In this document: positions 1 to 64,000 of the stretch, piece after piece
Numbering within the stretch: the stretch's first letter is position 1
Layout: each line of letters opens with the position of its first letter
Assembly (NCBI GenBank): GCA_002069125.1
Contig: MVZN01000001.1
Span: 5,909 to 69,908 of the forward strand
Source: Spirochaetes bacterium ADurb.BinA120
GTDB taxonomy: Bacteria; Spirochaetota; UBA4802; UBA5368
Direction of reading: 5' to 3'
Length of the DNA stretch: 64,000 nt
Translations under genes and position numbers: made by a program
Notes under the pieces: model-generated
Told to the model about the DNA's origin: nothing
Databases searched by the model: none
Seen by the model: the letters and a program-made list of their open reading frames with translations, nothing else

Positions 1-211
1 TCCCGCGTCTTCCACCATCTCTCAGGTATTTCTGAAAAGACGGCTGATATTTCCCCAGATCATGTAGCAAACCCGCAATACGAAATATCTCCTTGTAACT
101 AGGTTTGGATGTAAAACTTACAGCCAGTTCGGCCGTCCCGGTTAAATGAGAGGCAAGCTGATGCCAATCGGCCTCAGGTTGATCGGCTATGGTATGCGCA
201 TAATAATTCAT
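1..211 (-). CDS. cas3: Partial CDS (N-terminus only, continues off the left edge): CRISPR-associated Cas3-type HD nuclease domain
   Basis: Minus-strand ATG at 209-211. Translation is MNYYAHTIADQPEADWHQLASHLTGTAELAVSF...RIAGLLHDLGKYQPSFQKYLRDGG. H...HDxGK...FQ is the Cas3 HD-domain signature. AGGAA lies about 12 nt upstream. Confidence 0.5.
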   Translation of the reverse strand, partial: MNYYAHTIADQPEADWHQLASHLTGTAELAVSFTSKPSYKEIFRIAGLLHDLGKYQPSFQKYLRDGGRRG

Positions 212-1055
212 ATTCAAACCAACATTCCTCTTCTTCGCTCTTTCCAATCTACATCCCAACAGGGACACAAAGAGTAATTCTTGGGAATTATCCTTTTAGT
301 TTTCTATTATTCTTCCTTTTTCGGGTTTTCCCTCTTCATGACCGTTTTCAACCACGACTATCAGATTGACGTCGGAGTTTTTTGTATCCGTGCACACTTT
401 GATTTCCGCTATTCCGAACTCGTCCGTTCTGGCGTTTATTTTAATCGCCTTCATAAATCCTACTTTAAAGCATGGATTGGAAATACAATATAAATTATCG
501 TTTTCGTCGTCGGCGAAATGCCCTCCGCGTGGTTAATCCACACGCCCGTGAGGGATGCGTCAATATATCTAAGCCTTGCCATAATAATGAAAAGCCGTCG
601 AGAGAATAAAAATATACAATATTGCTTTTCACTATATCATTGTATATTCCGCATAATATATCATACACCCGTCTGAAAAGTCAAGGTCAATTGACATACT
701 ACACAAATGTCCGTGCGGGATATGGTGCGTATATGGCTTCCAAACTTACCGTGCACCGGGGCGGATCCTTTCATTCAGATTTCAAGCAAGCCGAAAGCCG
801 GAAGTCGGTCAAGCCGCGCCTCCATGCTTTTCAGTGATTTCTTCCCGTTAAGCAAGAAGGATGAAATTACCATGATTTAAGCCAATTTAAAAGGCAGGGA
901 AAAAAATGGTATACCCTGAAGGTCTATCTTGCAGAGTTTTCGAACACCCTAATCTCCGATGGTGGGCCTTTTATCTCTGCCGCTTTTTAAGCCACTTGTT
1001 TTGCGTTAAAAAGGTGGGACTTAAGGTTTTTTATTATCTTAAGACGCGGAGGAGG

Positions 1056-1125
1056 AAGCTTACCGCCCTCACCCCCCCGGCCCCCTCTCCCATTTAGATC
1101 GGAAGAAATGAGAGGGGGGGCCAGG
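1056..1125. repeat. R3 hairpin element: CCCCCTCTCCC - loop - GGGAGAGGGGG (10-11 bp stem)
   Basis: Same element recurs at about 60124, 60336 and 60596. Confidence 0.7.
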
Positions 1126-1164
1126 TAGAACAAGTTCTAAGGCATAAACATAAAGGCTTCCTCA

Positions 1165-1245
1165 TGCCGAGCTTCCAACTTTCAACTTTGAACTTTCGAC
1201 TGTTATCCCCCGGCGCTCTGCGCCACCCCCGGAGGGGGTTTAGGC
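1165..1245 (+). repeat. R1 mosaic repeat: 7-bp AACTTT[C/G] tract followed by double-hairpin core CCCCCGGCGCTCTGCGCCACCCCCGGAGGGGG
   Basis: Near-identical core at 9921, 26990-27320 (reverse-complement), 46800-47110, 60257, 60533 and 63103. Confidence 0.85.
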
Positions 1246-1706
1246 TAATGTCGCCTGCCAGATACCGACTCACACCGGCCGGCACATCGAACATTCATTA
1301 AGCAGCGCGCACGGATGCGCGCGAGGCAAGGTCGCCCGCTATGCCGTCCTGGCGCAGGCGACACTTCCGACATCCTGTCGGTCGGATAGTCCAGGAGGGA
1401 CCTTCCGCAGCCGAACAGAAAGTCCATGGAAGAACCGACAGAAAAACGAAAAGAAACATTTCGACGGATAATCCCGAATTGCCTTTGATACATACATGCG
1501 GAAAGCCCAGGCTCCGCGCCGCTTGAGCGGCAAGCCCCCCGGCGTTTGAGGGCGCGTTTTTCTTTGGTTCTTTCTTTTTCCGCGATGAAAAAGAAAGAAC
1601 CAAGCCCAACGAGGCAGGGAGGCCTCACCCCTGCATGGGGCCCCATGCGAATCCTCGTTTTCTCCGCGCCTAAAAAGAAAAGGCGTAACCCCCCCGACGG
1701 GCGCGT

Positions 1707-3344
1707 TCATCCCCGCGAGCGTGGGGATTCCGTGGTCGTTCCTGCGACTAGAAAGCCTCGCGAACCGATGGCGACCGCAAGCTTGATAAGGAGCAGGAGT
1801 ATGAGGGGCGACCAGAGAGCAAGGCCGAAGAAGCGTACGCCAAAAATATTTTCGTCGGGAGCGAATGTAAAGACGGGCAGAAAACACCCGCCAATTATGG
1901 CGGTTTCTATTAAGAGCAGGGCGAACACGTCCAAAAACGCGCCGGGAATCCTAAACTGAAGATAGAGCGGGCTGCCGCGAATAAGCCGTATGGTTAGCGC
2001 CGTTACGAATACCATTATCACAGCGTAAAGCGCCACGGCCGCGGAGTGGATGTGCGCCGAGTATATGATGCGCATGGCAACCCCTGCGGCGGCCACCACT
2101 GTTCCGTTTACGAGAAGCAGCATTCCCGTTCCGGCGGTCTGCCGCCGCATTACCATGGCGGTCAGCAGCAAAAGCGCGAGTGAGAAGATAAGCCTCTGGT
2201 ACAAAAGCAGGGTCTCCTTGCAGCGCTGCGGTCTTTCCAGAATGGCGGCCGTAAGGCGTTCGTCGAGCCGGGCATCATCCTCCCTGGCGGTCAGCCGGGG
2301 CGCGGGGATTATCGGGTTCACGAATCGGAAGGCGGCGACCATGCGCTCGCGAAGCGCGATCGATTCCTTAAGGATAGGTCCATAGTCTTTGCCGAGTACC
2401 TCGACAAGCGGGGGAACGGCGGAAAGGGCGGGAAGGGGGGCGCCGGCGGCCGCCGCCACGGTTGGGGCGATTGCCGCGTGATAAACGGTCCGCGAGACGC
2501 TTGTGCCGGTCAGAGAAGGCGCGAAAAGATACAGCGGAACGGCAATGGACGCGTCGTCGGTCCCTCCGTGGTTGCCGTCAACGTTCATGCCGTGGTCGGA
2601 GGCCACTATGACGAGCGCGCCGGGAATCCTTTTATCGAGCAGGCGGAATATCCCGCCGAGCAGGCCGTCGATGCGCGTGATCGAAGAGAGATAGCGCCTT
2701 CCGCTGTTGGTCCCGGTCGCGTGCGCTTCGTTGTCGGGCGAGAGGAAGTGAGCTACCGTAAAATAGGGGAGATCATTGCGGCGGATCATGGTCTCCACGG
2801 CGCGGGCCACCTCGGCCGGGTCGTCCCGCTCGCAACACTCGGCGGGGACGTAGAGCGCCTCTTTGCCGAACATCTCTTTGTACCATTCGAATCCCACAAC
2901 GGCGGATTTAAGCCCGACCCTGGAAAGCGAGTGAAACACCGTTGGCGCGTTGCTGCCGGCGCGCGAGCGGGTTTCGTTATTGACGACTCCGTGCATGTGG
3001 GGAGGAGCGCCTGTCAAGATCGATGCGTAATTCGGGGCCGACACGGTGGGAACCATGGCTCGGGCGTTCTCGTAGCGGAGCCCGAACCTTTGCCAGCGGG
3101 CCGATATTTCGGGGCAGATTTCGGGATCGTACAGGCTGTCGCGCGTCGCGCCGTCGAGAATAAAGAGGAGTACCGAAGGATACCGCGGGGTGCGCGGTTC
3201 CGGGTCCGGCGCGGCGGTTTTTATGGAATTCTCGGGGTATGGGCCGTGGAGGGGCGGAACGAAGCGGCCAAACCGATAATCGTTGACGAAAAGCAGGCGC
3301 ACCAGAAGCGCGAGCGAAAGCGCGATAAATACCGCTTTTTTCAT
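1707..3344 (-). CDS. Alkaline phosphatase superfamily / type I phosphodiesterase-nucleotide pyrophosphatase with signal peptide and C-terminal multi-TM domain
   Basis: MKKAVFIALSLALL signal peptide. Metal-binding core motifs (FILDG..., SAPNYASILTG, ASDHGM, GNHGG). About six hydrophobic helices in the last 150 aa. Confidence 0.75.
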   Translation of the reverse strand: MKKAVFIALSLALLVRLLFVNDYRFGRFVPPLHGPYPENSIKTAAPDPEPRTPRYPSVLLFILDGATRDSLYDPEICPEISARWQRFGLRYENARAMVPTVSAPNYASILTGAPPHMHGVVNNETRSRAGSNAPTVFHSLSRVGLKSAVVGFEWYKEMFGKEALYVPAECCERDDPAEVARAVETMIRRNDLPYFTVAHFLSPDNEAHATGTNSGRRYLSSITRIDGLLGGIFRLLDKRIPGALVIVASDHGMNVDGNHGGTDDASIAVPLYLFAPSLTGTSVSRTVYHAAIAPTVAAAAGAPLPALSAVPPLVEVLGKDYGPILKESIALRERMVAAFRFVNPIIPAPRLTAREDDARLDERLTAAILERPQRCKETLLLYQRLIFSLALLLLTAMVMRRQTAGTGMLLLVNGTVVAAAGVAMRIIYSAHIHSAAVALYAVIMVFVTALTIRLIRGSPLYLQFRIPGAFLDVFALLLIETAIIGGCFLPVFTFAPDENIFGVRFFGLALWSPLILLLLIKLAVAIGSRGFLVAGTTTESPRSRG

Positions 3345-3422
3345 GCGGCCGCCGCGCCATGAAAATCTATTGACACGATCATAGGCCCGCTTTAAGCTCC
3401 CCACTTCGTAATCACGCCCGAC

Positions 3423-4547
3423 ATGAGGTCCGCAGCTTTACAGACAATGAAAGAGACGAAGAAAAATCCGGCGCCGCAGGCGCGGCATTTTGTCCGGTTC
3501 GTTGATAAGTATTCCCCGCGAATTGACCTGTCAATAGAGAATTACTTCTCCGGGAAAAAAAAGGCCGCCGAACATCCCTTCATGGCGGAGATCTGGTCGG
3601 ATCTCGCGGAGTACTGCCTGCGGCCCGGCAAAAGGGTCCGCCCGCTCGTGCTCATCGCAGCCTTCCGCGGATACGGAGGCGAAAACTCCGCCATGCGGGC
3701 GATCATAGCGATGGCGGCCTCGCTCGAGCTAATGCACTCGTTCCTTCTCATACAGGACGATATCATCGACCGCTCCCACGTGCGCCGCGGCGGGGCGGCC
3801 TTTCACCTATTGATGCAAGGGCGTTTTTCGGGCGGTACGATAAACGAGGGCGTGGGGTCCGATGTCGCGCTGGTGGCGGCGGACGTGCTGTTCTGCGACG
3901 CCCTGCGGCTCGTTCTCGGCGCCGGGATAGGGGCGGAGGCCAAGACCGGCTTCCTTCGCCTCTTCGCGGACACCTATGAGCGTACGGCCTGGGGACAGAT
4001 CCTCGACATCGTAAACACCATGCCGCGCTCCCTTCACGCGGGCGATACGGCGGCGCACGAGGTCGGCATGATGAAGACAGCCTATTACACCGTCTACTAT
4101 CCGCTCCTGATGGGCTGCACGCTCGCGGGGGCGGCGACGGCCGGCGAGCGCCGCGCAATCGGGCGCTTTGCCCTGCCGCTCGGCCACGCCTTCCAGGTGC
4201 GTGACGACATACTTGGCGTCTTCGGCGACAGGGCCGAGATGGGGAAGTCGGCGGATTCGGACATACTCGAGGGCAAGAAGACGGTTCTCGTGCAGAATAC
4301 GATCGAGCGCCTGGGGCCTGTGGAAGGAAAGCGCTTCGAGTCCCTCTTCACGAAGGCCGCAAAGTCCGCGTCGGACCTGGACGAGATACGGGGGATGATA
4401 CGGGATAGCGGCGCGCTGGATAAGGCCGTGGATATGCACCGCAGGCTCGTCGACGAGGCCGTTCGCGCCTCCTCATCCCTCCTGATCGCCGATGCGGAGC
4501 GGGAGGTGCTCCTCGGATTGTGCGCCTCCATAGGAGCGCTTAAATAG
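3423..4547 (+). CDS. Polyprenyl synthetase family (FPP/GGPP synthase-like)
   Basis: Two aspartate-rich motifs, LLIQDDIIDRSHVRRG and FQVRDDILG. Confidence 0.8.
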   Translation: MRSAALQTMKETKKNPAPQARHFVRFVDKYSPRIDLSIENYFSGKKKAAEHPFMAEIWSDLAEYCLRPGKRVRPLVLIAAFRGYGGENSAMRAIIAMAASLELMHSFLLIQDDIIDRSHVRRGGAAFHLLMQGRFSGGTINEGVGSDVALVAADVLFCDALRLVLGAGIGAEAKTGFLRLFADTYERTAWGQILDIVNTMPRSLHAGDTAAHEVGMMKTAYYTVYYPLLMGCTLAGAATAGERRAIGRFALPLGHAFQVRDDILGVFGDRAEMGKSADSDILEGKKTVLVQNTIERLGPVEGKRFESLFTKAAKSASDLDEIRGMIRDSGALDKAVDMHRRLVDEAVRASSSLLIADAEREVLLGLCASIGALK

Positions 4548-4638
4548 ATTGCCGATATAGATTATGGTATACTCACCACGGACTTCCGGCACGGCCCGCT
4601 CGAAGGGCGCGTGACCGATCAGAGACAAGGGAGCGATA

Positions 4639-5331
4639 ATGAGAGCGGTTAAAAAGAAACGAACCCCGGACGAAAATTCCGGGAAATACCACAAGGATAC
4701 CTTCGACAAAATTTCGGACAAGAAACGCGAGAGGATAATAAAGATATCCACCGTGGAATTCGCCGAAAAGGGATTCAACGGGGCGAACGTAAATGTCATC
4801 GCGAACAAGGCGGGAATCAGCATAGGCTCAATGTACAATTACTTTTCGAGCAAGGAGCACCTCTTTCTCACCGTAGTGGACGAGGGATACAAGCTGCTCG
4901 AGGCGGCGTTTGCGGGAGCGGATCTGTCCAACGGCGACCTGTTCGACAAACTCGAAACGATCATCCGCGTAGCCCAGAAACATTCGCGTTCGCATCCGCA
5001 TTTCGTCCAGCTATACCAGGACATCACCACCGAAAGCCTCGCGCACCTTTCGGCGCGGCTGTCCCGCAAGATCGAGAACATCTCGGCCGTATTTTACAGA
5101 CATTACATCAACGAGGCCAGGGAGAAGGGCCTGGTGGACCCCTCCATCGACGAGCACGTCGCCTCCTACTGCATCGACAACATCATCGTACTCATGCAGT
5201 TCTCGTACACCTCCGAGTATTACAAGGAGCGTCTGCGCACCTTTGTGGGCGAGGACGCCCTCGAGGACGACGAGCGAGTTATTAAGGGGATGATGGATTT
5301 CATAAGGCACGCTATCGGGGCGCGCAAGTGA
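4639..5331 (+). CDS. TetR/AcrR family transcriptional regulator
   Basis: N-terminal HTH (RERIIKISTVEFAEKGFNGANVNVIANKAGISIGSMYNYFSSKEHLF). AAGGGAG RBS. Confidence 0.8.
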   Translation: MRAVKKKRTPDENSGKYHKDTFDKISDKKRERIIKISTVEFAEKGFNGANVNVIANKAGISIGSMYNYFSSKEHLFLTVVDEGYKLLEAAFAGADLSNGDLFDKLETIIRVAQKHSRSHPHFVQLYQDITTESLAHLSARLSRKIENISAVFYRHYINEAREKGLVDPSIDEHVASYCIDNIIVLMQFSYTSEYYKERLRTFVGEDALEDDERVIKGMMDFIRHAIGARK

Positions 5332-5381
5332 GCCCGGGGGCATCGATGTCCCGCCGGGGGGATGATGCGGAATAAAACCCG

Positions 5382-6809
5382 ATGACCATCGATATCGCCG
5401 TTATTCTGATATATATTGTACTTATCAATATAATCGGGCTCTGGTTTTCGGGCGGCTCGAGCGTAAGCGATTATTTCCTGGGAAACCGCTCGGTGCACTG
5501 GTTCCTGGCATGCCTCTCCATCGTCGCCACGGAAACTTCGAGTCTCAGCTTCATCTCGATTCCGGGGCTCGCCTATGCGAGCGGAACGGGGTTTTTACAG
5601 GTCACCTTCGGCTATCTCGCGGGCCGGATGCTTGTGGCCGCCTTCCTACTGCCGCGATACTTTCAGGGCGAATACGAAACCGTGTACGAATTCCTCCAGC
5701 GCCGATTCGGGCGGACGTCGCGGCGCGTGGTTTCGGTCATTTTCCACATAACGCGCCTCTTCGCCGACAGCGTACGCCTCTTCGCAACGGCCATACCGCT
5801 TACCGTAATGACCGGCTGGGACTACAGGCTTTCCCTGGCGGTTATCGGCGGGGCTACGTTCATTTACACCTTTTACGGGGGCATCCGCTCAGTCATCGTG
5901 ACGGACGCCCTGCAGCTCGCGCTGTACCTGTTTTGCGTGGGGCTCGGCGCGTACTGCGTGATGGACGAGCTCTCGCTCTCCCTCGGCGGCGTGTTCGCCC
6001 TCATACCTTCCGCCGATCTGGCCTTCGTCTCCTCCGGCCTTGGCGGCGGCGCGGCGAAGCTTTTCGGCTCGTACAACCTTCTCACCGGCATCGTCGGCGG
6101 GGCGTTTCTCTCGTTCGCCTCGCATGGCACGGACCACCTCATCGTTCAGCGCGTCCTGTCCTGCCGCGACGCCTCGTCGGCCCGCAAGGCCATGATAGCG
6201 AGCGGCTTTCTGGTTATCATGCAGATAGCGCTTTTCCTCCTGTTCGGCCTTTTCATCAAGGCGCTGTTCGGGGGCCGGCACTTCGACTCGAGCGATTCGA
6301 TAGTTCCATACTTTATCGTAAACCATCTGCCAGCGGGACTCAGGGGGCTAATGCTCGCCGGCATCTTCGCCGCGGCCATGTCGACCTTAAGTTCGTCCAT
6401 CAACTCGCTCGCATCATCGACCGCGCTCGACCTGCTGAGGCTCAAGGAGCGCCGGCTTTCCGAGCGCTGTAAAGTGGCCGCGGCTCGCGCAATCGCCTTC
6501 TTCTGGACGCTCGCTATCATCGGCGTCTCGGTGCTATTTCACGATTCGAAGAACCCGCTGGTGGAGGTCGGACTATCCATCTCCTCGGTGACTTACGGCG
6601 GGGTACTGGGGATCTTCGTTCTGGGCAGGTTCACCGACGGCATGGACCCGCGCGCGGCCCTTTTCGGGGTTTTTGCCGGGGTTCTCGCCGTGGTATCGGC
6701 CATGGCCTTTAGCTCGATTTTCTGGCTGTGGTACGTTGCGCTTGGATTCGGGGTGTGCGTGGCCGCGGCGCTTGCCGCCTCGAAGGCGGTCAGTTGGGGT
6801 CTTCGATGA
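5382..6809 (+). CDS. Sodium:solute symporter family (SSF) transporter
   Basis: About 13 TM segments. SSF-like motifs (DYFLGNRSV, GGIRSVIVTDALQ). Confidence 0.75.
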   Translation: MTIDIAVILIYIVLINIIGLWFSGGSSVSDYFLGNRSVHWFLACLSIVATETSSLSFISIPGLAYASGTGFLQVTFGYLAGRMLVAAFLLPRYFQGEYETVYEFLQRRFGRTSRRVVSVIFHITRLFADSVRLFATAIPLTVMTGWDYRLSLAVIGGATFIYTFYGGIRSVIVTDALQLALYLFCVGLGAYCVMDELSLSLGGVFALIPSADLAFVSSGLGGGAAKLFGSYNLLTGIVGGAFLSFASHGTDHLIVQRVLSCRDASSARKAMIASGFLVIMQIALFLLFGLFIKALFGGRHFDSSDSIVPYFIVNHLPAGLRGLMLAGIFAAAMSTLSSSINSLASSTALDLLRLKERRLSERCKVAAARAIAFFWTLAIIGVSVLFHDSKNPLVEVGLSISSVTYGGVLGIFVLGRFTDGMDPRAALFGVFAGVLAVVSAMAFSSIFWLWYVALGFGVCVAAALAASKAVSWGLR

Positions 6810-7737
6810 TCTTCAGCGAGGAATGCGATTCGAAGTGCTCCGGCGGTTCCCGGTCGAAGAGCAGGATGATCTCGGTTCGGACCTTGTTTCTTATTACGAA
6901 ATAATATTCCGATGTGAGCTTTCTCACAAGATCGATGCCCCGGCCGGTCTCGGAGACCTTGTCCGATATCTCCTCTCCTGTTTCGTACGCGCGAAGAATC
7001 ATCTGCGACTCCTCGACGGCCTTCCTGATGCTGTCCAGTATCTTATGTTTGGTCAGTTCGCCCTTGTAGTCGGTGATGGAAATGCCGTAAGCGTCCGCGC
7101 TGTGGGCGAAGAACAGGTCGACAAACTCCCCCTTCTTGAGGGTCACCTGGACGCGCTCCTCCTTCTCGCGAGTGTAGCCGTGCGAATGATAGACCGAGTT
7201 GATGATCAGCTCGTTGAGTATGAGGTTGAGGACCGATTTGTTCCGCACCTTTATCCCCCATTCATCGAGCTGCTTCATGAGGGTCGCTATTGAACCCCTT
7301 ATCCGGCCGGAGGCCGTTATGCGAATCTTCATAATGTCTTCGGCAGGAACGTCCATGTAGTTTTCCAGTCCGAAGATGTTTTTCCGGGTGATGAGTTTCC
7401 GGGCAAGGCTTACCAGCTCTTTTTCCCTAAGCGGCTTGTGGAGCACGTTTCCGATCCCCTCGCGGAAGATGTGCTCGAAAAAGGTATCGATGTCCTTTTC
7501 GGTGACCATGATGGCGGGGATGAAGGGATAGTAGTTCGATATATAATTGTACAGGTCGAAGGCGTTGTCGCCCGGCAGCTCCACTTCGGATACGATGAGG
7601 TCGAAATCGCTCGATTTGAGCCGGGCCATGGCGTCAAAGGCCGATTCGCAGCTTTCGACGTTATAGCCGGCTTCCGTAAACATGCGCGCGATCGTCTCGC
7701 GGTACGGGGTGAAGTCGACGATCAGAATATTGTACAT
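6790..7737 (-). CDS. Response-regulator receiver domain fused to histidine-kinase-like ATPase (anti-sigma-factor-kinase type) domain
   Basis: N-terminal REC (ILIVDF...DLIVSEVELPG...). C-terminal HATPase_c-like region (LILNELIINSVYHSHGY...ETGRGIDLVRKL). Its 3' end overlaps the SSF gene by 20 bp on the opposite strand. Confidence 0.65.
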   Translation of the reverse strand: MYNILIVDFTPYRETIARMFTEAGYNVESCESAFDAMARLKSSDFDLIVSEVELPGDNAFDLYNYISNYYPFIPAIMVTEKDIDTFFEHIFREGIGNVLHKPLREKELVSLARKLITRKNIFGLENYMDVPAEDIMKIRITASGRIRGSIATLMKQLDEWGIKVRNKSVLNLILNELIINSVYHSHGYTREKEERVQVTLKKGEFVDLFFAHSADAYGISITDYKGELTKHKILDSIRKAVEESQMILRAYETGEEISDKVSETGRGIDLVRKLTSEYYFVIRNKVRTEIILLFDREPPEHFESHSSLKIIEDPN

Positions 7738-7993
7738 TGGGTCACCGTGTCCATGACCGGAATGCCCGCACCGGGCCCCGGGGGCTTATGCCTTATTATC
7801 GGCCATTTTGTCCTAAAGGATAATACGGCCGGCGCGATACCAAAATCTCTTGGACCGGAGGCCCGGTCCAGTGTAAAATATGGTTGAAGAACACTGCGGC
7901 CCTGTGATATTATCCAACCGCTTGCGCGGATCGTTCCATGCCCGGCGGCATTCGGACGCTACAACGCCCCGGTAATCGTCGAGGGGCGGATTC

Positions 7994-8713
7994 ATGGGGG
8001 ATATTGCGATGAAAAAAGCTTTTACGATGTTTGTGTGCCTGCTGTCGGCGGCGGTGCTTACGAATACGACTGCCTGGTCTCAGGAGAAGAAGGAGCCGGA
8101 GCGCGGCAGCGCGCTAACCTCGGAGAAGCTGGACAGCGAGGGTAGGGCGCTCGATGAACGGATCGTCGCGCTCGGAAAGAAGATAGAGGATATAGTCGTC
8201 AGATACAAACTCATGTCGACCAAGGACATCCGGGTGGTGCCCTACCAGGTAAGCTACCGGCTTGCGGACGGATATATAGAGATACAGCGCCACAGCTACG
8301 AAAGGGACGAGCTCACCAGACAGGTAACGCGGCTCAAAAAAAAGACCATCCGAATATATTCGTCGGGATCGAGTGTTTCGAAGGTGGAATCGGAGATCAT
8401 GGAACGCGATTACAACGGCGGCCTCTCCACCCAGGTGATCATTGTGGACCCCACGCCCACAGCGGCGGGTACCGATGATATAATCTTTACGCATATCTTA
8501 AACGGCAAAAAGCTCCTCGACGGTCGGAAACTGGGCGAGGTAAAGAACTCGACGGCCTTCCCAGTGCGTAACAACCTCAAGCGCGAGTTCCTGGTGCCGC
8601 ACCTCGAGTATTTCAGCCAGGTCCTCCTATCCATCGCCGAGACCTATGCCAGGGGAATAAAGGACTCCGACAGCCAGATGTACGAATTCCTCAAACAATC
8701 GACCTCGTACTGA
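7994..8713 (+). CDS. Hypothetical secreted protein (signal peptide)
   Basis: MKKAFTMFVCLLSAAVLT signal sequence. No recognisable domain. The alternative start MKK is at 8009. Confidence 0.5.
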   Translation: MGDIAMKKAFTMFVCLLSAAVLTNTTAWSQEKKEPERGSALTSEKLDSEGRALDERIVALGKKIEDIVVRYKLMSTKDIRVVPYQVSYRLADGYIEIQRHSYERDELTRQVTRLKKKTIRIYSSGSSVSKVESEIMERDYNGGLSTQVIIVDPTPTAAGTDDIIFTHILNGKKLLDGRKLGEVKNSTAFPVRNNLKREFLVPHLEYFSQVLLSIAETYARGIKDSDSQMYEFLKQSTSY

Positions 8714-8763
8714 GGACGCCCCGCCGCTTGGCGCCGTTTTATGCGTTCGTATTTCCGCCCGGG

Positions 8764-9360
8764 TCAGTCCAGGCCTCTATTCCCGCAGAATTCTTCTATC
8801 AAGGAGAGCATCTCCCTCCTGCCGAGGTTTGTTTTGGACGAGGAAAAAAAGACCGAATCCTCGCCGACCGAAAGCGCGTTCGCTATCGCGCGCGCCGAGG
8901 CCGCCCGCCCTCCCCGGGCCAGCTTGTCGCACTTCGTGGCCACAACGGCCACCGGCACCCTCCGCTCGGTGAGCAGCGTTATCATCTCGCGCTCGAAGTC
9001 GCCGGGCACGCGCCGGATATCCACCAGCATAAACATCAGGCGCAGCCGGTCACGGTCCCGGATATAGCTTTTTATAAGTGGGAGAAAACCTTCACGGACC
9101 GATTCGGGAAGCTTAGCATAGCCGAATCCCGGCAGGTCAGCGAATGTGATGCCTCCGTTTATAATGAAAAAGTTGACGCTTTTGGTCACTCCGGGCCGCG
9201 AGCCGGTCTTTACCAGGTCTTTTTTGCCAGTGAGCATGTTTATAAGCGAGGACTTCCCGACGTTAGAGCGGCCCATAAAGGCGAATTCGGGATAGGGCAG
9301 GTTCGGAAAGGCCGAAGCGGCGAAAACGCTCTTTAGAAATTGCGCGTCTTTTATCTTCAT
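8764..9360 (-). CDS. engB: Ribosome biogenesis GTP-binding protein YihA/YsxC (EngB)
   Basis: G1 motif GRSNVGKSSLIN, DLPGFGY and TKCDK motifs. ATGA overlap with the upstream rimI. Confidence 0.85.
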   Translation of the reverse strand: MKIKDAQFLKSVFAASAFPNLPYPEFAFMGRSNVGKSSLINMLTGKKDLVKTGSRPGVTKSVNFFIINGGITFADLPGFGYAKLPESVREGFLPLIKSYIRDRDRLRLMFMLVDIRRVPGDFEREMITLLTERRVPVAVVATKCDKLARGGRAASARAIANALSVGEDSVFFSSSKTNLGRREMLSLIEEFCGNRGLD

Positions 9361-9791
9361 TTGATTTTCAGTTCCATGAGCATCGCGTCGTCGCCGCCAT
9401 AGTAGCGCCTTCTCCGCCCAGTCTCGACGAACCCAGCCGCGCGATAGAACGAGCGCGCCTCCAGGTTTTTCGAACGCACCTCGATCAATATCCTCGAATG
9501 GGGCGAGGGGGTGAGGCGGCGCGCAAGGTTTTCCAAAAGCGCGCGGCCGATTCCTCTTCGTCTCTGTGATGCGTGTATCAGGATCCGGTTGAGCTGCAGC
9601 TCTCCGGCGACCCTCCAGGCCACCGCGTATCCGGCGATTCCATTCTCATTCTCGGCCACCAGGAAGTGGGAGAAGGAATTGGAAAGTTCACTCTCAAAGC
9701 CCTGGCGGCTCCAGGGCGAGGGCATCCACTCGTTCTCCATGGAGCAGACCGCGTCGAGGTCGGATTCGGTCGCGTTTCGAATGTTTATCAT
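9357..9791 (-). CDS. rimI: Ribosomal-protein-alanine N-acetyltransferase (GNAT, RimI-like)
   Basis: GNAT acetyl-CoA motif QRRRGIGRALL. Size 144 aa. Coupled to engB. Confidence 0.75.
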   Translation of the reverse strand: MINIRNATESDLDAVCSMENEWMPSPWSRQGFESELSNSFSHFLVAENENGIAGYAVAWRVAGELQLNRILIHASQRRRGIGRALLENLARRLTPSPHSRILIEVRSKNLEARSFYRAAGFVETGRRRRYYGGDDAMLMELKIK

Positions 9792-9896
9792 ACGCTATCC
9801 AATAGCCCGCCCGGGGCGAGCCTGTCAAAGCAAAATCGCTTAAGATTGTTATCTTGAGGCGCCGCCAGGATTGTCAGTAGGTTTTCCCTTTAGCCT

Positions 9897-10012
9897 ACTC
9901 CAGAGCTTCGAGACTAACGCCCCCGGCGCGTTGCGCCACCCCCGGAGGGGGTTTTGCTGATGCCGATGGCTTTTCTTTCAGCTTTGAACTTAGAACTTTG
10001 AACTTTCGACTG
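9897..10012 (+). repeat. R1 mosaic repeat: leader CTCCAGAGCTTCGAGACTAACG, core, then AACTTT[C/G] heptamer tract
   Basis: Core CCCCCGGCGCGTTGCGCCACCCCCGGAGGGGGTTTTGCTGATGCCGATGGC, followed by gctttgaacttagaactttgaactttcgact. Confidence 0.85.
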
Positions 10013-10202
10013 CTAATCATCCTTCCCCAAGTGGGGCACGTCCCTTTGGTGGGTACTTGTTTTTAGTCGATCCCGGCGGTTCTTTGTTGACAAAAAGTCT
10101 TTGACAAAAACGGCCATAAAATACTTTTTCATAAAATCACAATCGGTAACCGCCTGCCGGGTGCATCCGGGGCGCAGTCCGGTAAATGCGGGTTTATCGC
10201 CA

Positions 10203-10421
10203 ATGGCCAGAAAAAAGCACAGGGTTGTAGTAAAATCGGAGCTCTGCAAGGGATGCGATCTGTGCATAGTCTATTGTAAAAAGGGCGTCCTTGCCTCCTC
10301 CGAAGACCTCAACAAGGCAGGTTATCATTACGCAAGCCCCGACGATTCCAAAGAGTGCACCGGCTGCATGGTGTGCGTTCTGGTGTGTCCCGAGGTCGCG
10401 ATAGAGGTGTACGGTGAATAA
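10203..10421 (+). CDS. korD: 2-oxoacid:ferredoxin oxidoreductase delta subunit (4Fe-4S ferredoxin)
   Basis: Two CxxCxxCxxxCP motifs (CKGCDLCIVYC, CTGCMVCVLVCP). ATG at 10203 inside the longer TTG ORF. Confidence 0.8.
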   Translation: MARKKHRVVVKSELCKGCDLCIVYCKKGVLASSEDLNKAGYHYASPDDSKECTGCMVCVLVCPEVAIEVYGE

Positions 10422-11490
10422 GGTATTCATGAGCGGCAACCATACGTTCGGAGAGGCCGCAATACGCGCGGGCTGCCGGAGCTATTTCGGCTATCCGATC
10501 ACGCCGCAGAACGAATTGGGCGAATATATGTCAGAGCACCTTCCGGCGAACGGCGGGGTGTTCGTGCAGTCGGAGAGCGAGACGGCGGCAATCAACATGG
10601 TCATAGGCGCAGCGGCCACCGGAACAAGGGTGATGACCTCATCATCCAGCCCCGGGATAAGCCTCAAGCAGGAGGGCATATCGTTCCTGGCCGGCTTCCA
10701 GCTTCCCGCCGTCATAGTGAACGTAATGAGGGGCGGCCCGGGCCTCGGAAACATCGCCCCGGCGCAGGGCGACTACTTCCAGGCCACGCGGGGCGGAGGC
10801 CACGGCGATTACCGTACGCCCGTCTTCGCTCCCGGATCGGTGCAGGAGGTCGCGGACCTCACCCGGGTGGCCTTCGACGTGGCGGACAGGTACCGCACCC
10901 CGGTGATGGTGTTAGGCGACGGAATGTTGGGCCAGATGAAGGAGCCGGTCGTGTTCCCGGAGCCAATCAGCGATTTTCCAGAGAAGGAGTGGGCGCTTAA
11001 GGGAAGGGGAGACGGGCCGAGCCGTTATATGGCATCGCTTATCCTGGATCCCATGGAGATGGAGCGGCACAACTGGGAGCTGGTCCGCAAATACCAGGTT
11101 ATAGCGAAGAACGAAACGCGCTACGAAGAATACATGTTAGACGACGCGAAGATCGTCGCCGTTGCCTACGGCACCACCGCGCGCATAGCGAAGGCGGCCA
11201 TAAAGCGCGTCCGCAAAGAGGGGGTGCCCGCGGGGCTCCTTCGACCCATCACCCTGTGGCCCTTCCCAAAGGAGCCCCTGCAGAACCTCGCACGGCGCAT
11301 CGAGGATTTTGTGGTATTCGAGATGAGCACCGGACAGATGCTCGAGGATGTGCTGCTCTCCCTGGAGGGGAAGGCGCGCGTGGCCTTCCACGGGCGGCCC
11401 GGCGGCGTCGTGCCGACTCCGGTCGAGTTCGCCCGCGTGCTGTACCGCGAGTACCAGCGTCAGATGAGAGTGAACAATGAAACTGCTTAA
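10414..11490 (+). CDS. korA: 2-oxoacid:ferredoxin oxidoreductase alpha subunit
   Basis: MSGNHTFGEAAIRAGCRSYFGYPITPQNE... typical KorA/PorA N-terminus. GTG start overlaps the korD stop. Confidence 0.85.
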   Translation: MNKVFMSGNHTFGEAAIRAGCRSYFGYPITPQNELGEYMSEHLPANGGVFVQSESETAAINMVIGAAATGTRVMTSSSSPGISLKQEGISFLAGFQLPAVIVNVMRGGPGLGNIAPAQGDYFQATRGGGHGDYRTPVFAPGSVQEVADLTRVAFDVADRYRTPVMVLGDGMLGQMKEPVVFPEPISDFPEKEWALKGRGDGPSRYMASLILDPMEMERHNWELVRKYQVIAKNETRYEEYMLDDAKIVAVAYGTTARIAKAAIKRVRKEGVPAGLLRPITLWPFPKEPLQNLARRIEDFVVFEMSTGQMLEDVLLSLEGKARVAFHGRPGGVVPTPVEFARVLYREYQRQMRVNNETA

Positions 11491-12229
11491 CAAATGGCCC
11501 GATTACTATAAAAAGGACGTGGCGACCCACTATTGCCCCGGCTGCGGTCATGGGATCGTACACCGCATAGTTGCAGAACTCATGGAGGAGATGGACTTAG
11601 GCAGGCGCGCCATCTGCGTCAATCCGGCCGGATGCGCGGTGTTAGCCTACAAGTATTTCGATATTGACATGATCGAGTCGGCCCACGGCCGGGGCACCGC
11701 GATAGCCACCGGGGTCAAGCGCGTCAAGCCCGAACTGTTCGTCTTTACCTACCAGGGCGACGGCGACCTTTCGGCCATAGGGACAGCAGAGACCATACAT
11801 TCGGCGAACCGCGGAGAGCACATAACGGTCATATTCATAAACAACGCGGTCTACGGCATGACTGGCGGCCAGATGGCGCCCACCACGCTTGTCGGCCAGC
11901 GCACGACAACCACCCCCGGAGGGCGTAACCCCAAGTTCGACGGGTTTCCGCTCCACATCACCGATGTCATTGCGAAGTTTCCCGGCGTAATCTACGCCGA
12001 GCGTGTCGCCGTAAACGGGCCGGCCGGAATCCAGAGGACCAAGAGGGCCATCCGGAACGCCTTTCAGGTGCAGGTGGACGGATTGGGCTATTCCATAGTG
12101 GAGGTGCTCTCCCCGTGCCCCACCAACTGGAAGATGACACCGGAGGACTCGTTCAAATGGATCACCGAGGTCATGGCGAAGGAGTTCGTTCCCGGGGTGC
12201 TTACCGATAAAAGGGGAGGCGGGGACTGA
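11477..12229 (+). CDS. korB: 2-oxoacid:ferredoxin oxidoreductase beta subunit (TPP-binding)
   Basis: YCPGCGHG and GDGD...NN TPP-binding motifs. Overlaps korA. Confidence 0.85.
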   Translation: MKLLNKWPDYYKKDVATHYCPGCGHGIVHRIVAELMEEMDLGRRAICVNPAGCAVLAYKYFDIDMIESAHGRGTAIATGVKRVKPELFVFTYQGDGDLSAIGTAETIHSANRGEHITVIFINNAVYGMTGGQMAPTTLVGQRTTTTPGGRNPKFDGFPLHITDVIAKFPGVIYAERVAVNGPAGIQRTKRAIRNAFQVQVDGLGYSIVEVLSPCPTNWKMTPEDSFKWITEVMAKEFVPGVLTDKRGGGD

Positions 12230-12230
12230 T

Positions 12231-12782
12231 ATGCTGGTAAAGATACTGTTCGCGGGAAGCGGCGGCCAGGGCGTCCTCACCATGGGTAACATCCTCGGCA
12301 ATGCAGCCATGTTCGAGGACTTACAGGTCACCTACCTGCCGGCCTACGGCGCGGCCGTACGCGGAGGGACCGCAAACTGCACCATCTGCATATCCGACGA
12401 GGAGATAGCATCGCCGGTGGCCTCCGCGCCGGACTTCGTGGTGGCGCTCAACCATCCCTCGGCGGCCGCGTTCAGCACCAGGCTCGAGCCGGGCGGCCAG
12501 ATGATCTACAATTCGGACCTCGTGGGCGAGCTTATAAGCCGCGGCGACATCACCATGTTTCCCGTGCCGGCCAACGGAATCGCCAAGGGCCTGGGCAACG
12601 AGCGCTCGGCGAACATGGTTATGCTGGGCGCCTTTATAAGATTGACAAAAGTGATAAAAGTCGATTCGATTTACCGGAGCGTCGAGTACATGTTAGGCGC
12701 GAAGAAGAAGCTGGTGGAGATTACAAACCGGGCCGTGGAGGAGGGCTACAACGGCTTTCCCTTCGGCAACGGTTCATTATAA
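12231..12782 (+). CDS. korC: 2-oxoacid:ferredoxin oxidoreductase gamma subunit
   Basis: ILFAGSGGQGVLTMGNILG gamma-subunit signature. Confidence 0.85.
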   Translation: MLVKILFAGSGGQGVLTMGNILGNAAMFEDLQVTYLPAYGAAVRGGTANCTICISDEEIASPVASAPDFVVALNHPSAAAFSTRLEPGGQMIYNSDLVGELISRGDITMFPVPANGIAKGLGNERSANMVMLGAFIRLTKVIKVDSIYRSVEYMLGAKKKLVEITNRAVEEGYNGFPFGNGSL

Positions 12783-12801
12783 CAGGGCGAGGTGATTGTC
12801 G

Positions 12802-13230
12802 ATGCCCATTACCCAGGTCAGCGTATCGGTCGAGAACAGTCCGGGAAAGCTAAACGAGATCTGCGACATACTCGAGAAGGAGCAGATCAACATAAAGGCC
12901 ATCATGGCCTCCGTGGTCATGAATCCGGTGCAGGTCCACATGATCGTAAGCGACCCGTCCAGGGCCGAGACGGTGCTTCGCGCCAGCGGGCTAAACGTAA
13001 CCACCCGCGAGGTGATAGCCGTCGCGACACCGGACCATCCGGGAGGGCTTAACGCCGTTCTAAGGCCGCTGATAGAGTCCAGGGTGAACGTCGAGACGCT
13101 TTATCCGTTCATCAACCTGAGGGGCGACGAGGCGATCATAATCATAGAGGTCGACAAAATAGACGAGGCCAAGGCCGTATTGAAAAAACACTGGGTCAAG
13201 ACCTTCGAAAGCGAGATCTACAAGTCGTAA
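12802..13230 (+). CDS. ACT-domain protein (amino-acid-binding regulatory domain, tandem ACT)
   Basis: Two betaalphabetabetaalphabeta-like repeats (VSVENSPGKLNEICDIL... and ...PDHPGGLNAVLRPL). Follows korC directly. Confidence 0.6.
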   Translation: MPITQVSVSVENSPGKLNEICDILEKEQINIKAIMASVVMNPVQVHMIVSDPSRAETVLRASGLNVTTREVIAVATPDHPGGLNAVLRPLIESRVNVETLYPFINLRGDEAIIIIEVDKIDEAKAVLKKHWVKTFESEIYKS

Positions 13231-13250
13231 AAATTGTCCGGCGGCGCGGC

Positions 13251-13293
13251 AAAAAAAAGGCCGAACGGCTCCGCCGTCCGGCCTTTTGCATTT
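13251..13293. terminator. Bidirectional intrinsic terminator between convergent genes
   Basis: AAAAAAAA-GGCCGAACGGC-tcc-GCCGTCCGGCC-TTTTGCATTT. An 11-bp stem with an A-tract on one side and a T-tract on the other. Confidence 0.7.
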
Positions 13294-13307
13294 ACGGATA
13301 ACCGGGC

Positions 13308-14096
13308 TCAACTGTCCGTAAACTTCGCCTCGCGCTTTTCGAGAAAGGCGGCGATGCCCTCCCTCTTGTCGGCCGTTTCGCACAGCTCCCCGAAGAGCTC
13401 CCTCTCGAATGTCATGGCCTTTGCGAATTCCATGGCCGGCCCCTCGCTAACCGCCCGCATGGCGTTTTTAACCGCGCACCGGCTCCTCGAGGCGATCGCG
13501 GAGGCAAGCTTTTTGGCCTCCGCCACCACCTGACCCTGCGGCACGGCCCGATTCACGACGCCGTACAGCTCGGCCTCCCGACCGGAGATGAAGTTCCCCG
13601 AGAGAATCAGCTCGAGAGCGCGCCCTTTGCCGATAAGCCTCGCCGAGCGCTGTGTTCCGCCGTAACCCGGAATTATGCCGAGCTTGATCTCGGGAAGCCC
13701 GATCTGCGCCGTTTCGTCGGCTAAGCGTATATGGCAGGCGAGCGCCGTTTCCATCCCCCCACCTAAGCAGTAGCCGTTTATGGCTGCTATGTAGGGCTTG
13801 TCGGAATTCTCTATGAGGTTGGTCATCTCCTGGCCGTTTTCGAGATAGGACGCGCCGTCCTTCTTCGTGTTCTTCGGAATAAACTCCTTGATGTCCGCGC
13901 CCGCGATAAAGGCCTTGCCCTCGCCGGTAAAGACGACCGCCCGAACCGCGGGGTCCGAGTTTGCCCTTCGAATGGCGTCCTTTATGTCCGCCAGAACGCC
14001 CTGCGAAAGAGTGTTCATGGGCGGGTTGTTCACCACCATAAGCGCGACGCCGCGCTCGTCGACCGTGTAATCGCAGAATTTTTTATCCGTGCTCAT
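13308..14096 (-). CDS. Enoyl-CoA hydratase/isomerase (crotonase) family
   Basis: Oxyanion-hole motifs FTGEGKAFIAGADI and GYCLGGGMETALACH. Confidence 0.85.
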   Translation of the reverse strand: MSTDKKFCDYTVDERGVALMVVNNPPMNTLSQGVLADIKDAIRRANSDPAVRAVVFTGEGKAFIAGADIKEFIPKNTKKDGASYLENGQEMTNLIENSDKPYIAAINGYCLGGGMETALACHIRLADETAQIGLPEIKLGIIPGYGGTQRSARLIGKGRALELILSGNFISGREAELYGVVNRAVPQGQVVAEAKKLASAIASRSRCAVKNAMRAVSEGPAMEFAKAMTFERELFGELCETADKREGIAAFLEKREAKFTDS

Positions 14097-14285
14097 GGAC
14101 GGCACTCTCCTTTGCATGTGATTCGCGCCGCGAAGGCGCCGGGCTGATCGTTCCGGCGAATGGGTTATATGTTAACCGCGTGAGCCTAATGTCAAATGTT
14201 TTATGCCTCCGGCGATAGGGCATAAAATATCCGACCTGCGGCATTAGGAAGCGGTCCGGCAATGATTTGACTTATGGTGGGGCCC

Positions 14286-15194
14286 TCAGGCCCCGGCTGC
14301 TCGTTCCCTCGCCCTTATCAGGCGTGTGAGGGCCTCGTTGTACGGCGCCGCGATTCCCGCCTCGCGGCCCAAGCGCGCCACGGCCCCGTTTATGCTGTCG
14401 ATCTCGGTTTGCCTGCCGGCGCGCAGGTCCTGAAGCATGGAACAGGTGTTGACCGCGGTCCTAACGCAAACCCCGCGCACCGTCTCGATGAGCTCATCCG
14501 CGTCGAGCGTGATACCGAGCGCCCCAGCCACAAGGGCGCACTCCCTTATGACGTACTCCTGTAGAACGAGAGCGTCCGGAATCTCCAGGAGTTTTCCATT
14601 GGGAACGTCGAGAAGCGCCCCCAGGGGGTTTATGGCGGCGTTTATTACGGCCTTTCTCCAGACCACCTCCTCGGGTCGCTCGCGTATCTGTACCGGCACC
14701 CCGGCTCGCTCCATTATGGAACGAGCCGCCTCCACCGCGCCCGCCTCGGGGCCTCCAATCTCGGCGCTCCCGCTGCCTCCGTAGGCGACCGTATGCGAAT
14801 CGACGCGCGCGGCGCCAAGCGTCACCGAGCCGGATACGACACGAGCAGGGGCGACGAAGCGTTCGATTATCTCGCGGTTGCCTATGCCGTTCTGTAAACT
14901 GACGACAATGGCGCCGCTTTTTATAACGCCGACGATGTCCCGCATCGCATCGGCCGTGGAATAGCTTTTGACGAACAGGAACACGATGTCGCAGGCCGAC
15001 AGAATGCCGGGCGAGCTCGAGGCCTTTGAGCGAAAAACTCGCTCTCCCTCCGGCATACTAAGGGTGGTCCCTTCGGCAAGGGCCCGGGCGAGGTCGGGGT
15101 CCTTTTCGTAAACGGCGTAGTCCATGCCGGCCTCGTTGAAGAGAGAGGCGAAAAGGGAACCTACAGCGCCGCCGCCCGCTATCCCTGCCTTCAT
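14286..15194 (-). CDS. panE: 2-dehydropantoate 2-reductase (ketopantoate reductase, ApbA/PanE family)
   Basis: N-terminal Rossmann GxGxxG (IAGGGAVGSLFA). Family-typical length. Confidence 0.75.
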   Translation of the reverse strand: MKAGIAGGGAVGSLFASLFNEAGMDYAVYEKDPDLARALAEGTTLSMPEGERVFRSKASSSPGILSACDIVFLFVKSYSTADAMRDIVGVIKSGAIVVSLQNGIGNREIIERFVAPARVVSGSVTLGAARVDSHTVAYGGSGSAEIGGPEAGAVEAARSIMERAGVPVQIRERPEEVVWRKAVINAAINPLGALLDVPNGKLLEIPDALVLQEYVIRECALVAGALGITLDADELIETVRGVCVRTAVNTCSMLQDLRAGRQTEIDSINGAVARLGREAGIAAPYNEALTRLIRARERAAGA

Positions 15195-15197
15195 GGC

Positions 15198-16859
15198 TCA
15201 GCTCTCGAAAACCGCGCCCCGGTCGGCCGAGGACACCAATTTCGCGTAACGGCTCATGTAGCCGGTGGTGATGTTGGGGCCGGGGGCCTTCCACTCGGCC
15301 AGGCGCTTCTTAATCTCGGCTTCGGAAAGCCTGACGTTGAGTTTCTTGGCGGGGATGTCGATTTCTATTATGTCGCCGTTACGCACTATGGCGATTGGGC
15401 CGCCGGCTGCCGCTTCGGGCGATACGTGGCCGATGGACGAACCGCGCGTCGCGCCGGAGAAGCGGCCGTCGGTAATGAGGGCCACGTCCTTGTCCAGGCC
15501 CATGCCCGCTATGATCGAGGTGGGCGTCAGCATCTCCCGCATGCCGGGGCCCCCGCGCGGCCCTTCGTAGATTATCACCACCACGTCGCCTTTCTTTATC
15601 TTCCCTCCCATTATGCCCTTCATGGCCGCCTCCTCGGAGGTGAAGACCCTTGCGGGGCCTGTGTGCCTGAGCATGGACGGGTCGACCGCGGCCTGCTTTA
15701 CGATGCAGCCGTCGGGGGCGATGTTCCCCGTAAGAACAGCAAGCCCGCCGTCGGCGTGGACGGGCGCCTTGACGCGGCGGATTACCGACTCGTCGAGGAT
15801 GTCGCGTCCGCGAAGGTTCTGCGCCACGGTCTTTCCGGTAACGGTGATGCAGTCGCCGTGGAGAAGTCTGTTTTTCAAAAGCTCGGACATCACGGCCGGG
15901 ATTCCTCCGGCCTCGTGAAGGTCCTCCATGACGTGGGTGCCGGCCGGGGCCAGCGTGCAGAGGTGCGGCGTGCGCTCGGAGATTGGGTTTATATCCTTAA
16001 GGGTGATGGGAATGCCTGCGTAATGCGCTATTGCCGGTATGTGGAGCGCGGTGTTGGAGGAGCCGCCTATGGCCATGTCCACCGCCAGGGCGTTCTCAAT
16101 GGATCTTCGTGTAACGATCTTTCGGGGGGTGATGTTCTTCTTTACGAGCTCCATGATGGCGCGGCCGCTCTCTTTGGCAAGCCGCACGCGGTCGGCCATT
16201 ACCGCGGGGATGCTTCCGTTGTAGGGGAGGGCGAGCCCCAGGGCTTCGGTCAGGCAGTTCATGGAGTTCGCGGTAAAAAGCCCGGAGCACGAGCCCGCCC
16301 CCGGGCACGCCGAGCACTCGATGGCGTAAAGCTCGTCGGGGCTTATCCTCTTTTTCGCGGCCTTACCGACCGCCTCGAACACATCGTTAAGCGTAAGCTT
16401 TTGCCCCTTGTAACGCCCGGCGAACATGGGGCCGCCGCTTACCACGATCGATGGGATGTCCACGCGCATGGCGGCTATAAGCATACCGGGGGTTATCTTG
16501 TCGCAGTTCGGCACCAGCACCAGGCCGTCGAAGGGATGGCCCATGGCCATAATCTCGACCGAGTCGGCTATAAGCTCGCGCGAACCTAAGGAGTATTTCA
16601 TACCCCTGTGGTTCATGGCAATGCCGTCGCACACCCCGATCGTAGAGAACTCGAGCGGCGTGCCTCCCGCGGCGAGTATGCCGCTCTTTACGGCTTCGAC
16701 TATGGTGTTAAGATGCACGTGTCCGGGAATTATCTCGTTGGCGGAATTTGCTATGCCTATTATGGGGCGCGAAAGCTCTTCGTCGCTAAGCCCGGCCGCG
16801 CGGAAGAGCGAGCGGTGGGGCGCCTTTTCCATTCCTTTTTTCATTACATCGCTTCTCAT
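15198..16859 (-). CDS. ilvD: Dihydroxy-acid dehydratase
   Basis: IlvD/EDD signatures [23 protein letters not shown]. About 554 aa. Confidence 0.9.
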
Positions 16860-17021
16860 CGTGGGTCTCCATGGGTGCAAGTATACGCGGGGTATCCCCG
16901 CGGGGGCGCGCGGCGGGCGGCTTTCGTCCGCCGGGCGCGGTGAGAATTAGGATGAGGCACAATAAGAGGGGATGTCAAGGGTTTTTGCCCGGGGCGGTCC
17001 GAGCGGTTCCGTCCCAATGTG

Positions 17022-17591
17022 TCATTTTTTCACCAGGCGCGCCTTTCGGTCAGCGAGGGTGATTGTGGCCGTTTTGCCGGAATTGAATTCAATATAATCG
17101 CCCTCTATGCCGTCGCTGAAGATTATGCCGTTACGCCCCATAAGGGAGGTGACCTCGAGCGGACTGGATGCCGTAATCATTCCGAACGAGAGCTCAACCT
17201 GTGAGGTCCTGCTCTCGAAGGGTTCGCGCACGCTGAAGAAGAGATGGTCGGCATCCCAGGGGAATCGGCTCGGGTCTTTGCCCTCTTCGGTTTTGTCGAA
17301 ACCGGAGGATATCTTCCGCGCGCCCTCCACTATCGACCCAAACCACCCTGTGGAGCCGCAGCCTGTGGAGACGATAATTCCGTTCGACGACTGCTGTTAC
17401 TCCCTCCCCCCAAAGCGTACCCTGCACCTGGGTGAGATATGGCTTCGCGGTCCGATGAAGATGTCGTTTACACCGTGGATGGTCTGGCCGTCGTTTAGCG
17501 AGGCCTTCGCTATGCTTATTGCGGATGTGTCGAAATCCCCTTTTATTACTCGGCCAAGGTGGCGATCGATAAAATGGCCGATGAAAAGCAT
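17022..17591 (-). pseudogene. NAD-kinase-like C-terminal fragment interrupted by an in-frame TAA (N-terminal GGDG half absent)
   Basis: ORFs 17397..17591 and 17022..17330 are in the same frame. Reading through the TAA at 17397-17399 gives ...SLNDGQTIHGVNDIFIGPRS...*QQSSNGIIVSTGCGSTGWFGSIVEGARK.... This resembles the NAD kinase NE/DV and DGxxxSTPTGSTAYSxSAGG motifs. An upstream stop at 17598-17600 bounds it. Confidence 0.35.
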
Positions 17592-17925
17592 GCTGACCTA
17601 CTGTTCGTATTTACACGAAATCCATAACATGGATAGGGAAAAATGTCATCTAAAATACTCCGGTTTTTTTGGGGAGGATGGGAAATTGCCCTATATTGAA
17701 ATCAGAATCCCGGCTCAAGTTGGGAGATGTCGATATTGGCGATTGCAGGCCATGACTGAAGCAAAGCCAAATAATTCTGGACAAAACCCGCCGCCTGAAA
17801 TTCAACTCATTCGGCGACTGGCGGCGTCTTCCAACTGGAAACTATCTTTCCGGAAACGCCGACTGGTTCGACCCAAGTTGCATAAAAGCATTCATTTATG
17901 ATCAAGTTAATATCGAGGAACGAAA

Positions 17926-19497
17926 ATGAGCGCGAAATACACGGCCCGTGAAGCTCTGCAGATAAAAACTACCTTCGCCTATTTTATCGCGCTTTCCATG
18001 GTCATGATGAGCGCCCTCGTTTTTCTGGCTGTCGCGCGAATGCCTCTGAAAGATATACTGCCTCCGACCATTCTCGCATTTTTCTGCATGGGGCTCGCGT
18101 TTACCCAGTACAGGCTTAAAAGACTCCGAAGGGATTCGCTTTTTATCCCGTGGATCGTCTCGTTCTTGACGCTTGCGGTGCCTTTTATCGCAAAAATAAA
18201 ATACTCCATCACTCATGGTTGGACATTTGCCCTCGGCTCCTATAACTCTTCCGTTCTCATTGTCGTAATGGTTCTCATCACCTGCCTTTTTTTACGTGAA
18301 AAACTTTTCCTTGCGGTCTCCGGGGTCGCTATTGCTTGCTGGAGCGCCTTCATCTATGTCGCTCTTACAAGCGGCGCGGAATATTCGTGGGATGCCATCG
18401 TCAATGGGGATGTATATCTGGGCGTTATACCTCCCAGGGAGATATTTTTTGTTGTCAGCCAGGTTATAATCTCTTTTGTGGCTTACCGGTTAATAGGCAT
18501 TTTAAACACTTTTATAGAACGAACGGAAACACAGCAGCTCGAAATAGAAAAACGGGTCGACCAGATGCATAACATGAATCTCGAAATCCGCGAAAAGGTC
18601 AATATGCTCTTCACCGAGGTTGACTCTCAAAATACGCTTGTAATGAAATTCAACGACAGGATGCAGAGCCAGGCCGCCACATTCGAGGAGATCTCCGCGA
18701 CCCTCGAGGAGCTCCGAGGCTCATCTGAAAACATACATGATTCAAGTCTCGAACAGATCGACGGTAACGTAAAGATGGACGAGATCGTCGAGGCCTTCAG
18801 GCACATCAAGGACGAAACCCGGGAGAACCTGGGACTCACCAACAGCCAGATCCAGGGGATCGCGAACAGGAGCCAGGAGGCGAATGACAAGATCATGGAT
18901 GTGGAAAACACCATGAACACCATAGCCGCCCAGAGCAAAAGGATATCCGAAACGGTCAATATCATCGTCGATATAGCCGACAAGATAAACCTGCTTTCGC
19001 TCAACGCGAGCATCGAGGCCGCAAGGGCCGGCGAGCACGGCAAGGGCTTTGCCGTTGTCGCCGACGAGATCGGCAAACTCGCGGTCATGACGACTGAAAG
19101 CATCAAGGAGATCGAAAAGGTGCTTAGTCTAAACGATGCAGTGACCGGGGAAGGGGTAAATGTCATCAAGACGTCTTCCGCCACCATAAAGGAGATGATC
19201 AATTCAATTTCCGGAAGCAACAAGAATATCCAGATTCTCCAGGATAGCCTTATGGTGGAGGAGAAGTACATAAACGCCATCATAAAACAGATGGAAGAGA
19301 ACATAAGGCTGGCGCGGTTGATAGGTACGGGGACTGACGAGCAAAAGAACGCGCTGGAGAACACGGGCAATGCCATAGAGGATCTAAACGCGATCGTTTC
19401 CGACATGGTCAAGGAGATAAATGAACTTGCCGCCTCGTCGCGGGTGGTCCTTGAAAGCGCAAGATACCTGCTCGCCAAGGCCGATGAAGTGGCGTAG
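17926..19497 (+). CDS. Methyl-accepting chemotaxis protein (multi-TM sensor plus MCP signalling domain)
   Basis: Highly conserved MCP signalling motif [32 protein letters not shown]-terminal about 6 TM helices. Confidence 0.85.
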
Positions 19498-19709
19498 TTA
19501 GTAGAGCATTTCTTGCCTTAGAGCTTTAGGAATAAATACCGGATATACAAAAAAACGGCTAAAGCGAATTGAAATCCGGAAGAGAATAAATCAATATCCG
19601 ACTTTTTGCTCGATTCCCTGAAGAGTCCGGAAGCAAAAAGGATAATTAACGGTTTTATTTCCCTGCATTAAAGAATTGACACTTCGATGGTTGGCCGACA
19701 TCTTTAGGT

Positions 19710-20783
19710 ATGCATGCCGTGAAAAGATACTTTGGAGGTGATTGCGTGGGCTACCCTGAAACCGTGTCGGAAGAGGCAAGACGCATTCACAACGATGCGA
19801 TCATCATCGATGCATGCTCCTTTTTCTTCGAGGGGTATAACGAGTCCATTGAGGCCTCGGGTATTACGGCGCTGAACATCACCGTTCCGGATACGTCGGA
19901 CGATTCGGGTGAAGCGGTAAAAAGCATCGCGGATTATTATGAAGTCATCCGCCGCGACCCCAAACTGATGCTCATAGAGACCGCGGAAGACATACGTACC
20001 GCCAAGCGCGAGGGTCGGGTGGGAATAATCGTTGGTTTTCAGAACTCTCGTCCGTTCTGCCATTATTATCTGGAGAGCATGGTGGATGTTTTTCGCCGCC
20101 TCGGTACACGAGTATCGATACTCGCATATAACTATAGAAATTTTGCGGCGGACGGCTGCGTCGAGGACCCGGACGGAGGTCTGAGCCGGGAAGGCCGCCG
20201 TTTGGTGGACATAATGAACCGCGCCGGAATAGTAATTGATTGCTCTCATACCGGCATCCGTTCAAGCCTGGAGGCGATAGATCTCAGCTCGAAGCCCTGC
20301 ATATTCTCCCACTCTAACCCCAGGGCTTTAAGCAATCAGAGGCGCAATATCACGGATGAACAGATAAAGGCCGTTGCCGCCAGAGGGGGCGTCATCGGGC
20401 TGACTCCCTATCCGCCGATGAACTGGAACGGCGAGAAGGTGGTGCCGTCTATCGACAATTTCCTTAACGCCGTCGACTATGTAGTGAACCTGGCGGGCAT
20501 CGATCACGTGGGGCTTGGCACGGACAAAGAGGCCACTCCCGGCGCATATCCCCGCGATCTCATTTTACGTGAGCTGGAAACGCTTCCTTTTGCGGTGGGC
20601 GATTATTACGGCACCTTTTCCGGCAACTTCGAAGCGGTGAATCTGGCCGGATTTCCGTCGGTGGCCTTCCTCGCACGCTTCAGCCAGGGGCTGATGGACA
20701 GGGGTTATAAGGAAGACGATATCCGCAAGTTCCTCGGGCTTAATTTTCTCAGGGTCTTTGAGGAGGTGTGGCCTGCGGTCTGA
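19710..20783 (+). CDS. Membrane dipeptidase (peptidase family M19)
   Basis: M19 renal-dipeptidase-like motifs (IIIDACSF, IVIDCSHTG, GLGTDKEATPG). Confidence 0.75.
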   Translation: MHAVKRYFGGDCVGYPETVSEEARRIHNDAIIIDACSFFFEGYNESIEASGITALNITVPDTSDDSGEAVKSIADYYEVIRRDPKLMLIETAEDIRTAKREGRVGIIVGFQNSRPFCHYYLESMVDVFRRLGTRVSILAYNYRNFAADGCVEDPDGGLSREGRRLVDIMNRAGIVIDCSHTGIRSSLEAIDLSSKPCIFSHSNPRALSNQRRNITDEQIKAVAARGGVIGLTPYPPMNWNGEKVVPSIDNFLNAVDYVVNLAGIDHVGLGTDKEATPGAYPRDLILRELETLPFAVGDYYGTFSGNFEAVNLAGFPSVAFLARFSQGLMDRGYKEDDIRKFLGLNFLRVFEEVWPAV

Positions 20784-20840
20784 GGCTTGAACAATACGAC
20801 ACAGACCTGTGCGCTCCATCGAGATAGGAGGAATCGTCAC

Positions 20841-22016
20841 ATGACGCCTATACTTGCGATATTGTTTTATATAACGTTTCCGGCGCTGGTCCTGTACTTG
20901 TGCCATAGGTTTCCCGTTCTCGAAAAGCTCGGTGCGGCCCTCATCTGCTTTGTCACCGGGATGGTGCTGGCGAATATAGGCGCCGTTCCGGCCGGATTGG
21001 GAGGCGTCCAGAAGATAATAATGTCGATATCGGTGCCACTGGCCATCCCTCTTATGATCTTCCCGACAGATATACGAAGATGGACCGGCATGGCCGGTAA
21101 AAGCCTTCTTTCGTTTTTTATCTTCGCGCTATCGTTGATACTTGTGGCGGCTGTCGGATATGTCATATACGCCGGAACAATTCACGAAGCCCATAAAATT
21201 GCCGGTATGTATGTCGCCGGATTTACGGGCGCGACAATGAATTTTATGAGCGTGGCCCTTGCCCTGAAGGCGAACCCCGAGACGATAGTAGTTGCGACTG
21301 CGGCATCATGGTTTATCGAGATTTTCTGGCTGCTCTTCATGATGTTTCTGGGGCAGCGAGTAATAGGCCTGTTTTTAAAGCCTTTCGATTTTCAGAAGGG
21401 GGGTGGCCAATCCATTTCCGACGAAGCCGAAGCGGCCTGCGCCGGTGAAGATGCCGGATTCGACAGCTATGCCGGCATTTTCGGCAGGGAGAAGTTCATT
21501 CCGATGCTTGCGGCGTTCGGCATTTCTCTTGTAATATTCGCAATAGGGACCGGACTTTATTACATTTCACCCGAAGAATACAACATGACGGTCCTCATGC
21601 TTGCCGTAAGCACGCTGGGAATATGCTGCTCTTTCTTGCCACGAGTGAGAAAGATTGAAATGTCGTACCCGCTAGGCCAGTATATAATCCTGATCTTCTG
21701 TATTACGATAGCAACAACGGTGGATTTTTCCGAGCTTTTAAAAGCCTCCGGGAATATTATTGTTTACACAATACTGGTTATTTTTGGGTCGACCTTGTTG
21801 CATATTATCATCTGTAGGCCGATTGGCATAGACAGGGATACCCAGATAATAACCGCGACTGCTGGCATTTTTTCTCCGGTTTTTGTACCGGTAGTCGCAA
21901 GCTCCCTGAAAAATCGGGAGGTGATCGTGGGGGGGCTGGCGGCCGGTATAATCGGTTATGCAATCGGCAACTATCTCGGCATCACAACCGCGTATTTTTT
22001 TAAAGCCTGGCTGTAA
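20841..22016 (+). CDS. DUF819-family integral membrane protein
   Basis: About 11 TM helices. AGGAGGA RBS. Confidence 0.55.
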   Translation: MTPILAILFYITFPALVLYLCHRFPVLEKLGAALICFVTGMVLANIGAVPAGLGGVQKIIMSISVPLAIPLMIFPTDIRRWTGMAGKSLLSFFIFALSLILVAAVGYVIYAGTIHEAHKIAGMYVAGFTGATMNFMSVALALKANPETIVVATAASWFIEIFWLLFMMFLGQRVIGLFLKPFDFQKGGGQSISDEAEAACAGEDAGFDSYAGIFGREKFIPMLAAFGISLVIFAIGTGLYYISPEEYNMTVLMLAVSTLGICCSFLPRVRKIEMSYPLGQYIILIFCITIATTVDFSELLKASGNIIVYTILVIFGSTLLHIIICRPIGIDRDTQIITATAGIFSPVFVPVVASSLKNREVIVGGLAAGIIGYAIGNYLGITTAYFFKAWL

Positions 22017-22047
22017 ACGCTGTTAACAGCCGGGGGAAGGGGGCACC

Positions 22048-22446
22048 ATGCTTCGATTGGCCGTCTCGCTCGCCCTCTGCGGCGCTATCGCGCTCGCGAG
22101 CGGCGCGCGCGCACAGGAATATCAGGACATACCGCTTGCCGATATCGCGGCGAACATCACCGCGTACAAGGGGAAGACGATCACCCTGCGCCTTAAGCTT
22201 AAATACATGGATACTGTGTTCAACCGTCTGGTTTTCTACGACCGCAAAAATATCGATGTGGAGTTCGATGTCGAACATATAGCAAAAGACCGAAAACGGG
22301 CTCCGGCCTTCCTCAACCTGCACGGTGGAATGGAATACCTTGTGACCTTCAGGGTCATCGATGTCGGAAAGATGGGCCTGGTGATGGGCGAGCTCGAGGG
22401 CTTCGTTCCACTGGTCCTTTACAAGCTCCCATCGGGAAATGGGTAA
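22048..22446 (+). CDS. Hypothetical secreted protein
   Basis: Signal peptide MLRLAVSLALCGAIALASGARAQ. RBS GGGAAGGGGG. Confidence 0.5.
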   Translation: MLRLAVSLALCGAIALASGARAQEYQDIPLADIAANITAYKGKTITLRLKLKYMDTVFNRLVFYDRKNIDVEFDVEHIAKDRKRAPAFLNLHGGMEYLVTFRVIDVGKMGLVMGELEGFVPLVLYKLPSGNG

Positions 22447-22453
22447 AACAAAA

Positions 22454-22481
22454 GGCAGAATAGCTGGGCGGCTATTCTGCC
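22454..22481 (+). terminator. Candidate hairpin terminator (weak U-tract)
   Basis: Perfect 11-bp stem GGCAGAATAGC-tgggcg-GCTATTCTGCC immediately after the stop of the 22048 gene. Only TTCC follows. Confidence 0.35.
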
Positions 22482-22636
22482 TTCCATACAAGACTTTTAC
22501 GCGCAGTGCCAGGATGGTCAATACAACAATAATCGGGAGGGAATTGCCATATTGATATCCTGTAAGACTATCGGCCGGTCGCTCCGATAACTTTAGCGCT
22601 TTTCGTTTCGATCAATGGTTTTTTTTGGTTTTTGTC

Positions 22637-22664
22637 TTGACATTGTTGTTTGTTTTGCTAAATT
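22637..22664 (+). promoter_or_regulatory. Sigma70-like promoter candidate (TTGACA-16nt-TAAATT) for the OmpA-like gene
   Basis: TTGACA at 22637-22642 and TAAATT at 22659-22664, about 54 nt upstream of the ATG at 22718. Confidence 0.45.
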
Positions 22665-22717
22665 CTTTTAAAAGGCGAGGGCCTTGATATCAGATGAAAG
22701 GAAGGAGTAGGGACGAA

Positions 22718-23215
22718 ATGAGAAAATTAACCGTTATCGTTTTTATCAGCGTTATCGCGTTCGCATTTGCGTGTGGAACGACCCCCGAGGTAAAACAGGA
22801 TGTAGCGCCTGCGGGTTCCATTGTGAACGTCCAGAACGAGCAGCTCGCGCGTATTCCCGTGGAAGGTTTCGACTACAAGAGCTCCAAGGTCCCGGCGCAG
22901 AAATGGGACAAGTGGGCTACCGCCGCCGCCCCTGTGGTTAAGGGCGTCATAGACAAGCTTCCCGAGGGATATGTACTCCAGGTTACCGGACATACCGACG
23001 CCCGCGGACCCGAAGGCCCGGTAGGCGCGAAGCCCGGAAATAAAAAGATATCCACCGATCGCGCGAAGGCCGTTCACGACGCTCTGAGGGAAAAAGGCAT
23101 TACGTCGCCCAAGATGACCTACAAGGGCGTGGGCTCCTCCGAGCTTATCCCCGGTGTCGATCCCAACGATGCCCAGCAGCGCCGCGTAACCTTCAAGGTA
23201 GTGCCGCAGAAATAG
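22718..23215 (+). CDS. OmpA/MotB C-terminal-domain lipoprotein (peptidoglycan-associated)
   Basis: Lipobox-like AFAFACG. OmpA-C motifs VTGHTDARG...STDRAKAV. RBS GGAAGGAG. Confidence 0.75.
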   Translation: MRKLTVIVFISVIAFAFACGTTPEVKQDVAPAGSIVNVQNEQLARIPVEGFDYKSSKVPAQKWDKWATAAAPVVKGVIDKLPEGYVLQVTGHTDARGPEGPVGAKPGNKKISTDRAKAVHDALREKGITSPKMTYKGVGSSELIPGVDPNDAQQRRVTFKVVPQK

Positions 23216-23333
23216 CGCGTTACGACGTTCGTATGCGCATAACTTCATGTTTAGTCTGGGAGGCGGGGTGCATCGACCCCGCCTCTTTTGTTTTTCCCCT
23301 TCAACCACATGCCGGTCCGGCTGGAGACGACTC

Positions 23334-24266
23334 ATGAAATCCGGCATAGGGACAGTCGTCAAGGTGTTCGGCATGTACTCAGCCGTGCTCTTCGAGGGCA
23401 TGCGGATCAACTGCGTTTTGCGCGGGCGCATGCGCCGTGAAAAAGGGGCGAGCGCGTTCTCCGACCCTGTAGCGGTGGGCGATCTTGCGAGGATCGAGCT
23501 CGGCGCCGACGGCTCCGGGGTGATCTCCGAAATCCTCCCCCGCAGGAATTCATTTTCCCGCAGGGAAAAGGGGCGCGCCAGGAAAGAGGACGTAATAGCG
23601 AGCAACCTGGACCGAATAGTCATCATCCAGTCATTCGACAGCCCGCGGCCCAACCTCCGTTTCGTGGACAGGCTTTCGGTGCGGGCCGGCAGGGAGCGCA
23701 TTCCGGTACTGCTGTGCGTCAACAAACGCGACCTGGCGCGAAAGGAGGACGTCGCCGCGGTGATGGAATATTACGATAACGCCCCCATCGACATCGCCTT
23801 TGTTAGCGCTCGGACCGGCCGGGGGATGGAGGAATTTAAAAACTTCATTGCGGGGGGGGCCTCGCTTTTCGTGGGCTATTCGGGCGTCGGCAAGACGAGC
23901 ATTTTAAACCGGCTGTATCCCGGGCTGGACCTGCGCGTCGCGGAGATATCCGAAAGCACGGGGAAGGGGAGGCACACCACCACCAATGTCGAGATGATCC
24001 ATTCCGCGGACGGCACGAGGATCGTGGATACGCCTGGCCTGCGCGAGTTCGGCCTGGCCGGCATAGAGCCGGAGCGCGCCGGCGATTATTTTCATGAATT
24101 CGGAGAACTGGGCCGGGAATGCGCGTTTCGTCCCTGCAGTCACGATCACGAGCCGGACTGCAGGGTGAAAAGCATGGTGGACGAGGGGAGGATATGCGAG
24201 GACCGGTACATCTCGTATCTCAACATACTTCATTCACTGCGGAATGACCGTCAGAGGAGATATTAG
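23334..24266 (+). CDS. rsgA: Ribosome small-subunit-dependent GTPase A (RsgA/YjeQ)
   Basis: Circularly permuted GTPase (NKRDL ... GYSGVGKTS ... DTPG). C-terminal zinc-finger cysteines CAFRPCSHDHEPDC. Confidence 0.8.
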   Translation: MKSGIGTVVKVFGMYSAVLFEGMRINCVLRGRMRREKGASAFSDPVAVGDLARIELGADGSGVISEILPRRNSFSRREKGRARKEDVIASNLDRIVIIQSFDSPRPNLRFVDRLSVRAGRERIPVLLCVNKRDLARKEDVAAVMEYYDNAPIDIAFVSARTGRGMEEFKNFIAGGASLFVGYSGVGKTSILNRLYPGLDLRVAEISESTGKGRHTTTNVEMIHSADGTRIVDTPGLREFGLAGIEPERAGDYFHEFGELGRECAFRPCSHDHEPDCRVKSMVDEGRICEDRYISYLNILHSLRNDRQRRY

Positions 24267-25000
24267 TGATTGCGGCGAGAGGGGTGCGCCTGGGTTTCGG
24301 CGGCCGCATGGTGCTCGATGGGGTCGAGCTTGCCGTGCCCTGCGGCGGACGAACGGCCCTGTTGGGAAAGAACGGATGCGGGAAGTCGGTTCTCTTGAAA
24401 TGCGTCGCCGGTTTGATCGATGAATTCGAGGGGGAGATTACGGTCGGCGGGGTAGACGCCCGCCGCAGGGCCGGCGCGAGAGAGGGCGTGTCGCTTGCCT
24501 ATGTGTTTCAGAAAGGCGGGCTTTTCGATTCGATGGACGTCTACGACAACGTCGCCTTCGGTCTCCGGCGCAGGGGCGTGCCGGAGGACCGCGTCGGGGA
24601 GATCGTCGGCGGCGCCCTTCGAAGCGTCGGCCTTGAGGGGAATGAGCGAAAGCTCCCATCGGAACTTTCCGGCGGCATGCAGAAACGCGTGGGGCTTGCG
24701 CGGGCCGTTTGCCTCGAGCCAGATATCATACTTTACGACGATCCGACCGCAGGCCTCGACCCCATCCTCTCCGACTCCATCGCCGATCTAATCCTCGAGA
24801 TATCCGAGGGTTCTTCCGCCACCTCGATCATAGTGACGCACGATTTAAAGCTCGTCGAAAAGGTCGCGCTCGACGTGGCGCTTATGTACGGCGGGCGCAT
24901 ATCGTTTCGTGGCGCATGCGGGGACTTTTTTTCCAGGGAGGATGGATACGCACGCCAGTTTATCGAAGGCGAAACAGAGGGCCCCATCGACATCTATTGA
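24266..25000 (+). CDS. ABC transporter ATP-binding protein (MlaF-like), no adjacent permease
   Basis: Walker A GKNGCGKS, signature LSGGMQKR, Walker B IILYDDPTAGLD. GTG start overlaps the rsgA stop. Confidence 0.8.
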   Translation: MIAARGVRLGFGGRMVLDGVELAVPCGGRTALLGKNGCGKSVLLKCVAGLIDEFEGEITVGGVDARRRAGAREGVSLAYVFQKGGLFDSMDVYDNVAFGLRRRGVPEDRVGEIVGGALRSVGLEGNERKLPSELSGGMQKRVGLARAVCLEPDIILYDDPTAGLDPILSDSIADLILEISEGSSATSIIVTHDLKLVEKVALDVALMYGGRISFRGACGDFFSREDGYARQFIEGETEGPIDIY

Positions 25001-25097
25001 CCGGCGGCTTCGGGGTTTCCTCACCCATTTCGTTTCGCGCTTGCCCGCCCGTGGCCGGGGTGCTATAAGCGCATTTATAAGCTAATGAGGGCCGGGG

Positions 25098-25412
25098 ATG
25101 ATGGGCGAGGACAGAAGAAGGAGTCGGCGCGTGCCGGGAGAAAGCGGATTTTACCGCATGTCCCCCGACGCACGACGAAAGGTGCGATGCTCGCTCAAGA
25201 ATATCTCGGTTACGGGCGCGTGCATCGTTTCCAGGGGCAGGCTCGCCGCAGGCGAGGTCATTTCCCTCTATCTCGAAAGCGGCGCCGGACGCGCCCTTAA
25301 GTCGCGGGTGGTCTGGGAAATCGCCGGCGAATACGGCGTGGAGTTCCTGCTGGATTCAAACGAGGAGTTCGAAACCATCAGCAGAATCATCAACAACCGC
25401 CGGATTCGATGA
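25098..25412 (+). CDS. PilZ-domain protein (c-di-GMP receptor)
   Basis: RRRSRR (RxxxR) and NISVTGACI (D/NxSxxG) PilZ motifs. Confidence 0.65.
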   Translation: MMGEDRRRSRRVPGESGFYRMSPDARRKVRCSLKNISVTGACIVSRGRLAAGEVISLYLESGAGRALKSRVVWEIAGEYGVEFLLDSNEEFETISRIINNRRIR

Positions 25413-25723
25413 GCGTGCCGGCCCGGCGGGGGAGGCATTCAAAAGAAAACAGCGCCGCGGGCCCGGTTCGATAGTTTCTTATTGACAATTTGATTTCGAC
25501 GCCGTAGCGTGCATACTTTGTCCGGCTTGGCGGGGCATGGCTGAAATTCCATAAGGCAAGCTCTAATTATCAAGTTTTCCCGCCCGCCTTCGGCGGACGG
25601 AAGACGTAAGTACTGATTTTGCCGGTAGTTACAATTTATGGAAATCTTGAAAATTTAATTTTTAAGGGTTCCCATAAGCATATCTTTGATTCCATAATGG
25701 GTCTAATGGCCCGGGTAAAGGCG

Positions 25724-26761
25724 ATGAAAACGATGAAGGTTGAAAAAGCGAATCTGGACTGGAGTGAACTGCCCTTCGGGTATGTTAAAACCGACTACAA
25801 TGTCCGGTATTATTACAGGGACGGAAGCTGGTCGGAGGCCGAGCTGTCGGCCGACGAATATCTCCCCATGCACATGGCGGCCCCGTGCCTGCATTACGGC
25901 CAGGAGGCCTTCGAGGGGCTTAAAATCTTCGAAACGGTGGACGGGCGAATAGTCGCCTTTCGCGTGGACGAGAACGCCAGACGCCTGCAGCGGAGCTCGG
26001 AGCGGATTATCACTCCGATAGTCTCCGAGGAGATGTTCCGGGATGCGGTGCACAGGGTGGTTAAGGCGAACGCCCGCTTCGTGCCGCCTTACGGCACGGG
26101 CGCCAGTATGTACGCCAGGCCTCTCATCATAGGGACCGGCGCGCGAGTGGGCCTGGGACCCGCGGACGAGTACATCTTCCTGGTCTTTGTAACGCCGGTG
26201 GGCCCCTATTACAAGGGCGGATTCAAGGCGGTCAAGGCCCTTGTGGTCGAGGAATACGATCGGGCGGCGCCGCGGGGAGTGGGCGACTGCAAGGTGGGCG
26301 GCAACTACGCGGCCGGTCTGCGAGGAGAGATTTACGGCAAAAAAAAGGGCTATCCGGTAGTGCTGTATCTCGACCCGAAGGAAAAAAGGTACGTGGACGA
26401 GTTCAGCACCTCGAATTTCATAGCGATAAAAGGGAACACCTACATAACCCCGGATTCCGAATCGATACTTCCAAGCGTAACCAATAAGAGTCTGGCCAGA
26501 ATCGCCGAAGACATGGGGATGAAGGTCGAACGGCGCCCTGTCGACATAGCCGAAATCGAAGGCTTCGACGAGGTCGGGGCGGTCGGAACGGCGGCGGTCA
26601 TCACCCCGGTCAATACCATACATTTCAGGGGTAAAGACTACAGCTTCGGAAACGGCGATCAGCCGGGCCCGGTCCTTACAAAGCTTTACGACCGTCTCTC
26701 GAAGATACGCACCGGCGAGGCCGAGGACAAGTTCGGCTGGCTCGACGAGATTGTGCCGTGA
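25724..26761 (+). CDS. ilvE: Branched-chain amino acid aminotransferase (class IV, long form)
   Basis: YGQEAFEGLK, FRVDENARRLQRS and CKVGGNYAAGL motifs of BCAT. Start chosen at MKTMKV, so the N-terminus is uncertain. Confidence 0.8.
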   Translation: MKTMKVEKANLDWSELPFGYVKTDYNVRYYYRDGSWSEAELSADEYLPMHMAAPCLHYGQEAFEGLKIFETVDGRIVAFRVDENARRLQRSSERIITPIVSEEMFRDAVHRVVKANARFVPPYGTGASMYARPLIIGTGARVGLGPADEYIFLVFVTPVGPYYKGGFKAVKALVVEEYDRAAPRGVGDCKVGGNYAAGLRGEIYGKKKGYPVVLYLDPKEKRYVDEFSTSNFIAIKGNTYITPDSESILPSVTNKSLARIAEDMGMKVERRPVDIAEIEGFDEVGAVGTAAVITPVNTIHFRGKDYSFGNGDQPGPVLTKLYDRLSKIRTGEAEDKFGWLDEIVP

Positions 26762-26805
26762 CGATTTCCCCTTAACGCGGCCCGGGGTACCGGGATTCGA
26801 TTAAC

Positions 26806-26836
26806 AGTTCAAAGTTCAAAGTTGAAAGTTGAAAGC
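26806..26836. repeat. 7-bp microsatellite (GTTCAAA/GTTGAAA x4)
   Basis: cagttcaaagttcaaagttgaaagttgaaagc. Confidence 0.8.
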
Positions 26837-26845
26837 TAGAATCGG

Positions 26846-26945
26846 CCATCGTCCACAAGGGGCTACAGCCCCTTGCCCTGTAATAAGGTGATCATTTGTA
26901 GAATCTGGCTAATATCTTCGGAGAACAAGGGGTTGTAATCCCTTG
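26846..26945 (+). repeat. R2 element (about 100 bp) with hairpins GGGGCTACAGCCCC and AAGGGGTTGTAA
   Basis: Second copy in reverse orientation at 63210-63311 (about 85% identity by eye). Confidence 0.8.
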
Positions 26946-26989
26946 CGATTACACGGCGAGCATATAAGGCCTTTCCGTAAATAATCCTA

Positions 26990-27320
26990 CCGGCACTCGG
27001 TATCGGAAAAACCCCCTCCGGGGGTGGCGCAGCGCGCCGGGGGATAACAGTCGAAAATTGAAAGTTCAAAGTTGAAAGTTGAAAGTTTAGCCATCGGTAT
27101 CGGCAAACCCCCCTCTGGGGGTGGCGCAGCGCGCCGGGGGATAACAGTCGAAGGTTGAAAGTTCAAAGTTGAAAGTTTAGCCATCGGTATCGGGAAAACC
27201 CCCTCCGGGGGTGGCGCAGCGCGCCGGGGGATAACAGTCGAAAGTTGAAAGTTCAAAGTTGAAAGTTTAGCCAACGGTATCGGCAAAACCCCCTCCGGGG
27301 GTGGCGCAGCGCGCCGGGGG
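26990..27320 (-). repeat. Tandem array of four about 90-bp R1 units (reverse orientation): core AACCCCCTCCGGGGGTGGCGCAGCGCGCCGGGGG plus heptamer linkers
   Basis: Units start near 27001, 27091, 27181 and 27271, differing by only a few bases. The last unit is truncated. Confidence 0.9.
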
Positions 27321-27508
27321 CGTTGAGGTGGCCGGCCGCGCCACCGGGCTATAAATTTAACACAAATCCGTTAATAAGTACAGGTTTCTTTCTTGACACC
27401 CGCTTGCTCAGGGCGTTTCAAATTAGATACCGTCATGGCCCGGCGGATTCTGGCCGTGACTCATGTTCGAGGAGGAACGGCAATAAATAGAGGGCACAGG
27501 AGGTGGTT

Positions 27509-28474
27509 ATGGTCAATTTCAAGGAACTCGGTCTGGTCAACACCCGCGAGATGTTCAAGGCGGCAATAAGCGGAGGCTACGCCATTCCCGCTTACAACTT
27601 CAACAACATGGAACAGCTTCAGGCGATCGTCATAGCGTGCGCCGAAACCCGCTCGCCGGTGATTGTACAGGTCTCCAAGGGGGCGCGCGAATACGCAAAC
27701 GAGACCCTTCTGCGCTACCTGGCGATGGGGGCGGTCAAAATGGCGGAGGGCCTGGGCGCAAGCATACCGATCGCCCTCCACCTCGACCACGGCGATTCAT
27801 ACGAGCTTTGCGTTTCGTGCATAGAGAACGGGTTCTCCTCGGTGATGATAGACGGATCGCACCTGCCCTACGATGAAAACGTCAAGCTTACGGCTCGCGT
27901 AGTGGAATACGCCCACCGGTACGATGTGACGGTGGAGGGGGAGCTTGGGGTGCTTGCGGGGATCGAGGACGAGGTCTCCTCCGAGGTTTCGCACTATACG
28001 AAACCGCAGGAGGTGGAGGACTTCGTCGGCAAGACCGGTGTGGATTCGCTCGCCATATCTATCGGCACGAGCCACGGGGCCTACAAGTTCAAGCCGGAGG
28101 ACGGAATACCGAAGCTCCGCTTCGACATACTCGAGGAGATAGAGAAGCGCATTCCGGGCTTTCCCATAGTCCTGCACGGGGCCTCATCCGTCGTCCAGGA
28201 ATACGTTGCGATCATCAACATGTATGGAGGGAAGATAAAGGACGCGCTCGGCGTTCCCGAGGATCAGCTTCGAAAGGCCGCGGCGTCCGCAGTGTGCAAA
28301 ATAAACATCGATTCCGACGGCAGGCTCGCCATGACGGCGCGCATTCGGGAGGCGCTCTCCAAGGACCCGTCGAATTTCGACCCGCGAAAATACCTGGCGC
28401 CCGCCCGCGCTGAGCTTATAAAGATGATAAAGCAGAAAAACACGGACGTTCTCGGCTCGAGCGGCAAGGCGTAA
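27509..28474 (+). CDS. fba: Fructose-bisphosphate aldolase class II
   Basis: YAIPAYNFNNMEQ, HLDHG and GTSHGAYK class II FBA motifs. GGAGG RBS 6 nt upstream. Confidence 0.85.
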   Translation: MVNFKELGLVNTREMFKAAISGGYAIPAYNFNNMEQLQAIVIACAETRSPVIVQVSKGAREYANETLLRYLAMGAVKMAEGLGASIPIALHLDHGDSYELCVSCIENGFSSVMIDGSHLPYDENVKLTARVVEYAHRYDVTVEGELGVLAGIEDEVSSEVSHYTKPQEVEDFVGKTGVDSLAISIGTSHGAYKFKPEDGIPKLRFDILEEIEKRIPGFPIVLHGASSVVQEYVAIINMYGGKIKDALGVPEDQLRKAAASAVCKINIDSDGRLAMTARIREALSKDPSNFDPRKYLAPARAELIKMIKQKNTDVLGSSGKA

Positions 28475-30111
28475 TGCTGAGCAAACCCCAGTTCGAGCTC
28501 GCCATGGCCCTTTTGAACGGAGCATCGAGGGCCGGCGGGGTCGACGAATATTTAAAGGGATGCGTTGAGGCAATCCTCAAGGAGGCGTCCCCGCTATCCG
28601 CGGCGGCGTATATTTCGATTGAATCGGAGGAGAAACTCATTCTGGTGGCCGAGGCCGGCGGCGGTTTCGACGGCTACATAGGCGCCTTCCCCAACTTTTC
28701 CCTAATGGTCCGGCGGGCCATAAAGAAAAAAAACGTCATTTACCTTCCGGCCTCGGAAGCCGAAACGCGCGATGGGCTCGAGGTGATGGCGGTGCTGGTG
28801 CCGCTAATCGGCGGCGACAGGACGATGGGGATGATCGGAATGGTCTTCGATATTGGCGAGCTCTTACGCCAGAAGCAGAACGTCAACTTCTACCAGCTTT
28901 CCGGGAGGATTATAGGCTCGTCGGCGTTCTTCAGAGAGCGGATAGCGGAACTCGAGGGCATGGAAAAACTCGGTCCGGAGGAGATGCATTCGGAGAAGAT
29001 ATCGAGCCTTGGGGTGCTGGCCTCCAGCCTCGCGCACGAGTTCAACAATATATTCGCCGTAATTCAGGGCTATACGGAGCTAATCAACATGCAGAGCCCC
29101 GAGTCCAAATCCATACAGAGCGCGCTTTCTGTCATAGACAGCCAGACGGACCGTGGCGCGCGGCTCATCGAAAGCCTCAATGTATTCGTAAAGGGGCGCG
29201 ACGCCAAGTTCCAATACCAGCCGCTCGGCGAGATTGTGAGTGACGTCGTATCGATGCAGAAGTCCGTAATCGAAAGGGAGGGCATAGATCTTGTGCTGAA
29301 AAACGGCCGGATCCCCAGGGTCCTTGCCGACCGCGAACAGATCAAAGAGGCCATTCTCAACGTGCTGCAGAACTCGATCCACTCGATAGACCGGGAAACG
29401 GACGGCAGAATAGAGATCTCCACCGAATACGTGGACGAAAAGGTGGTGCTGACCGTAAGGGACAACGGCTGCGGAATGACGCGCGACCAGGTCGACATGG
29501 CGATTCATCCCTCCATGAGTGGGGCGCGCCCGGCGGACGGGAGCGGGGGCGGAGGGGCCACGGGCCTGTGGCTTGCGGTGGCCTACGGCATCATGAAGAG
29601 CCATGGGGGGCTGCTCACCATAACGAGCGAGGAGGATTGCGGCAAGGAGATCGGACTGGTATTCTCCCGGACCGAGCTTGGCGAAGACAAGGGGGCAAGA
29701 TACGAGCAGAGCGGGATCGTCTTCTTCGGCAACACCCGTATCCTGATAGTCGACGACGAGGAACCCATCCGCGAGTTCCTCTCACGCGCATTCGACGCCG
29801 CGGGCTATCAGGTGATAGCCGTATCGAGCGGCGAGGAGGCGGTGGAGATGTGCGGATTTGAGGACATCGACATCGTGTTTCTCGATTATCTGATGCCCGG
29901 AATCAAGGGGGACAGGGTTTTCGAGATGATAAAAAAGGAGAGCCCCGCGACCGATATCGTTTTCATCACCGGAGTGGATGAGATCCCCGGCCTAAACCGC
30001 CTGCTCGACCAGGGGCTGGCCTATATTCTAAAGAAGCCGTTTAAGATCGACAAGATCCTTAAAGTTACGAACGATCTGATATACAAGAGGATCAACCAGG
30101 GCCGAGGATAG
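28474..30111 (+). CDS. Hybrid sensor histidine kinase / response regulator (GAF-like N-terminus, HisKA, HATPase, REC)
   Basis: H-box LAHEFNNIFAVIQGY. G-boxes NGCGM / GTGLWL. C-terminal REC ILIVDDE...DIVFLDYLMPG. Confidence 0.8.
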   Translation: MLSKPQFELAMALLNGASRAGGVDEYLKGCVEAILKEASPLSAAAYISIESEEKLILVAEAGGGFDGYIGAFPNFSLMVRRAIKKKNVIYLPASEAETRDGLEVMAVLVPLIGGDRTMGMIGMVFDIGELLRQKQNVNFYQLSGRIIGSSAFFRERIAELEGMEKLGPEEMHSEKISSLGVLASSLAHEFNNIFAVIQGYTELINMQSPESKSIQSALSVIDSQTDRGARLIESLNVFVKGRDAKFQYQPLGEIVSDVVSMQKSVIEREGIDLVLKNGRIPRVLADREQIKEAILNVLQNSIHSIDRETDGRIEISTEYVDEKVVLTVRDNGCGMTRDQVDMAIHPSMSGARPADGSGGGGATGLWLAVAYGIMKSHGGLLTITSEEDCGKEIGLVFSRTELGEDKGARYEQSGIVFFGNTRILIVDDEEPIREFLSRAFDAAGYQVIAVSSGEEAVEMCGFEDIDIVFLDYLMPGIKGDRVFEMIKKESPATDIVFITGVDEIPGLNRLLDQGLAYILKKPFKIDKILKVTNDLIYKRINQGRG

Positions 30112-30114
30112 CCC

Positions 30115-30312
30115 CTACTCGGATTTGACCACGCGTTCGGCCTGAAGGGCCAGGTATTTCACCAGGGTCTTCTCCGGAATAAAGCCGAGATTGACGAGGA
30201 TGATACCCATAAGTCCACCTTCCTTTTTCTGCACTTCGAGCGCCTTGTCGAGCTGTTCGCGGCTTATCTCGCCGTCCTCGAGCAGCATTTCTCCCAGCAG
30301 CGGCTTTGCCAT
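30115..30312 (-). CDS. Stand-alone MshEN / T2SS-E N-terminal domain protein (putative c-di-GMP binding)
   Basis: 65 aa. LGEMLLEDGEISREQLDKALEVQKKEGGLMGIILVNLGFIPE matches the GspE-N/MshEN fold motif. Confidence 0.55.
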   Translation of the reverse strand: MAKPLLGEMLLEDGEISREQLDKALEVQKKEGGLMGIILVNLGFIPEKTLVKYLALQAERVVKSE

Positions 30313-30334
30313 CGGTTTCCTCCAGACTGTTTGA

Positions 30335-31819
30335 TTACAGCAGCCGTTTAACGGCGTCCTTCCAGAGCTTTCTCTGGGAGGATCTCTCCTGTTCGGTGAA
30401 GTTCGGTGTATAACGCTTCACGATGCGGTTTCGTTTTGCGACCTCGTCTATGGCGCCGTACAGCCCGCTCGAAAGCCCGGCGAGATACGCGGCGCCAAGC
30501 GCGGTGGACTCTATCACCTCGGGGAGCAGCACCGGTATCCCCAGGATGTCGGCCTGGAACTGCATGAGATACGGCCCCCTTGTCGCCCCGCCGTCGGCGC
30601 GGAGCTCGTTTATGGTCTTGCCCGAGTCCTGCTGCATGACCTCTATGACATCCATGGACTGGAAGGCGATGGAGCGGAGCGCCGCCCTCACAATCTGTTC
30701 GCGCGTGGTGTCGCGGGTCAGCCCGAAGATCGCGCCGCGGGCGTCCATCTTCCAGTAGGGGGCCCCCAGGCCCACAAAGGCCGGTATCATCACGACCTCA
30801 TCGTCCTTTTCGAACGAAAGGGCGAGCCTGTCGGAATCGGAGCTCTCTTCGAAGAACTTCATGTAATCGCGCAGCCATTGAACGACCGCGCCCGCCACGA
30901 ACACAGAGCCCTCGAAGGCGTAACATGGCTTGCCGTGAGCGTCACAGGCAATTGTTGTAAGAAGCCCCTTGTCGGAAAGCACGAAGGACCGGCCGGTGTT
31001 GAGCAGCATGAAGCATCCGGTGCCGTAGGTGTTCTTTATGGTGCCCTCGAATACGCAGTTCTGCCCCACCATGGCTGCCTGCTGGTCTCCCGCGATACCG
31101 CCAATGGGAACACCGTCGGGGAGACCCGGGGCGGCGAGCGTTTTGCCGAAGAAAGAGGAGGAGTCGCGGACCTCGGGCAGGATGCCGGCGGGAATGTCGA
31201 GGATCTCGAGGAGCTCGCGGTCCCAGCATTTCTCCACTATGTTGAATACAAGGGTGCGCGAGGCGTTGGTGTAGTCGGTCGCGTGTGATTTGCCGCCGCT
31301 GAGCTTCCACAGTATCCACGTGTCCACCGTGCCGAAGAGGAGCTTTCCGGTTTTTGCAAGCTCGCGCGCTCCGGCCACGTTGTCGAGGATCCATTTGATC
31401 TTGGTGCCGGAGAAGTAGGCGTCCACGACAAGACCGGTTTTCTTTTTAAAGGTTTCCTCGTGCCCCCTGTTTTTAATGTCGTTACAGATGTCGGTCGTGC
31501 GGCGGCACTGCCATACGATGGCGTTATACACGGGTTTTCCGGTGTCCCTGTTCCATAGAACCGCAGTCTCGCGCTGATTGGTTATTCCGATGGTGATAGC
31601 GTCCGAGGGGTTTAGATTGCCCTTGGCGATGGCCTCGGGGATGAGGCCCGCCAGCGATGACCATATCTCCTCCGGGTCGTGCTCCACCCAGCCAGGGCGA
31701 GGAAAATGCTGTGTAAATTCGCGGTACGCGCTCGAGATGGGAAGGCCGGATTCATCGAAACAGAATACGCGGTTTCCGGTGGTGCCCAGATCGAGGGCGA
31801 TAATAAATTTATTCCCCAT
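30335..31819 (-). CDS. glpK: Glycerol kinase
   Basis: FGGY family. N-terminus IIALDLGTTGNRVFCFD. Motifs GTSCF and ADGG. Confidence 0.85.
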   Translation of the reverse strand: MGNKFIIALDLGTTGNRVFCFDESGLPISSAYREFTQHFPRPGWVEHDPEEIWSSLAGLIPEAIAKGNLNPSDAITIGITNQRETAVLWNRDTGKPVYNAIVWQCRRTTDICNDIKNRGHEETFKKKTGLVVDAYFSGTKIKWILDNVAGARELAKTGKLLFGTVDTWILWKLSGGKSHATDYTNASRTLVFNIVEKCWDRELLEILDIPAGILPEVRDSSSFFGKTLAAPGLPDGVPIGGIAGDQQAAMVGQNCVFEGTIKNTYGTGCFMLLNTGRSFVLSDKGLLTTIACDAHGKPCYAFEGSVFVAGAVVQWLRDYMKFFEESSDSDRLALSFEKDDEVVMIPAFVGLGAPYWKMDARGAIFGLTRDTTREQIVRAALRSIAFQSMDVIEVMQQDSGKTINELRADGGATRGPYLMQFQADILGIPVLLPEVIESTALGAAYLAGLSSGLYGAIDEVAKRNRIVKRYTPNFTEQERSSQRKLWKDAVKRLL

Positions 31820-32068
31820 TGACAAACCCCGAGCTTATGGAAAATGTAGATTGATGTTATACCCGAGATAAAAGCCGTTCCGGGTGTCCGGTTTCCATGG
31901 GGATCGATGAGCGATCGTGCCCTGGAAAGGCCGTTTATCCACAGGATAAAGCGCCTGTAAAGAATAAGGATTTTCGGCGCCGTGTCAATTAAAAATAACG
32001 GCCCGATGCCGAAAATATAGTACGGCGGCATAGAGAGGGCTTTTAAGGCCGAATGCTGGAGAGACGGG

Positions 32069-33106
32069 ATGAAAAATATTGAAGGAATTTTTCGAGGCGG
32101 GGAAACCTTCTTCATCGCGGAGATAGGGATAAATCATAACGGGAGCCCGAAGGAGGCAAGGGCGATGATACGGGCGGCGGCGTCGGCCGGAGCGGACGCG
32201 GTCAAATTCCAGACCTTTGTCCCGGAGGAGATGTATTCGCGATATACGAGTTCCATGCTGCGAAACGACAAGGCGCTTACGGCGGATTTTTCGCAGATCG
32301 AGTTTTTTAAGCGGTTCGTAATCGGAGAGGACGACTTAAAATCGCTTAAAAATGAGGCGGAGGCGCGCGGCCTTATCTTCTTTTCATCCGCCTTTGATAT
32401 CCCATCGGTCGAAATGCTCGAACGGCTTGGGGTGCCCATGTACAAGCTCGCCTCATCCGAGGTGACGAATACGCCGCTTCTCGAAAGGGTGGGCCGGACC
32501 CAAAAGCCGGTCATTATGTCCACGGGCATTTCCACAGGGGCGGAAATCGGGCGGGCTATCGATACCCTGCGTTCCTTTGGAACGCGCGAACTCGTCCTGC
32601 TTCATTGTGTAGCCCTGTATCCATTGGGACCGGAAAACGCCAACCTCTCGCGCATATCGTCGCTTAGCTCGATGTTCGCTCTGCCGGTGGGCTTTTCGGA
32701 CCACGCCGTGGATGGCGCCGGCTGCGCGCTCGCCGCCATGCTGGGGGCCCGAGTGTTCGAGAAGCACTTCATGCCGGCCGAGGGCTATGATTGCCCCGAT
32801 GCGGCGGTATCGCTGCATCCCGCTTCCTTCATGAAAATGAGGGAGGACGTCGAGAGGGCCGTCACCATGTTCGGCCATGGGGGAGTCGATTACGACTTTT
32901 CGGAAAAAGAGGTTGCAAAATCGGCGCGCAGAAGCCTTTTTAGCGGAAGGCCGCTTAGTGCCGGAGAAGAATTGCGGCGCGACGCCATAGCCGTCAAGCG
33001 TCCCGGAGTGGGGCTGCCGATAGCCGATATGGAGCGCTTGCTTGGCCGAAGGCTGCTCAGGGATATCCCGGAAGATTTTCCCCTGCGGTTTGAAGATTTA
33101 GAATAA
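32069..33106 (+). CDS. N-acetylneuraminate (sialic/nonulosonic acid) synthase family, NeuB/PseI-like
   Basis: FIAEIGINHNGS signature, TIM barrel plus C-terminal SAF domain. Confidence 0.7.
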   Translation: MKNIEGIFRGGETFFIAEIGINHNGSPKEARAMIRAAASAGADAVKFQTFVPEEMYSRYTSSMLRNDKALTADFSQIEFFKRFVIGEDDLKSLKNEAEARGLIFFSSAFDIPSVEMLERLGVPMYKLASSEVTNTPLLERVGRTQKPVIMSTGISTGAEIGRAIDTLRSFGTRELVLLHCVALYPLGPENANLSRISSLSSMFALPVGFSDHAVDGAGCALAAMLGARVFEKHFMPAEGYDCPDAAVSLHPASFMKMREDVERAVTMFGHGGVDYDFSEKEVAKSARRSLFSGRPLSAGEELRRDAIAVKRPGVGLPIADMERLLGRRLLRDIPEDFPLRFEDLE

Positions 33107-33123
33107 AGGGCATTGATCGAACG

Positions 33124-33666
33124 ATGAAAATGAAATGGGCGCTCGTGTCGCTTCTTGTCGCATTCGCCGGAGGTTGCTCTATTGCGCCTGTCCGCGACGA
33201 ATCGATATTCACTCCCTCCGAAAAAAAGATACTGGAGAAGGCCACCGAGGCCCTGGACTATGGATACGGCTATGAACGCGAGATAGGCATAGATTATATA
33301 ATTTCGTATTCCTTCAGCGAGACGAACATGCCGGCGCGAGAAAAGGCGCTTGCGGCGGCCCTGAAAGACCAGGATGTCTCCGAGATAATCGGTTTTTACT
33401 CGAAGATATACAGGCTGGGCGTAACGATGCGCTATCGCATAGAGGCTTTCGAAAAGGACAAGGATTGGAAGCAGTATACTTACCTTAAAAATTATCTTGT
33501 CCCTCCACTGGAGGCCTTCACGGCCCATATCAGGAAGCAGCTATTGGCCCGCGACCCTTCAGTCGCGGAGAGGCTTCCGGCAATCCATGCCAAAGCGGAA
33601 AAGGCGGTCGCCGACTATTTCTACGAACTGGAAATGGAAGATCTTAGGGACAAGTGGCGCATATAA
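33124..33666 (+). CDS. Hypothetical lipoprotein
   Basis: Signal peptide plus lipobox LLVAFAGGCS. Confidence 0.55.
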   Translation: MKMKWALVSLLVAFAGGCSIAPVRDESIFTPSEKKILEKATEALDYGYGYEREIGIDYIISYSFSETNMPAREKALAAALKDQDVSEIIGFYSKIYRLGVTMRYRIEAFEKDKDWKQYTYLKNYLVPPLEAFTAHIRKQLLARDPSVAERLPAIHAKAEKAVADYFYELEMEDLRDKWRI

Positions 33667-33670
33667 AAAA

Positions 33671-33700
33671 ATCCCCATGTCGCCATGGGGATGTGCTTGA
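33671..33700 (-). terminator. Intrinsic terminator on the minus strand
   Basis: Minus-strand RNA ATCCCCATG-gcga-CATGGGGAT followed by UUUUUUU. It lies about 300 nt downstream of the iclR stop. Confidence 0.65.
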
Positions 33701-33993
33701 AGTATATCAGCCGGCATCTGCCCGCCCGATATTAGCACTCACTACCATAGAGTGCTAATAAAAAATAATCAATTCATATCGATTCGGCAAGCATTTTTTG
33801 GGCGAGTCGGCTTTCTATCAGGCTTGGGGCAGCAAAGGACGGCCTTGAAGGGAGATCCGCCTGCCCCGTCGAAGCGTCCTTTCGGAGCGGCAGGGGTGGC
33901 CCTTTCGCATTATGGCCGGAAGGAACCCTTGGGTCCGCTGGCCATTGTGGGCGGCTCCCAATTATCACAAAAAAGCTGTTGAACAGAGCAATT

Positions 33994-34767
33994 TTATGTT
34001 TTAGAGCTGTATCCAAGCTGTAAGGACACCTGACTCGAGGTGTACCGCACGGAAGCCGCCATCCGATCCCGGTCGCGGCGGATGTGTTCGGCCTCTCCGG
34101 TGATGACGAAACCAGCCACAACCTGTCCAGTGTAATTGAAAATAGGCCCGCCGATTCCCGCCAGCCCGACGATGGACTCCTCATTGTCGAAGGCGATGCC
34201 CTCTCTTGCCACCCTTTCAAGCTCCTTTATGAAGCTCTCATGGTCCCCGATGGAGTTCCTGGTAAGCTTTTCAAAGGGATAGTCCCGCAGTATTCCGTTT
34301 CGCTCGCCGGCCGGCATGTGGGCGAACAGAATCTTCCCGATGCATGTAGTGTGGATGGGGATGACCGAACCGGCCTGCGGAAACACCATGAAGCGGTTTT
34401 CGGGCTCAACGCGAAGCACCACTATTACCCTGTCGCCTACCAGCATGCCGACGTTTACCGGCTCCATGAACTGGAAGCACAGCCGCTCCATCCATGCCCG
34501 GGCTATTATGACCAGGTCCATGTTCGTGGCGTACTTCATTCCCAATTGAAAGAGGGCGGGGCCAAGGCGGTATTTGGAGGTGATGTGGTCCTTTTCGAGG
34601 AACTTAAGCGCCTCGAGGGTCTGCACGATGCTGGAGATGGTGGTTTTAGGGAGGTTCAGCCTCGCCGCAAAATCCGTAATCCCCATGGTCCGTTTCTCCT
34701 GGATAAAAATGCCAAGTATGTCGGACGCCCGTTTTATGGATTGGATAAGGCGTTTCTGCTTCGCCAT
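33994..34767 (-). CDS. IclR family transcriptional regulator
   Basis: N-terminal HTH (SIKRASDILGIF...GITDFAARLNLPKTTISSIVQTLE) plus C-terminal IclR effector domain. Confidence 0.8.
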   Translation of the reverse strand: MAKQKRLIQSIKRASDILGIFIQEKRTMGITDFAARLNLPKTTISSIVQTLEALKFLEKDHITSKYRLGPALFQLGMKYATNMDLVIIARAWMERLCFQFMEPVNVGMLVGDRVIVVLRVEPENRFMVFPQAGSVIPIHTTCIGKILFAHMPAGERNGILRDYPFEKLTRNSIGDHESFIKELERVAREGIAFDNEESIVGLAGIGGPIFNYTGQVVAGFVITGEAEHIRRDRDRMAASVRYTSSQVSLQLGYSSKT

Positions 34768-34821
34768 GTTCGCTCCTTTCTCCGCCGACGTGAAATATTT
34801 ATTTTAACGGCGCTTATCTGA

Positions 34822-34880
34822 TTGACATATTATATGCTCTGCTATAATAATGGAACATCGTACGATATTGTCGTACAATG
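34822..34880 (+). promoter_or_regulatory. Promoter candidate (TTGACA ... TATAAT/ATAATA) with downstream palindromic operator ATCGTACGAT plus half-site TCGTACAAT
   Basis: TTGACA at 34822-34827 and TATAAT at 34843-34848. A perfect 10-bp palindrome sits at 34857-34866. The region lies divergent between iclR and the hgd-like operon. Confidence 0.5.
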
Positions 34881-34969
34881 TCAAGTATGATTATCCGCCG
34901 TTCCGGGTTCCGCGGACTCGATGCGGCGCCTTAGGCGGCCTCGTTATTCCATACTACAGGTGGCAGGGC

Positions 34970-36091
34970 ATGAACACGATCCGGCAATTTCAAGATGTAA
35001 TAGACGACAGCGGCGGGTACGCGCGGCGCCTCAAGCAGGGCTCCGGCGGCAAGATCCTCGGCTATTTCTGCACCTATACGCCGGAGGAGATCATCCATGC
35101 GGCTGGGATCCATCCCATGAGGCTTTTCGGGACCCGCTTTGCGATAGCCCATGCCGACGCCCATCTCCAGGCCTATAGCTGTTCACTGGTGCGCGGGGTG
35201 CTCGAGGAGGCGCTGGCCGGCAGGCTGGAGTTTCTGGACGGGGCCGTATTCCCTCACACGTGCGACTCCATACAGCGGCTTTCGGACATCTGGCGGCTCA
35301 ATATTGATTTCAGCTTTCACGCCGATGTGGTGCTCCCGGTGAAGCTCGACACTGCGAGCGCGAGGAAGTACATGGCGGACGTTCTGCGTAAGTTTCGCCG
35401 GGAGCTCGAGGAGAAGATGGGCCTCTCCATCTCCGACGAAGCCCTCTTAAAATCCATTAAAACCTTCAACACCATCAAGCGGGCGCTCGAAAAGATCTAC
35501 CGCCTGCGAAGTGAAAACCCGGGGATCATCTCCGGGGCCGACGTATACACCCTGGTTAAGGGCGCAATGATCATGGACCGCTCCGAGGCCGCGGAGAAAC
35601 TTTCCGCCTTCGCCCAGGCGCTCGGCTCGGAGAAGGCAAAGGGCCCCGACGCTCGCCGGCGCATCGTGGTAAGCGGGGGGCTCTGCGATCATCCCGTTAT
35701 ATACGACCTCATCGAGAAATCGGGCGGCGCGGTGGTCTGGGACGATCTGTGCACGGGGTCGCGCTACTTCGAGGGGCTGGTGTCGGAGGAGGGCGATCCT
35801 TACGAGGCCCTTGCCGACCGGTATACCGATCGCGTCGTCTGCCCGGCCAAGCATTCGTCCATCACCGCCCGCGGCGACAATCTTGTCCGCATAGCGAAGG
35901 AGCACAGCGCCTCGGGCGTCATTTTCCTTCTGCTCAAGTTCTGCGATCCCCATGCCTTCGACTATCCGTACATGAAGGAGATGCTGGACGGCATTGGGGT
36001 CCCGAGCATGTTGATGGAGATCGAGCAGGACCTTCCATCGGAAGGGCAGCTTTCAACGCGCTTCGAGGCGTTTATCGAGATGCTTCGCTGA
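34970..36091 (+). CDS. 2-hydroxyacyl-CoA dehydratase / benzoyl-CoA reductase B-C family subunit (HgdB/BcrB-like)
   Basis: HgdB-like N-terminus GKILGYFCTYTPEEIIHAAGIHPMRLFG. Conserved Cys residues. Confidence 0.7.
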   Translation: MNTIRQFQDVIDDSGGYARRLKQGSGGKILGYFCTYTPEEIIHAAGIHPMRLFGTRFAIAHADAHLQAYSCSLVRGVLEEALAGRLEFLDGAVFPHTCDSIQRLSDIWRLNIDFSFHADVVLPVKLDTASARKYMADVLRKFRRELEEKMGLSISDEALLKSIKTFNTIKRALEKIYRLRSENPGIISGADVYTLVKGAMIMDRSEAAEKLSAFAQALGSEKAKGPDARRRIVVSGGLCDHPVIYDLIEKSGGAVVWDDLCTGSRYFEGLVSEEGDPYEALADRYTDRVVCPAKHSSITARGDNLVRIAKEHSASGVIFLLLKFCDPHAFDYPYMKEMLDGIGVPSMLMEIEQDLPSEGQLSTRFEAFIEMLR

Positions 36092-36158
36092 CGGGCGGCG
36101 CCGGGCCCCGACGCGGCGGCCGGACGTTTCCGTTAGACACCAATCGAGGAGAAAGAAC

Positions 36159-37406
36159 ATGTCGGAAGAACAGCTTAAAAAGGACCCGGAAAAGGAAAAG
36201 ATGAAGGTCAAGTCCGTCAAAAAGATGAAGGAGATAATGACCGCGTACTATATAGACGCAAAGACCGCCTCCCAGAACGGGAAAAAAGTCGGCTGGATAA
36301 CCAGCGGCGGGCCGGTGGAACCGATTATCGTGATGGACGCCATTCCGGTATACCCGGAGAACCATGGCGCTATGATCGGGGCGGCGAAGATGGGCGTGGA
36401 CCTGTGCGAGAAGGCCGAGGACATGGGATATTGCCGCGACCTGTGCTCGTATGCGCGCTCGGACATAGCCGCCTCACTCGTAAACGGCGGCCCGATCGGC
36501 GGCCTCCCGGCGCCGGACTTCCTGGTGTGCGGCAACAACATCTGCGGCACGGTGCTCAAATGGTATGAGATACAGGCGCGCTACTACAAGGTGCCGCTTT
36601 TTATATTCGATACGCCCTTCTGCCACACCGAGTTCTCGAGCGAGGCGCGCGAATACGTACGCAGGCAGATCGACGAATATATCAAATTCCTCGAAGAGGT
36701 CTGCGGTAAAAAGTTCGACATGGACAGGATGAAGGAGGTCGGACGGCTCTCCCTGCAGGGGCAGCGCCTGTGGCAGGAGGTGCTCGACACATCCATGAAC
36801 AAGCCCGCGCCGCTCTCGGCCTTCGACGCGTTCTTCCATCTGGCCCTCATCGTCACGCTCCGGGGGACCCAGACGGCGGTTGACTACTACGTAATGCTCC
36901 TCGAAGAGATGAAGGAGCGCGCGGCGCAGAAGATCGGCTCTATCCCCAACGAGCGCTACCGCCTGCTGTGGGACAATCTGCCCGTATGGTACAAAACCAG
37001 ATGGCTGTCGGAGAAGTTCGCCTCGTACGACGCCTGCCTGGTCGCCGACACCTACACCACGGCCTGGTGCGGCTCGCTGGACTACCTCGACGAAAACGAC
37101 TTTTTGGGGTCCATGGTCGAAGGATATACGCGCATTTACCTGAACATCGGCGTCGACGAGATGCTCAAGATCATCAAGAAGATGATTAAAAAATACGAGG
37201 TGGACGGGTTCGTGATGCACTCCAACCGGAGCTGTAAGCCGTACTCGCTCGGCCAGTACGACATCATGAAAACACTACAGAAGGAGATGGGGCTTCCGAG
37301 CCTGATGATAGAGGCGGACATGGTCGACGAGCGCTCCTGGAGCGAAAGCCAGATAGAGACCCGCATAGACGCCTTCATGGAGATAATCAAGCAGAAAAAG
37401 GGATGA
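36159..37406 (+). CDS. 2-hydroxyacyl-CoA dehydratase family subunit (HgdA/BadD-like)
   Basis: KVGWITSGGPVEPIIVMDAIPVYPENHGA...CSYARSD motifs typical of the A subunit. Confidence 0.7.
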   Translation: MSEEQLKKDPEKEKMKVKSVKKMKEIMTAYYIDAKTASQNGKKVGWITSGGPVEPIIVMDAIPVYPENHGAMIGAAKMGVDLCEKAEDMGYCRDLCSYARSDIAASLVNGGPIGGLPAPDFLVCGNNICGTVLKWYEIQARYYKVPLFIFDTPFCHTEFSSEAREYVRRQIDEYIKFLEEVCGKKFDMDRMKEVGRLSLQGQRLWQEVLDTSMNKPAPLSAFDAFFHLALIVTLRGTQTAVDYYVMLLEEMKERAAQKIGSIPNERYRLLWDNLPVWYKTRWLSEKFASYDACLVADTYTTAWCGSLDYLDENDFLGSMVEGYTRIYLNIGVDEMLKIIKKMIKKYEVDGFVMHSNRSCKPYSLGQYDIMKTLQKEMGLPSLMIEADMVDERSWSESQIETRIDAFMEIIKQKKG

Positions 37407-37465
37407 AAGCCCGATAGACGCGACCGTCGGGCCGCGCCATAACTTAATACGGAGGAATGGTCACC

Positions 37466-39184
37466 ATGTACGAGAAAAAACCATGGCTCAAGTTCTACGG
37501 CGATGTACCCGAATCGATCGATTACCCAAGGATCACAATGTATCAGGCGGTAATGAATACCGCGGCCAAATACCCGGACGCGATAGCTTACGATTTTCTC
37601 GGCTATACTTCGACCTACAAGCGGTTTGCCGAGGAGATTAACAGGTGCGCTGACGCGCTTGCCGCGCTGGGATTGAAGAAGGGCGACCGCGTGACCATCT
37701 CGATGCCCACAAGCCCCCAGGGCATAATATGCTTCTACGCGGTGAACAAACTGGGGGCGGTCGCGAGCATGATCCATCCACTCTCGCCGCCGAAGGAAAT
37801 CGAGTTTTATCTCAACATCAGCAAGAGCGTAATGGCGCTTACCATCGACGCGTTCTATGGAAATTTCAACCAGGTGATGCACAAGACGGATTGCAAAAAG
37901 CTCATCCTGGCGCGTATTCCCGATTACCTGGGGCTGGTCAAGAGGATCGGCTTCAACCTGACCAAGGGCCGAAAAATTCCCAAGGTGCCCCGGGACGAGC
38001 GGGTGGTCTGGTGGAACGAGCTGATGCACGGGTCCTATCCCGAGGCCGCGAAGGCCGATATGGCGCCGGACGATATGGCGGTCATACTCTACAGCGGAGG
38101 CACCACCGGAGTGCCCAAGGGAATAATGCTTTCCAATTACAACTTCATAAGCGAGGGGATGATGGTCGCGCACTGGGGCGGCATGGACAGGACGAGCTCG
38201 GTGCTGGCCATTCTCCCCATCTTCCATGGATTCGGCCTGGGCGTATGCGTAAACGCCGCGTTTATGGGGGGCGGGAAGAGCATTCTCGTTCCGACCTTCA
38301 CGCCGGAGGACGTGGCGAATCTTATCAAATCCAAACGCCCTACATTCGTAATCGGCGTACCGACGCTCTTTATGGCCCTGTCGAAAAACGAGAAGTTCAA
38401 AAGGACCGATCTCTCCTGCCTTAAGGGCTGCTTTAGCGGGGCGGACACCCTTCCGCGCGAGGTAAAAGAGGAGTTCGAGGGGATAGTCCGCAGACAGGGA
38501 GGCAACGTCAAGCTGCTCGAGGGATACGGCCTGACTGAAGCGGTTACCGCCATTGGGGCCATGCCTTTTAACGAGTATCGCGAGGGGAGCATCGGGGTTC
38601 CCTTTTCGGATATGATAGCCAAGATAGTGAAAATGGGCTCCGACGAGGAGTGCGCTCCGGGCGAGGAGGGCGAGATTTGCCTTTACGGCCCGGCCGTAAT
38701 GCTCGGGTATCTCGACCAGCCGGAGGAAACGGCCAGGGTTTTAAAGAAGCACTCCGACGGGAAGATCTGGCTGCATACCGGGGACATGGCGAGCATGGAC
38801 GCCGACGGCTTCATGTACTTCAAGCAGCGCATCAAGCGCATGATCAAGTCCTCCGGGGTGAACGTATATCCCGGCCAGGTGGAGGACGTTCTGCGCCAGC
38901 ACCCGGCCGTCGACATGGCCTGCGTCATTGGCGTGCCGGACAAGGCGCAGGTTTCGCGCGTGAAGGCCTTCGTTGTGCTTAAAGACAAATCGAAGGCCAC
39001 CCCCGAAATGGCGGGCGAGCTCATCAAGCATTGCGCGGAGCACCTGCTTAAATGGAGCTGCCCGCGCGAGGTGGAATTCCGTGACGATCTGCCAAAGACC
39101 CTTGTGGGCAAGGTCGCGTTTAACACACTCGAAGAGGAAGAAAAGACGAAACTCCGCGCTGCGGGGCAGTACGCCGGAGATTGA
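37466..39184 (+). CDS. AMP-dependent acyl-CoA synthetase/ligase
   Basis: AMP-binding motif YSGGTTGVPKGIMLSNYN, plus YGLTE and GDMASMDADGFMYFKQRIKRMIK motifs. Confidence 0.85.
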   Translation: MYEKKPWLKFYGDVPESIDYPRITMYQAVMNTAAKYPDAIAYDFLGYTSTYKRFAEEINRCADALAALGLKKGDRVTISMPTSPQGIICFYAVNKLGAVASMIHPLSPPKEIEFYLNISKSVMALTIDAFYGNFNQVMHKTDCKKLILARIPDYLGLVKRIGFNLTKGRKIPKVPRDERVVWWNELMHGSYPEAAKADMAPDDMAVILYSGGTTGVPKGIMLSNYNFISEGMMVAHWGGMDRTSSVLAILPIFHGFGLGVCVNAAFMGGGKSILVPTFTPEDVANLIKSKRPTFVIGVPTLFMALSKNEKFKRTDLSCLKGCFSGADTLPREVKEEFEGIVRRQGGNVKLLEGYGLTEAVTAIGAMPFNEYREGSIGVPFSDMIAKIVKMGSDEECAPGEEGEICLYGPAVMLGYLDQPEETARVLKKHSDGKIWLHTGDMASMDADGFMYFKQRIKRMIKSSGVNVYPGQVEDVLRQHPAVDMACVIGVPDKAQVSRVKAFVVLKDKSKATPEMAGELIKHCAEHLLKWSCPREVEFRDDLPKTLVGKVAFNTLEEEEKTKLRAAGQYAGD

Positions 39185-39222
39185 TTTTACGCGGGTCGGG
39201 GGGCTTTCGCCCCCCGGCATTC

Positions 39223-41214
39223 TCATTCCAGGTCTATAATAATAAGGGTAATATCGTCCTCGAAATCGCCGGCGGGCCTCCTCCAGGCCGTAAGCCGCAT
39301 GCCGAGCCGTTTGGCGAGTTCTTCGCCGGGCAGGTCCCTCCACCCGCGGAGACAGGAGACTAAACGCTTCTCGCCGAAAAGCTCGCCCCGCGCGCTTCGG
39401 CATTCAATTATTCCGTCTGTGTAAACAACCAGCCTGTCCCCCGGCCGGAGCGGAAGGGTGCGCTGGGCGCAGCGGATGTCCTTCATCCAGCCCATTGCAC
39501 GGCCTTTGGCATCGGCCACGATCGGTTCGCCTGCGCCGCGGGGCAGGATGAAAAAAGGCGGATGGCCCGCGTTCGCGTACACGATTTCCCGCGCGTCGAG
39601 ATCGATGTACGTGTACGAGGCGGTAATGAACTGGCTGATGTTCCTGCCCATTAGCATGTCGTTCATGGCCTGCAGCAGCGGGGCCGGCGAATCGGCCATG
39701 TTCCTGACGAGCGAGAAGAGGACCTCGAGCGTGGACGCAATCATGGCCGCGGGGACGCCGTGTCCGACTATGTCGGCGGCCAGTACGCCGATTCGCCGGC
39801 CGTCGATAATGTGCCAATCGTAGTAATCGCCGCTTATGCCCTCTGGAGGAAGGGTAAAGACGTGCATGCGCATCCCCTCGAGCGTCGGAAGCGAGGCGGG
39901 CAGGATGGATTTCTGTATGCGTCGCGCGATCTCGAGCTCCCTGCGAAGGTCGGCAAGTTTAATTGTATCGGCAAAGGCCGCGGAGGAACGCCTCGAAAGA
40001 ATGAAGGATTGCAGCAGAACGAAGATGAAAAGGCCGCTCGGCAGAAGATATCCCGTACGCACCAGGAGATCGGCGTCGAGGATATCGTTTATGGCGCAGG
40101 CCATAAGGACTACAAGTCCGACCAACAGGAGGCGTGCGTCATTACGCCTTCGGATGACAGCGCGCAGGAGGGTGTAAATGAGATGAACGAACGCGGCTAT
40201 GCTGACCAGGTGAAAGGGTGTCAGGAGATGGCTGTACACCCGCAGGGGCAGGACGAGGGTCGGAATCGAAAAAACCGCTCCGACCGCGCAATAAAGGACG
40301 CGCGCCTGTTTGGGCATTTCCTTCGGAAAAAGCGATTGGATGAAGAGTGCGAACACCGGAAGACCTATATAGATGGTCAGAAACTCGAGTTTCATCTCGA
40401 ACTCCCAGTCGATGTCGGGGAAATACCGCACGAGTATGAATTCACCCGTCAGCGTGATCCTGAGCGCGATGAGCAGGCAGAATGCGCCGAAATAGAGCGG
40501 CGAGCGCTCGTTCCTCCTGAGGAGGAAAAGGCCGAGGTGGTAAAGGCCCATCACGATCAGTCCGCCGAGAAGGGTGTATTCGTACAGAAGGCGCTGGTCT
40601 CGTTTTTTCATGATCCGCTGTTCGGAGCCAAGCAGGATAGAATTCCAGGGCCCTCCCTTGTCGGAGCTGTAATTGGCGATGTGCAGAACGAGCTCTATTG
40701 TTTCGCCGGCAGGCTCGAAGGAGACGGTGGTAGGATTGTACCGGGGCCGTGTAGTCCGGGCCGATTGCGTAACGGCGCCGTTTGAGGCGATGTGCCGGCC
40801 GTCGACGAAAAGGCTGTAGCTTGTGGCCATTACGGGAATCTTAAGCGTGCGGATCCCGCCCGGGCCGCCGGTGAGTATCCGAAGCCTAAACGTGGCGAAG
40901 CCGTCGCCTCCTATGCGGCCGCCGGCGGGGGACGTGCGGCCGTTCCAGACACCGGGGACTTCAAAATATTCGGCCGCAGGGCACGCCCCTCCTTTGCCAA
41001 AAGCGTTCGGTTCGAGAAGCCTTTCCCAGTAGAACTCCCATTCGCCGTCGAGCAATATGGGATTCATGCGATCGAAATCGTAGTGGCGAAGGTCCATCAC
41101 CCCACGGACCGCGCGCGGAGGTCCAGATTTTTCAGCCGGAGCATGGCGGGCTGAGGCCATCAGAAAAATCGCCGCAAGGGCGAGTGTCGTCAATGATGCG
41201 ATAGCGCGATGCAT
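39223..41214 (-). CDS. 7TMR-DISM receptor (extracellular DISMED2 plus 7 TM) fused to PP2C/SpoIIE-type serine phosphatase
   Basis: Signal peptide, large periplasmic domain, seven hydrophobic helices, then PP2C motifs (GDYYDW, LAADIVGHGVPAAM, YTDGI). Confidence 0.75.
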   Translation of the reverse strand: MHRAIASLTTLALAAIFLMASARHAPAEKSGPPRAVRGVMDLRHYDFDRMNPILLDGEWEFYWERLLEPNAFGKGGACPAAEYFEVPGVWNGRTSPAGGRIGGDGFATFRLRILTGGPGGIRTLKIPVMATSYSLFVDGRHIASNGAVTQSARTTRPRYNPTTVSFEPAGETIELVLHIANYSSDKGGPWNSILLGSEQRIMKKRDQRLLYEYTLLGGLIVMGLYHLGLFLLRRNERSPLYFGAFCLLIALRITLTGEFILVRYFPDIDWEFEMKLEFLTIYIGLPVFALFIQSLFPKEMPKQARVLYCAVGAVFSIPTLVLPLRVYSHLLTPFHLVSIAAFVHLIYTLLRAVIRRRNDARLLLVGLVVLMACAINDILDADLLVRTGYLLPSGLFIFVLLQSFILSRRSSAAFADTIKLADLRRELEIARRIQKSILPASLPTLEGMRMHVFTLPPEGISGDYYDWHIIDGRRIGVLAADIVGHGVPAAMIASTLEVLFSLVRNMADSPAPLLQAMNDMLMGRNISQFITASYTYIDLDAREIVYANAGHPPFFILPRGAGEPIVADAKGRAMGWMKDIRCAQRTLPLRPGDRLVVYTDGIIECRSARGELFGEKRLVSCLRGWRDLPGEELAKRLGMRLTAWRRPAGDFEDDITLIIIDLE

Positions 41215-41355
41215 GGAGAAATCCTTTATGGTTCATATTAGACCAAAACCCGTGATTTGTAAACAATGAAAATGGCCCAGGGAGGCCTGTATCCTTCTTG
41301 ACAGGGCGCCGTACGGAAATTATGTTCAGGGAACACTTTACCGGCGAGGTACCGC

Positions 41356-43032
41356 ATGCTGCTCGGCATTGACGTGGGGGGGACTCACACGGACGTCGTG
41401 GTTGTAGACGCAAGGGGAGTGAGGGCCGCCGCCAAGGTGGTAACCAATCACGAAAACCTCTTCGAATCGGTCAACGGCGGTATCGCCGCCATGCTGCGTG
41501 AGGTCGACGCCGCCGGGATCGAGCGCATCAACCTCAGTACTACGCTCTCCACGAACGCTATCGTGGAAAATACAATCGAAAAGGTGGGAATGCTTGTAAG
41601 CGCCGGCCCGGGAATAGAGCCGGCCAGTTTTACGATCGGCGATCAGTATCATCGCATCGAAGGCGCGCTCGATCATCGCGGAGCGGAGATACTCCCCCTG
41701 GATGAAAAGCGCCTGGAGAAGGCGATAGCCGCTTGCCGCAAGGCGGGCATAAAGGCCTATGCGGCCGTGTCCAAATTCTCCACAAGGAATCCCGCCCACG
41801 AGAACTCGATGCGGGAAGCGCTTGCCGGCTCGGCGGATTTCATCACCCAGGGCCATGCCATTTCGGGAAACCTCAACTTCCCCCGGCGTATCGCGACCGC
41901 CTATTATAACTCTTCCGTGTGGCGGATCTACAATCGCTTTGCCGACGCGGTGGAAAAGGCGCTCGGGGAGTACGGTGTACGCGCCTCGGTAAACGTGCTC
42001 AAGGCCGACGGCGGCACCATGCCGCTTGCCGTATCGCGCCTGCTTCCGGTCGAAACCATACTCTCGGGGCCTTCCGCAAGCGTAATGGGGATACTTGCGC
42101 TCTGCGACATCGGCGTCGATTCGGTCGTCCTCGATATCGGAGGAACCACCACCGACATCGCCGTGTTCGCAAGCGGCGGTCCCCTCATTGAGCCGGATGG
42201 TATCGCGCTTAACGGAAGGAACACACTGGTCCGCGCCCTAAGAACCCGCTCCATCGGCATAGGGGGCGACTCTCTTCTCAGGGTAGAGGGCGGCGAGGTG
42301 AGGGTTGGGCCGGAACGCCTCGGCCCGGCCGTGGCGGACGGGGGTGTGCTTGCAACACTGGTGGACGCCTTCAACCGGCTTGGGGCCGACGCGCACGGGA
42401 ATACGGAGGCCTCCGCGAGGGCGATGGAGGACCTGGCCAAGAAAAACGGCATGAACGGAGAGGAGCTGGCCCGCAGGGCCGTGGAGCGCGCCACCGCTTT
42501 CATAAAATCCTCGGTGGACGAAATGATAGCGGAGATCAACGAGCGCCCCGTTTATACCATTCACGAAATGCTCGAGGGCCGAAGGATCGCGCCCGAGCGC
42601 ATATATGTCGTCGGAGGACCGGCGGAGGCGTTCAGGAAGGAGCTTGCGAGGGCCTTTTCGCTCGAGGTGACCGTTCCGCGCGATTACGCGGTAGCCAACG
42701 CCATCGGCGCGGCGCTCGCCCGAACGACCATGAGCATCGAACTGCTGGCCGATACGGAGATGGGCATGCTGATGATCCCGGAGCTGGGCGTATCGCGCGA
42801 GGTGCCGGCCTCGTACACGCTCGAGGAGGCGGGTGAAGACGCGCGGCGCTACCTTATCGGACACCTGGGCAAGACCGCACCAGGGGAGCGCGTACAGGCC
42901 GAGGTGGTCCACGCGGCCTCATTCAATATGGTGCGGGGATACCATACCGCGGGCAGAAACATTCGCGTCCGCTGCCAGGTGAAGCCGGGTATCCTCGAGA
43001 AATACGAAAAGGGGGTGCGGGGAACATGCTGA
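41356..43032 (+). CDS. Hydantoinase/oxoprolinase (HyuA-like, ASKHA ATPase) family protein
   Basis: N-terminus LLGIDVGGTHTDVVVVD, second phosphate motif LDIGGTTTDIA, 558 aa. Confidence 0.6.
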   Translation: MLLGIDVGGTHTDVVVVDARGVRAAAKVVTNHENLFESVNGGIAAMLREVDAAGIERINLSTTLSTNAIVENTIEKVGMLVSAGPGIEPASFTIGDQYHRIEGALDHRGAEILPLDEKRLEKAIAACRKAGIKAYAAVSKFSTRNPAHENSMREALAGSADFITQGHAISGNLNFPRRIATAYYNSSVWRIYNRFADAVEKALGEYGVRASVNVLKADGGTMPLAVSRLLPVETILSGPSASVMGILALCDIGVDSVVLDIGGTTTDIAVFASGGPLIEPDGIALNGRNTLVRALRTRSIGIGGDSLLRVEGGEVRVGPERLGPAVADGGVLATLVDAFNRLGADAHGNTEASARAMEDLAKKNGMNGEELARRAVERATAFIKSSVDEMIAEINERPVYTIHEMLEGRRIAPERIYVVGGPAEAFRKELARAFSLEVTVPRDYAVANAIGAALARTTMSIELLADTEMGMLMIPELGVSREVPASYTLEEAGEDARRYLIGHLGKTAPGERVQAEVVHAASFNMVRGYHTAGRNIRVRCQVKPGILEKYEKGVRGTC

Positions 43033-44336
43033 AGGCTAAAAACAGGCTTGGGCTCATCTTTTTTCCGGCATTCGACTGGGCGATAAGCCCCACGCATCCC
43101 GAAAGACAGGAGCGGCTGCTCTACACACAGGACCAATTGATAGAGGAGGGCGTGTTCGACATCCCCGGTATTAAAGAATACAAGCCCGACCTGGCCACTA
43201 TAGAGGATGTGGAGCGGACACATTTCTGCTTTCCGGACGTTCGAAGCATACTGACCGAGTCGCACCTGGTCTCGGCCGGAGGGGCCATAAAGGCGGCGAG
43301 GCTCGTTATGGAGAAACGGGAGGATCGGGCATTCGCCCTGGTGCGCCCGCCGGGCCATCATGCCATGAAGGTGGTGCACGGCTCCCGGGGATTCTGCAAC
43401 ATCAACATAGAAGCCGTAATGATCGAGCACATCCGTGAGCATTATGGAAGAAAGAGGATCGCGATAGTCGATACGGACTGCCATCATGGGGACGGGACCC
43501 AGGACCTCTACTGGCACGACCCGGACACGCTCTTCATCTCCATGCACCAGGACGGGCGCACCCTGTATCCCGGCAGCGGCTTTATCGACGAACAGGGCGG
43601 GCCAAACGCAATCGGCAAGACCGTAAACATTCCCCTCCCGCCGGAAACATCGGACGAGGGCTTTTTGTACGTGCTCGAAAAGGTGGTCCTGCCCATACTC
43701 GACGATTTCAAGCCGGACCTAATCATCAACTCCGCCGGGCAGGACAACCACTATTCGGACCCCATAACCAACATGCGCTTTTCGGCGCAGGGTTATGCGC
43801 GATTGAACGAGATCCTGAAGCCCGATATAGCGGTGCTCGAGGGAGGCTATTCCATTCAGGGGGCGCTTCCCTACGTAAACCTCGGAATTGCCCTCGCCAT
43901 GGCGGGCGTGGATTATTCATACGTCCGCGAGCCGGATTTCGAACGCGAGTCGGTCCGGCAGGAGCCCGAGGTAACCCAGTATATAAAGAAATTGTCCAAA
44001 GAGATACTGGAGCGGTATTACCGCGCCGGCGATTTCGTGATGCGGGGAATGCCCGGCAATTACATGGTGCGTAAAAAATCCATCTACTACGATACGGACG
44101 GCATACGCGAGAACCAGGTGGAGTCCGTTATGGTATGTGACGACTGTGCCGGCGTTCTAAAGATCGAAACGATATCGTCGGTAAACCCGCTGTGCCTTGG
44201 CGTGGAGGTGCCCCTGGGCTCCTGCGACCGGTGCAGAAGCGAGGGATACCGCATACTCGAGGAGGCCCGGGAGAAGGGCAAGCATTCGCACATCCAGCTC
44301 ATAGACCGAATGGGCAGGGAGTATCTGAGGTTCTGA
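43026..44336 (+). CDS. Histone deacetylase / acetoin-utilisation AcuC / acetylpolyamine amidohydrolase family with C-terminal Cys4 zinc-ribbon
   Basis: HDAC motifs RPPGHHA, DTDCHHGDGTQ, EGGY. C-terminal CDDC...CDRC. Its start overlaps the upstream gene by 7 bp. Confidence 0.7.
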   Translation: MLKAKNRLGLIFFPAFDWAISPTHPERQERLLYTQDQLIEEGVFDIPGIKEYKPDLATIEDVERTHFCFPDVRSILTESHLVSAGGAIKAARLVMEKREDRAFALVRPPGHHAMKVVHGSRGFCNINIEAVMIEHIREHYGRKRIAIVDTDCHHGDGTQDLYWHDPDTLFISMHQDGRTLYPGSGFIDEQGGPNAIGKTVNIPLPPETSDEGFLYVLEKVVLPILDDFKPDLIINSAGQDNHYSDPITNMRFSAQGYARLNEILKPDIAVLEGGYSIQGALPYVNLGIALAMAGVDYSYVREPDFERESVRQEPEVTQYIKKLSKEILERYYRAGDFVMRGMPGNYMVRKKSIYYDTDGIRENQVESVMVCDDCAGVLKIETISSVNPLCLGVEVPLGSCDRCRSEGYRILEEAREKGKHSHIQLIDRMGREYLRF

Positions 44337-44395
44337 CGAACCGGCACAGGAAGTGGCTCGAAGCGGGCCCCTTCCTGCCGGCGCCGTCCCGGTAA

Positions 44396-46564
44396 CTATT
44401 TAATGAACAACATTTCCCAGAAGCGCGGCAGCGGCCAGATCTCGTCGTCGATTACAAGCTCGATCGCGTCGACCCTGGAACGAATTTTGGCTATCGTTTC
44501 CCGGACTGTGGTGCCGAACGCGGCGGCCTTTTCCTCCTCGGAATGAAGGGATTCCGCGCGCTCGACGTTCCCTTTAAGCTCGGCCACGAGCCTCATGGTT
44601 TCGCCTATAAGGCCGGTCAGGGACGCCAGAAGCTCTCTCTGCGGCGCGAGAAGGGAGTCATCGCCGAGGGCCTGAGCCGCGCTTAGGATCGAGGAGGCCA
44701 ACTCCCCCTGAAAGCGGATCGCCGCGGGAAGGACCTGGCTGTCGACCATGTCGCAGAGTGTGCCGGCCTCTATGTCTATCTCCTTCACATAACGCTCCAG
44801 CCGCACCTGATAGCGCGACATTAGCTCCGCCGAGGAGAGCACCCTGTACTTCTCGAAGAGGGCGACCGCCTTTGGGGTGGCGAGGTCCGGAAGCGATTCG
44901 TAAGAGGTCTTCTTGTTGGGAAGGCCCCTGCGCCCCGCCTCCGCCTCCCATTCCTTCGAGTAGTTGTCGCCCATAAAGAGGACCCTTTTTATGGTACCTA
45001 TCTCGTCCTTCAGCACATCGAGGGTCGCCTGCCTTAAGTTTTCCCCCTTTGCGGCGATCTTCCCGGCGAGGATGTCCAGGCTCTCGGCGACGATGGTGTT
45101 TAGCACGGTGGCCGGGAACGATATGGACTGGGAGGCCCCCACGGCGCGAAACTCGAACTTGTTTCCGGTAAAGGCGAAAGGGGAGGTCCGGTTTCGGTCG
45201 GTGTTGTCCTTGGAGAGGACCGGCAGCTTCGATATTCCCATATCGATAATCGCGCCGTTGGTCCCGTTGCTCACGATTCCCTTTTCGATGTCCTCCAGGA
45301 TGCCGGTAAGCTGCTCGCCTAAGAATACCGAGATGATCACCGGCGGCGCCTCGTTCGAGCCGAGCCGGTGGTCGTTACCGGACGACGCGATCGTTGCCCT
45401 GAGAATATCCGCGTGATGGTAAACCGCGCGGATGGTCGCAACGAGGAATACGAGGAACTGGATGTTGTCCTGCGGGGTTCTGCCCGGATTGAGCAGGTTG
45501 TTGCCCAGATCGTCGGCGAGCGACCAGTTGAGATGCTTGCCCGAGCCGTTGATGCCCGCAAAGGGCTTTTCGTGCAGAAGGGCGGCGAGCCTGTGCTTGG
45601 TCGCGACCGAACGAAGCGTCTCCATCAAGATCTGGTTGTGGTCCACCGCAAGATTGGCCTCCTCGAAGAGGGGGGCGATTTCGTACTGGCCCGGGGCCGC
45701 CTCGTTGTGCCGGGTCTTGGCGGGGATGCCGAGCTTGTAGAGCTCCTCCTCCACATCGTGCATGAACGAGAATATCCTTTCCCTTATGCTCCCGAAATAG
45801 TGGTCCCCCAGCTCCTGGCCCTTGGGGGGAGTCGCGCCGAGGACGGCCCTTCCCGCGAGAAGCAGATCCTGCCTTTTATAATAATAGTCCTGGTCGATAA
45901 GAAAATACTCCTGTTCCGGCCCCAGAGTTGTGTATACCCTGCGGACCTTCCTGTTGCCGAGGACCCGAAGCATGTTGACGGCGCTCGTATTGATCGCCTC
46001 TATGGAGCGCAGAAGCGGGGTCTTCTTGTCGAGCGCCTCGCCGGAGTAGGAAATAAATATAGAAGGAATGCAAAGGGCGCTGCCTATGCCCCGCTTCAAT
46101 ATAAAGGCCGGGCTCGATATGTCCCATGCCGTGTATCCGCGCGCCTCGAAGGTGGAGCGAATCCCGCCGCTCGGAAAGTTCGACGCGTCGGGCTCCCCCT
46201 GGATGAGCTGCTTGCCGGAAAAATGCTCGATCGGCGTCCCATCACTGGTGAACTCGATAAAGGCGTCGTGTTTTTCCGCGGTCGATCCGGTCATCGGCTG
46301 GAACCAGTGGCAGTAATGGGTCGCCCCCTTTTCAATCGCCCATTCCTTCATGGCGTGGGCCACGGCATTGGCCGTTTCCAGATCGGGTTTCCTGCCTCTT
46401 ATGGTGGTGTCCTGCAGCCGGTTAAACACGGCCTCGGGCAGTCTCTCGCGCATGGTGGTGGCGTTGAATGTATCCTCCCCGAAATACCGTGATATGGGGA
46501 CGTTCTTTTCCCGTTCTACCAGGTAGTTTCTGTCGGCGGCGATGATTACTTCGGTGCGCTTCAT
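44396..46564 (-). CDS. glnN: Glutamine synthetase type III
   Basis: About 720-aa GS-III architecture, motifs HNEAAPGQYEIAP and NGSGKH. GGAGG RBS. Confidence 0.8.
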   Translation of the reverse strand: MKRTEVIIAADRNYLVEREKNVPISRYFGEDTFNATTMRERLPEAVFNRLQDTTIRGRKPDLETANAVAHAMKEWAIEKGATHYCHWFQPMTGSTAEKHDAFIEFTSDGTPIEHFSGKQLIQGEPDASNFPSGGIRSTFEARGYTAWDISSPAFILKRGIGSALCIPSIFISYSGEALDKKTPLLRSIEAINTSAVNMLRVLGNRKVRRVYTTLGPEQEYFLIDQDYYYKRQDLLLAGRAVLGATPPKGQELGDHYFGSIRERIFSFMHDVEEELYKLGIPAKTRHNEAAPGQYEIAPLFEEANLAVDHNQILMETLRSVATKHRLAALLHEKPFAGINGSGKHLNWSLADDLGNNLLNPGRTPQDNIQFLVFLVATIRAVYHHADILRATIASSGNDHRLGSNEAPPVIISVFLGEQLTGILEDIEKGIVSNGTNGAIIDMGISKLPVLSKDNTDRNRTSPFAFTGNKFEFRAVGASQSISFPATVLNTIVAESLDILAGKIAAKGENLRQATLDVLKDEIGTIKRVLFMGDNYSKEWEAEAGRRGLPNKKTSYESLPDLATPKAVALFEKYRVLSSAELMSRYQVRLERYVKEIDIEAGTLCDMVDSQVLPAAIRFQGELASSILSAAQALGDDSLLAPQRELLASLTGLIGETMRLVAELKGNVERAESLHSEEEKAAAFGTTVRETIAKIRSRVDAIELVIDDEIWPLPRFWEMLFIK

Positions 46565-46781
46565 TGTTCCTCCGGGAAAGCCCTGTCTTTTGATGAGCAA
46601 CTGAGACCTTCGGCGTTAATTTGTCAAACAAGTACGGGGTGAAATCCAGTTATTAAACGCTAATTTTACATCGATGTAACCTTGCATGCGGTCCCGATTA
46701 TACTGACGGAAAGTCGGGCCGGAAATTTGAGCATAAAGGGCCGCTTGGCTTCTCTTTTAGGCTTTTCCTTTTACTTGCTCC

Positions 46782-47112
46782 AGGGCTGCGGAGGCTAACG
46801 TCCCCGGCGCTCTGCGCCACCCCCGGAGGGGGTTTTGCTGATGCCGATGGCCAAACTTTCAACTTTCGACTGTTATCCCCCGGCGCTCTGCGCCACCCCC
46901 GAAGGGGGTTGCCCGATGCCGATGGTCAAACTTTCAACTTTCGACTGTTATCCCCCGGCGCTCTGCGCCACCCCCGGAGGGGGTTGCCCGATGCCGATGG
47001 CCAAACTTTCAACTTTGAACTTTCAACTTTCGACTGTTATCCCCCGGCGCGCTGCGCCACCCCCGGAGGGGGTTGCCCGATGCCGATGGCCAAACTTTCA
47101 ACTTTTAAGGGC
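46782..47112 (+). repeat. Tandem array of four R1 units (forward orientation), each core plus TTGCCCGATGCCGATGGCCAAACTTTCAACTTTCGACTGTTAT linker
   Basis: Leader CTCCAGGGCTGCGGAGGCTAACG, then four repeats of CCCCCGGCGCTCTGCGCCACCCCCGGAGGGGG with heptamer linkers. Confidence 0.9.
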
Positions 47113-47336
47113 AGTCATAAAAATTAGGCTTTATCGTCGGCCGAAGATGGACAGAAAAGACTAACTACTTAATCTGCAGGTAGTTAGGTTATAAAGAAAA
47201 GTTAAAATTATTAGTTTTAGGACTTCCCTTGATTTCTAAGAGAGGTATAGGATAAATTGGTCAATGCCGGTCGGCCGCGATGTTTTGGCGGGTGGCGGGC
47301 CGAGGGCATTTCCGGGGATATTATCGCCGGATTATA

Positions 47337-48191
47337 ATGGGTCGGATGAACAGAAACGAGATCATACGGACCGCCAGGTCGCTTGGGCTTTCGCCGAACA
47401 AAAGGCTCGGCCAGAACCTCCTGTGCGATTCCGGCATCACGCAAAAGATAATAGACTCGGCCGGTGTGACCGCCGAGGACAGCGTGCTCGAGGTCGGGCC
47501 GGGCCTCGGCGCGCTGACCGGTGGACTTCTCGATAGGGCGGGTTCGGTAACGGCCGTGGAGATAGACGCCGGCTTCGCGCGCTTTCTCTCACAGCGCTTT
47601 GCGGGCAACGCCCGGCTTAAATTGATACACGGCGATTTCCTTAAAATGGCGCCAGAGCTGGGTTTTACGAAGGCTGTTTCGAACCTTCCGTATTATTGCT
47701 CGTCGGAAGCGCTTTTCCGGATAGCCTCGGACTATCGCATACCCTCGGTATACGTAATGCTCCAGAGGGAGATGGCCAGGCGCATTACGGCCGCCCCCGG
47801 AAGCCCCGAGTACGGCGCCCTCTCCGTTTCGCTCGGCATCTATTACAGGGCGCGTACGCTCTTTTCCATACCGCCCGAGTGTTTCTATCCGCGGCCGGAC
47901 GTGGTTTCTGTGTTCATAGCGCTCGATCTGCGGCGCGACGTAGAGCTTGATGGAGAGAAGCTCGCGCTATTTCACCTTCTAATAAAATCGGCCTTCTGGG
48001 GTCGCAGAAAAACCCTTATAAAGGCCCTTTCCGAGTCCCCGCATATTGCGCTTGACCGGAAAACGGTGGCCGATGTTCTTGCGGGGATGGGCTTCGACTC
48101 GAGGATACGGGGGGAGGATATGTCGATTGCCGATTTTATGGCGCTAAGCGAAGGATTGAAGGAGGCAGCGAATGCCGCCGTTAAGGGATGA
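47337..48191 (+). CDS. rsmA: 16S rRNA (adenine1518/1519-N6)-dimethyltransferase
   Basis: LGQNLL, SAM motif VLEVGPGLGALT and NLPY motifs. Confidence 0.85.
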   Translation: MGRMNRNEIIRTARSLGLSPNKRLGQNLLCDSGITQKIIDSAGVTAEDSVLEVGPGLGALTGGLLDRAGSVTAVEIDAGFARFLSQRFAGNARLKLIHGDFLKMAPELGFTKAVSNLPYYCSSEALFRIASDYRIPSVYVMLQREMARRITAAPGSPEYGALSVSLGIYYRARTLFSIPPECFYPRPDVVSVFIALDLRRDVELDGEKLALFHLLIKSAFWGRRKTLIKALSESPHIALDRKTVADVLAGMGFDSRIRGEDMSIADFMALSEGLKEAANAAVKG

Positions 48192-50622
48192 ACTTTTGGT
48201 AGAGCTGCTCTCCTCCGTCCAGAAGCCGGCGCGCTACACGGGCGGAGAGTACAACCAGGTGCGGAAGGCCGGGGCACAGCTTCGCATGGCGGTCTGTTAT
48301 CCCGACCTGTACGAGGTCGGGATGTCGAATCATGGCATCAGAATATTATACGATATAGTAAACTCTATCGAATGGGCGGCGTGCGAGCGCGTTTTCGCGG
48401 TCGACATGGACATGGAGGCGCGGCTTCGGGCCATGGGCCTCCGGCTATTTACAATCGAAACCCGCACTCCGCTTTGCGAGCTCGACATGTTGGCCTTCAA
48501 CCTTTCGCACGAGCTTCTTTACACAAACCTGCTCCAGGTGCTGGACCTCGGAGGCATCCCGCTCGCGGCGGCGGACCGCGGCGAGGCCTGCCCAATCGTC
48601 ATCGCGGGCGGAGAGGCCGCATGCAATCCTGCGCCTATGGGGGAGTTTGTCGACGCCTTCTATTTGGGCGACGGCGAAGAAGGGATCGTCGAATTAGCGG
48701 AGTGTCTGCTGCGGGCGAAACGGCAGGGCGTACCGAGAACCGGGTCGCTCGCCATGTTAGAGGAGATTGAAGGCGTATACATTCCATCGCTCCACCGTTA
48801 CGTGCGGTCAAATGGACGGCTTGCGGCCGTGGAGGGTAAAAGAGTAAAAAAGCGTTCGTATCGCGCCTCCTCGCCGCATTTTCCTCTTCGCCCCATCGTC
48901 CCGAACATACGCGTCGCGCAGGACAGGGCCATCGTCGAGGTTACGCGCGGCTGCTCCAATATGTGCCGCTTCTGCCACGCGGGCTATTACGATCTTCCCT
49001 GCAGGGAATATGCCCCCGGGGCCCTCTCCGACGGGATTATGACCATGCTCGATAACTCGGGCTACGACGAGCTTACCCTCGCTTCGCTGTCCATAAGCGA
49101 TTATCGCGGGCTGGTAGACCTTCTAAACAAAATTCTTCCCGGCTTAAACGAGCGCGGGGTTTCGGTTTCGCTGCCCTCGCTTCGCGTGGATACCGGAACG
49201 CTCCCGATAATAGAAGGCGTCTCCTCCCTCAGGAAGGCCTCCCTTACCTTCGCCGTGGAATCCGCGTCGGAACAGATGCGTATGCTTGCCAACAAGAGGA
49301 TATCCACGGAGGACCTGCTTTCCATCATGGCGCATGTTTTCGAAAAGGGATGGCGCACCATAAAACTATATTTCATGATCGGCCTTCCCGGATGCGAAAC
49401 GACCGATGAAGCCGTGGAGACTGCCGCGCTTTTAAAAAGAATCGCCTCGCTTGCGAGGGGGAAAAGGGAGATAAACGTAACGGTGTCCCCTTTCGTGCCA
49501 AAACCGCTCACGCCTTTCCAGTGGGAGCGCCAGATGGACGCGGCGTACTTTCTGGATGTAGTAAAGCGCCTCAAACGGGAAGCGCCGCGCCAGGCAAGCA
49601 TAAAGAACCACAACGTGGAATCCTCGGTGCTGGAGGGGGTGCTCTCGCGCGGCGACGAGCGCCTCTCGAGCGTTATACTGGGTGCCTATATGGACGGGGC
49701 GAGGCTCGATTCGTGGAGCGAACATTTCGACTACGCCTTATGGGAGAGGAACCTAAACGCACGGCTTCCGGATTGGAGCTCTCTCCTCGAACGAAAACCG
49801 GACGATACGGTCTTCCCCTGGGATGCCGTGGAGACAGGTTTCGAGGGACTGCTGGACATTCATAAGAGCGGCCGCGTAAGCCCGTCCTCTCTTGCGAAAA
49901 GGGCCACAAGGCCCATGCCGGCCCTAACGGCGCACGATGGGTCGCTTGAGGCTTTCGAGCGGAAGTATACCGTGGCCGGCCATGCGCGGCTTCGCCTTTC
50001 CAAGACCGGCTTGGCCCGTTATGTGCCTCATATCGATTTTATCGAGATCGTAAAACGATCGCTTCGAATGGCGGGCGTACCGGTTTCGTTTTCCCAGGGA
50101 TTTAACAAGCGCGAAAGGGTGTCCTCGGGCTTCCCCCTGCCGCTCGGTGTCGAAAGCCTATGCGAGTTTCTCGATGTGGACCTGTACATGGAAACGGACG
50201 TAATGGCTTTGCCGGGCCTCATGAACGGCCGGCTTCCGGAGGGAATAAGAGTGGAATCCGCGCGCCGTCTCGACTCGAGGGAGTCGCTCATGGCGCTAAC
50301 CGGCGCGATGGAGTATGCGGCCGTCACGGAAGACGGAGAAATCCTCTCTGCGATGAGGCGGAATGTCGAATCGCGCGTCTCTTTTACGAGGGAGGCGAAA
50401 AAGGGGACGGTGGAGCTCGCCTTTGACGATGCCGTACTAAAGGCGGAATTCGATGATGAGGGGCTTCGCCTTTTACTTTCGACGGAGGAGGCGAAGGCGC
50501 TTCGCATAGACCGCGCGGTAATGGCGCTCGCCGAGATTTCAGCGGACAGGCTTCATCGCGTCCGGCTTATCAGGCTTCGCCAGTTTCGCTTGACTGAGGC
50601 CGGTCCCCTCGAGATATTTTAG
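48172..50622 (+). CDS. Radical SAM protein (B12-binding-like N-domain plus radical SAM core) fused to a C-terminal DUF2344-like domain
   Basis: CSNMCRFC (CxxxCxxC) radical SAM motif. 816 aa. Start overlaps the rsmA 3' end by 20 bp. Confidence 0.7.
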   Translation: MPPLRDELLVELLSSVQKPARYTGGEYNQVRKAGAQLRMAVCYPDLYEVGMSNHGIRILYDIVNSIEWAACERVFAVDMDMEARLRAMGLRLFTIETRTPLCELDMLAFNLSHELLYTNLLQVLDLGGIPLAAADRGEACPIVIAGGEAACNPAPMGEFVDAFYLGDGEEGIVELAECLLRAKRQGVPRTGSLAMLEEIEGVYIPSLHRYVRSNGRLAAVEGKRVKKRSYRASSPHFPLRPIVPNIRVAQDRAIVEVTRGCSNMCRFCHAGYYDLPCREYAPGALSDGIMTMLDNSGYDELTLASLSISDYRGLVDLLNKILPGLNERGVSVSLPSLRVDTGTLPIIEGVSSLRKASLTFAVESASEQMRMLANKRISTEDLLSIMAHVFEKGWRTIKLYFMIGLPGCETTDEAVETAALLKRIASLARGKREINVTVSPFVPKPLTPFQWERQMDAAYFLDVVKRLKREAPRQASIKNHNVESSVLEGVLSRGDERLSSVILGAYMDGARLDSWSEHFDYALWERNLNARLPDWSSLLERKPDDTVFPWDAVETGFEGLLDIHKSGRVSPSSLAKRATRPMPALTAHDGSLEAFERKYTVAGHARLRLSKTGLARYVPHIDFIEIVKRSLRMAGVPVSFSQGFNKRERVSSGFPLPLGVESLCEFLDVDLYMETDVMALPGLMNGRLPEGIRVESARRLDSRESLMALTGAMEYAAVTEDGEILSAMRRNVESRVSFTREAKKGTVELAFDDAVLKAEFDDEGLRLLLSTEEAKALRIDRAVMALAEISADRLHRVRLIRLRQFRLTEAGPLEIF

Positions 50623-50677
50623 GGGACCGGGACCCTCGGCGGATTTTCACGCCGAGAGCGCTGTAAGGAGGTGCGGA

Positions 50678-51469
50678 ATGGATCTAGGCTTGCGGAACAG
50701 GGTTGCCGTAGTTACGGCGTCGAGCAGGGGGCTCGGCCGCGCCGTGGCCGAGGCGCTTGCGGCCGAAGGGGCGAGGCTCGCCCTGTGCTCCAGGGACGCC
50801 GACGCGATACGGAAGACCGCGGAGATTATCGGAGATAATTACGGGGTGGATGTATTTGCCGCTCCGTGCGACGTGACCGATCCATCGGCGGTGGAGGCCT
50901 TCGCCGGGGAGGCGCTTCGGCGCTTAGGCGAGGTCCATATACTTTTCGCCAACGCGGGCGGGCCTCCGCCGGGCATAGTTCAGGATTTCGCTCCCGAGGA
51001 CTTCCGTAAGGCCCTGGAGCTCAATCTTCTAAGCACCATCGGCCTTGTGCACGCCTTTATGCCCGCCATGAAGCGCCTCGGGTGGGGCCGCATCATCGCC
51101 TCCACGTCGATAACCGTAAAACAGCCGGCTCCGAACCTCGCGCTCTCCAACGTATCGCGCGTCGGCGTGGTCGCTTACATGAAGACGCTCGCCGGCGAGC
51201 TCGCCTCGCACAACATCACCTGCAACACGGTCGCGCCTGGCTATATCCTGACGGACCGCGTCGAGGGTCTTATAGCTGGAATGATGGAAAAATCCAAAAT
51301 GGCATACGAGGAGGCGAGGCGCTCCATCACCGCGGGGATACCGGCCGGACGTATAGGATCTCCGGAGGAGTTCGGCTCGCTTGTCGCCTTTCTGGCCTCG
51401 GAGAGGGCGGCATACATCACGGGAGAGACCATCCTTATCGACGGCGGGGCGTACCGCGGGCTTATGTGA
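50678..51469 (+). CDS. SDR family oxidoreductase
   Basis: VTASSRGLG cofactor motif, NAG, catalytic YxxxK region. Confidence 0.8.
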   Translation: MDLGLRNRVAVVTASSRGLGRAVAEALAAEGARLALCSRDADAIRKTAEIIGDNYGVDVFAAPCDVTDPSAVEAFAGEALRRLGEVHILFANAGGPPPGIVQDFAPEDFRKALELNLLSTIGLVHAFMPAMKRLGWGRIIASTSITVKQPAPNLALSNVSRVGVVAYMKTLAGELASHNITCNTVAPGYILTDRVEGLIAGMMEKSKMAYEEARRSITAGIPAGRIGSPEEFGSLVAFLASERAAYITGETILIDGGAYRGLM

Positions 51470-51595
51470 GTCGGTCCCGCCGATAGACCGCGAGGCTAAA
51501 ACCGGCGGCCGGTTCGACCACTCCCGCCCTGCGACGTCATCGATCGTGGGGCGAAGGATTTTTCTCGCGGCCGAACCATGCCGGCAAAGCGCACT

Positions 51596-52894
51596 TTACG
51601 AAATCTCCTCCTTCGCAAGCGCCGATTCCTTCATCAGGCAGCTCAGCACGACATTCACTACGGCCAGCGCGATGAACCCGATCATGAATGGCGTAAGCGT
51701 GATGGTGCTTTCCGCCCTGTTAGCGTCGGCCATGGCTTCGATGGTTACATGCCCCAGTATGGCCATCAGCGTGATAAAAATGGTGCCGGAAACCTGTCCC
51801 GAAAGAACGATCATCCCCTGCGAGGTCGACTCGGGGGCCGGATGGCTCACCTCGGCGGCGTACTGGTAGCCGATCGGGGCCGCGCCCATGAAGAAAAAGC
51901 CGAAAACACCGCTGGCGATGAGCAGCAATGCGTAGGAGGACGCAAAGGTAAGCCCCGCAAGCCCCGGGATGAGGCCCAGCATGCAGATCACCAGAAAGAG
52001 TTTTCGTTTCATGAGCCTGTCGGAGAAAATCGGCACGACAATGGCTCCCAGAACTCCCGCAATCATCATGAGGGCGCCGATGTCCCCAGCTTCGTGACCA
52101 CCGGCCTTGTAGCCCTTGCCCGCGAGAATGAGGTCTACGAAAGTGGTGATGGCGTTGAACATCCCGAGGCCGATGAAGAAAATCAGCAGCAGAAATATCA
52201 TGTCGCGCTGCCGGAAAAGGTGGCGCAGCCCGTCGAACATGCCGTAGCGCTCCTCGGCCGATTCCGCGTCCGGCGGTGAAGGGGGTTTGTCTCTGACGAT
52301 TAGGATGAACAGCACGGCTGAAACGATAGAGACGTAACCGTAAACCGTAAGCATCGATTTCATCGCCGGCAGGGTCAGGGCGGTGCTTCCCGCCGGAAGA
52401 AACATTTCGGCGATGGGCCGTGTGGCCGCCATGGCTATTATGATTCCAATGAACTGAAAGAGCGCGGTAACTCCCGAAGCTGTCGCCCGTTCGTTGATGG
52501 GGAACCATTCGGCCGCCACCTTGGTGATGGCGTTCATGATGAATGGCTGGGCCGCCGCCAGCGCAAACTGCGCCAGGCACACGGCGGTGTAACTCTCGCC
52601 TCCCACCCCGCGGACATAGCCGAATACACCGGTGAGCGCGGCGCCGATTCCAACGCCGATACGGATTCCATAGCGCCCGATGATGTACGACGCCGGCACG
52701 CTCATGACGAGGTACACGAGCATGAACGACATGGAAAGCAACACGATCCAGAAGGCGGAGACGCCGTACAGCGCCATTGCGTCCACCGTAACAGGCGCAA
52801 AGGTTATCCAGTCGAGTTGTATGACGCCGTTGAGGAGCGCGAATACAAGGAGAACCATCCATCGGTATGCGTAAACCGTATACGTTTTCTGCAT
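51596..52894 (-). CDS. MFS transporter
   Basis: 12 predicted TM helices, MFS-like loop motifs. GGAGG RBS. Confidence 0.75.
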   Translation of the reverse strand: MQKTYTVYAYRWMVLLVFALLNGVIQLDWITFAPVTVDAMALYGVSAFWIVLLSMSFMLVYLVMSVPASYIIGRYGIRIGVGIGAALTGVFGYVRGVGGESYTAVCLAQFALAAAQPFIMNAITKVAAEWFPINERATASGVTALFQFIGIIIAMAATRPIAEMFLPAGSTALTLPAMKSMLTVYGYVSIVSAVLFILIVRDKPPSPPDAESAEERYGMFDGLRHLFRQRDMIFLLLIFFIGLGMFNAITTFVDLILAGKGYKAGGHEAGDIGALMMIAGVLGAIVVPIFSDRLMKRKLFLVICMLGLIPGLAGLTFASSYALLLIASGVFGFFFMGAAPIGYQYAAEVSHPAPESTSQGMIVLSGQVSGTIFITLMAILGHVTIEAMADANRAESTITLTPFMIGFIALAVVNVVLSCLMKESALAKEEIS

Positions 52895-53145
52895 GCAGAA
52901 TCCTCCGTGTTCAGGATATGGCTCTCGTGCCGGCGGAGGCTGGCGGGTCGGCGCGCGCAGGGAGATCCCTGTGAGGAAAAGCTCCTGGAGTCATAATTGC
53001 GGGGGATCATGACGCATGCGTCGGGAAAAGTCAATTCAAAAATAGTAAAGTGTAATAATACATTTCTCCGGGGCGGGGGCGGAGATCTCATGTGCGAAAA
53101 GATCGAACGCGAAGCCGGTCACGGAATGGTGTCCCGGTACGCTGT

Positions 53146-55512
53146 TTATAAACCAAGCCTGGTCCTCGCGATGATTTCGCCCTTTACCGAGTCGGGCAGA
53201 TCGTCGAAGTACGCCGAGTAGCCCGCGACGCGCACCACAAGCCCCGGGTGTGTTCCCGGATTCCGCCGGGCCTCCTCGAGCGCGGCGGGATCGACCACGT
53301 TGAACTGCATCTCCATCCCCCCCGAAGCGAAGAAGCCTTTTGCGAGCGCCGTCAAAACGGAAAGCCCGCGTTCTCCCGCGACCGTGTGCGGGTCGAACCG
53401 CAGGTTGAGGGCGTATCCGTTGGGCGCCAGCTCGGACTCTATCCTGGCGACGGAGTTGAGGAGCGCCGTGGGGCCCAGGCGGTCTCGCCCCTGGGACGGG
53501 TCGAGGCTGGCGGCGAAGGGCTCGCCCGAACGCCTGCCGCTCGGGAGGGCCCCGGTGTACCGACCGAAGCCGACATGGGAAGTCGAGGAGTAAAAGCCGG
53601 GAACATACGGCCCCCCACGCGTGTTCAGGTGCCGGGCGAGAGCGGAATGAAAAATCCGCACGACCATGGCCGCGTAGCCGTCGGGAAGTTCGACATCGTT
53701 TCCGTATTTGGGCGCGTTGAGCAATTCGGCCCGCATGACCGGATCGGAGGTGAAATCCGTCCGCATCGCGTCAATTACCTGCGTCAGCGTATAGCGTTGC
53801 CTCCGGTAAACGATATGATCGAGGGCCGCCAGGGAGTCCGCGGTGTCCGCTACGCCCACACCCTGTATCCCGCTGGAGTTGTACAGCGCGCCACCGGCGG
53901 TCGTGTCTTTCCCGGATTCGATGCATCCGTCCACCAGCATGGAAGAAAACGGGGTGGGGTGATAATCGCGGTTGCCGCGTTCGATGACCTGAATATCGGA
54001 GATGAACCGGCCAACCATGTGGGATACCTGCGCACGGAACGCCTCGAGAAGATCTTCGATACCGCCGAAGCCCGCAGGGGACGGCGTATATGCTCCCACG
54101 CGGGCGCCTCCGCAGAGGCGCCTCCCCCGGTTGAGCGCGAGTTCGAGGCATACGGGCAGATTGAAGAGCGCGGCATCGGTCGAGAAGAAGCTCTTTCCCG
54201 GCAGGGCCAGCTCCACGCAGCCGACCACGCCGTAGTTGCGCGCTTCTTCCTGCGGATAGCCGTGACGCAGCAGTGCCGATATCGACGCCTCATCGTTGAA
54301 GAGGGCGGGAACGCCGTTCCCCCTCCTCGCCACATCCACGGCTCTCAGCACATAGCGCTCGGGTGCTCCGGGGTGAATGCGCGCCTGGTAGTTCGGGTCG
54401 CGCAGCCCGGATTCTTCCATAACATCCAGGAAGATATAGGTGAGATCATTGACCGCGTCATTTCCGTCCTCGTCGATGCCTCCAACGATGGCCGCCTGTG
54501 CCACGAGATATCCGCCGTGGTATTCGCTGGTGCGCTCGGAGAGAAGAAAGACATGTTCCGTCGCCTTGGCGGAGAAGCAGAGAAGAAGCTCGCGCGCACG
54601 CTCCGGCGTGATGCTTCCCGCTTCGAGGTCGTCGCGGAAATAGGGATAGAGATACTGGTCGATCCGCCCGAATGAAACGGCCGAATTGATGCTCTCAAGG
54701 CATACCCCCATGTGGGATAGCCAGAGGGACTGGACCGCCTCGTGGAACGTTCCTGCGGGCTCAAACGGAACCTTCGCGCAGATGCGCTCTATCTCCTTCA
54801 GCTCGGCCCGGCGCTCCGCGTCGCTTTCGGTTTGCGCGAGCCGCGCCGCCTCAGCCGCGAGTTTCCCCGCGAAAGCGACGATTCCGTCGCATGCGATAAT
54901 CGCCGCGCGGTGGAAGTCCGCCCCGCCTTTCTCAAGCTCTTCGATATATCCGCGGATTCCGATCTTCAGGATTCTTTCGTAGTTTGGAAGGAAATGCCCG
55001 ATGCCTCCGGCCTCGTTTATAAGGTAATACGTCGCGTTGAGCTGCTCGGCCGCATAGCGCAGGAAACGTCCGATGCGCGGGTAGAACGCGCGGAAGACAA
55101 GATTGCGGAAAGACCAGTATGGCACCACGCGCGTGAAAAGCTTCAGGCGATCGCGCCGGGATATCCGCATGGGGTTCGTGCCTCTTTTCTCGATGCGGGC
55201 GAGGTCCGCGATCATCGAAATGACGCCCGAGAGCTCCGGCTGGATTATGGCGGATTTCCTGCGGGTGCCCATATTGCCGGCTATCAGCTCATCGGGGAAG
55301 ATGATCGCGGACTTCGAGCTCATCAGGTGCCGGAAGGCCTTTGCCTTGCGGACGATCATCGGATCCGCCGGTGAATCGTGCCTCTTGAAGTATTCGGTGA
55401 CCAGGTATGCCCTCTCGGGGCACAGATGCATGGGCTCACCGAGAAGCGCGTTCTTTATCCGCTGGAAGCGTGCGGATCGATGATCCAGGAGTACGGCACT
55501 GTTTTCAATCAT
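53146..55512 (-). CDS. Glycyl radical enzyme, PFL2/glycerol-dehydratase-like clade
   Basis: PFL2-type N-terminus (PMHLCPERAYLVTEYFKR). Active-site GCVE (thiyl Cys plus Glu). C-terminal glycyl-radical motif VVRVAGYSAYF. Confidence 0.85.
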   Translation of the reverse strand: MIENSAVLLDHRSARFQRIKNALLGEPMHLCPERAYLVTEYFKRHDSPADPMIVRKAKAFRHLMSSKSAIIFPDELIAGNMGTRRKSAIIQPELSGVISMIADLARIEKRGTNPMRISRRDRLKLFTRVVPYWSFRNLVFRAFYPRIGRFLRYAAEQLNATYYLINEAGGIGHFLPNYERILKIGIRGYIEELEKGGADFHRAAIIACDGIVAFAGKLAAEAARLAQTESDAERRAELKEIERICAKVPFEPAGTFHEAVQSLWLSHMGVCLESINSAVSFGRIDQYLYPYFRDDLEAGSITPERARELLLCFSAKATEHVFLLSERTSEYHGGYLVAQAAIVGGIDEDGNDAVNDLTYIFLDVMEESGLRDPNYQARIHPGAPERYVLRAVDVARRGNGVPALFNDEASISALLRHGYPQEEARNYGVVGCVELALPGKSFFSTDAALFNLPVCLELALNRGRRLCGGARVGAYTPSPAGFGGIEDLLEAFRAQVSHMVGRFISDIQVIERGNRDYHPTPFSSMLVDGCIESGKDTTAGGALYNSSGIQGVGVADTADSLAALDHIVYRRQRYTLTQVIDAMRTDFTSDPVMRAELLNAPKYGNDVELPDGYAAMVVRIFHSALARHLNTRGGPYVPGFYSSTSHVGFGRYTGALPSGRRSGEPFAASLDPSQGRDRLGPTALLNSVARIESELAPNGYALNLRFDPHTVAGERGLSVLTALAKGFFASGGMEMQFNVVDPAALEEARRNPGTHPGLVVRVAGYSAYFDDLPDSVKGEIIARTRLGL

Positions 55513-55597
55513 GTCGACCTTTCCTTCGCGATTCGGGGAATACCCGGTTGCGATACCGTCGCCGGAAACGCGGTCCCCACGGTCTCACGGAATATCA

Positions 55598-56419
55598 TCA
55601 TTTCCCTTGTTCTATACCTATTTCCGAAATACAGGTATCGTTGTACTTCGTTCCCCTGTACACGGAAAGTATCTCGACGGCGAGAAAGGTGCTGTCTTTG
55701 TGATCAACGGCCGGTTTCCCGTTTTCGATAACGCTCCGGAAGGCCAGTCCCCTGCGAGGCGGCAGGGGGAGCGGTTGCCAGCCGTTCAGATCCTTCAGGG
55801 TGACTTCATGAGAGCCAACCACGGTAATGTCTTCGAAAACGAGACCAGTTTCGTACTGGCCGATCTCCTTGCGGGCCTGTCTGGCCTGTAAGGCCCATAT
55901 CCTGATTTTTCGGGCGCGGTTGTTGGCCTTATATAGATGGTCGCTCGCGCCAAGCCCGCTCCATATCCGTACGGGTTTTGTCGTGTCCACCTTCACGACG
56001 AGTACTTCGCCGACACCTTCGTCCTTTTTTCCTTCGCACCATGCGGTCGAGGTATCGCCGTCCATGGCGCTGAGGGCGGTGTACATGCACGACCAGTTTT
56101 CAAGGGCCCTCCAGGATGCGTATTCGGCCTCGTCTTCGTCCATGTTCGCGGTGGGAATTGGCTTGACGGGAGGCTTGCCGGTCGCCCCGAGGTGTGAGCT
56201 GCTCCAGTCGCAGATATCGCCGCCCATATGCACGCCTCCCCACCAGGTGAGCGCGCCGATGGATCCTTTCTTTAACAATTCGGGCAACCTGGGATTGCCG
56301 GCCCTGCCACAAGGGGTGGCCGTTTCGGCCTGAGCGCGGACATTCGTGGAGAATGACATGAACGCGACCGCGAGCACCATCGGTACGACCGCACAATATT
56401 TTCTGATGAAGGATGACAT
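55598..56419 (-). CDS. Hypothetical secreted protein (possible discoidin/F5-8-type-C-like carbohydrate-binding domain)
   Basis: Signal peptide MSSFIRKYCAVVPMVLAVAFMSFSTNVRAQA. DGDTSTAWCEG motif is reminiscent of discoidin domains. GGAGG RBS. Confidence 0.5.
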   Translation of the reverse strand: MSSFIRKYCAVVPMVLAVAFMSFSTNVRAQAETATPCGRAGNPRLPELLKKGSIGALTWWGGVHMGGDICDWSSSHLGATGKPPVKPIPTANMDEDEAEYASWRALENWSCMYTALSAMDGDTSTAWCEGKKDEGVGEVLVVKVDTTKPVRIWSGLGASDHLYKANNRARKIRIWALQARQARKEIGQYETGLVFEDITVVGSHEVTLKDLNGWQPLPLPPRRGLAFRSVIENGKPAVDHKDSTFLAVEILSVYRGTKYNDTCISEIGIEQGK

Positions 56420-56831
56420 GGTGTTTCCTCCATACCGGCCACATCGTGTATCGGGCATGCGAAGATCGGAATGATGAACCGTACCACCATGATTTCTCCT
56501 TGTCAAACGATAAAGACACCGTGCATCTACTATCAGTGCGGCTTGCTCCGCGACCGTCCCGGGCGTTCCGGATGGCAGGCCTCAGCAAGAGCCGTGATTC
56601 GGCGCCCTCCTGAAGGTAGTATACGGATAGGCTGATCGCGGATAAAATATAACGAGCGTTCACTCATATTTTTGCAACCTGTACGCCGGACCCGTGTCTG
56701 TCTGTGTATACGGGGCGTGGATTATCGGAGGCATGCCTTTTCCGGCAATACCGGTGGTTTCATACGGCCTCTATACCGTACGCCCGTAACGCCATGGAAT
56801 CCTGAATACGGAGGAGTTAAAAATCGTCCGC

Positions 56832-58115
56832 ATGAAAAAGAAATTCGACGAAACGGACCTCGCACGGAAATCACTCGTGTTAACCGGAAAGCTTATCGAA
56901 GAGTGCGGTCCGCGACTGGCGGGTGGAGAGGGCGGCCGAAGGGCCGCGGAAAAACTGCATGAGAACCTGGAACGCTGCTGCGACAGGGCGCACCTGGAAA
57001 CATTCAGCATGCATCCCGGCTCATTCCTGGGCTTTATGTACACATCGTCCACCCTGTTTATCGCGGCGACCTTCCTGCTGCTGTTCGATTACGTGCTTGC
57101 GGCGGCGGCAGGGTATACGCTGGCACAGATCATGGCCTTCACCCAGTTCATCTGTTACTGGCAGGTGTTCGATCCGCTGTATCCCGAACGCGAAGGACGA
57201 AACGTGTATGGCGTCATAGAACCGGTGGAAGAGGCGCGCTCGCAGATAGTCGTAAGCGGGCATCATGATAGCGCGTACGAGTTTACCCTCATGGCGCGTA
57301 TGCCGCGCGGCTACCGGATCTGCGTTGCGGGAATGATATCCGCTCTTACGGTTGCGCCGGTTTTCGCCTGGATAATCGCGGGGTTTCGATTCATGGAAGG
57401 AACAACACCGCAATTCGCCACTTATTTCACCTGGGGCGCTTTCGTCTGTTTCGTGTTCATAGTGCCGATGTATTTTTTTATGGGCAAAAACGGTACTCCC
57501 GGGGCCGGCGACAATCTTATAGCGTCGGCAATGGTGGTCGAGCTGGCGCGATATTTTGGAGAATTGAAGAAGGCCGGAGGGGGCGTGCCGCGGCACACGC
57601 GGCTCGTGTTCGCCAGTTTCGACGCGGAAGAGGCGGGGCTCAGGGGGTCGCGGGCATTCGCGAAGCGACACCGCGCGGAACTGCTCTCGATTCCGACCAG
57701 GGTCTTAAACCTTGACAGCATATACCGCGCGGACAGGATAAAATTTCTCGTGTCGGATATCAACGGGTTCGTGAAGCTGTCCCGCTCCATGGCGGAGGAA
57801 TGCGTCGCCCTCGCCGGGAGGGCCGGGTACGAGGCGAAGCTCTTCCGGGTATATCCCGGCGTAGGCGGCACGGACGCCGCGGAATTCGCGAAGATAGGGG
57901 TGGAGGCGACCACGCTGATCGCCCTTCCCACCGACGTCGAAAAGGAGCGCATGGTGTATCACACGCGGGATGACACCGTCGAGAACATCGAGCCGGGGGC
58001 CGTGGAGGCCTGTCTTAAAATAGTCCATGAATATGTCATGAAGAAGTGCGCCGATACCTGTGGGGAAGGGACCGCAACGGCCGCCGGGGTTCTGGGTTTA
58101 CCGGAGTTGAAATAA
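56832..58115 (+). CDS. M28-family (Zn) peptidase with inserted transmembrane segments
   Basis: SGHHDSAYEF and FASFDAEEAGLRGSRAF motifs of M28 aminopeptidases. Confidence 0.6.
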   Translation: MKKKFDETDLARKSLVLTGKLIEECGPRLAGGEGGRRAAEKLHENLERCCDRAHLETFSMHPGSFLGFMYTSSTLFIAATFLLLFDYVLAAAAGYTLAQIMAFTQFICYWQVFDPLYPEREGRNVYGVIEPVEEARSQIVVSGHHDSAYEFTLMARMPRGYRICVAGMISALTVAPVFAWIIAGFRFMEGTTPQFATYFTWGAFVCFVFIVPMYFFMGKNGTPGAGDNLIASAMVVELARYFGELKKAGGGVPRHTRLVFASFDAEEAGLRGSRAFAKRHRAELLSIPTRVLNLDSIYRADRIKFLVSDINGFVKLSRSMAEECVALAGRAGYEAKLFRVYPGVGGTDAAEFAKIGVEATTLIALPTDVEKERMVYHTRDDTVENIEPGAVEACLKIVHEYVMKKCADTCGEGTATAAGVLGLPELK

Positions 58116-58141
58116 GGAAGGAGGCAATCGGAAAAACCGTC

Positions 58142-60031
58142 CTATACAATGTCGGGAATGCTGATGCTGAAACGGGCGCCATGGTCGTTTTCGATACGAA
58201 TGGTGCCGTTTAGCTGTTCCAACATCATGCGCACGAGCTCCAGCCCGAAACCGGCGGTCCCGCCGTAAAGGACCGCCTCGGGGAGTCCGGGGCCGTCATC
58301 GTGTACGACGATCTCGACCGTATTTTTATTTCTCGAAGCCGAAAGGGTAATGCTCCCATTCGGCCTCCCTGTATAGGCGTATTTCATGGCATTTGTGAGG
58401 AGTTCGTTAATGATAATTCCTATCGGTATCAACTTGTCCGTATTCAAGGTAAAATCGTCTATTTGTTTTTCGGACGTTATGACCGCCGAGAGGGTGCTGG
58501 AGGTTATAATATCGTCCATCAGAGGTTCCAGATACCCGCGAAGCGATATGCTTCTATAGTCCGCCGATCGAAACAGCCTGTCGTAGACTATCATCATGCT
58601 GTTTATCCGCGATCGGGCGTCCCGCAGGGTGTCCGCGGCCGAGGCCGAATCGGTGCTGTTGGCCTGAAGGGAAAGCAGGCCCATCATGGTGTTCATGTTG
58701 TTTTTAACGCGGTGATGCACCTCCCTTAGAAGCAGCTCCTTCTCCTCCAGGAGGCGGCTTATCTCGATCGAGGATTCCATCTGGTTCACCACCTTCCAGG
58801 CGGAATCCATCAATATGGTAAGATGCTGCACGTCGCTTTCATCATAATCCGTCTCCTTGTTGCCCACCCCCACTACGGCGACGATTTTATCATTTACAAT
58901 TAGGGGAATCGTCAGGAAACGGGTAAGTTCTACATGGCCCTCCGGATACCCCTTTTTAAGGGGATGGGGATTCTGGAAATCGTTCACCATGATCGTCTTC
59001 CTCTGGCGCACCGCCTCTCCCCATATTCCGGTTCCATGGAGCGGATAGATCGTACTGGGGTTCTGTACGGTGCAGCTTTCCATGACCTCCTTAGACCAGG
59101 TGTTCAGCGTGAACAGTCTCTTCTCTTCGTCATAGAAATAGATATATCCGTATAAACTGGAGGTCAGGGCCAGGGCCTGTTTGAGGGCGTAGTCGAGGAA
59201 GTCCTTGACCGATTCGCTCCGATATTGTAGAATTTCCACCTGGCTTTGCATCCTTGCCGCATTGCGTTTCAACTCCTCCTCCATCTTCTTTTGAACGGAT
59301 ATGTCATGGATTATTGAGTACAGCAATTGTTTCCCCTTGAAGGGAATAGGGCCGGAATAAACCTCGACCTCCCGGATGTCGCCGGAGGCGCGCCTGTGGC
59401 GGAAAAAAAAGACGTTTCGCTTTTCTTTTTCCGCCATTTCCATCTCGCGCCGGGTTTCCTCCGGGGATAGGGCGTTTATATCGAATATCTTTTTGTTTCT
59501 GAGTTCGTCGAGGCTCCATCCATACCAGCGGGAGGCGGATTTGTTCGCGTCGATTATATCGCCGGTTTTCGGATCTACGAGCAGCATGATGGACTGGCTA
59601 TTCTCAAACAATGCGCGATAGCGCTCCTCGCTTTCTCCCAGCATCCTGTGAGATCTATATAAATCGAAAGCCGTCTCTATGGTTGAGCGCAAAGCGGGCC
59701 ACCCGCTGCCTTTGATGACATATCCGTAACCGGGTATTTCCCTGGTTTTTTCGTAGTTGTTCTCTTCAAAACGAGAGGCGAGGAATACTATAGGGGATTG
59801 GGTTTTTCGGGTTATTTCATGGGCTATTTGGATAAAGTCGACGCTGTTGTCCGAATCCGTATCCAAAAGGACCAGGCCAGCGTTCGTCTTGCTACGGATG
59901 ATTTCCATGGCCTCCTCGCCGTTTGCCGCAGCGAGAACGGAATAACCAAAACCCTCGAGGGCCCTTTTGGTCTCGAGCCTGTTTGAGCTATCGTTTTCTA
60001 TAAGAAGTATGGGCTTACGTTTTATCGTCAC
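58142..60031 (-). CDS. Hybrid signalling protein REC-PAS-GAF-histidine kinase (HWE/HisKA_2 type)
   Basis: N-terminal REC (ILLIEND...LLDTDSD). HisKA_2 H-box EVHHRVKNNM. Confidence 0.75.
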   Translation of the reverse strand: MTIKRKPILLIENDSSNRLETKRALEGFGYSVLAAANGEEAMEIIRSKTNAGLVLLDTDSDNSVDFIQIAHEITRKTQSPIVFLASRFEENNYEKTREIPGYGYVIKGSGWPALRSTIETAFDLYRSHRMLGESEERYRALFENSQSIMLLVDPKTGDIIDANKSASRWYGWSLDELRNKKIFDINALSPEETRREMEMAEKEKRNVFFFRHRRASGDIREVEVYSGPIPFKGKQLLYSIIHDISVQKKMEEELKRNAARMQSQVEILQYRSESVKDFLDYALKQALALTSSLYGYIYFYDEEKRLFTLNTWSKEVMESCTVQNPSTIYPLHGTGIWGEAVRQRKTIMVNDFQNPHPLKKGYPEGHVELTRFLTIPLIVNDKIVAVVGVGNKETDYDESDVQHLTILMDSAWKVVNQMESSIEISRLLEEKELLLREVHHRVKNNMNTMMGLLSLQANSTDSASAADTLRDARSRINSMMIVYDRLFRSADYRSISLRGYLEPLMDDIITSSTLSAVITSEKQIDDFTLNTDKLIPIGIIINELLTNAMKYAYTGRPNGSITLSASRNKNTVEIVVHDDGPGLPEAVLYGGTAGFGLELVRMMLEQLNGTIRIENDHGARFSISIPDIV

Positions 60032-60119
60032 GCTGTTTGCCTCGCTGGCGTTGTTGCCGATAGCGCCAGCTTCTAATCCTTACATCATCGTGAATGATTT
60101 GTCAAGGCCGGCCATGTTT

Positions 60120-60750
60120 TTCTTTTAACGCCCTCACCCCCGGCCCCCTCTCCCATTAAGCTCGGGAAAAAAGGAGAGGGGGAGTTCACGCGATGAGCTT
60201 GAGGTTTTTGGCTCAATTATGAGAGATTCTCACTCCAGGTATTCTACGAGCCTAATGCCCCCGGCGCGCTGCGCCACCCCCGGAGGGGGTTTTGCTGATG
60301 CCTATGGCCGAGCTTTGAACTTTGAACTGCTTAACGCCCTCACCCCCGGCCCCCTCTCCCATTAAGCTCGGGAAAAAAGGAGAGGGGGAGTCTCATGGTA
60401 GAATAAGTTTGAAATCGTAACCATAAAGCACCAGCTCACATACTTTCAACTTTTACCTTTGAACTTTCGACGGCCTTTCCTTTCGACTGCCTCTCCTCAA
60501 CTTCCAACTGCTTACCTCCTTCGCCCCCGGCGCGCTGCGCCACCCCCGGAGGGGGTTTTGCTGATGCCTATGGCCGAGCTTTGAACTTTGAACTGCTTAA
60601 CGCCCTCACCCCCGGCCCCCTCTCCCATTAAGCTCGGGAAAAAAGGAGAGGGGGAGTCTCATGGTAGAATAAGTTTGAAATCGTAACCATAAAGCACCAG
60701 CTCACATACTTTCAACTTTTACCTTTGAACTTTCGACGGCCTTTCCTCTG
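60120..60750. repeat. Composite repeat region: R3 hairpin (x3), R1 core (x2), heptamer tracts, and a near-perfect tandem duplication (period 276 bp)
   Basis: 60257-60490 and 60533-60746 are essentially identical over about 214 bp. R3 at 60124, 60336 and 60596. Confidence 0.85.
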
Positions 60751-60901
60751 AAAAATGTTACATTATGGATATAAAAAAAATACTGAAAGCATATTTAAAA
60801 TGGTTTTCAATTAATTTGAGCCCATATTTATATGACAGGCATGATACGCCCCCCTGTGGGTGATGCCGGTTGCGATAGAATGAGTGTCAGGAGAGAAAGA
60901 T

Positions 60902-62878
60902 ATGCCAAACATTGATTATTTCAACCTGCCCTGGAAGGACCAGTGGGAATGGGAGCGGACGAAACTTCCCACCGTTACGCAGAGATACGTAGAGAATTCC
61001 AAAACCTACGCCGCCAAGGACCTTCAGCGTTTCAACCCGGCCCTTTACAAGGGGGACGGCAACGGCACCATGACCTGGGGCGAGGCCTACGAGAGGGTCG
61101 AGAACTACGCCTGCGGCCTCATGAGCCTTGGCCTGAAAAAGCAGGAGATGGTGGCGATAATGTCGGCCAGCGGCCCTTACTGGACGCATGCAGACATGGC
61201 GCTAGCCTGCGCCAACGGTGTTAGCGTAGCGATATATCCAACGCTTTCTTTAAAAGAGGTCTCGTATATCGTCAACGACTCCGCGAGTAAATTCATCTTT
61301 TTAAGGGGCGCCGACGTACTGAAAATGGTCCTCTCCGGCATTGACCGGATGCCGAAGCTTGAAAAGATCATCGTGATGGACCGTGAATACAAGGGCCAGG
61401 ATTCAAGGGTCATCGGGATGGGCGAGCTTGAGAGGATGGGTGAGGAATGGAAAAAAACGAAGGCGAATTACGAAGCCTTTATCGTTAGGCGCGACGGGGT
61501 CGTTCTCGACGACATATACACCATTCTCTATACCTCCGGCACCACGGGACAGGGCAAGGGCGTGGTGCTTACGCATCATAACGCCTCTTCGAGGATGAAC
61601 GGGGTAAATGAATTTTTCAAGTATTGCGGTATGGACTTCAAAACTGAATACACCACCCTGTGTTTTCTGCCCCTTGCCCACATATTCGACAGGGGCTCGT
61701 GCCAGCTTGCCGCCATCTTCAACGGATGCACCATCTGCTACGCCGATTCGCCCGGAACCCTGGTGGCCGATTTACAGAAATACAACCCGCACTGGATAAA
61801 CTGCGTACCGCGTCTTTACGAAAAGATATACATCCAGCTCCAGCAGACTATGGGCGAGAGCGGGCTTAAGCGAAAACTCTTCGACTGGGCGCTGGGCGTC
61901 GGGGAACAGGTCTTTATGCGGCGTTATGATCCCGAAACCGACACCTATAACATGGGCCACGACTATGACGTAACGCGGGACCTGCCGCTTGGATTGAAAA
62001 TCAAATTCAGGATAGCCGACAAACTTTTCGCCAAGGTGCGCGCGCTGTTTGGGAGTAACTTTAAGCACTCCTTCTCCGCCAGCGCCTCAATATCGCCCGA
62101 GCTCCTAAGATTTTTCTATATAATCGGGATCAGGGTGAGCGAGGGATACGGTTCCACCGAGAGTTTCAACGCCTGCGCCAACATGCCTCTTCGGGCCTGC
62201 AGGCCCGGTTCCGTCGGTCTGGAATCAAACGGCAGCAGACTGCGCGTGTCCGAAATTGGAGAGCTCGAGCTGCGCGGCGCGGGCATCTTCAGGGAGTACT
62301 GGAACAAGCCCGAGGAGACCCGTTCCTCGTTTACGGAGGACGGATGGTTCAAGACGGGCGACAAGGTGGAGGTTGACCGATTCGGTTACTATAAGATAGT
62401 AGATCGCATCAAGGCGATCATCTGCCTTTCCAGCGGCAAGAACGTGGCGCCGGCGAAGATCGAAAGTCTGTTCGCCACCAGCCCCTACATTGACCAGGTG
62501 TTCACCATCGGCGACGAGCGTGCGGTGATCTCCATGCTCTTCGTCCCGAACCTTACATATTTCAAGGACAAGTTCGACCGGGAGGGCATTGGATACGATA
62601 AAAACGCCGTGGTGATAGACAGCTCGGCCGGAGCGCCCATTGTGGTCAAGGTGGGGCCCGACTTCATCGAGAAGGGGAACATACGCGGCCTCATCGCCGA
62701 GGAGATCGCAAAGGCCAACAGGGAGCTCGAGGGTTTCGAGCAGATCAAACAGCATACGGTGCTTTGCGAACGCTTTACCGAGCAGAACGGCATGCTGACC
62801 CCGACGCAGAAAGTGAAGAAAAGGGTGGTCCTCGATGTGTACTCCGGGGAGATAGAGAAGATGTATTCTCGGCCCTGA
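60902..62878 (+). CDS. Long-chain-fatty-acid--CoA ligase (AMP-binding)
   Basis: YTSGTTGQGKGVVLTHHN AMP-binding motif, YGSTE and GWFKTGD motifs. RBS CAGGAGAG. Confidence 0.85.
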   Translation: MPNIDYFNLPWKDQWEWERTKLPTVTQRYVENSKTYAAKDLQRFNPALYKGDGNGTMTWGEAYERVENYACGLMSLGLKKQEMVAIMSASGPYWTHADMALACANGVSVAIYPTLSLKEVSYIVNDSASKFIFLRGADVLKMVLSGIDRMPKLEKIIVMDREYKGQDSRVIGMGELERMGEEWKKTKANYEAFIVRRDGVVLDDIYTILYTSGTTGQGKGVVLTHHNASSRMNGVNEFFKYCGMDFKTEYTTLCFLPLAHIFDRGSCQLAAIFNGCTICYADSPGTLVADLQKYNPHWINCVPRLYEKIYIQLQQTMGESGLKRKLFDWALGVGEQVFMRRYDPETDTYNMGHDYDVTRDLPLGLKIKFRIADKLFAKVRALFGSNFKHSFSASASISPELLRFFYIIGIRVSEGYGSTESFNACANMPLRACRPGSVGLESNGSRLRVSEIGELELRGAGIFREYWNKPEETRSSFTEDGWFKTGDKVEVDRFGYYKIVDRIKAIICLSSGKNVAPAKIESLFATSPYIDQVFTIGDERAVISMLFVPNLTYFKDKFDREGIGYDKNAVVIDSSAGAPIVVKVGPDFIEKGNIRGLIAEEIAKANRELEGFEQIKQHTVLCERFTEQNGMLTPTQKVKKRVVLDVYSGEIEKMYSRP

Positions 62879-63084
62879 TGCGCAAAGTTATATCTTGCTA
62901 TACACCCGAACGGAAGGGATCGTCCCAAAAGTTACTTTTGGGAAGTCCCTCTCTTCAGTCGATGAAAGATATAACGGCCTTCGTTACTTTCGTGGGGCGA
63001 AAGACATCATGGAAGCGCCGCGCTTCGTTACGGGCTACGCCCTACTAAGCGTCTGCTTGGATAGTCTGTAGGTTTTTCCTAATA

Positions 63085-63390
63085 CTTACTCCAGGGGTGC
63101 GGAGACTAACGCCCCCGGCGCGCTGCGCCACCCCTAGAGGGGGTTTTGCTGATGCCTATGGCCGGTTGGATTATTTACGGATAGGCCATATATGCTCGTC
63201 GTGCAAAAGTTAGGGGTTACAACCCCTTGTTCTCTGAAGATATTAGCCTGATTCCACGAAGAATCCCCTTATTACAGAGTTAGGGGCTGTAGCCCCTTGT
63301 GGACGATGACCTATTCAAACTTTGACCTTTGACCTTTGACCTTTGACCTTTGAACTTTGAACTTTCAACTTTCGACTTTCGACTGTTTCC
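63085..63390. repeat. Composite repeat locus: R1 (forward) - R2 (reverse) - 7-bp microsatellite (CTTTGAC x5, AACTTTG/C)
   Basis: Mirror image of the 26806-27320 locus architecture. Confidence 0.85.
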
Positions 63391-63614
63391 CTTTCGCCTG
63401 CTTATCATCTTCCCGCAAGCGAGCCATGCTTCTGTGGGGTTGCTTGTTTTTAATCAGCCTCTGTCTCGTTTTAATGCTCTCGGATGACGAAATGGCGTAA
63501 ATGGATTGACATCGCCGAGAAAGACGGCAATATCGATGACAAATGCGGCCCTGCGGCGGGGCGTATCTCAGGATTTATCGGGCGCAATCCTTTGCTGGGA
63601 GAATGGTGGAAGCA

Positions 63615-64000
63615 ATGGGCGGAAAGCCAAAATTGTGGCCGGCTTCGATTGGCGGCAGGGTGGACCAGATCGGCATAGTGGTACGCGACGCGGAAAAGGC
63701 CATGCTGCGCTACACCCAGGCTCTCGGTGTGCGGTGCTGGTACAGGGCCGAGAGCTCCGGCGAGATGCGGGTCGTTTCGCGCGGCAAGGAGCTTGTTCTC
63801 GACATCGACATCCATCTTGGTTATATAGGCCGCGTTCAACTGGAGATCATAGAGAGCAGGGCGGGGTCGGGCGGCATTTACGCCGAACATCTCGAAGCAA
63901 GAGGCGAAGGACTGCATCATGTGGGCTTTTTCGTGTCCAATCTGGATAAAAAGCTAAGGGCGCTGCGTGCGATAGGGATCGAGCCGGCGCAGAGCGGCGA
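63615..64000 (+). CDS. Partial CDS (runs off the right edge): VOC/glyoxalase-family protein (methylmalonyl-CoA-epimerase-like)
   Basis: ATG at 63615. ...IDQIGIVVRDAEKAMLRYTQALGV...HHVGFFVSNLD. No stop before the window end. Confidence 0.55.
   Translation, partial: MGGKPKLWPASIGGRVDQIGIVVRDAEKAMLRYTQALGVRCWYRAESSGEMRVVSRGKELVLDIDIHLGYIGRVQLEIIESRAGSGGIYAEHLEARGEGLHHVGFFVSNLDKKLRALRAIGIEPAQSG

Follow-up and report, generated by a model that had tools for sequence, protein, structure and literature searches.

Among the described systems that lie closest to the repeats treated here, NIMEs (neisserial intergenic mosaic elements) consist of RS modules of 70-200 bp parted by 20-bp dRS3 repeats; dRS3 are the inverted repeats that flank each RS, and they are known targets of a phage/IS110-type recombinase. 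The STRR (short tandemly repeated repetitive) sequences of heterocystous cyanobacteria have a 7-nt repeat and are intergenic and dispersed. BIMEs, which occur in E. coli and its relatives, are clusters of REP (PU) palindromes with other short motifs and have been linked to recombination and genome plasticity; the same source lists RS/NIME among the bacterial interspersed repeats (PMC3184786). The two REP super-families are defined by a GTAG or CGTC tag, left unpaired at one end (Di Nocera et al. 2013, PMC3733652). The BOX elements of Streptococcus pneumoniae have the form boxA-(boxB)n-boxC, and are dispersed, intergenic and strain-variable in copy number (PMC3049150, PMC3184786).

Here we describe a repeat block in a 64-kb stretch of DNA (the window, the whole stretch that was analysed). 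Its host belongs to the uncultured Spirochaetota of anaerobic digesters and sewage, as judged from the names of identical NCBI proteins and from the sample sources. The block lies between a minus-strand kinase gene and a fatty-acid-CoA ligase gene, just as the original prediction had it, and we consider it, at a probability of roughly 0.72, to be a non-coding mosaic repeat cluster of BIME/NIME/BOX-like kind that changes size by unequal recombination or slippage and sits harmlessly between divergent promoters. The features of the locus are as follows.

58142-60031, minus strand: flanking gene for a hybrid response-regulator/PAS/GAF/HisKA_2 histidine kinase.
60032-60111, no strand assigned: unique sequence of 80 nt 5' of the kinase start, the left boundary of the cluster by alignment with the assemblies L006-L011.
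60112-60747, plus strand: the repeat cluster containing the block, between the kinase and ligase genes.
60125-60185, plus strand: R3 copy a, 61 nt, 100% identical to copies b and c, missing from allele L011.
60186-60256, plus strand: leader module A', which contains …TTTGGCTCAATTATGAGAGATTCTCACTCCAGG…GAGCCTAATG and stands before R1.
60257-60481, plus strand: composite unit copy 1, R1-B-heptamers-R3-W-H'.
60257-60289, plus strand: R1 of copy 1, its first module.
60290-60309, plus strand: B linker of copy 1, after R1.
60310-60335, plus strand: heptamers plus AACTGCTTAAC of copy 1, between the B linker and R3.
60331-60391, plus strand: R3 copy b, in unit copy 1.
60392-60440, plus strand: W of copy 1, after R3 copy b.
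60441-60481, plus strand: degenerate heptamer tract H' of copy 1, which ends the unit.
60482-60522, plus strand: linker of 41 nt of degenerate heptamers, not duplicated.
60523-60747, plus strand: composite unit copy 2, with R1 at 60523-60555 and R3 copy c at 60597-60657.
60748-60901, plus strand: unique AT-rich sequence of 154 nt 5' of the AMP-binding gene, identical in every allele and presumably its promoter and 5' UTR.
60902-62878, plus strand: flanking gene for an AMP-binding acyl-CoA ligase.

The two composite units are 225 nt each and 100% identical, as found both by a repeat search and by Tandem Repeats Finder, which reports a start-to-start period of 266 nt, 1.8 copies and a score of 982. 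A perfect 225-nt repeat is far beyond what chance would be expected to produce. The original prediction had recognised this tandem duplication, and it had correctly placed an R1, an AACTTTG tract and an R3 inside each copy; its measurements (214 bp, 60257-60490 and 60533-60746, period 276) were about 10 nt off and give way to those above. The last 23 nt of the 41-nt linker are the same as the leader of the single unit in the shortest allele described below (482 bp).

R3 is present in the block as three identical 61-nt copies (starting at 60125, 60331 and 60597), and its pattern has 3 matches in the window against 0.01 expected. Its stem, described earlier as 11 bp, folds as 10 GC-rich base pairs (CCCCCTCTCC / GGAGAGGGGG) closing a 19-nt loop. 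The copy outside the duplication had been anticipated near 60124 and is indeed found there; a fourth R3 had been proposed at 1056, where a relative does exist (at 1062-1122), but a diverged one with 67% identity over 61 nt, rising to 76% over 148 nt once the following W and heptamer modules are included. R1 (GCCCCCGGCGCGCTGCGCCACCCCCGGAGGGGG) has 13 matches within the window at three or fewer mismatches, against 0.00 expected. It is a 31-33-nt core made of two 5-bp GC hairpins, GGCGC-NNN-GCGCC and CCCCC-RGA-GGGGG.

Clusters of the R1 family are found in at least six intergenic regions of the window, where they take up about 2.2 kb (3.4% of its length), and two of the six are tandem arrays with periods of 75-97 nt. 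Besides the cluster at 60112-60747, the family members are the following.

1062-1238, plus strand: diverged R3-W-heptamers, then R1 at 1206.
9877-10011, plus strand: leader A, R1, B and heptamers.
26800-27329, minus strand: four R1-B-heptamer units that repeat every 90-97 nt, together with module X and a tract of heptamers.
46758-47117, plus strand: leader A, then four R1-B-heptamer units that repeat every 75-89 nt.
63069-63390, plus strand: leader A, R1, B, module X and nine heptamers.

A metagenome scan for the R1 core brought in 88 further stretches (~0.7 Mb) and gave 116 unique copies of R1. Among these copies the stems GGCGC/GCGCC and CCCCC/GGGGG hardly change and it is the loops that vary, but the search pattern itself fixed the stems, so their constancy is weak evidence for selection on them. 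Upstream of R1 there is usually …GAGCCTAACG or …GACTGTTAT, and downstream comes the B linker (TTTTGCTGATGCCGATGGCC or a variant). What follows B is one of several options: (AACTTTC/G)n heptamers that run to the next R1 and produce the periods of 75-97 nt; heptamers plus AACTGCTTAAC and an R3 with its W tail; a conserved 150-nt module X, which carries a conserved promoter-like motif (TTGGAT-N17-TATATG); modules Y and Z; or an 81-82-nt spacer. A leader, A or A', stands before the first R1 of clusters, and R1 neighbours less than 400 bp apart are in direct orientation in 41 of 41 pairs. The anatomy of the family is that of a constant R1 with interchangeable modules in head-to-tail clusters.

The composite unit is itself a dispersed element, since it recurs at other loci: the whole of it (222-225 nt, R1-B-H-R3-W-H') at 77-86% identity in L065, L038, L109 and L096, and its A'-R1-B-H-R3 part (60207-60397) at 89% identity in six loci (L004, L038, L056, L065, L096 and L101). 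The two copies in the block are nonetheless a local duplication, because they are 99-100% alike, far above any other pair. R1 has five single matches in the GTDB representative genomes, on short or mis-binned MAG contigs, and these point to digester Spirochaetota.

How does this family compare with the described systems? With BIMEs it shares short GC-rich extragenic palindromic units in high copy that stand singly or clustered with other motifs, and R1, at 31-33 nt and 13 copies per 64 kb, falls within the 20-40 nt of the GC-rich extragenic REP/BIME palindromes. It differs from them in that R1 runs head to tail in every pair, and not in the alternating or opposite orientation of BIMEs and REPINs; in its host, a member of the Spirochaetota and not a proteobacterium; and in having no sequence similarity to them. 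No RAYT (Y1 transposase) gene was seen among 10 ORF-family representatives, which is a weak test. With inverted R1 pairs wholly absent, mobilisation of the REPIN/RAYT type is not indicated. Neither GTAG nor CGTC occurs as a tag in the R1 consensus, whose flanks read CTAACG before CCCCC and TTTTGC after GGGGG (on the other strand, CGTTAG after GGGGG).

The likeness to NIMEs is one of architecture only: different non-coding modules, intergenic and strain-variable, are punctuated by a constant short repeat, while no recombinase or phage link of the NIME sort was found for R1 in the loci and collections searched. The likeness to BOX (a leader, a variable number of tandem internal units, a tail) is again one of architecture, with no claim of sequence homology, and whereas BOX is transcribed and predicted to form one long RNA stem, R1 units fold no further than two small hairpins. 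Homology to dRS3/RS or to boxA/B/C is not expected, because the hosts are unrelated. Tandem 7-nt repeats that are intergenic and dispersed round the genome recall STRR, but the heptamer here is AACTTTC/G and is always part of R1 or R3 composites. We place the family outside BIME/NIME/BOX/STRR because the sequences are unrelated, R1 is direct rather than inverted and the REP tags are absent. Its units stand head to tail and differ in copy number between close genomes, which is how minisatellite-type VNTRs behave; the family is one of mosaic interspersed intergenic repeats with VNTR behaviour, and a member of none of the systems compared.

A partly palindromic repeat of 31-33 nt recurring every 75-97 nt, as at 26800-27329 and 46758-47117, also has the look of a CRISPR array. 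We rejected this identification: the supposed spacers repeat one sequence from unit to unit (94-98% unit identity), cas genes are lacking next to the arrays, and the neighbours encode an aminotransferase, FBA, GSIII and KsgA.

The VNTR behaviour is seen most directly at the block. At least 24 public contigs carry the gene for the ligase protein, and six of these (L006-L011) were aligned to the window. Four of them (L006-L009: an ENA/MEGAHIT assembly, an NCBI MAG and two JGI metagenomes) have an intergenic region of 870 bp with two copies, the 266-nt period and an identical 41-nt linker layout. In L010, an NCBI MAG, the intergenic region is 604 bp; exactly one 266-nt period is gone and the 41-nt linker is absent. 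In L011, a JGI metagenome, it is 482 bp, without R3 copy a, leader A' and unit copy 1, and this 388-bp difference starts exactly at the left edge of the cluster. The flanking genes meanwhile differ from those of the window by 0-5 nt per ~1.9 kb across the compared assemblies, and in the alignment the 80-nt kinase-side and 154-nt ligase-side unique segments are intact in all three alleles. Comparison with related genomes for copy number, which had been proposed as a check, thus reveals a polymorphic locus with three intergenic lengths.

The concern that came with the original prediction, that the duplication might be an artefact of assembly, is answered by the same contigs. The duplication is real, being found in four independent assemblies in which the two copies are told apart by 2-5 SNPs (two in L007-L009, at unit positions 64 and 121; five in L006). 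It is true that 225-nt copies at 100% identity are hard for short reads, that other assemblies do show those differences between copies, and that contigs at R1 arrays can be chimeric or truncated. But an assembly or polishing artefact could account only for the loss of two SNPs in the window and not for a duplication that keeps its 266-nt period and 41-nt linker across assemblies with SNP-distinguished copies, and we hold it to be exceedingly improbable that the duplication arose in this way. Copy 1 of the window bears the copy-2 bases at 60320 and 60377, and gene conversion across 58 nt or more (unit positions 64-121), or else consensus polishing, accounts best for the lack of any difference between the two copies. 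R3 copy a of L006 has four changes, all of them matching the R3 variant of other loci, and this looks like ectopic gene conversion.

Some cautions attach to individual contigs. Assembly from short reads could have produced some of the copy-number variants in error, and the single copy in L010 could reflect a collapsed repeat if the assembler worked with a small k-mer. In L079 two R1 arrays are fused into a chimeric contig, and chimeric or truncated contigs at R1 arrays are also seen in L002 and L004.

The alleles speak to the history of the duplication as well. L010 lacks the 41-nt linker, which means that simple duplication of the 604-bp allele cannot have produced the 870-bp one; the opposite change, loss of one period through recombination between the copies, is straightforward, and the two-copy state is thus the common and older one. 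The duplication had been called recent, a description that cannot be demonstrated for an arrangement that is the commonest allele seen and ancestral to the 604-bp allele; only the perfect identity of the copies is recent or local.

Length polymorphism extends well beyond the block, and every R1 cluster that is comparable between assemblies varies in length. The array between the GSIII and KsgA genes (46758-47117) has 3, 4, 5 and 6 R1 units in L021, L012, L016 and L017, respectively, beside a GSIII gene with no differences at all among those assemblies (0/2169 nt). The longer alleles of this array have private SNPs in their extra units, which argues against simple mis-assembly. The array between the aminotransferase and FBA genes (26800-27329) has four units in L023 and L024 and six in L022; the heptamer tract at 63318-63380 is shorter by 28 bp (four heptamers) in L007 and L010; and in L050 a further module of 151 nt, which contains an inverted R3-like hairpin, stands directly 5' of the R1 at window position 1206. 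Since arrays vary beside identical genes, unit number must change much faster than point mutations accumulate in this population. The duplication had been thought unusual for its position; it is rather one instance of a genome-wide property of the repeat family. Slippage or recombination between repeat units, which had been suggested as its origin, is the obvious source, given copy number that is polymorphic here and at every comparable R1 array.

A length-variable locus between two divergent genes raises the possibility of contingency (phase variation), in which a change of copy number would affect how many binding sites there are, or how far apart they lie, and so switch the kinase and ligase promoters. 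Besides the location, this idea could draw on the three length alleles found in near-clonal populations and on heptamer tracts that change by multiples of 7 bp. We nevertheless find it very improbable. No allele has lost the 80-nt or the 154-nt segment, and the variation is confined to the DNA between them; like behaviour is seen in convergent regions and beside unrelated housekeeping genes (GSIII, KsgA, FBA and the aminotransferase); this last observation fits length variation as a property of the repeat and not of a regulated locus.

Function was also sought in coding potential, RNA structure and regulatory signals. Across the block the only ORFs are short (53 aa or less), several of them repeated in both copies, and none resembles a real gene. 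A crude gene call over the window and the loci from the metagenome scan placed 76 of the 83 clusters outside long ORFs; the remaining seven fall within ORFs of 110-212 aa, which we take to be spurious frames across repeats. Rfam 15 gave no match at gathering score in the window and 11 related loci, and an E-value search of the block gave only sub-threshold matches at chance level. On either strand, R1, R3, W and the whole unit fold with no better energy than shuffled sequence (z from -1.1 to +0.9 for R1, R3 and the whole unit), so the importance of the hairpins cannot be shown from energy alone. A scan of the block for promoters and terminators found no terminator-like site; the promoter-like sites it found are weak and on the minus strand only, two of them in module W and one at the ligase start.

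The 42 clusters that have two assignable neighbours show no strand preference relative to genes: 15 lie between divergent genes and 10 between convergent genes, and the co-directional ones divide into 7 in sense and 10 in antisense orientation. A role as terminator or mRNA stabiliser is disfavoured on this ground, and we rejected the intrinsic terminator as an identity for R1 on the orientation counts together with the scan of the block. An extended outer stem around R1 (AGCCTAA…TTAGGCT or AGCCCAA…TTGGGCT), present in a few copies, was likewise considered and rejected as a general feature, since 184 of 2000 shuffles reach the pairing observed among 85 unique copies.

These results bear on whether the repeats act as RNA, that is, as terminators, as REP-like mRNA-stabilising 3' hairpins or as small RNAs, with the duplication altering a neighbour's expression. 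Many copies of R1 do end in a GC hairpin followed by TTTT, module X has its promoter-like motif, and REP and BOX are transcribed and affect mRNA (PMC3184786). An action through RNA is still quite improbable in our judgement: the repeats favour neither orientation, clusters are most numerous between divergent genes, a setting that has no 3' end, folding gives z-scores close to 0, the flanks of R1 pair no better than shuffled partners, and the block has neither a terminator-like site nor anything above chance level in Rfam. Regulatory consequences of the duplication had also been envisaged. Nothing points to them, the unique promoter-proximal segments being kept in all alleles and the repeats being without orientation bias. 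A role at the level of DNA (protein binding, supercoiling or recombination hot spots) may be compatible with the absence of both strand bias and Rfam matches.

Signs of mobility were scarce. We found no transposase or integrase among 10 representatives of the multi-copy ORF families in the R1-bearing loci (548 ORFs, ~0.7 Mb), a weak test; the families proved to be ordinary metabolic paralogues, plus three without a Pfam match. Searches of plasmid, phage and viral-contig collections returned no match, and no inverted repeats were reported in 59900-61000. The unit is not a MITE: its ends (GCCCCCGG… and …GGCCTTTC) are not complementary, leaving it without terminal inverted repeats, and its dispersed copies adjoin other modules and not a duplicated target sequence.

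Whole-module indels that fall exactly at an R1 border are nonetheless a hint of something more specific than general recombination. In the attC sites of integrons the consensus is RYYYAAC for R'' and GTTRRRY for R'; the sites form one array beside intI, or a CALIN (a cluster of attC sites lacking an integrase), and most cassettes bear ORFs. We rejected an integron attC array as the identity of the R1 clusters: GCCTAAC before R1 fits R'', but the GTTTTGC or GTTGCCC after it misfits GTTRRRY, the 64 kb contain six or more separate clusters, the ORFs are no longer than 53 aa and the outer pairing is no better than shuffled.

More broadly, and as the chief rival to the main reading, R1 might be the recombination site of a dedicated enzyme (IS110/Piv-like, tyrosine or Y1), with the modules as its cassettes, in the manner of dRS3/NIME or attC. 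This would suit a constant R1 that keeps a single orientation among interchangeable modules, the 151-nt module that a near-identical strain has exactly at the 5' edge of R1, the 388-bp allele difference that begins exactly at the cluster's left edge, the presence or absence of module X at a fixed B/heptamer junction, and the fit of GCCTAAC and GCTTAAC before the hairpins to R'' of the attC consensus. Yet no matching R' follows R1, the modules have no ORFs, the arrays are scattered over many intergenic regions with no single platform, the weak test of ORF families produced no enzyme, and homologous recombination accounts just as well for the gain and loss of units within arrays. On balance we think a dedicated enzyme unlikely, and somewhat more doubtful still is the bolder version, in which R1 would be the attachment site of an undescribed site-specific system that shuffles short ORF-less cassettes (heptamers, R3-W, X, Y and Z) in and out of many intergenic regions in digester Spirochaetota. 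Were it true, such a system would be a dispersed, ORF-less analogue of attC/dRS3, and it would explain why arrays differ beside identical flanking genes.

We return to the reading of the block as a mosaic repeat cluster that changes size by general recombination or slippage. Unequal RecA-dependent exchange, replication slippage and gene conversion typically act on long direct repeats. The direct repeats of this family come in three sizes (225-nt composites, 75-97-nt R1 units and 7-nt heptamers), and each would feed unequal homologous recombination, slippage and gene conversion, through which units, whole composites or single heptamers would be gained and lost between otherwise identical strains. 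The cluster would be tolerated where it is, with the unique promoter-proximal segment of a divergent gene on either side, since inserted DNA should be least harmful there; divergent intergenic regions are in fact the commonest home of the family (15 of the 42 clusters). The anatomy, dispersal and length polymorphism of the family are observed directly, like the lack of coding, Rfam, TIR/TSD or strand-bias signals, while the mechanism is inferred, and so is our view that the cluster is selectively near-neutral, as selfish or structural DNA would be, and not a dedicated regulator.

What the family means in practice is modest in value. At ~3% of the window, it leaves short-read assemblies of this widespread spirochaete of digesters broken or scrambled: contigs stop within family repeats, and one contig is chimeric across family arrays. 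Gene callers put ORFs on the repeats, and the regular R1 arrays could be misread as CRISPRs by CRISPR finders. The length polymorphisms, for their part, are ready-made strain markers for tracking the organism across reactors. Only the discovery of a dedicated recombinase, or of an effect on expression, would raise the interest of the family. As it stands, it supplies the BIME/NIME/BOX class of mosaic repeats with an example from a spirochaete, one in which copy number changes unusually fast relative to point mutation.

The repeat clusters differ between related contigs in length and in modules. The heptamer tract at window 63318-63380 consists of nine (A/C)CTTTG/C heptamers, and two of the retrieved public loci (L007 and L010) are shorter there by 28 bp, that is, four heptamers, with identical flanks; this change is microsatellite-like slippage. 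At the position of window 1206, a further retrieved locus, L050, has an additional 151-nt module (9757-9909), inserted precisely where the heptamer tail meets the 5' edge of the 31-33-nt core, R1; the flanks of this strain are 99.2-99.6% identical to the window. Within this module lies an inverted hairpin (CCCTCTCCCCCCGGGAGAGGG…GGGGTGAGGGCG) resembling R3, the 61-nt hairpin module.

Dispersed R3 copies may also exchange sequence. One assembly (L006, 2224-2290) carries four changes in the R3 copy that corresponds to window 60125-60185 (an extra C, and GCTT-GGAAG). All four are shared with the R3 variant seen elsewhere (L038, L065), an agreement that points to ectopic gene conversion among the dispersed copies.

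A conserved module of about 150 nt, here module X, always sits between the R1-B module (R1 with its linker) and the heptamer tract, and is found at about 12 distinct loci with roughly 85-90% identity:

Window 63160-63316, + strand, module X
Window 26840-26995, - strand, module X
L002, L029, L043, L054, L061, L073, L081, L091, L092, L102 and L105, further carriers of module X

Inside it, a TTGGAT-N17-TATATG motif resembles a promoter and two hairpins have the form AAGGGG-N-CCCCTT; one copy (L002/L054) has an extra inserted 28-nt palindrome. Module X had no match in Rfam and may represent either the gene of a small RNA or one more mobile module.

Two further likenesses were observed near the clusters. 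Window segments 10008-10085 and 63381-63460, 3' of heptamer tracts at two different loci, are mutually similar (…CTGCT(A/T)ATCATC(C)TTCCC…TGGG(G/T)…CTTGTTTTTA(G/A)TC), which may reflect a tail module common to both loci; alternatively, the sequence may be a 5'-UTR element or terminator ahead of the following gene. The short motif ACGGCCTTCGTT(A/G)CTTTCGT recurs immediately upstream of repeat clusters at unrelated loci (window 62973-62992; L004 803-822; L094 near 8480) and could be part of another family of repeats.

The repeats also mark breaks and joins in assemblies. Contigs L002, L004, L025, L026 and L089 end inside R1 or R3, and the 1172-nt metagenome contig Ga0209096_1102959 (L079) joins the window's two R1 arrays in head-to-head orientation (aligned segments 46370-47105 and 27320-26827), a union that identifies it as an assembly chimera across the repeat.

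Three multi-copy ORF families of R1-bearing loci (162, ~270 and 289 aa, in the order listed) had no Pfam match at 1e-5:

L035 455-943, with L062, L068, L100 and L050 5-400
L039 2479-3258, with five paralogues
L066 1942-2811, with four paralogues

In public gene calls, and likewise in our own crude ORF calling, 'proteins' are assigned to the R1 arrays themselves, among them a 152-aa product called across the array of L017 (1066-1524) and ORFs of 110-212 aa spanning those of L071, L072, L079 and L087. These 'proteins' are almost certainly spurious, and such ORFs will seed hypothetical-protein clusters in databases.
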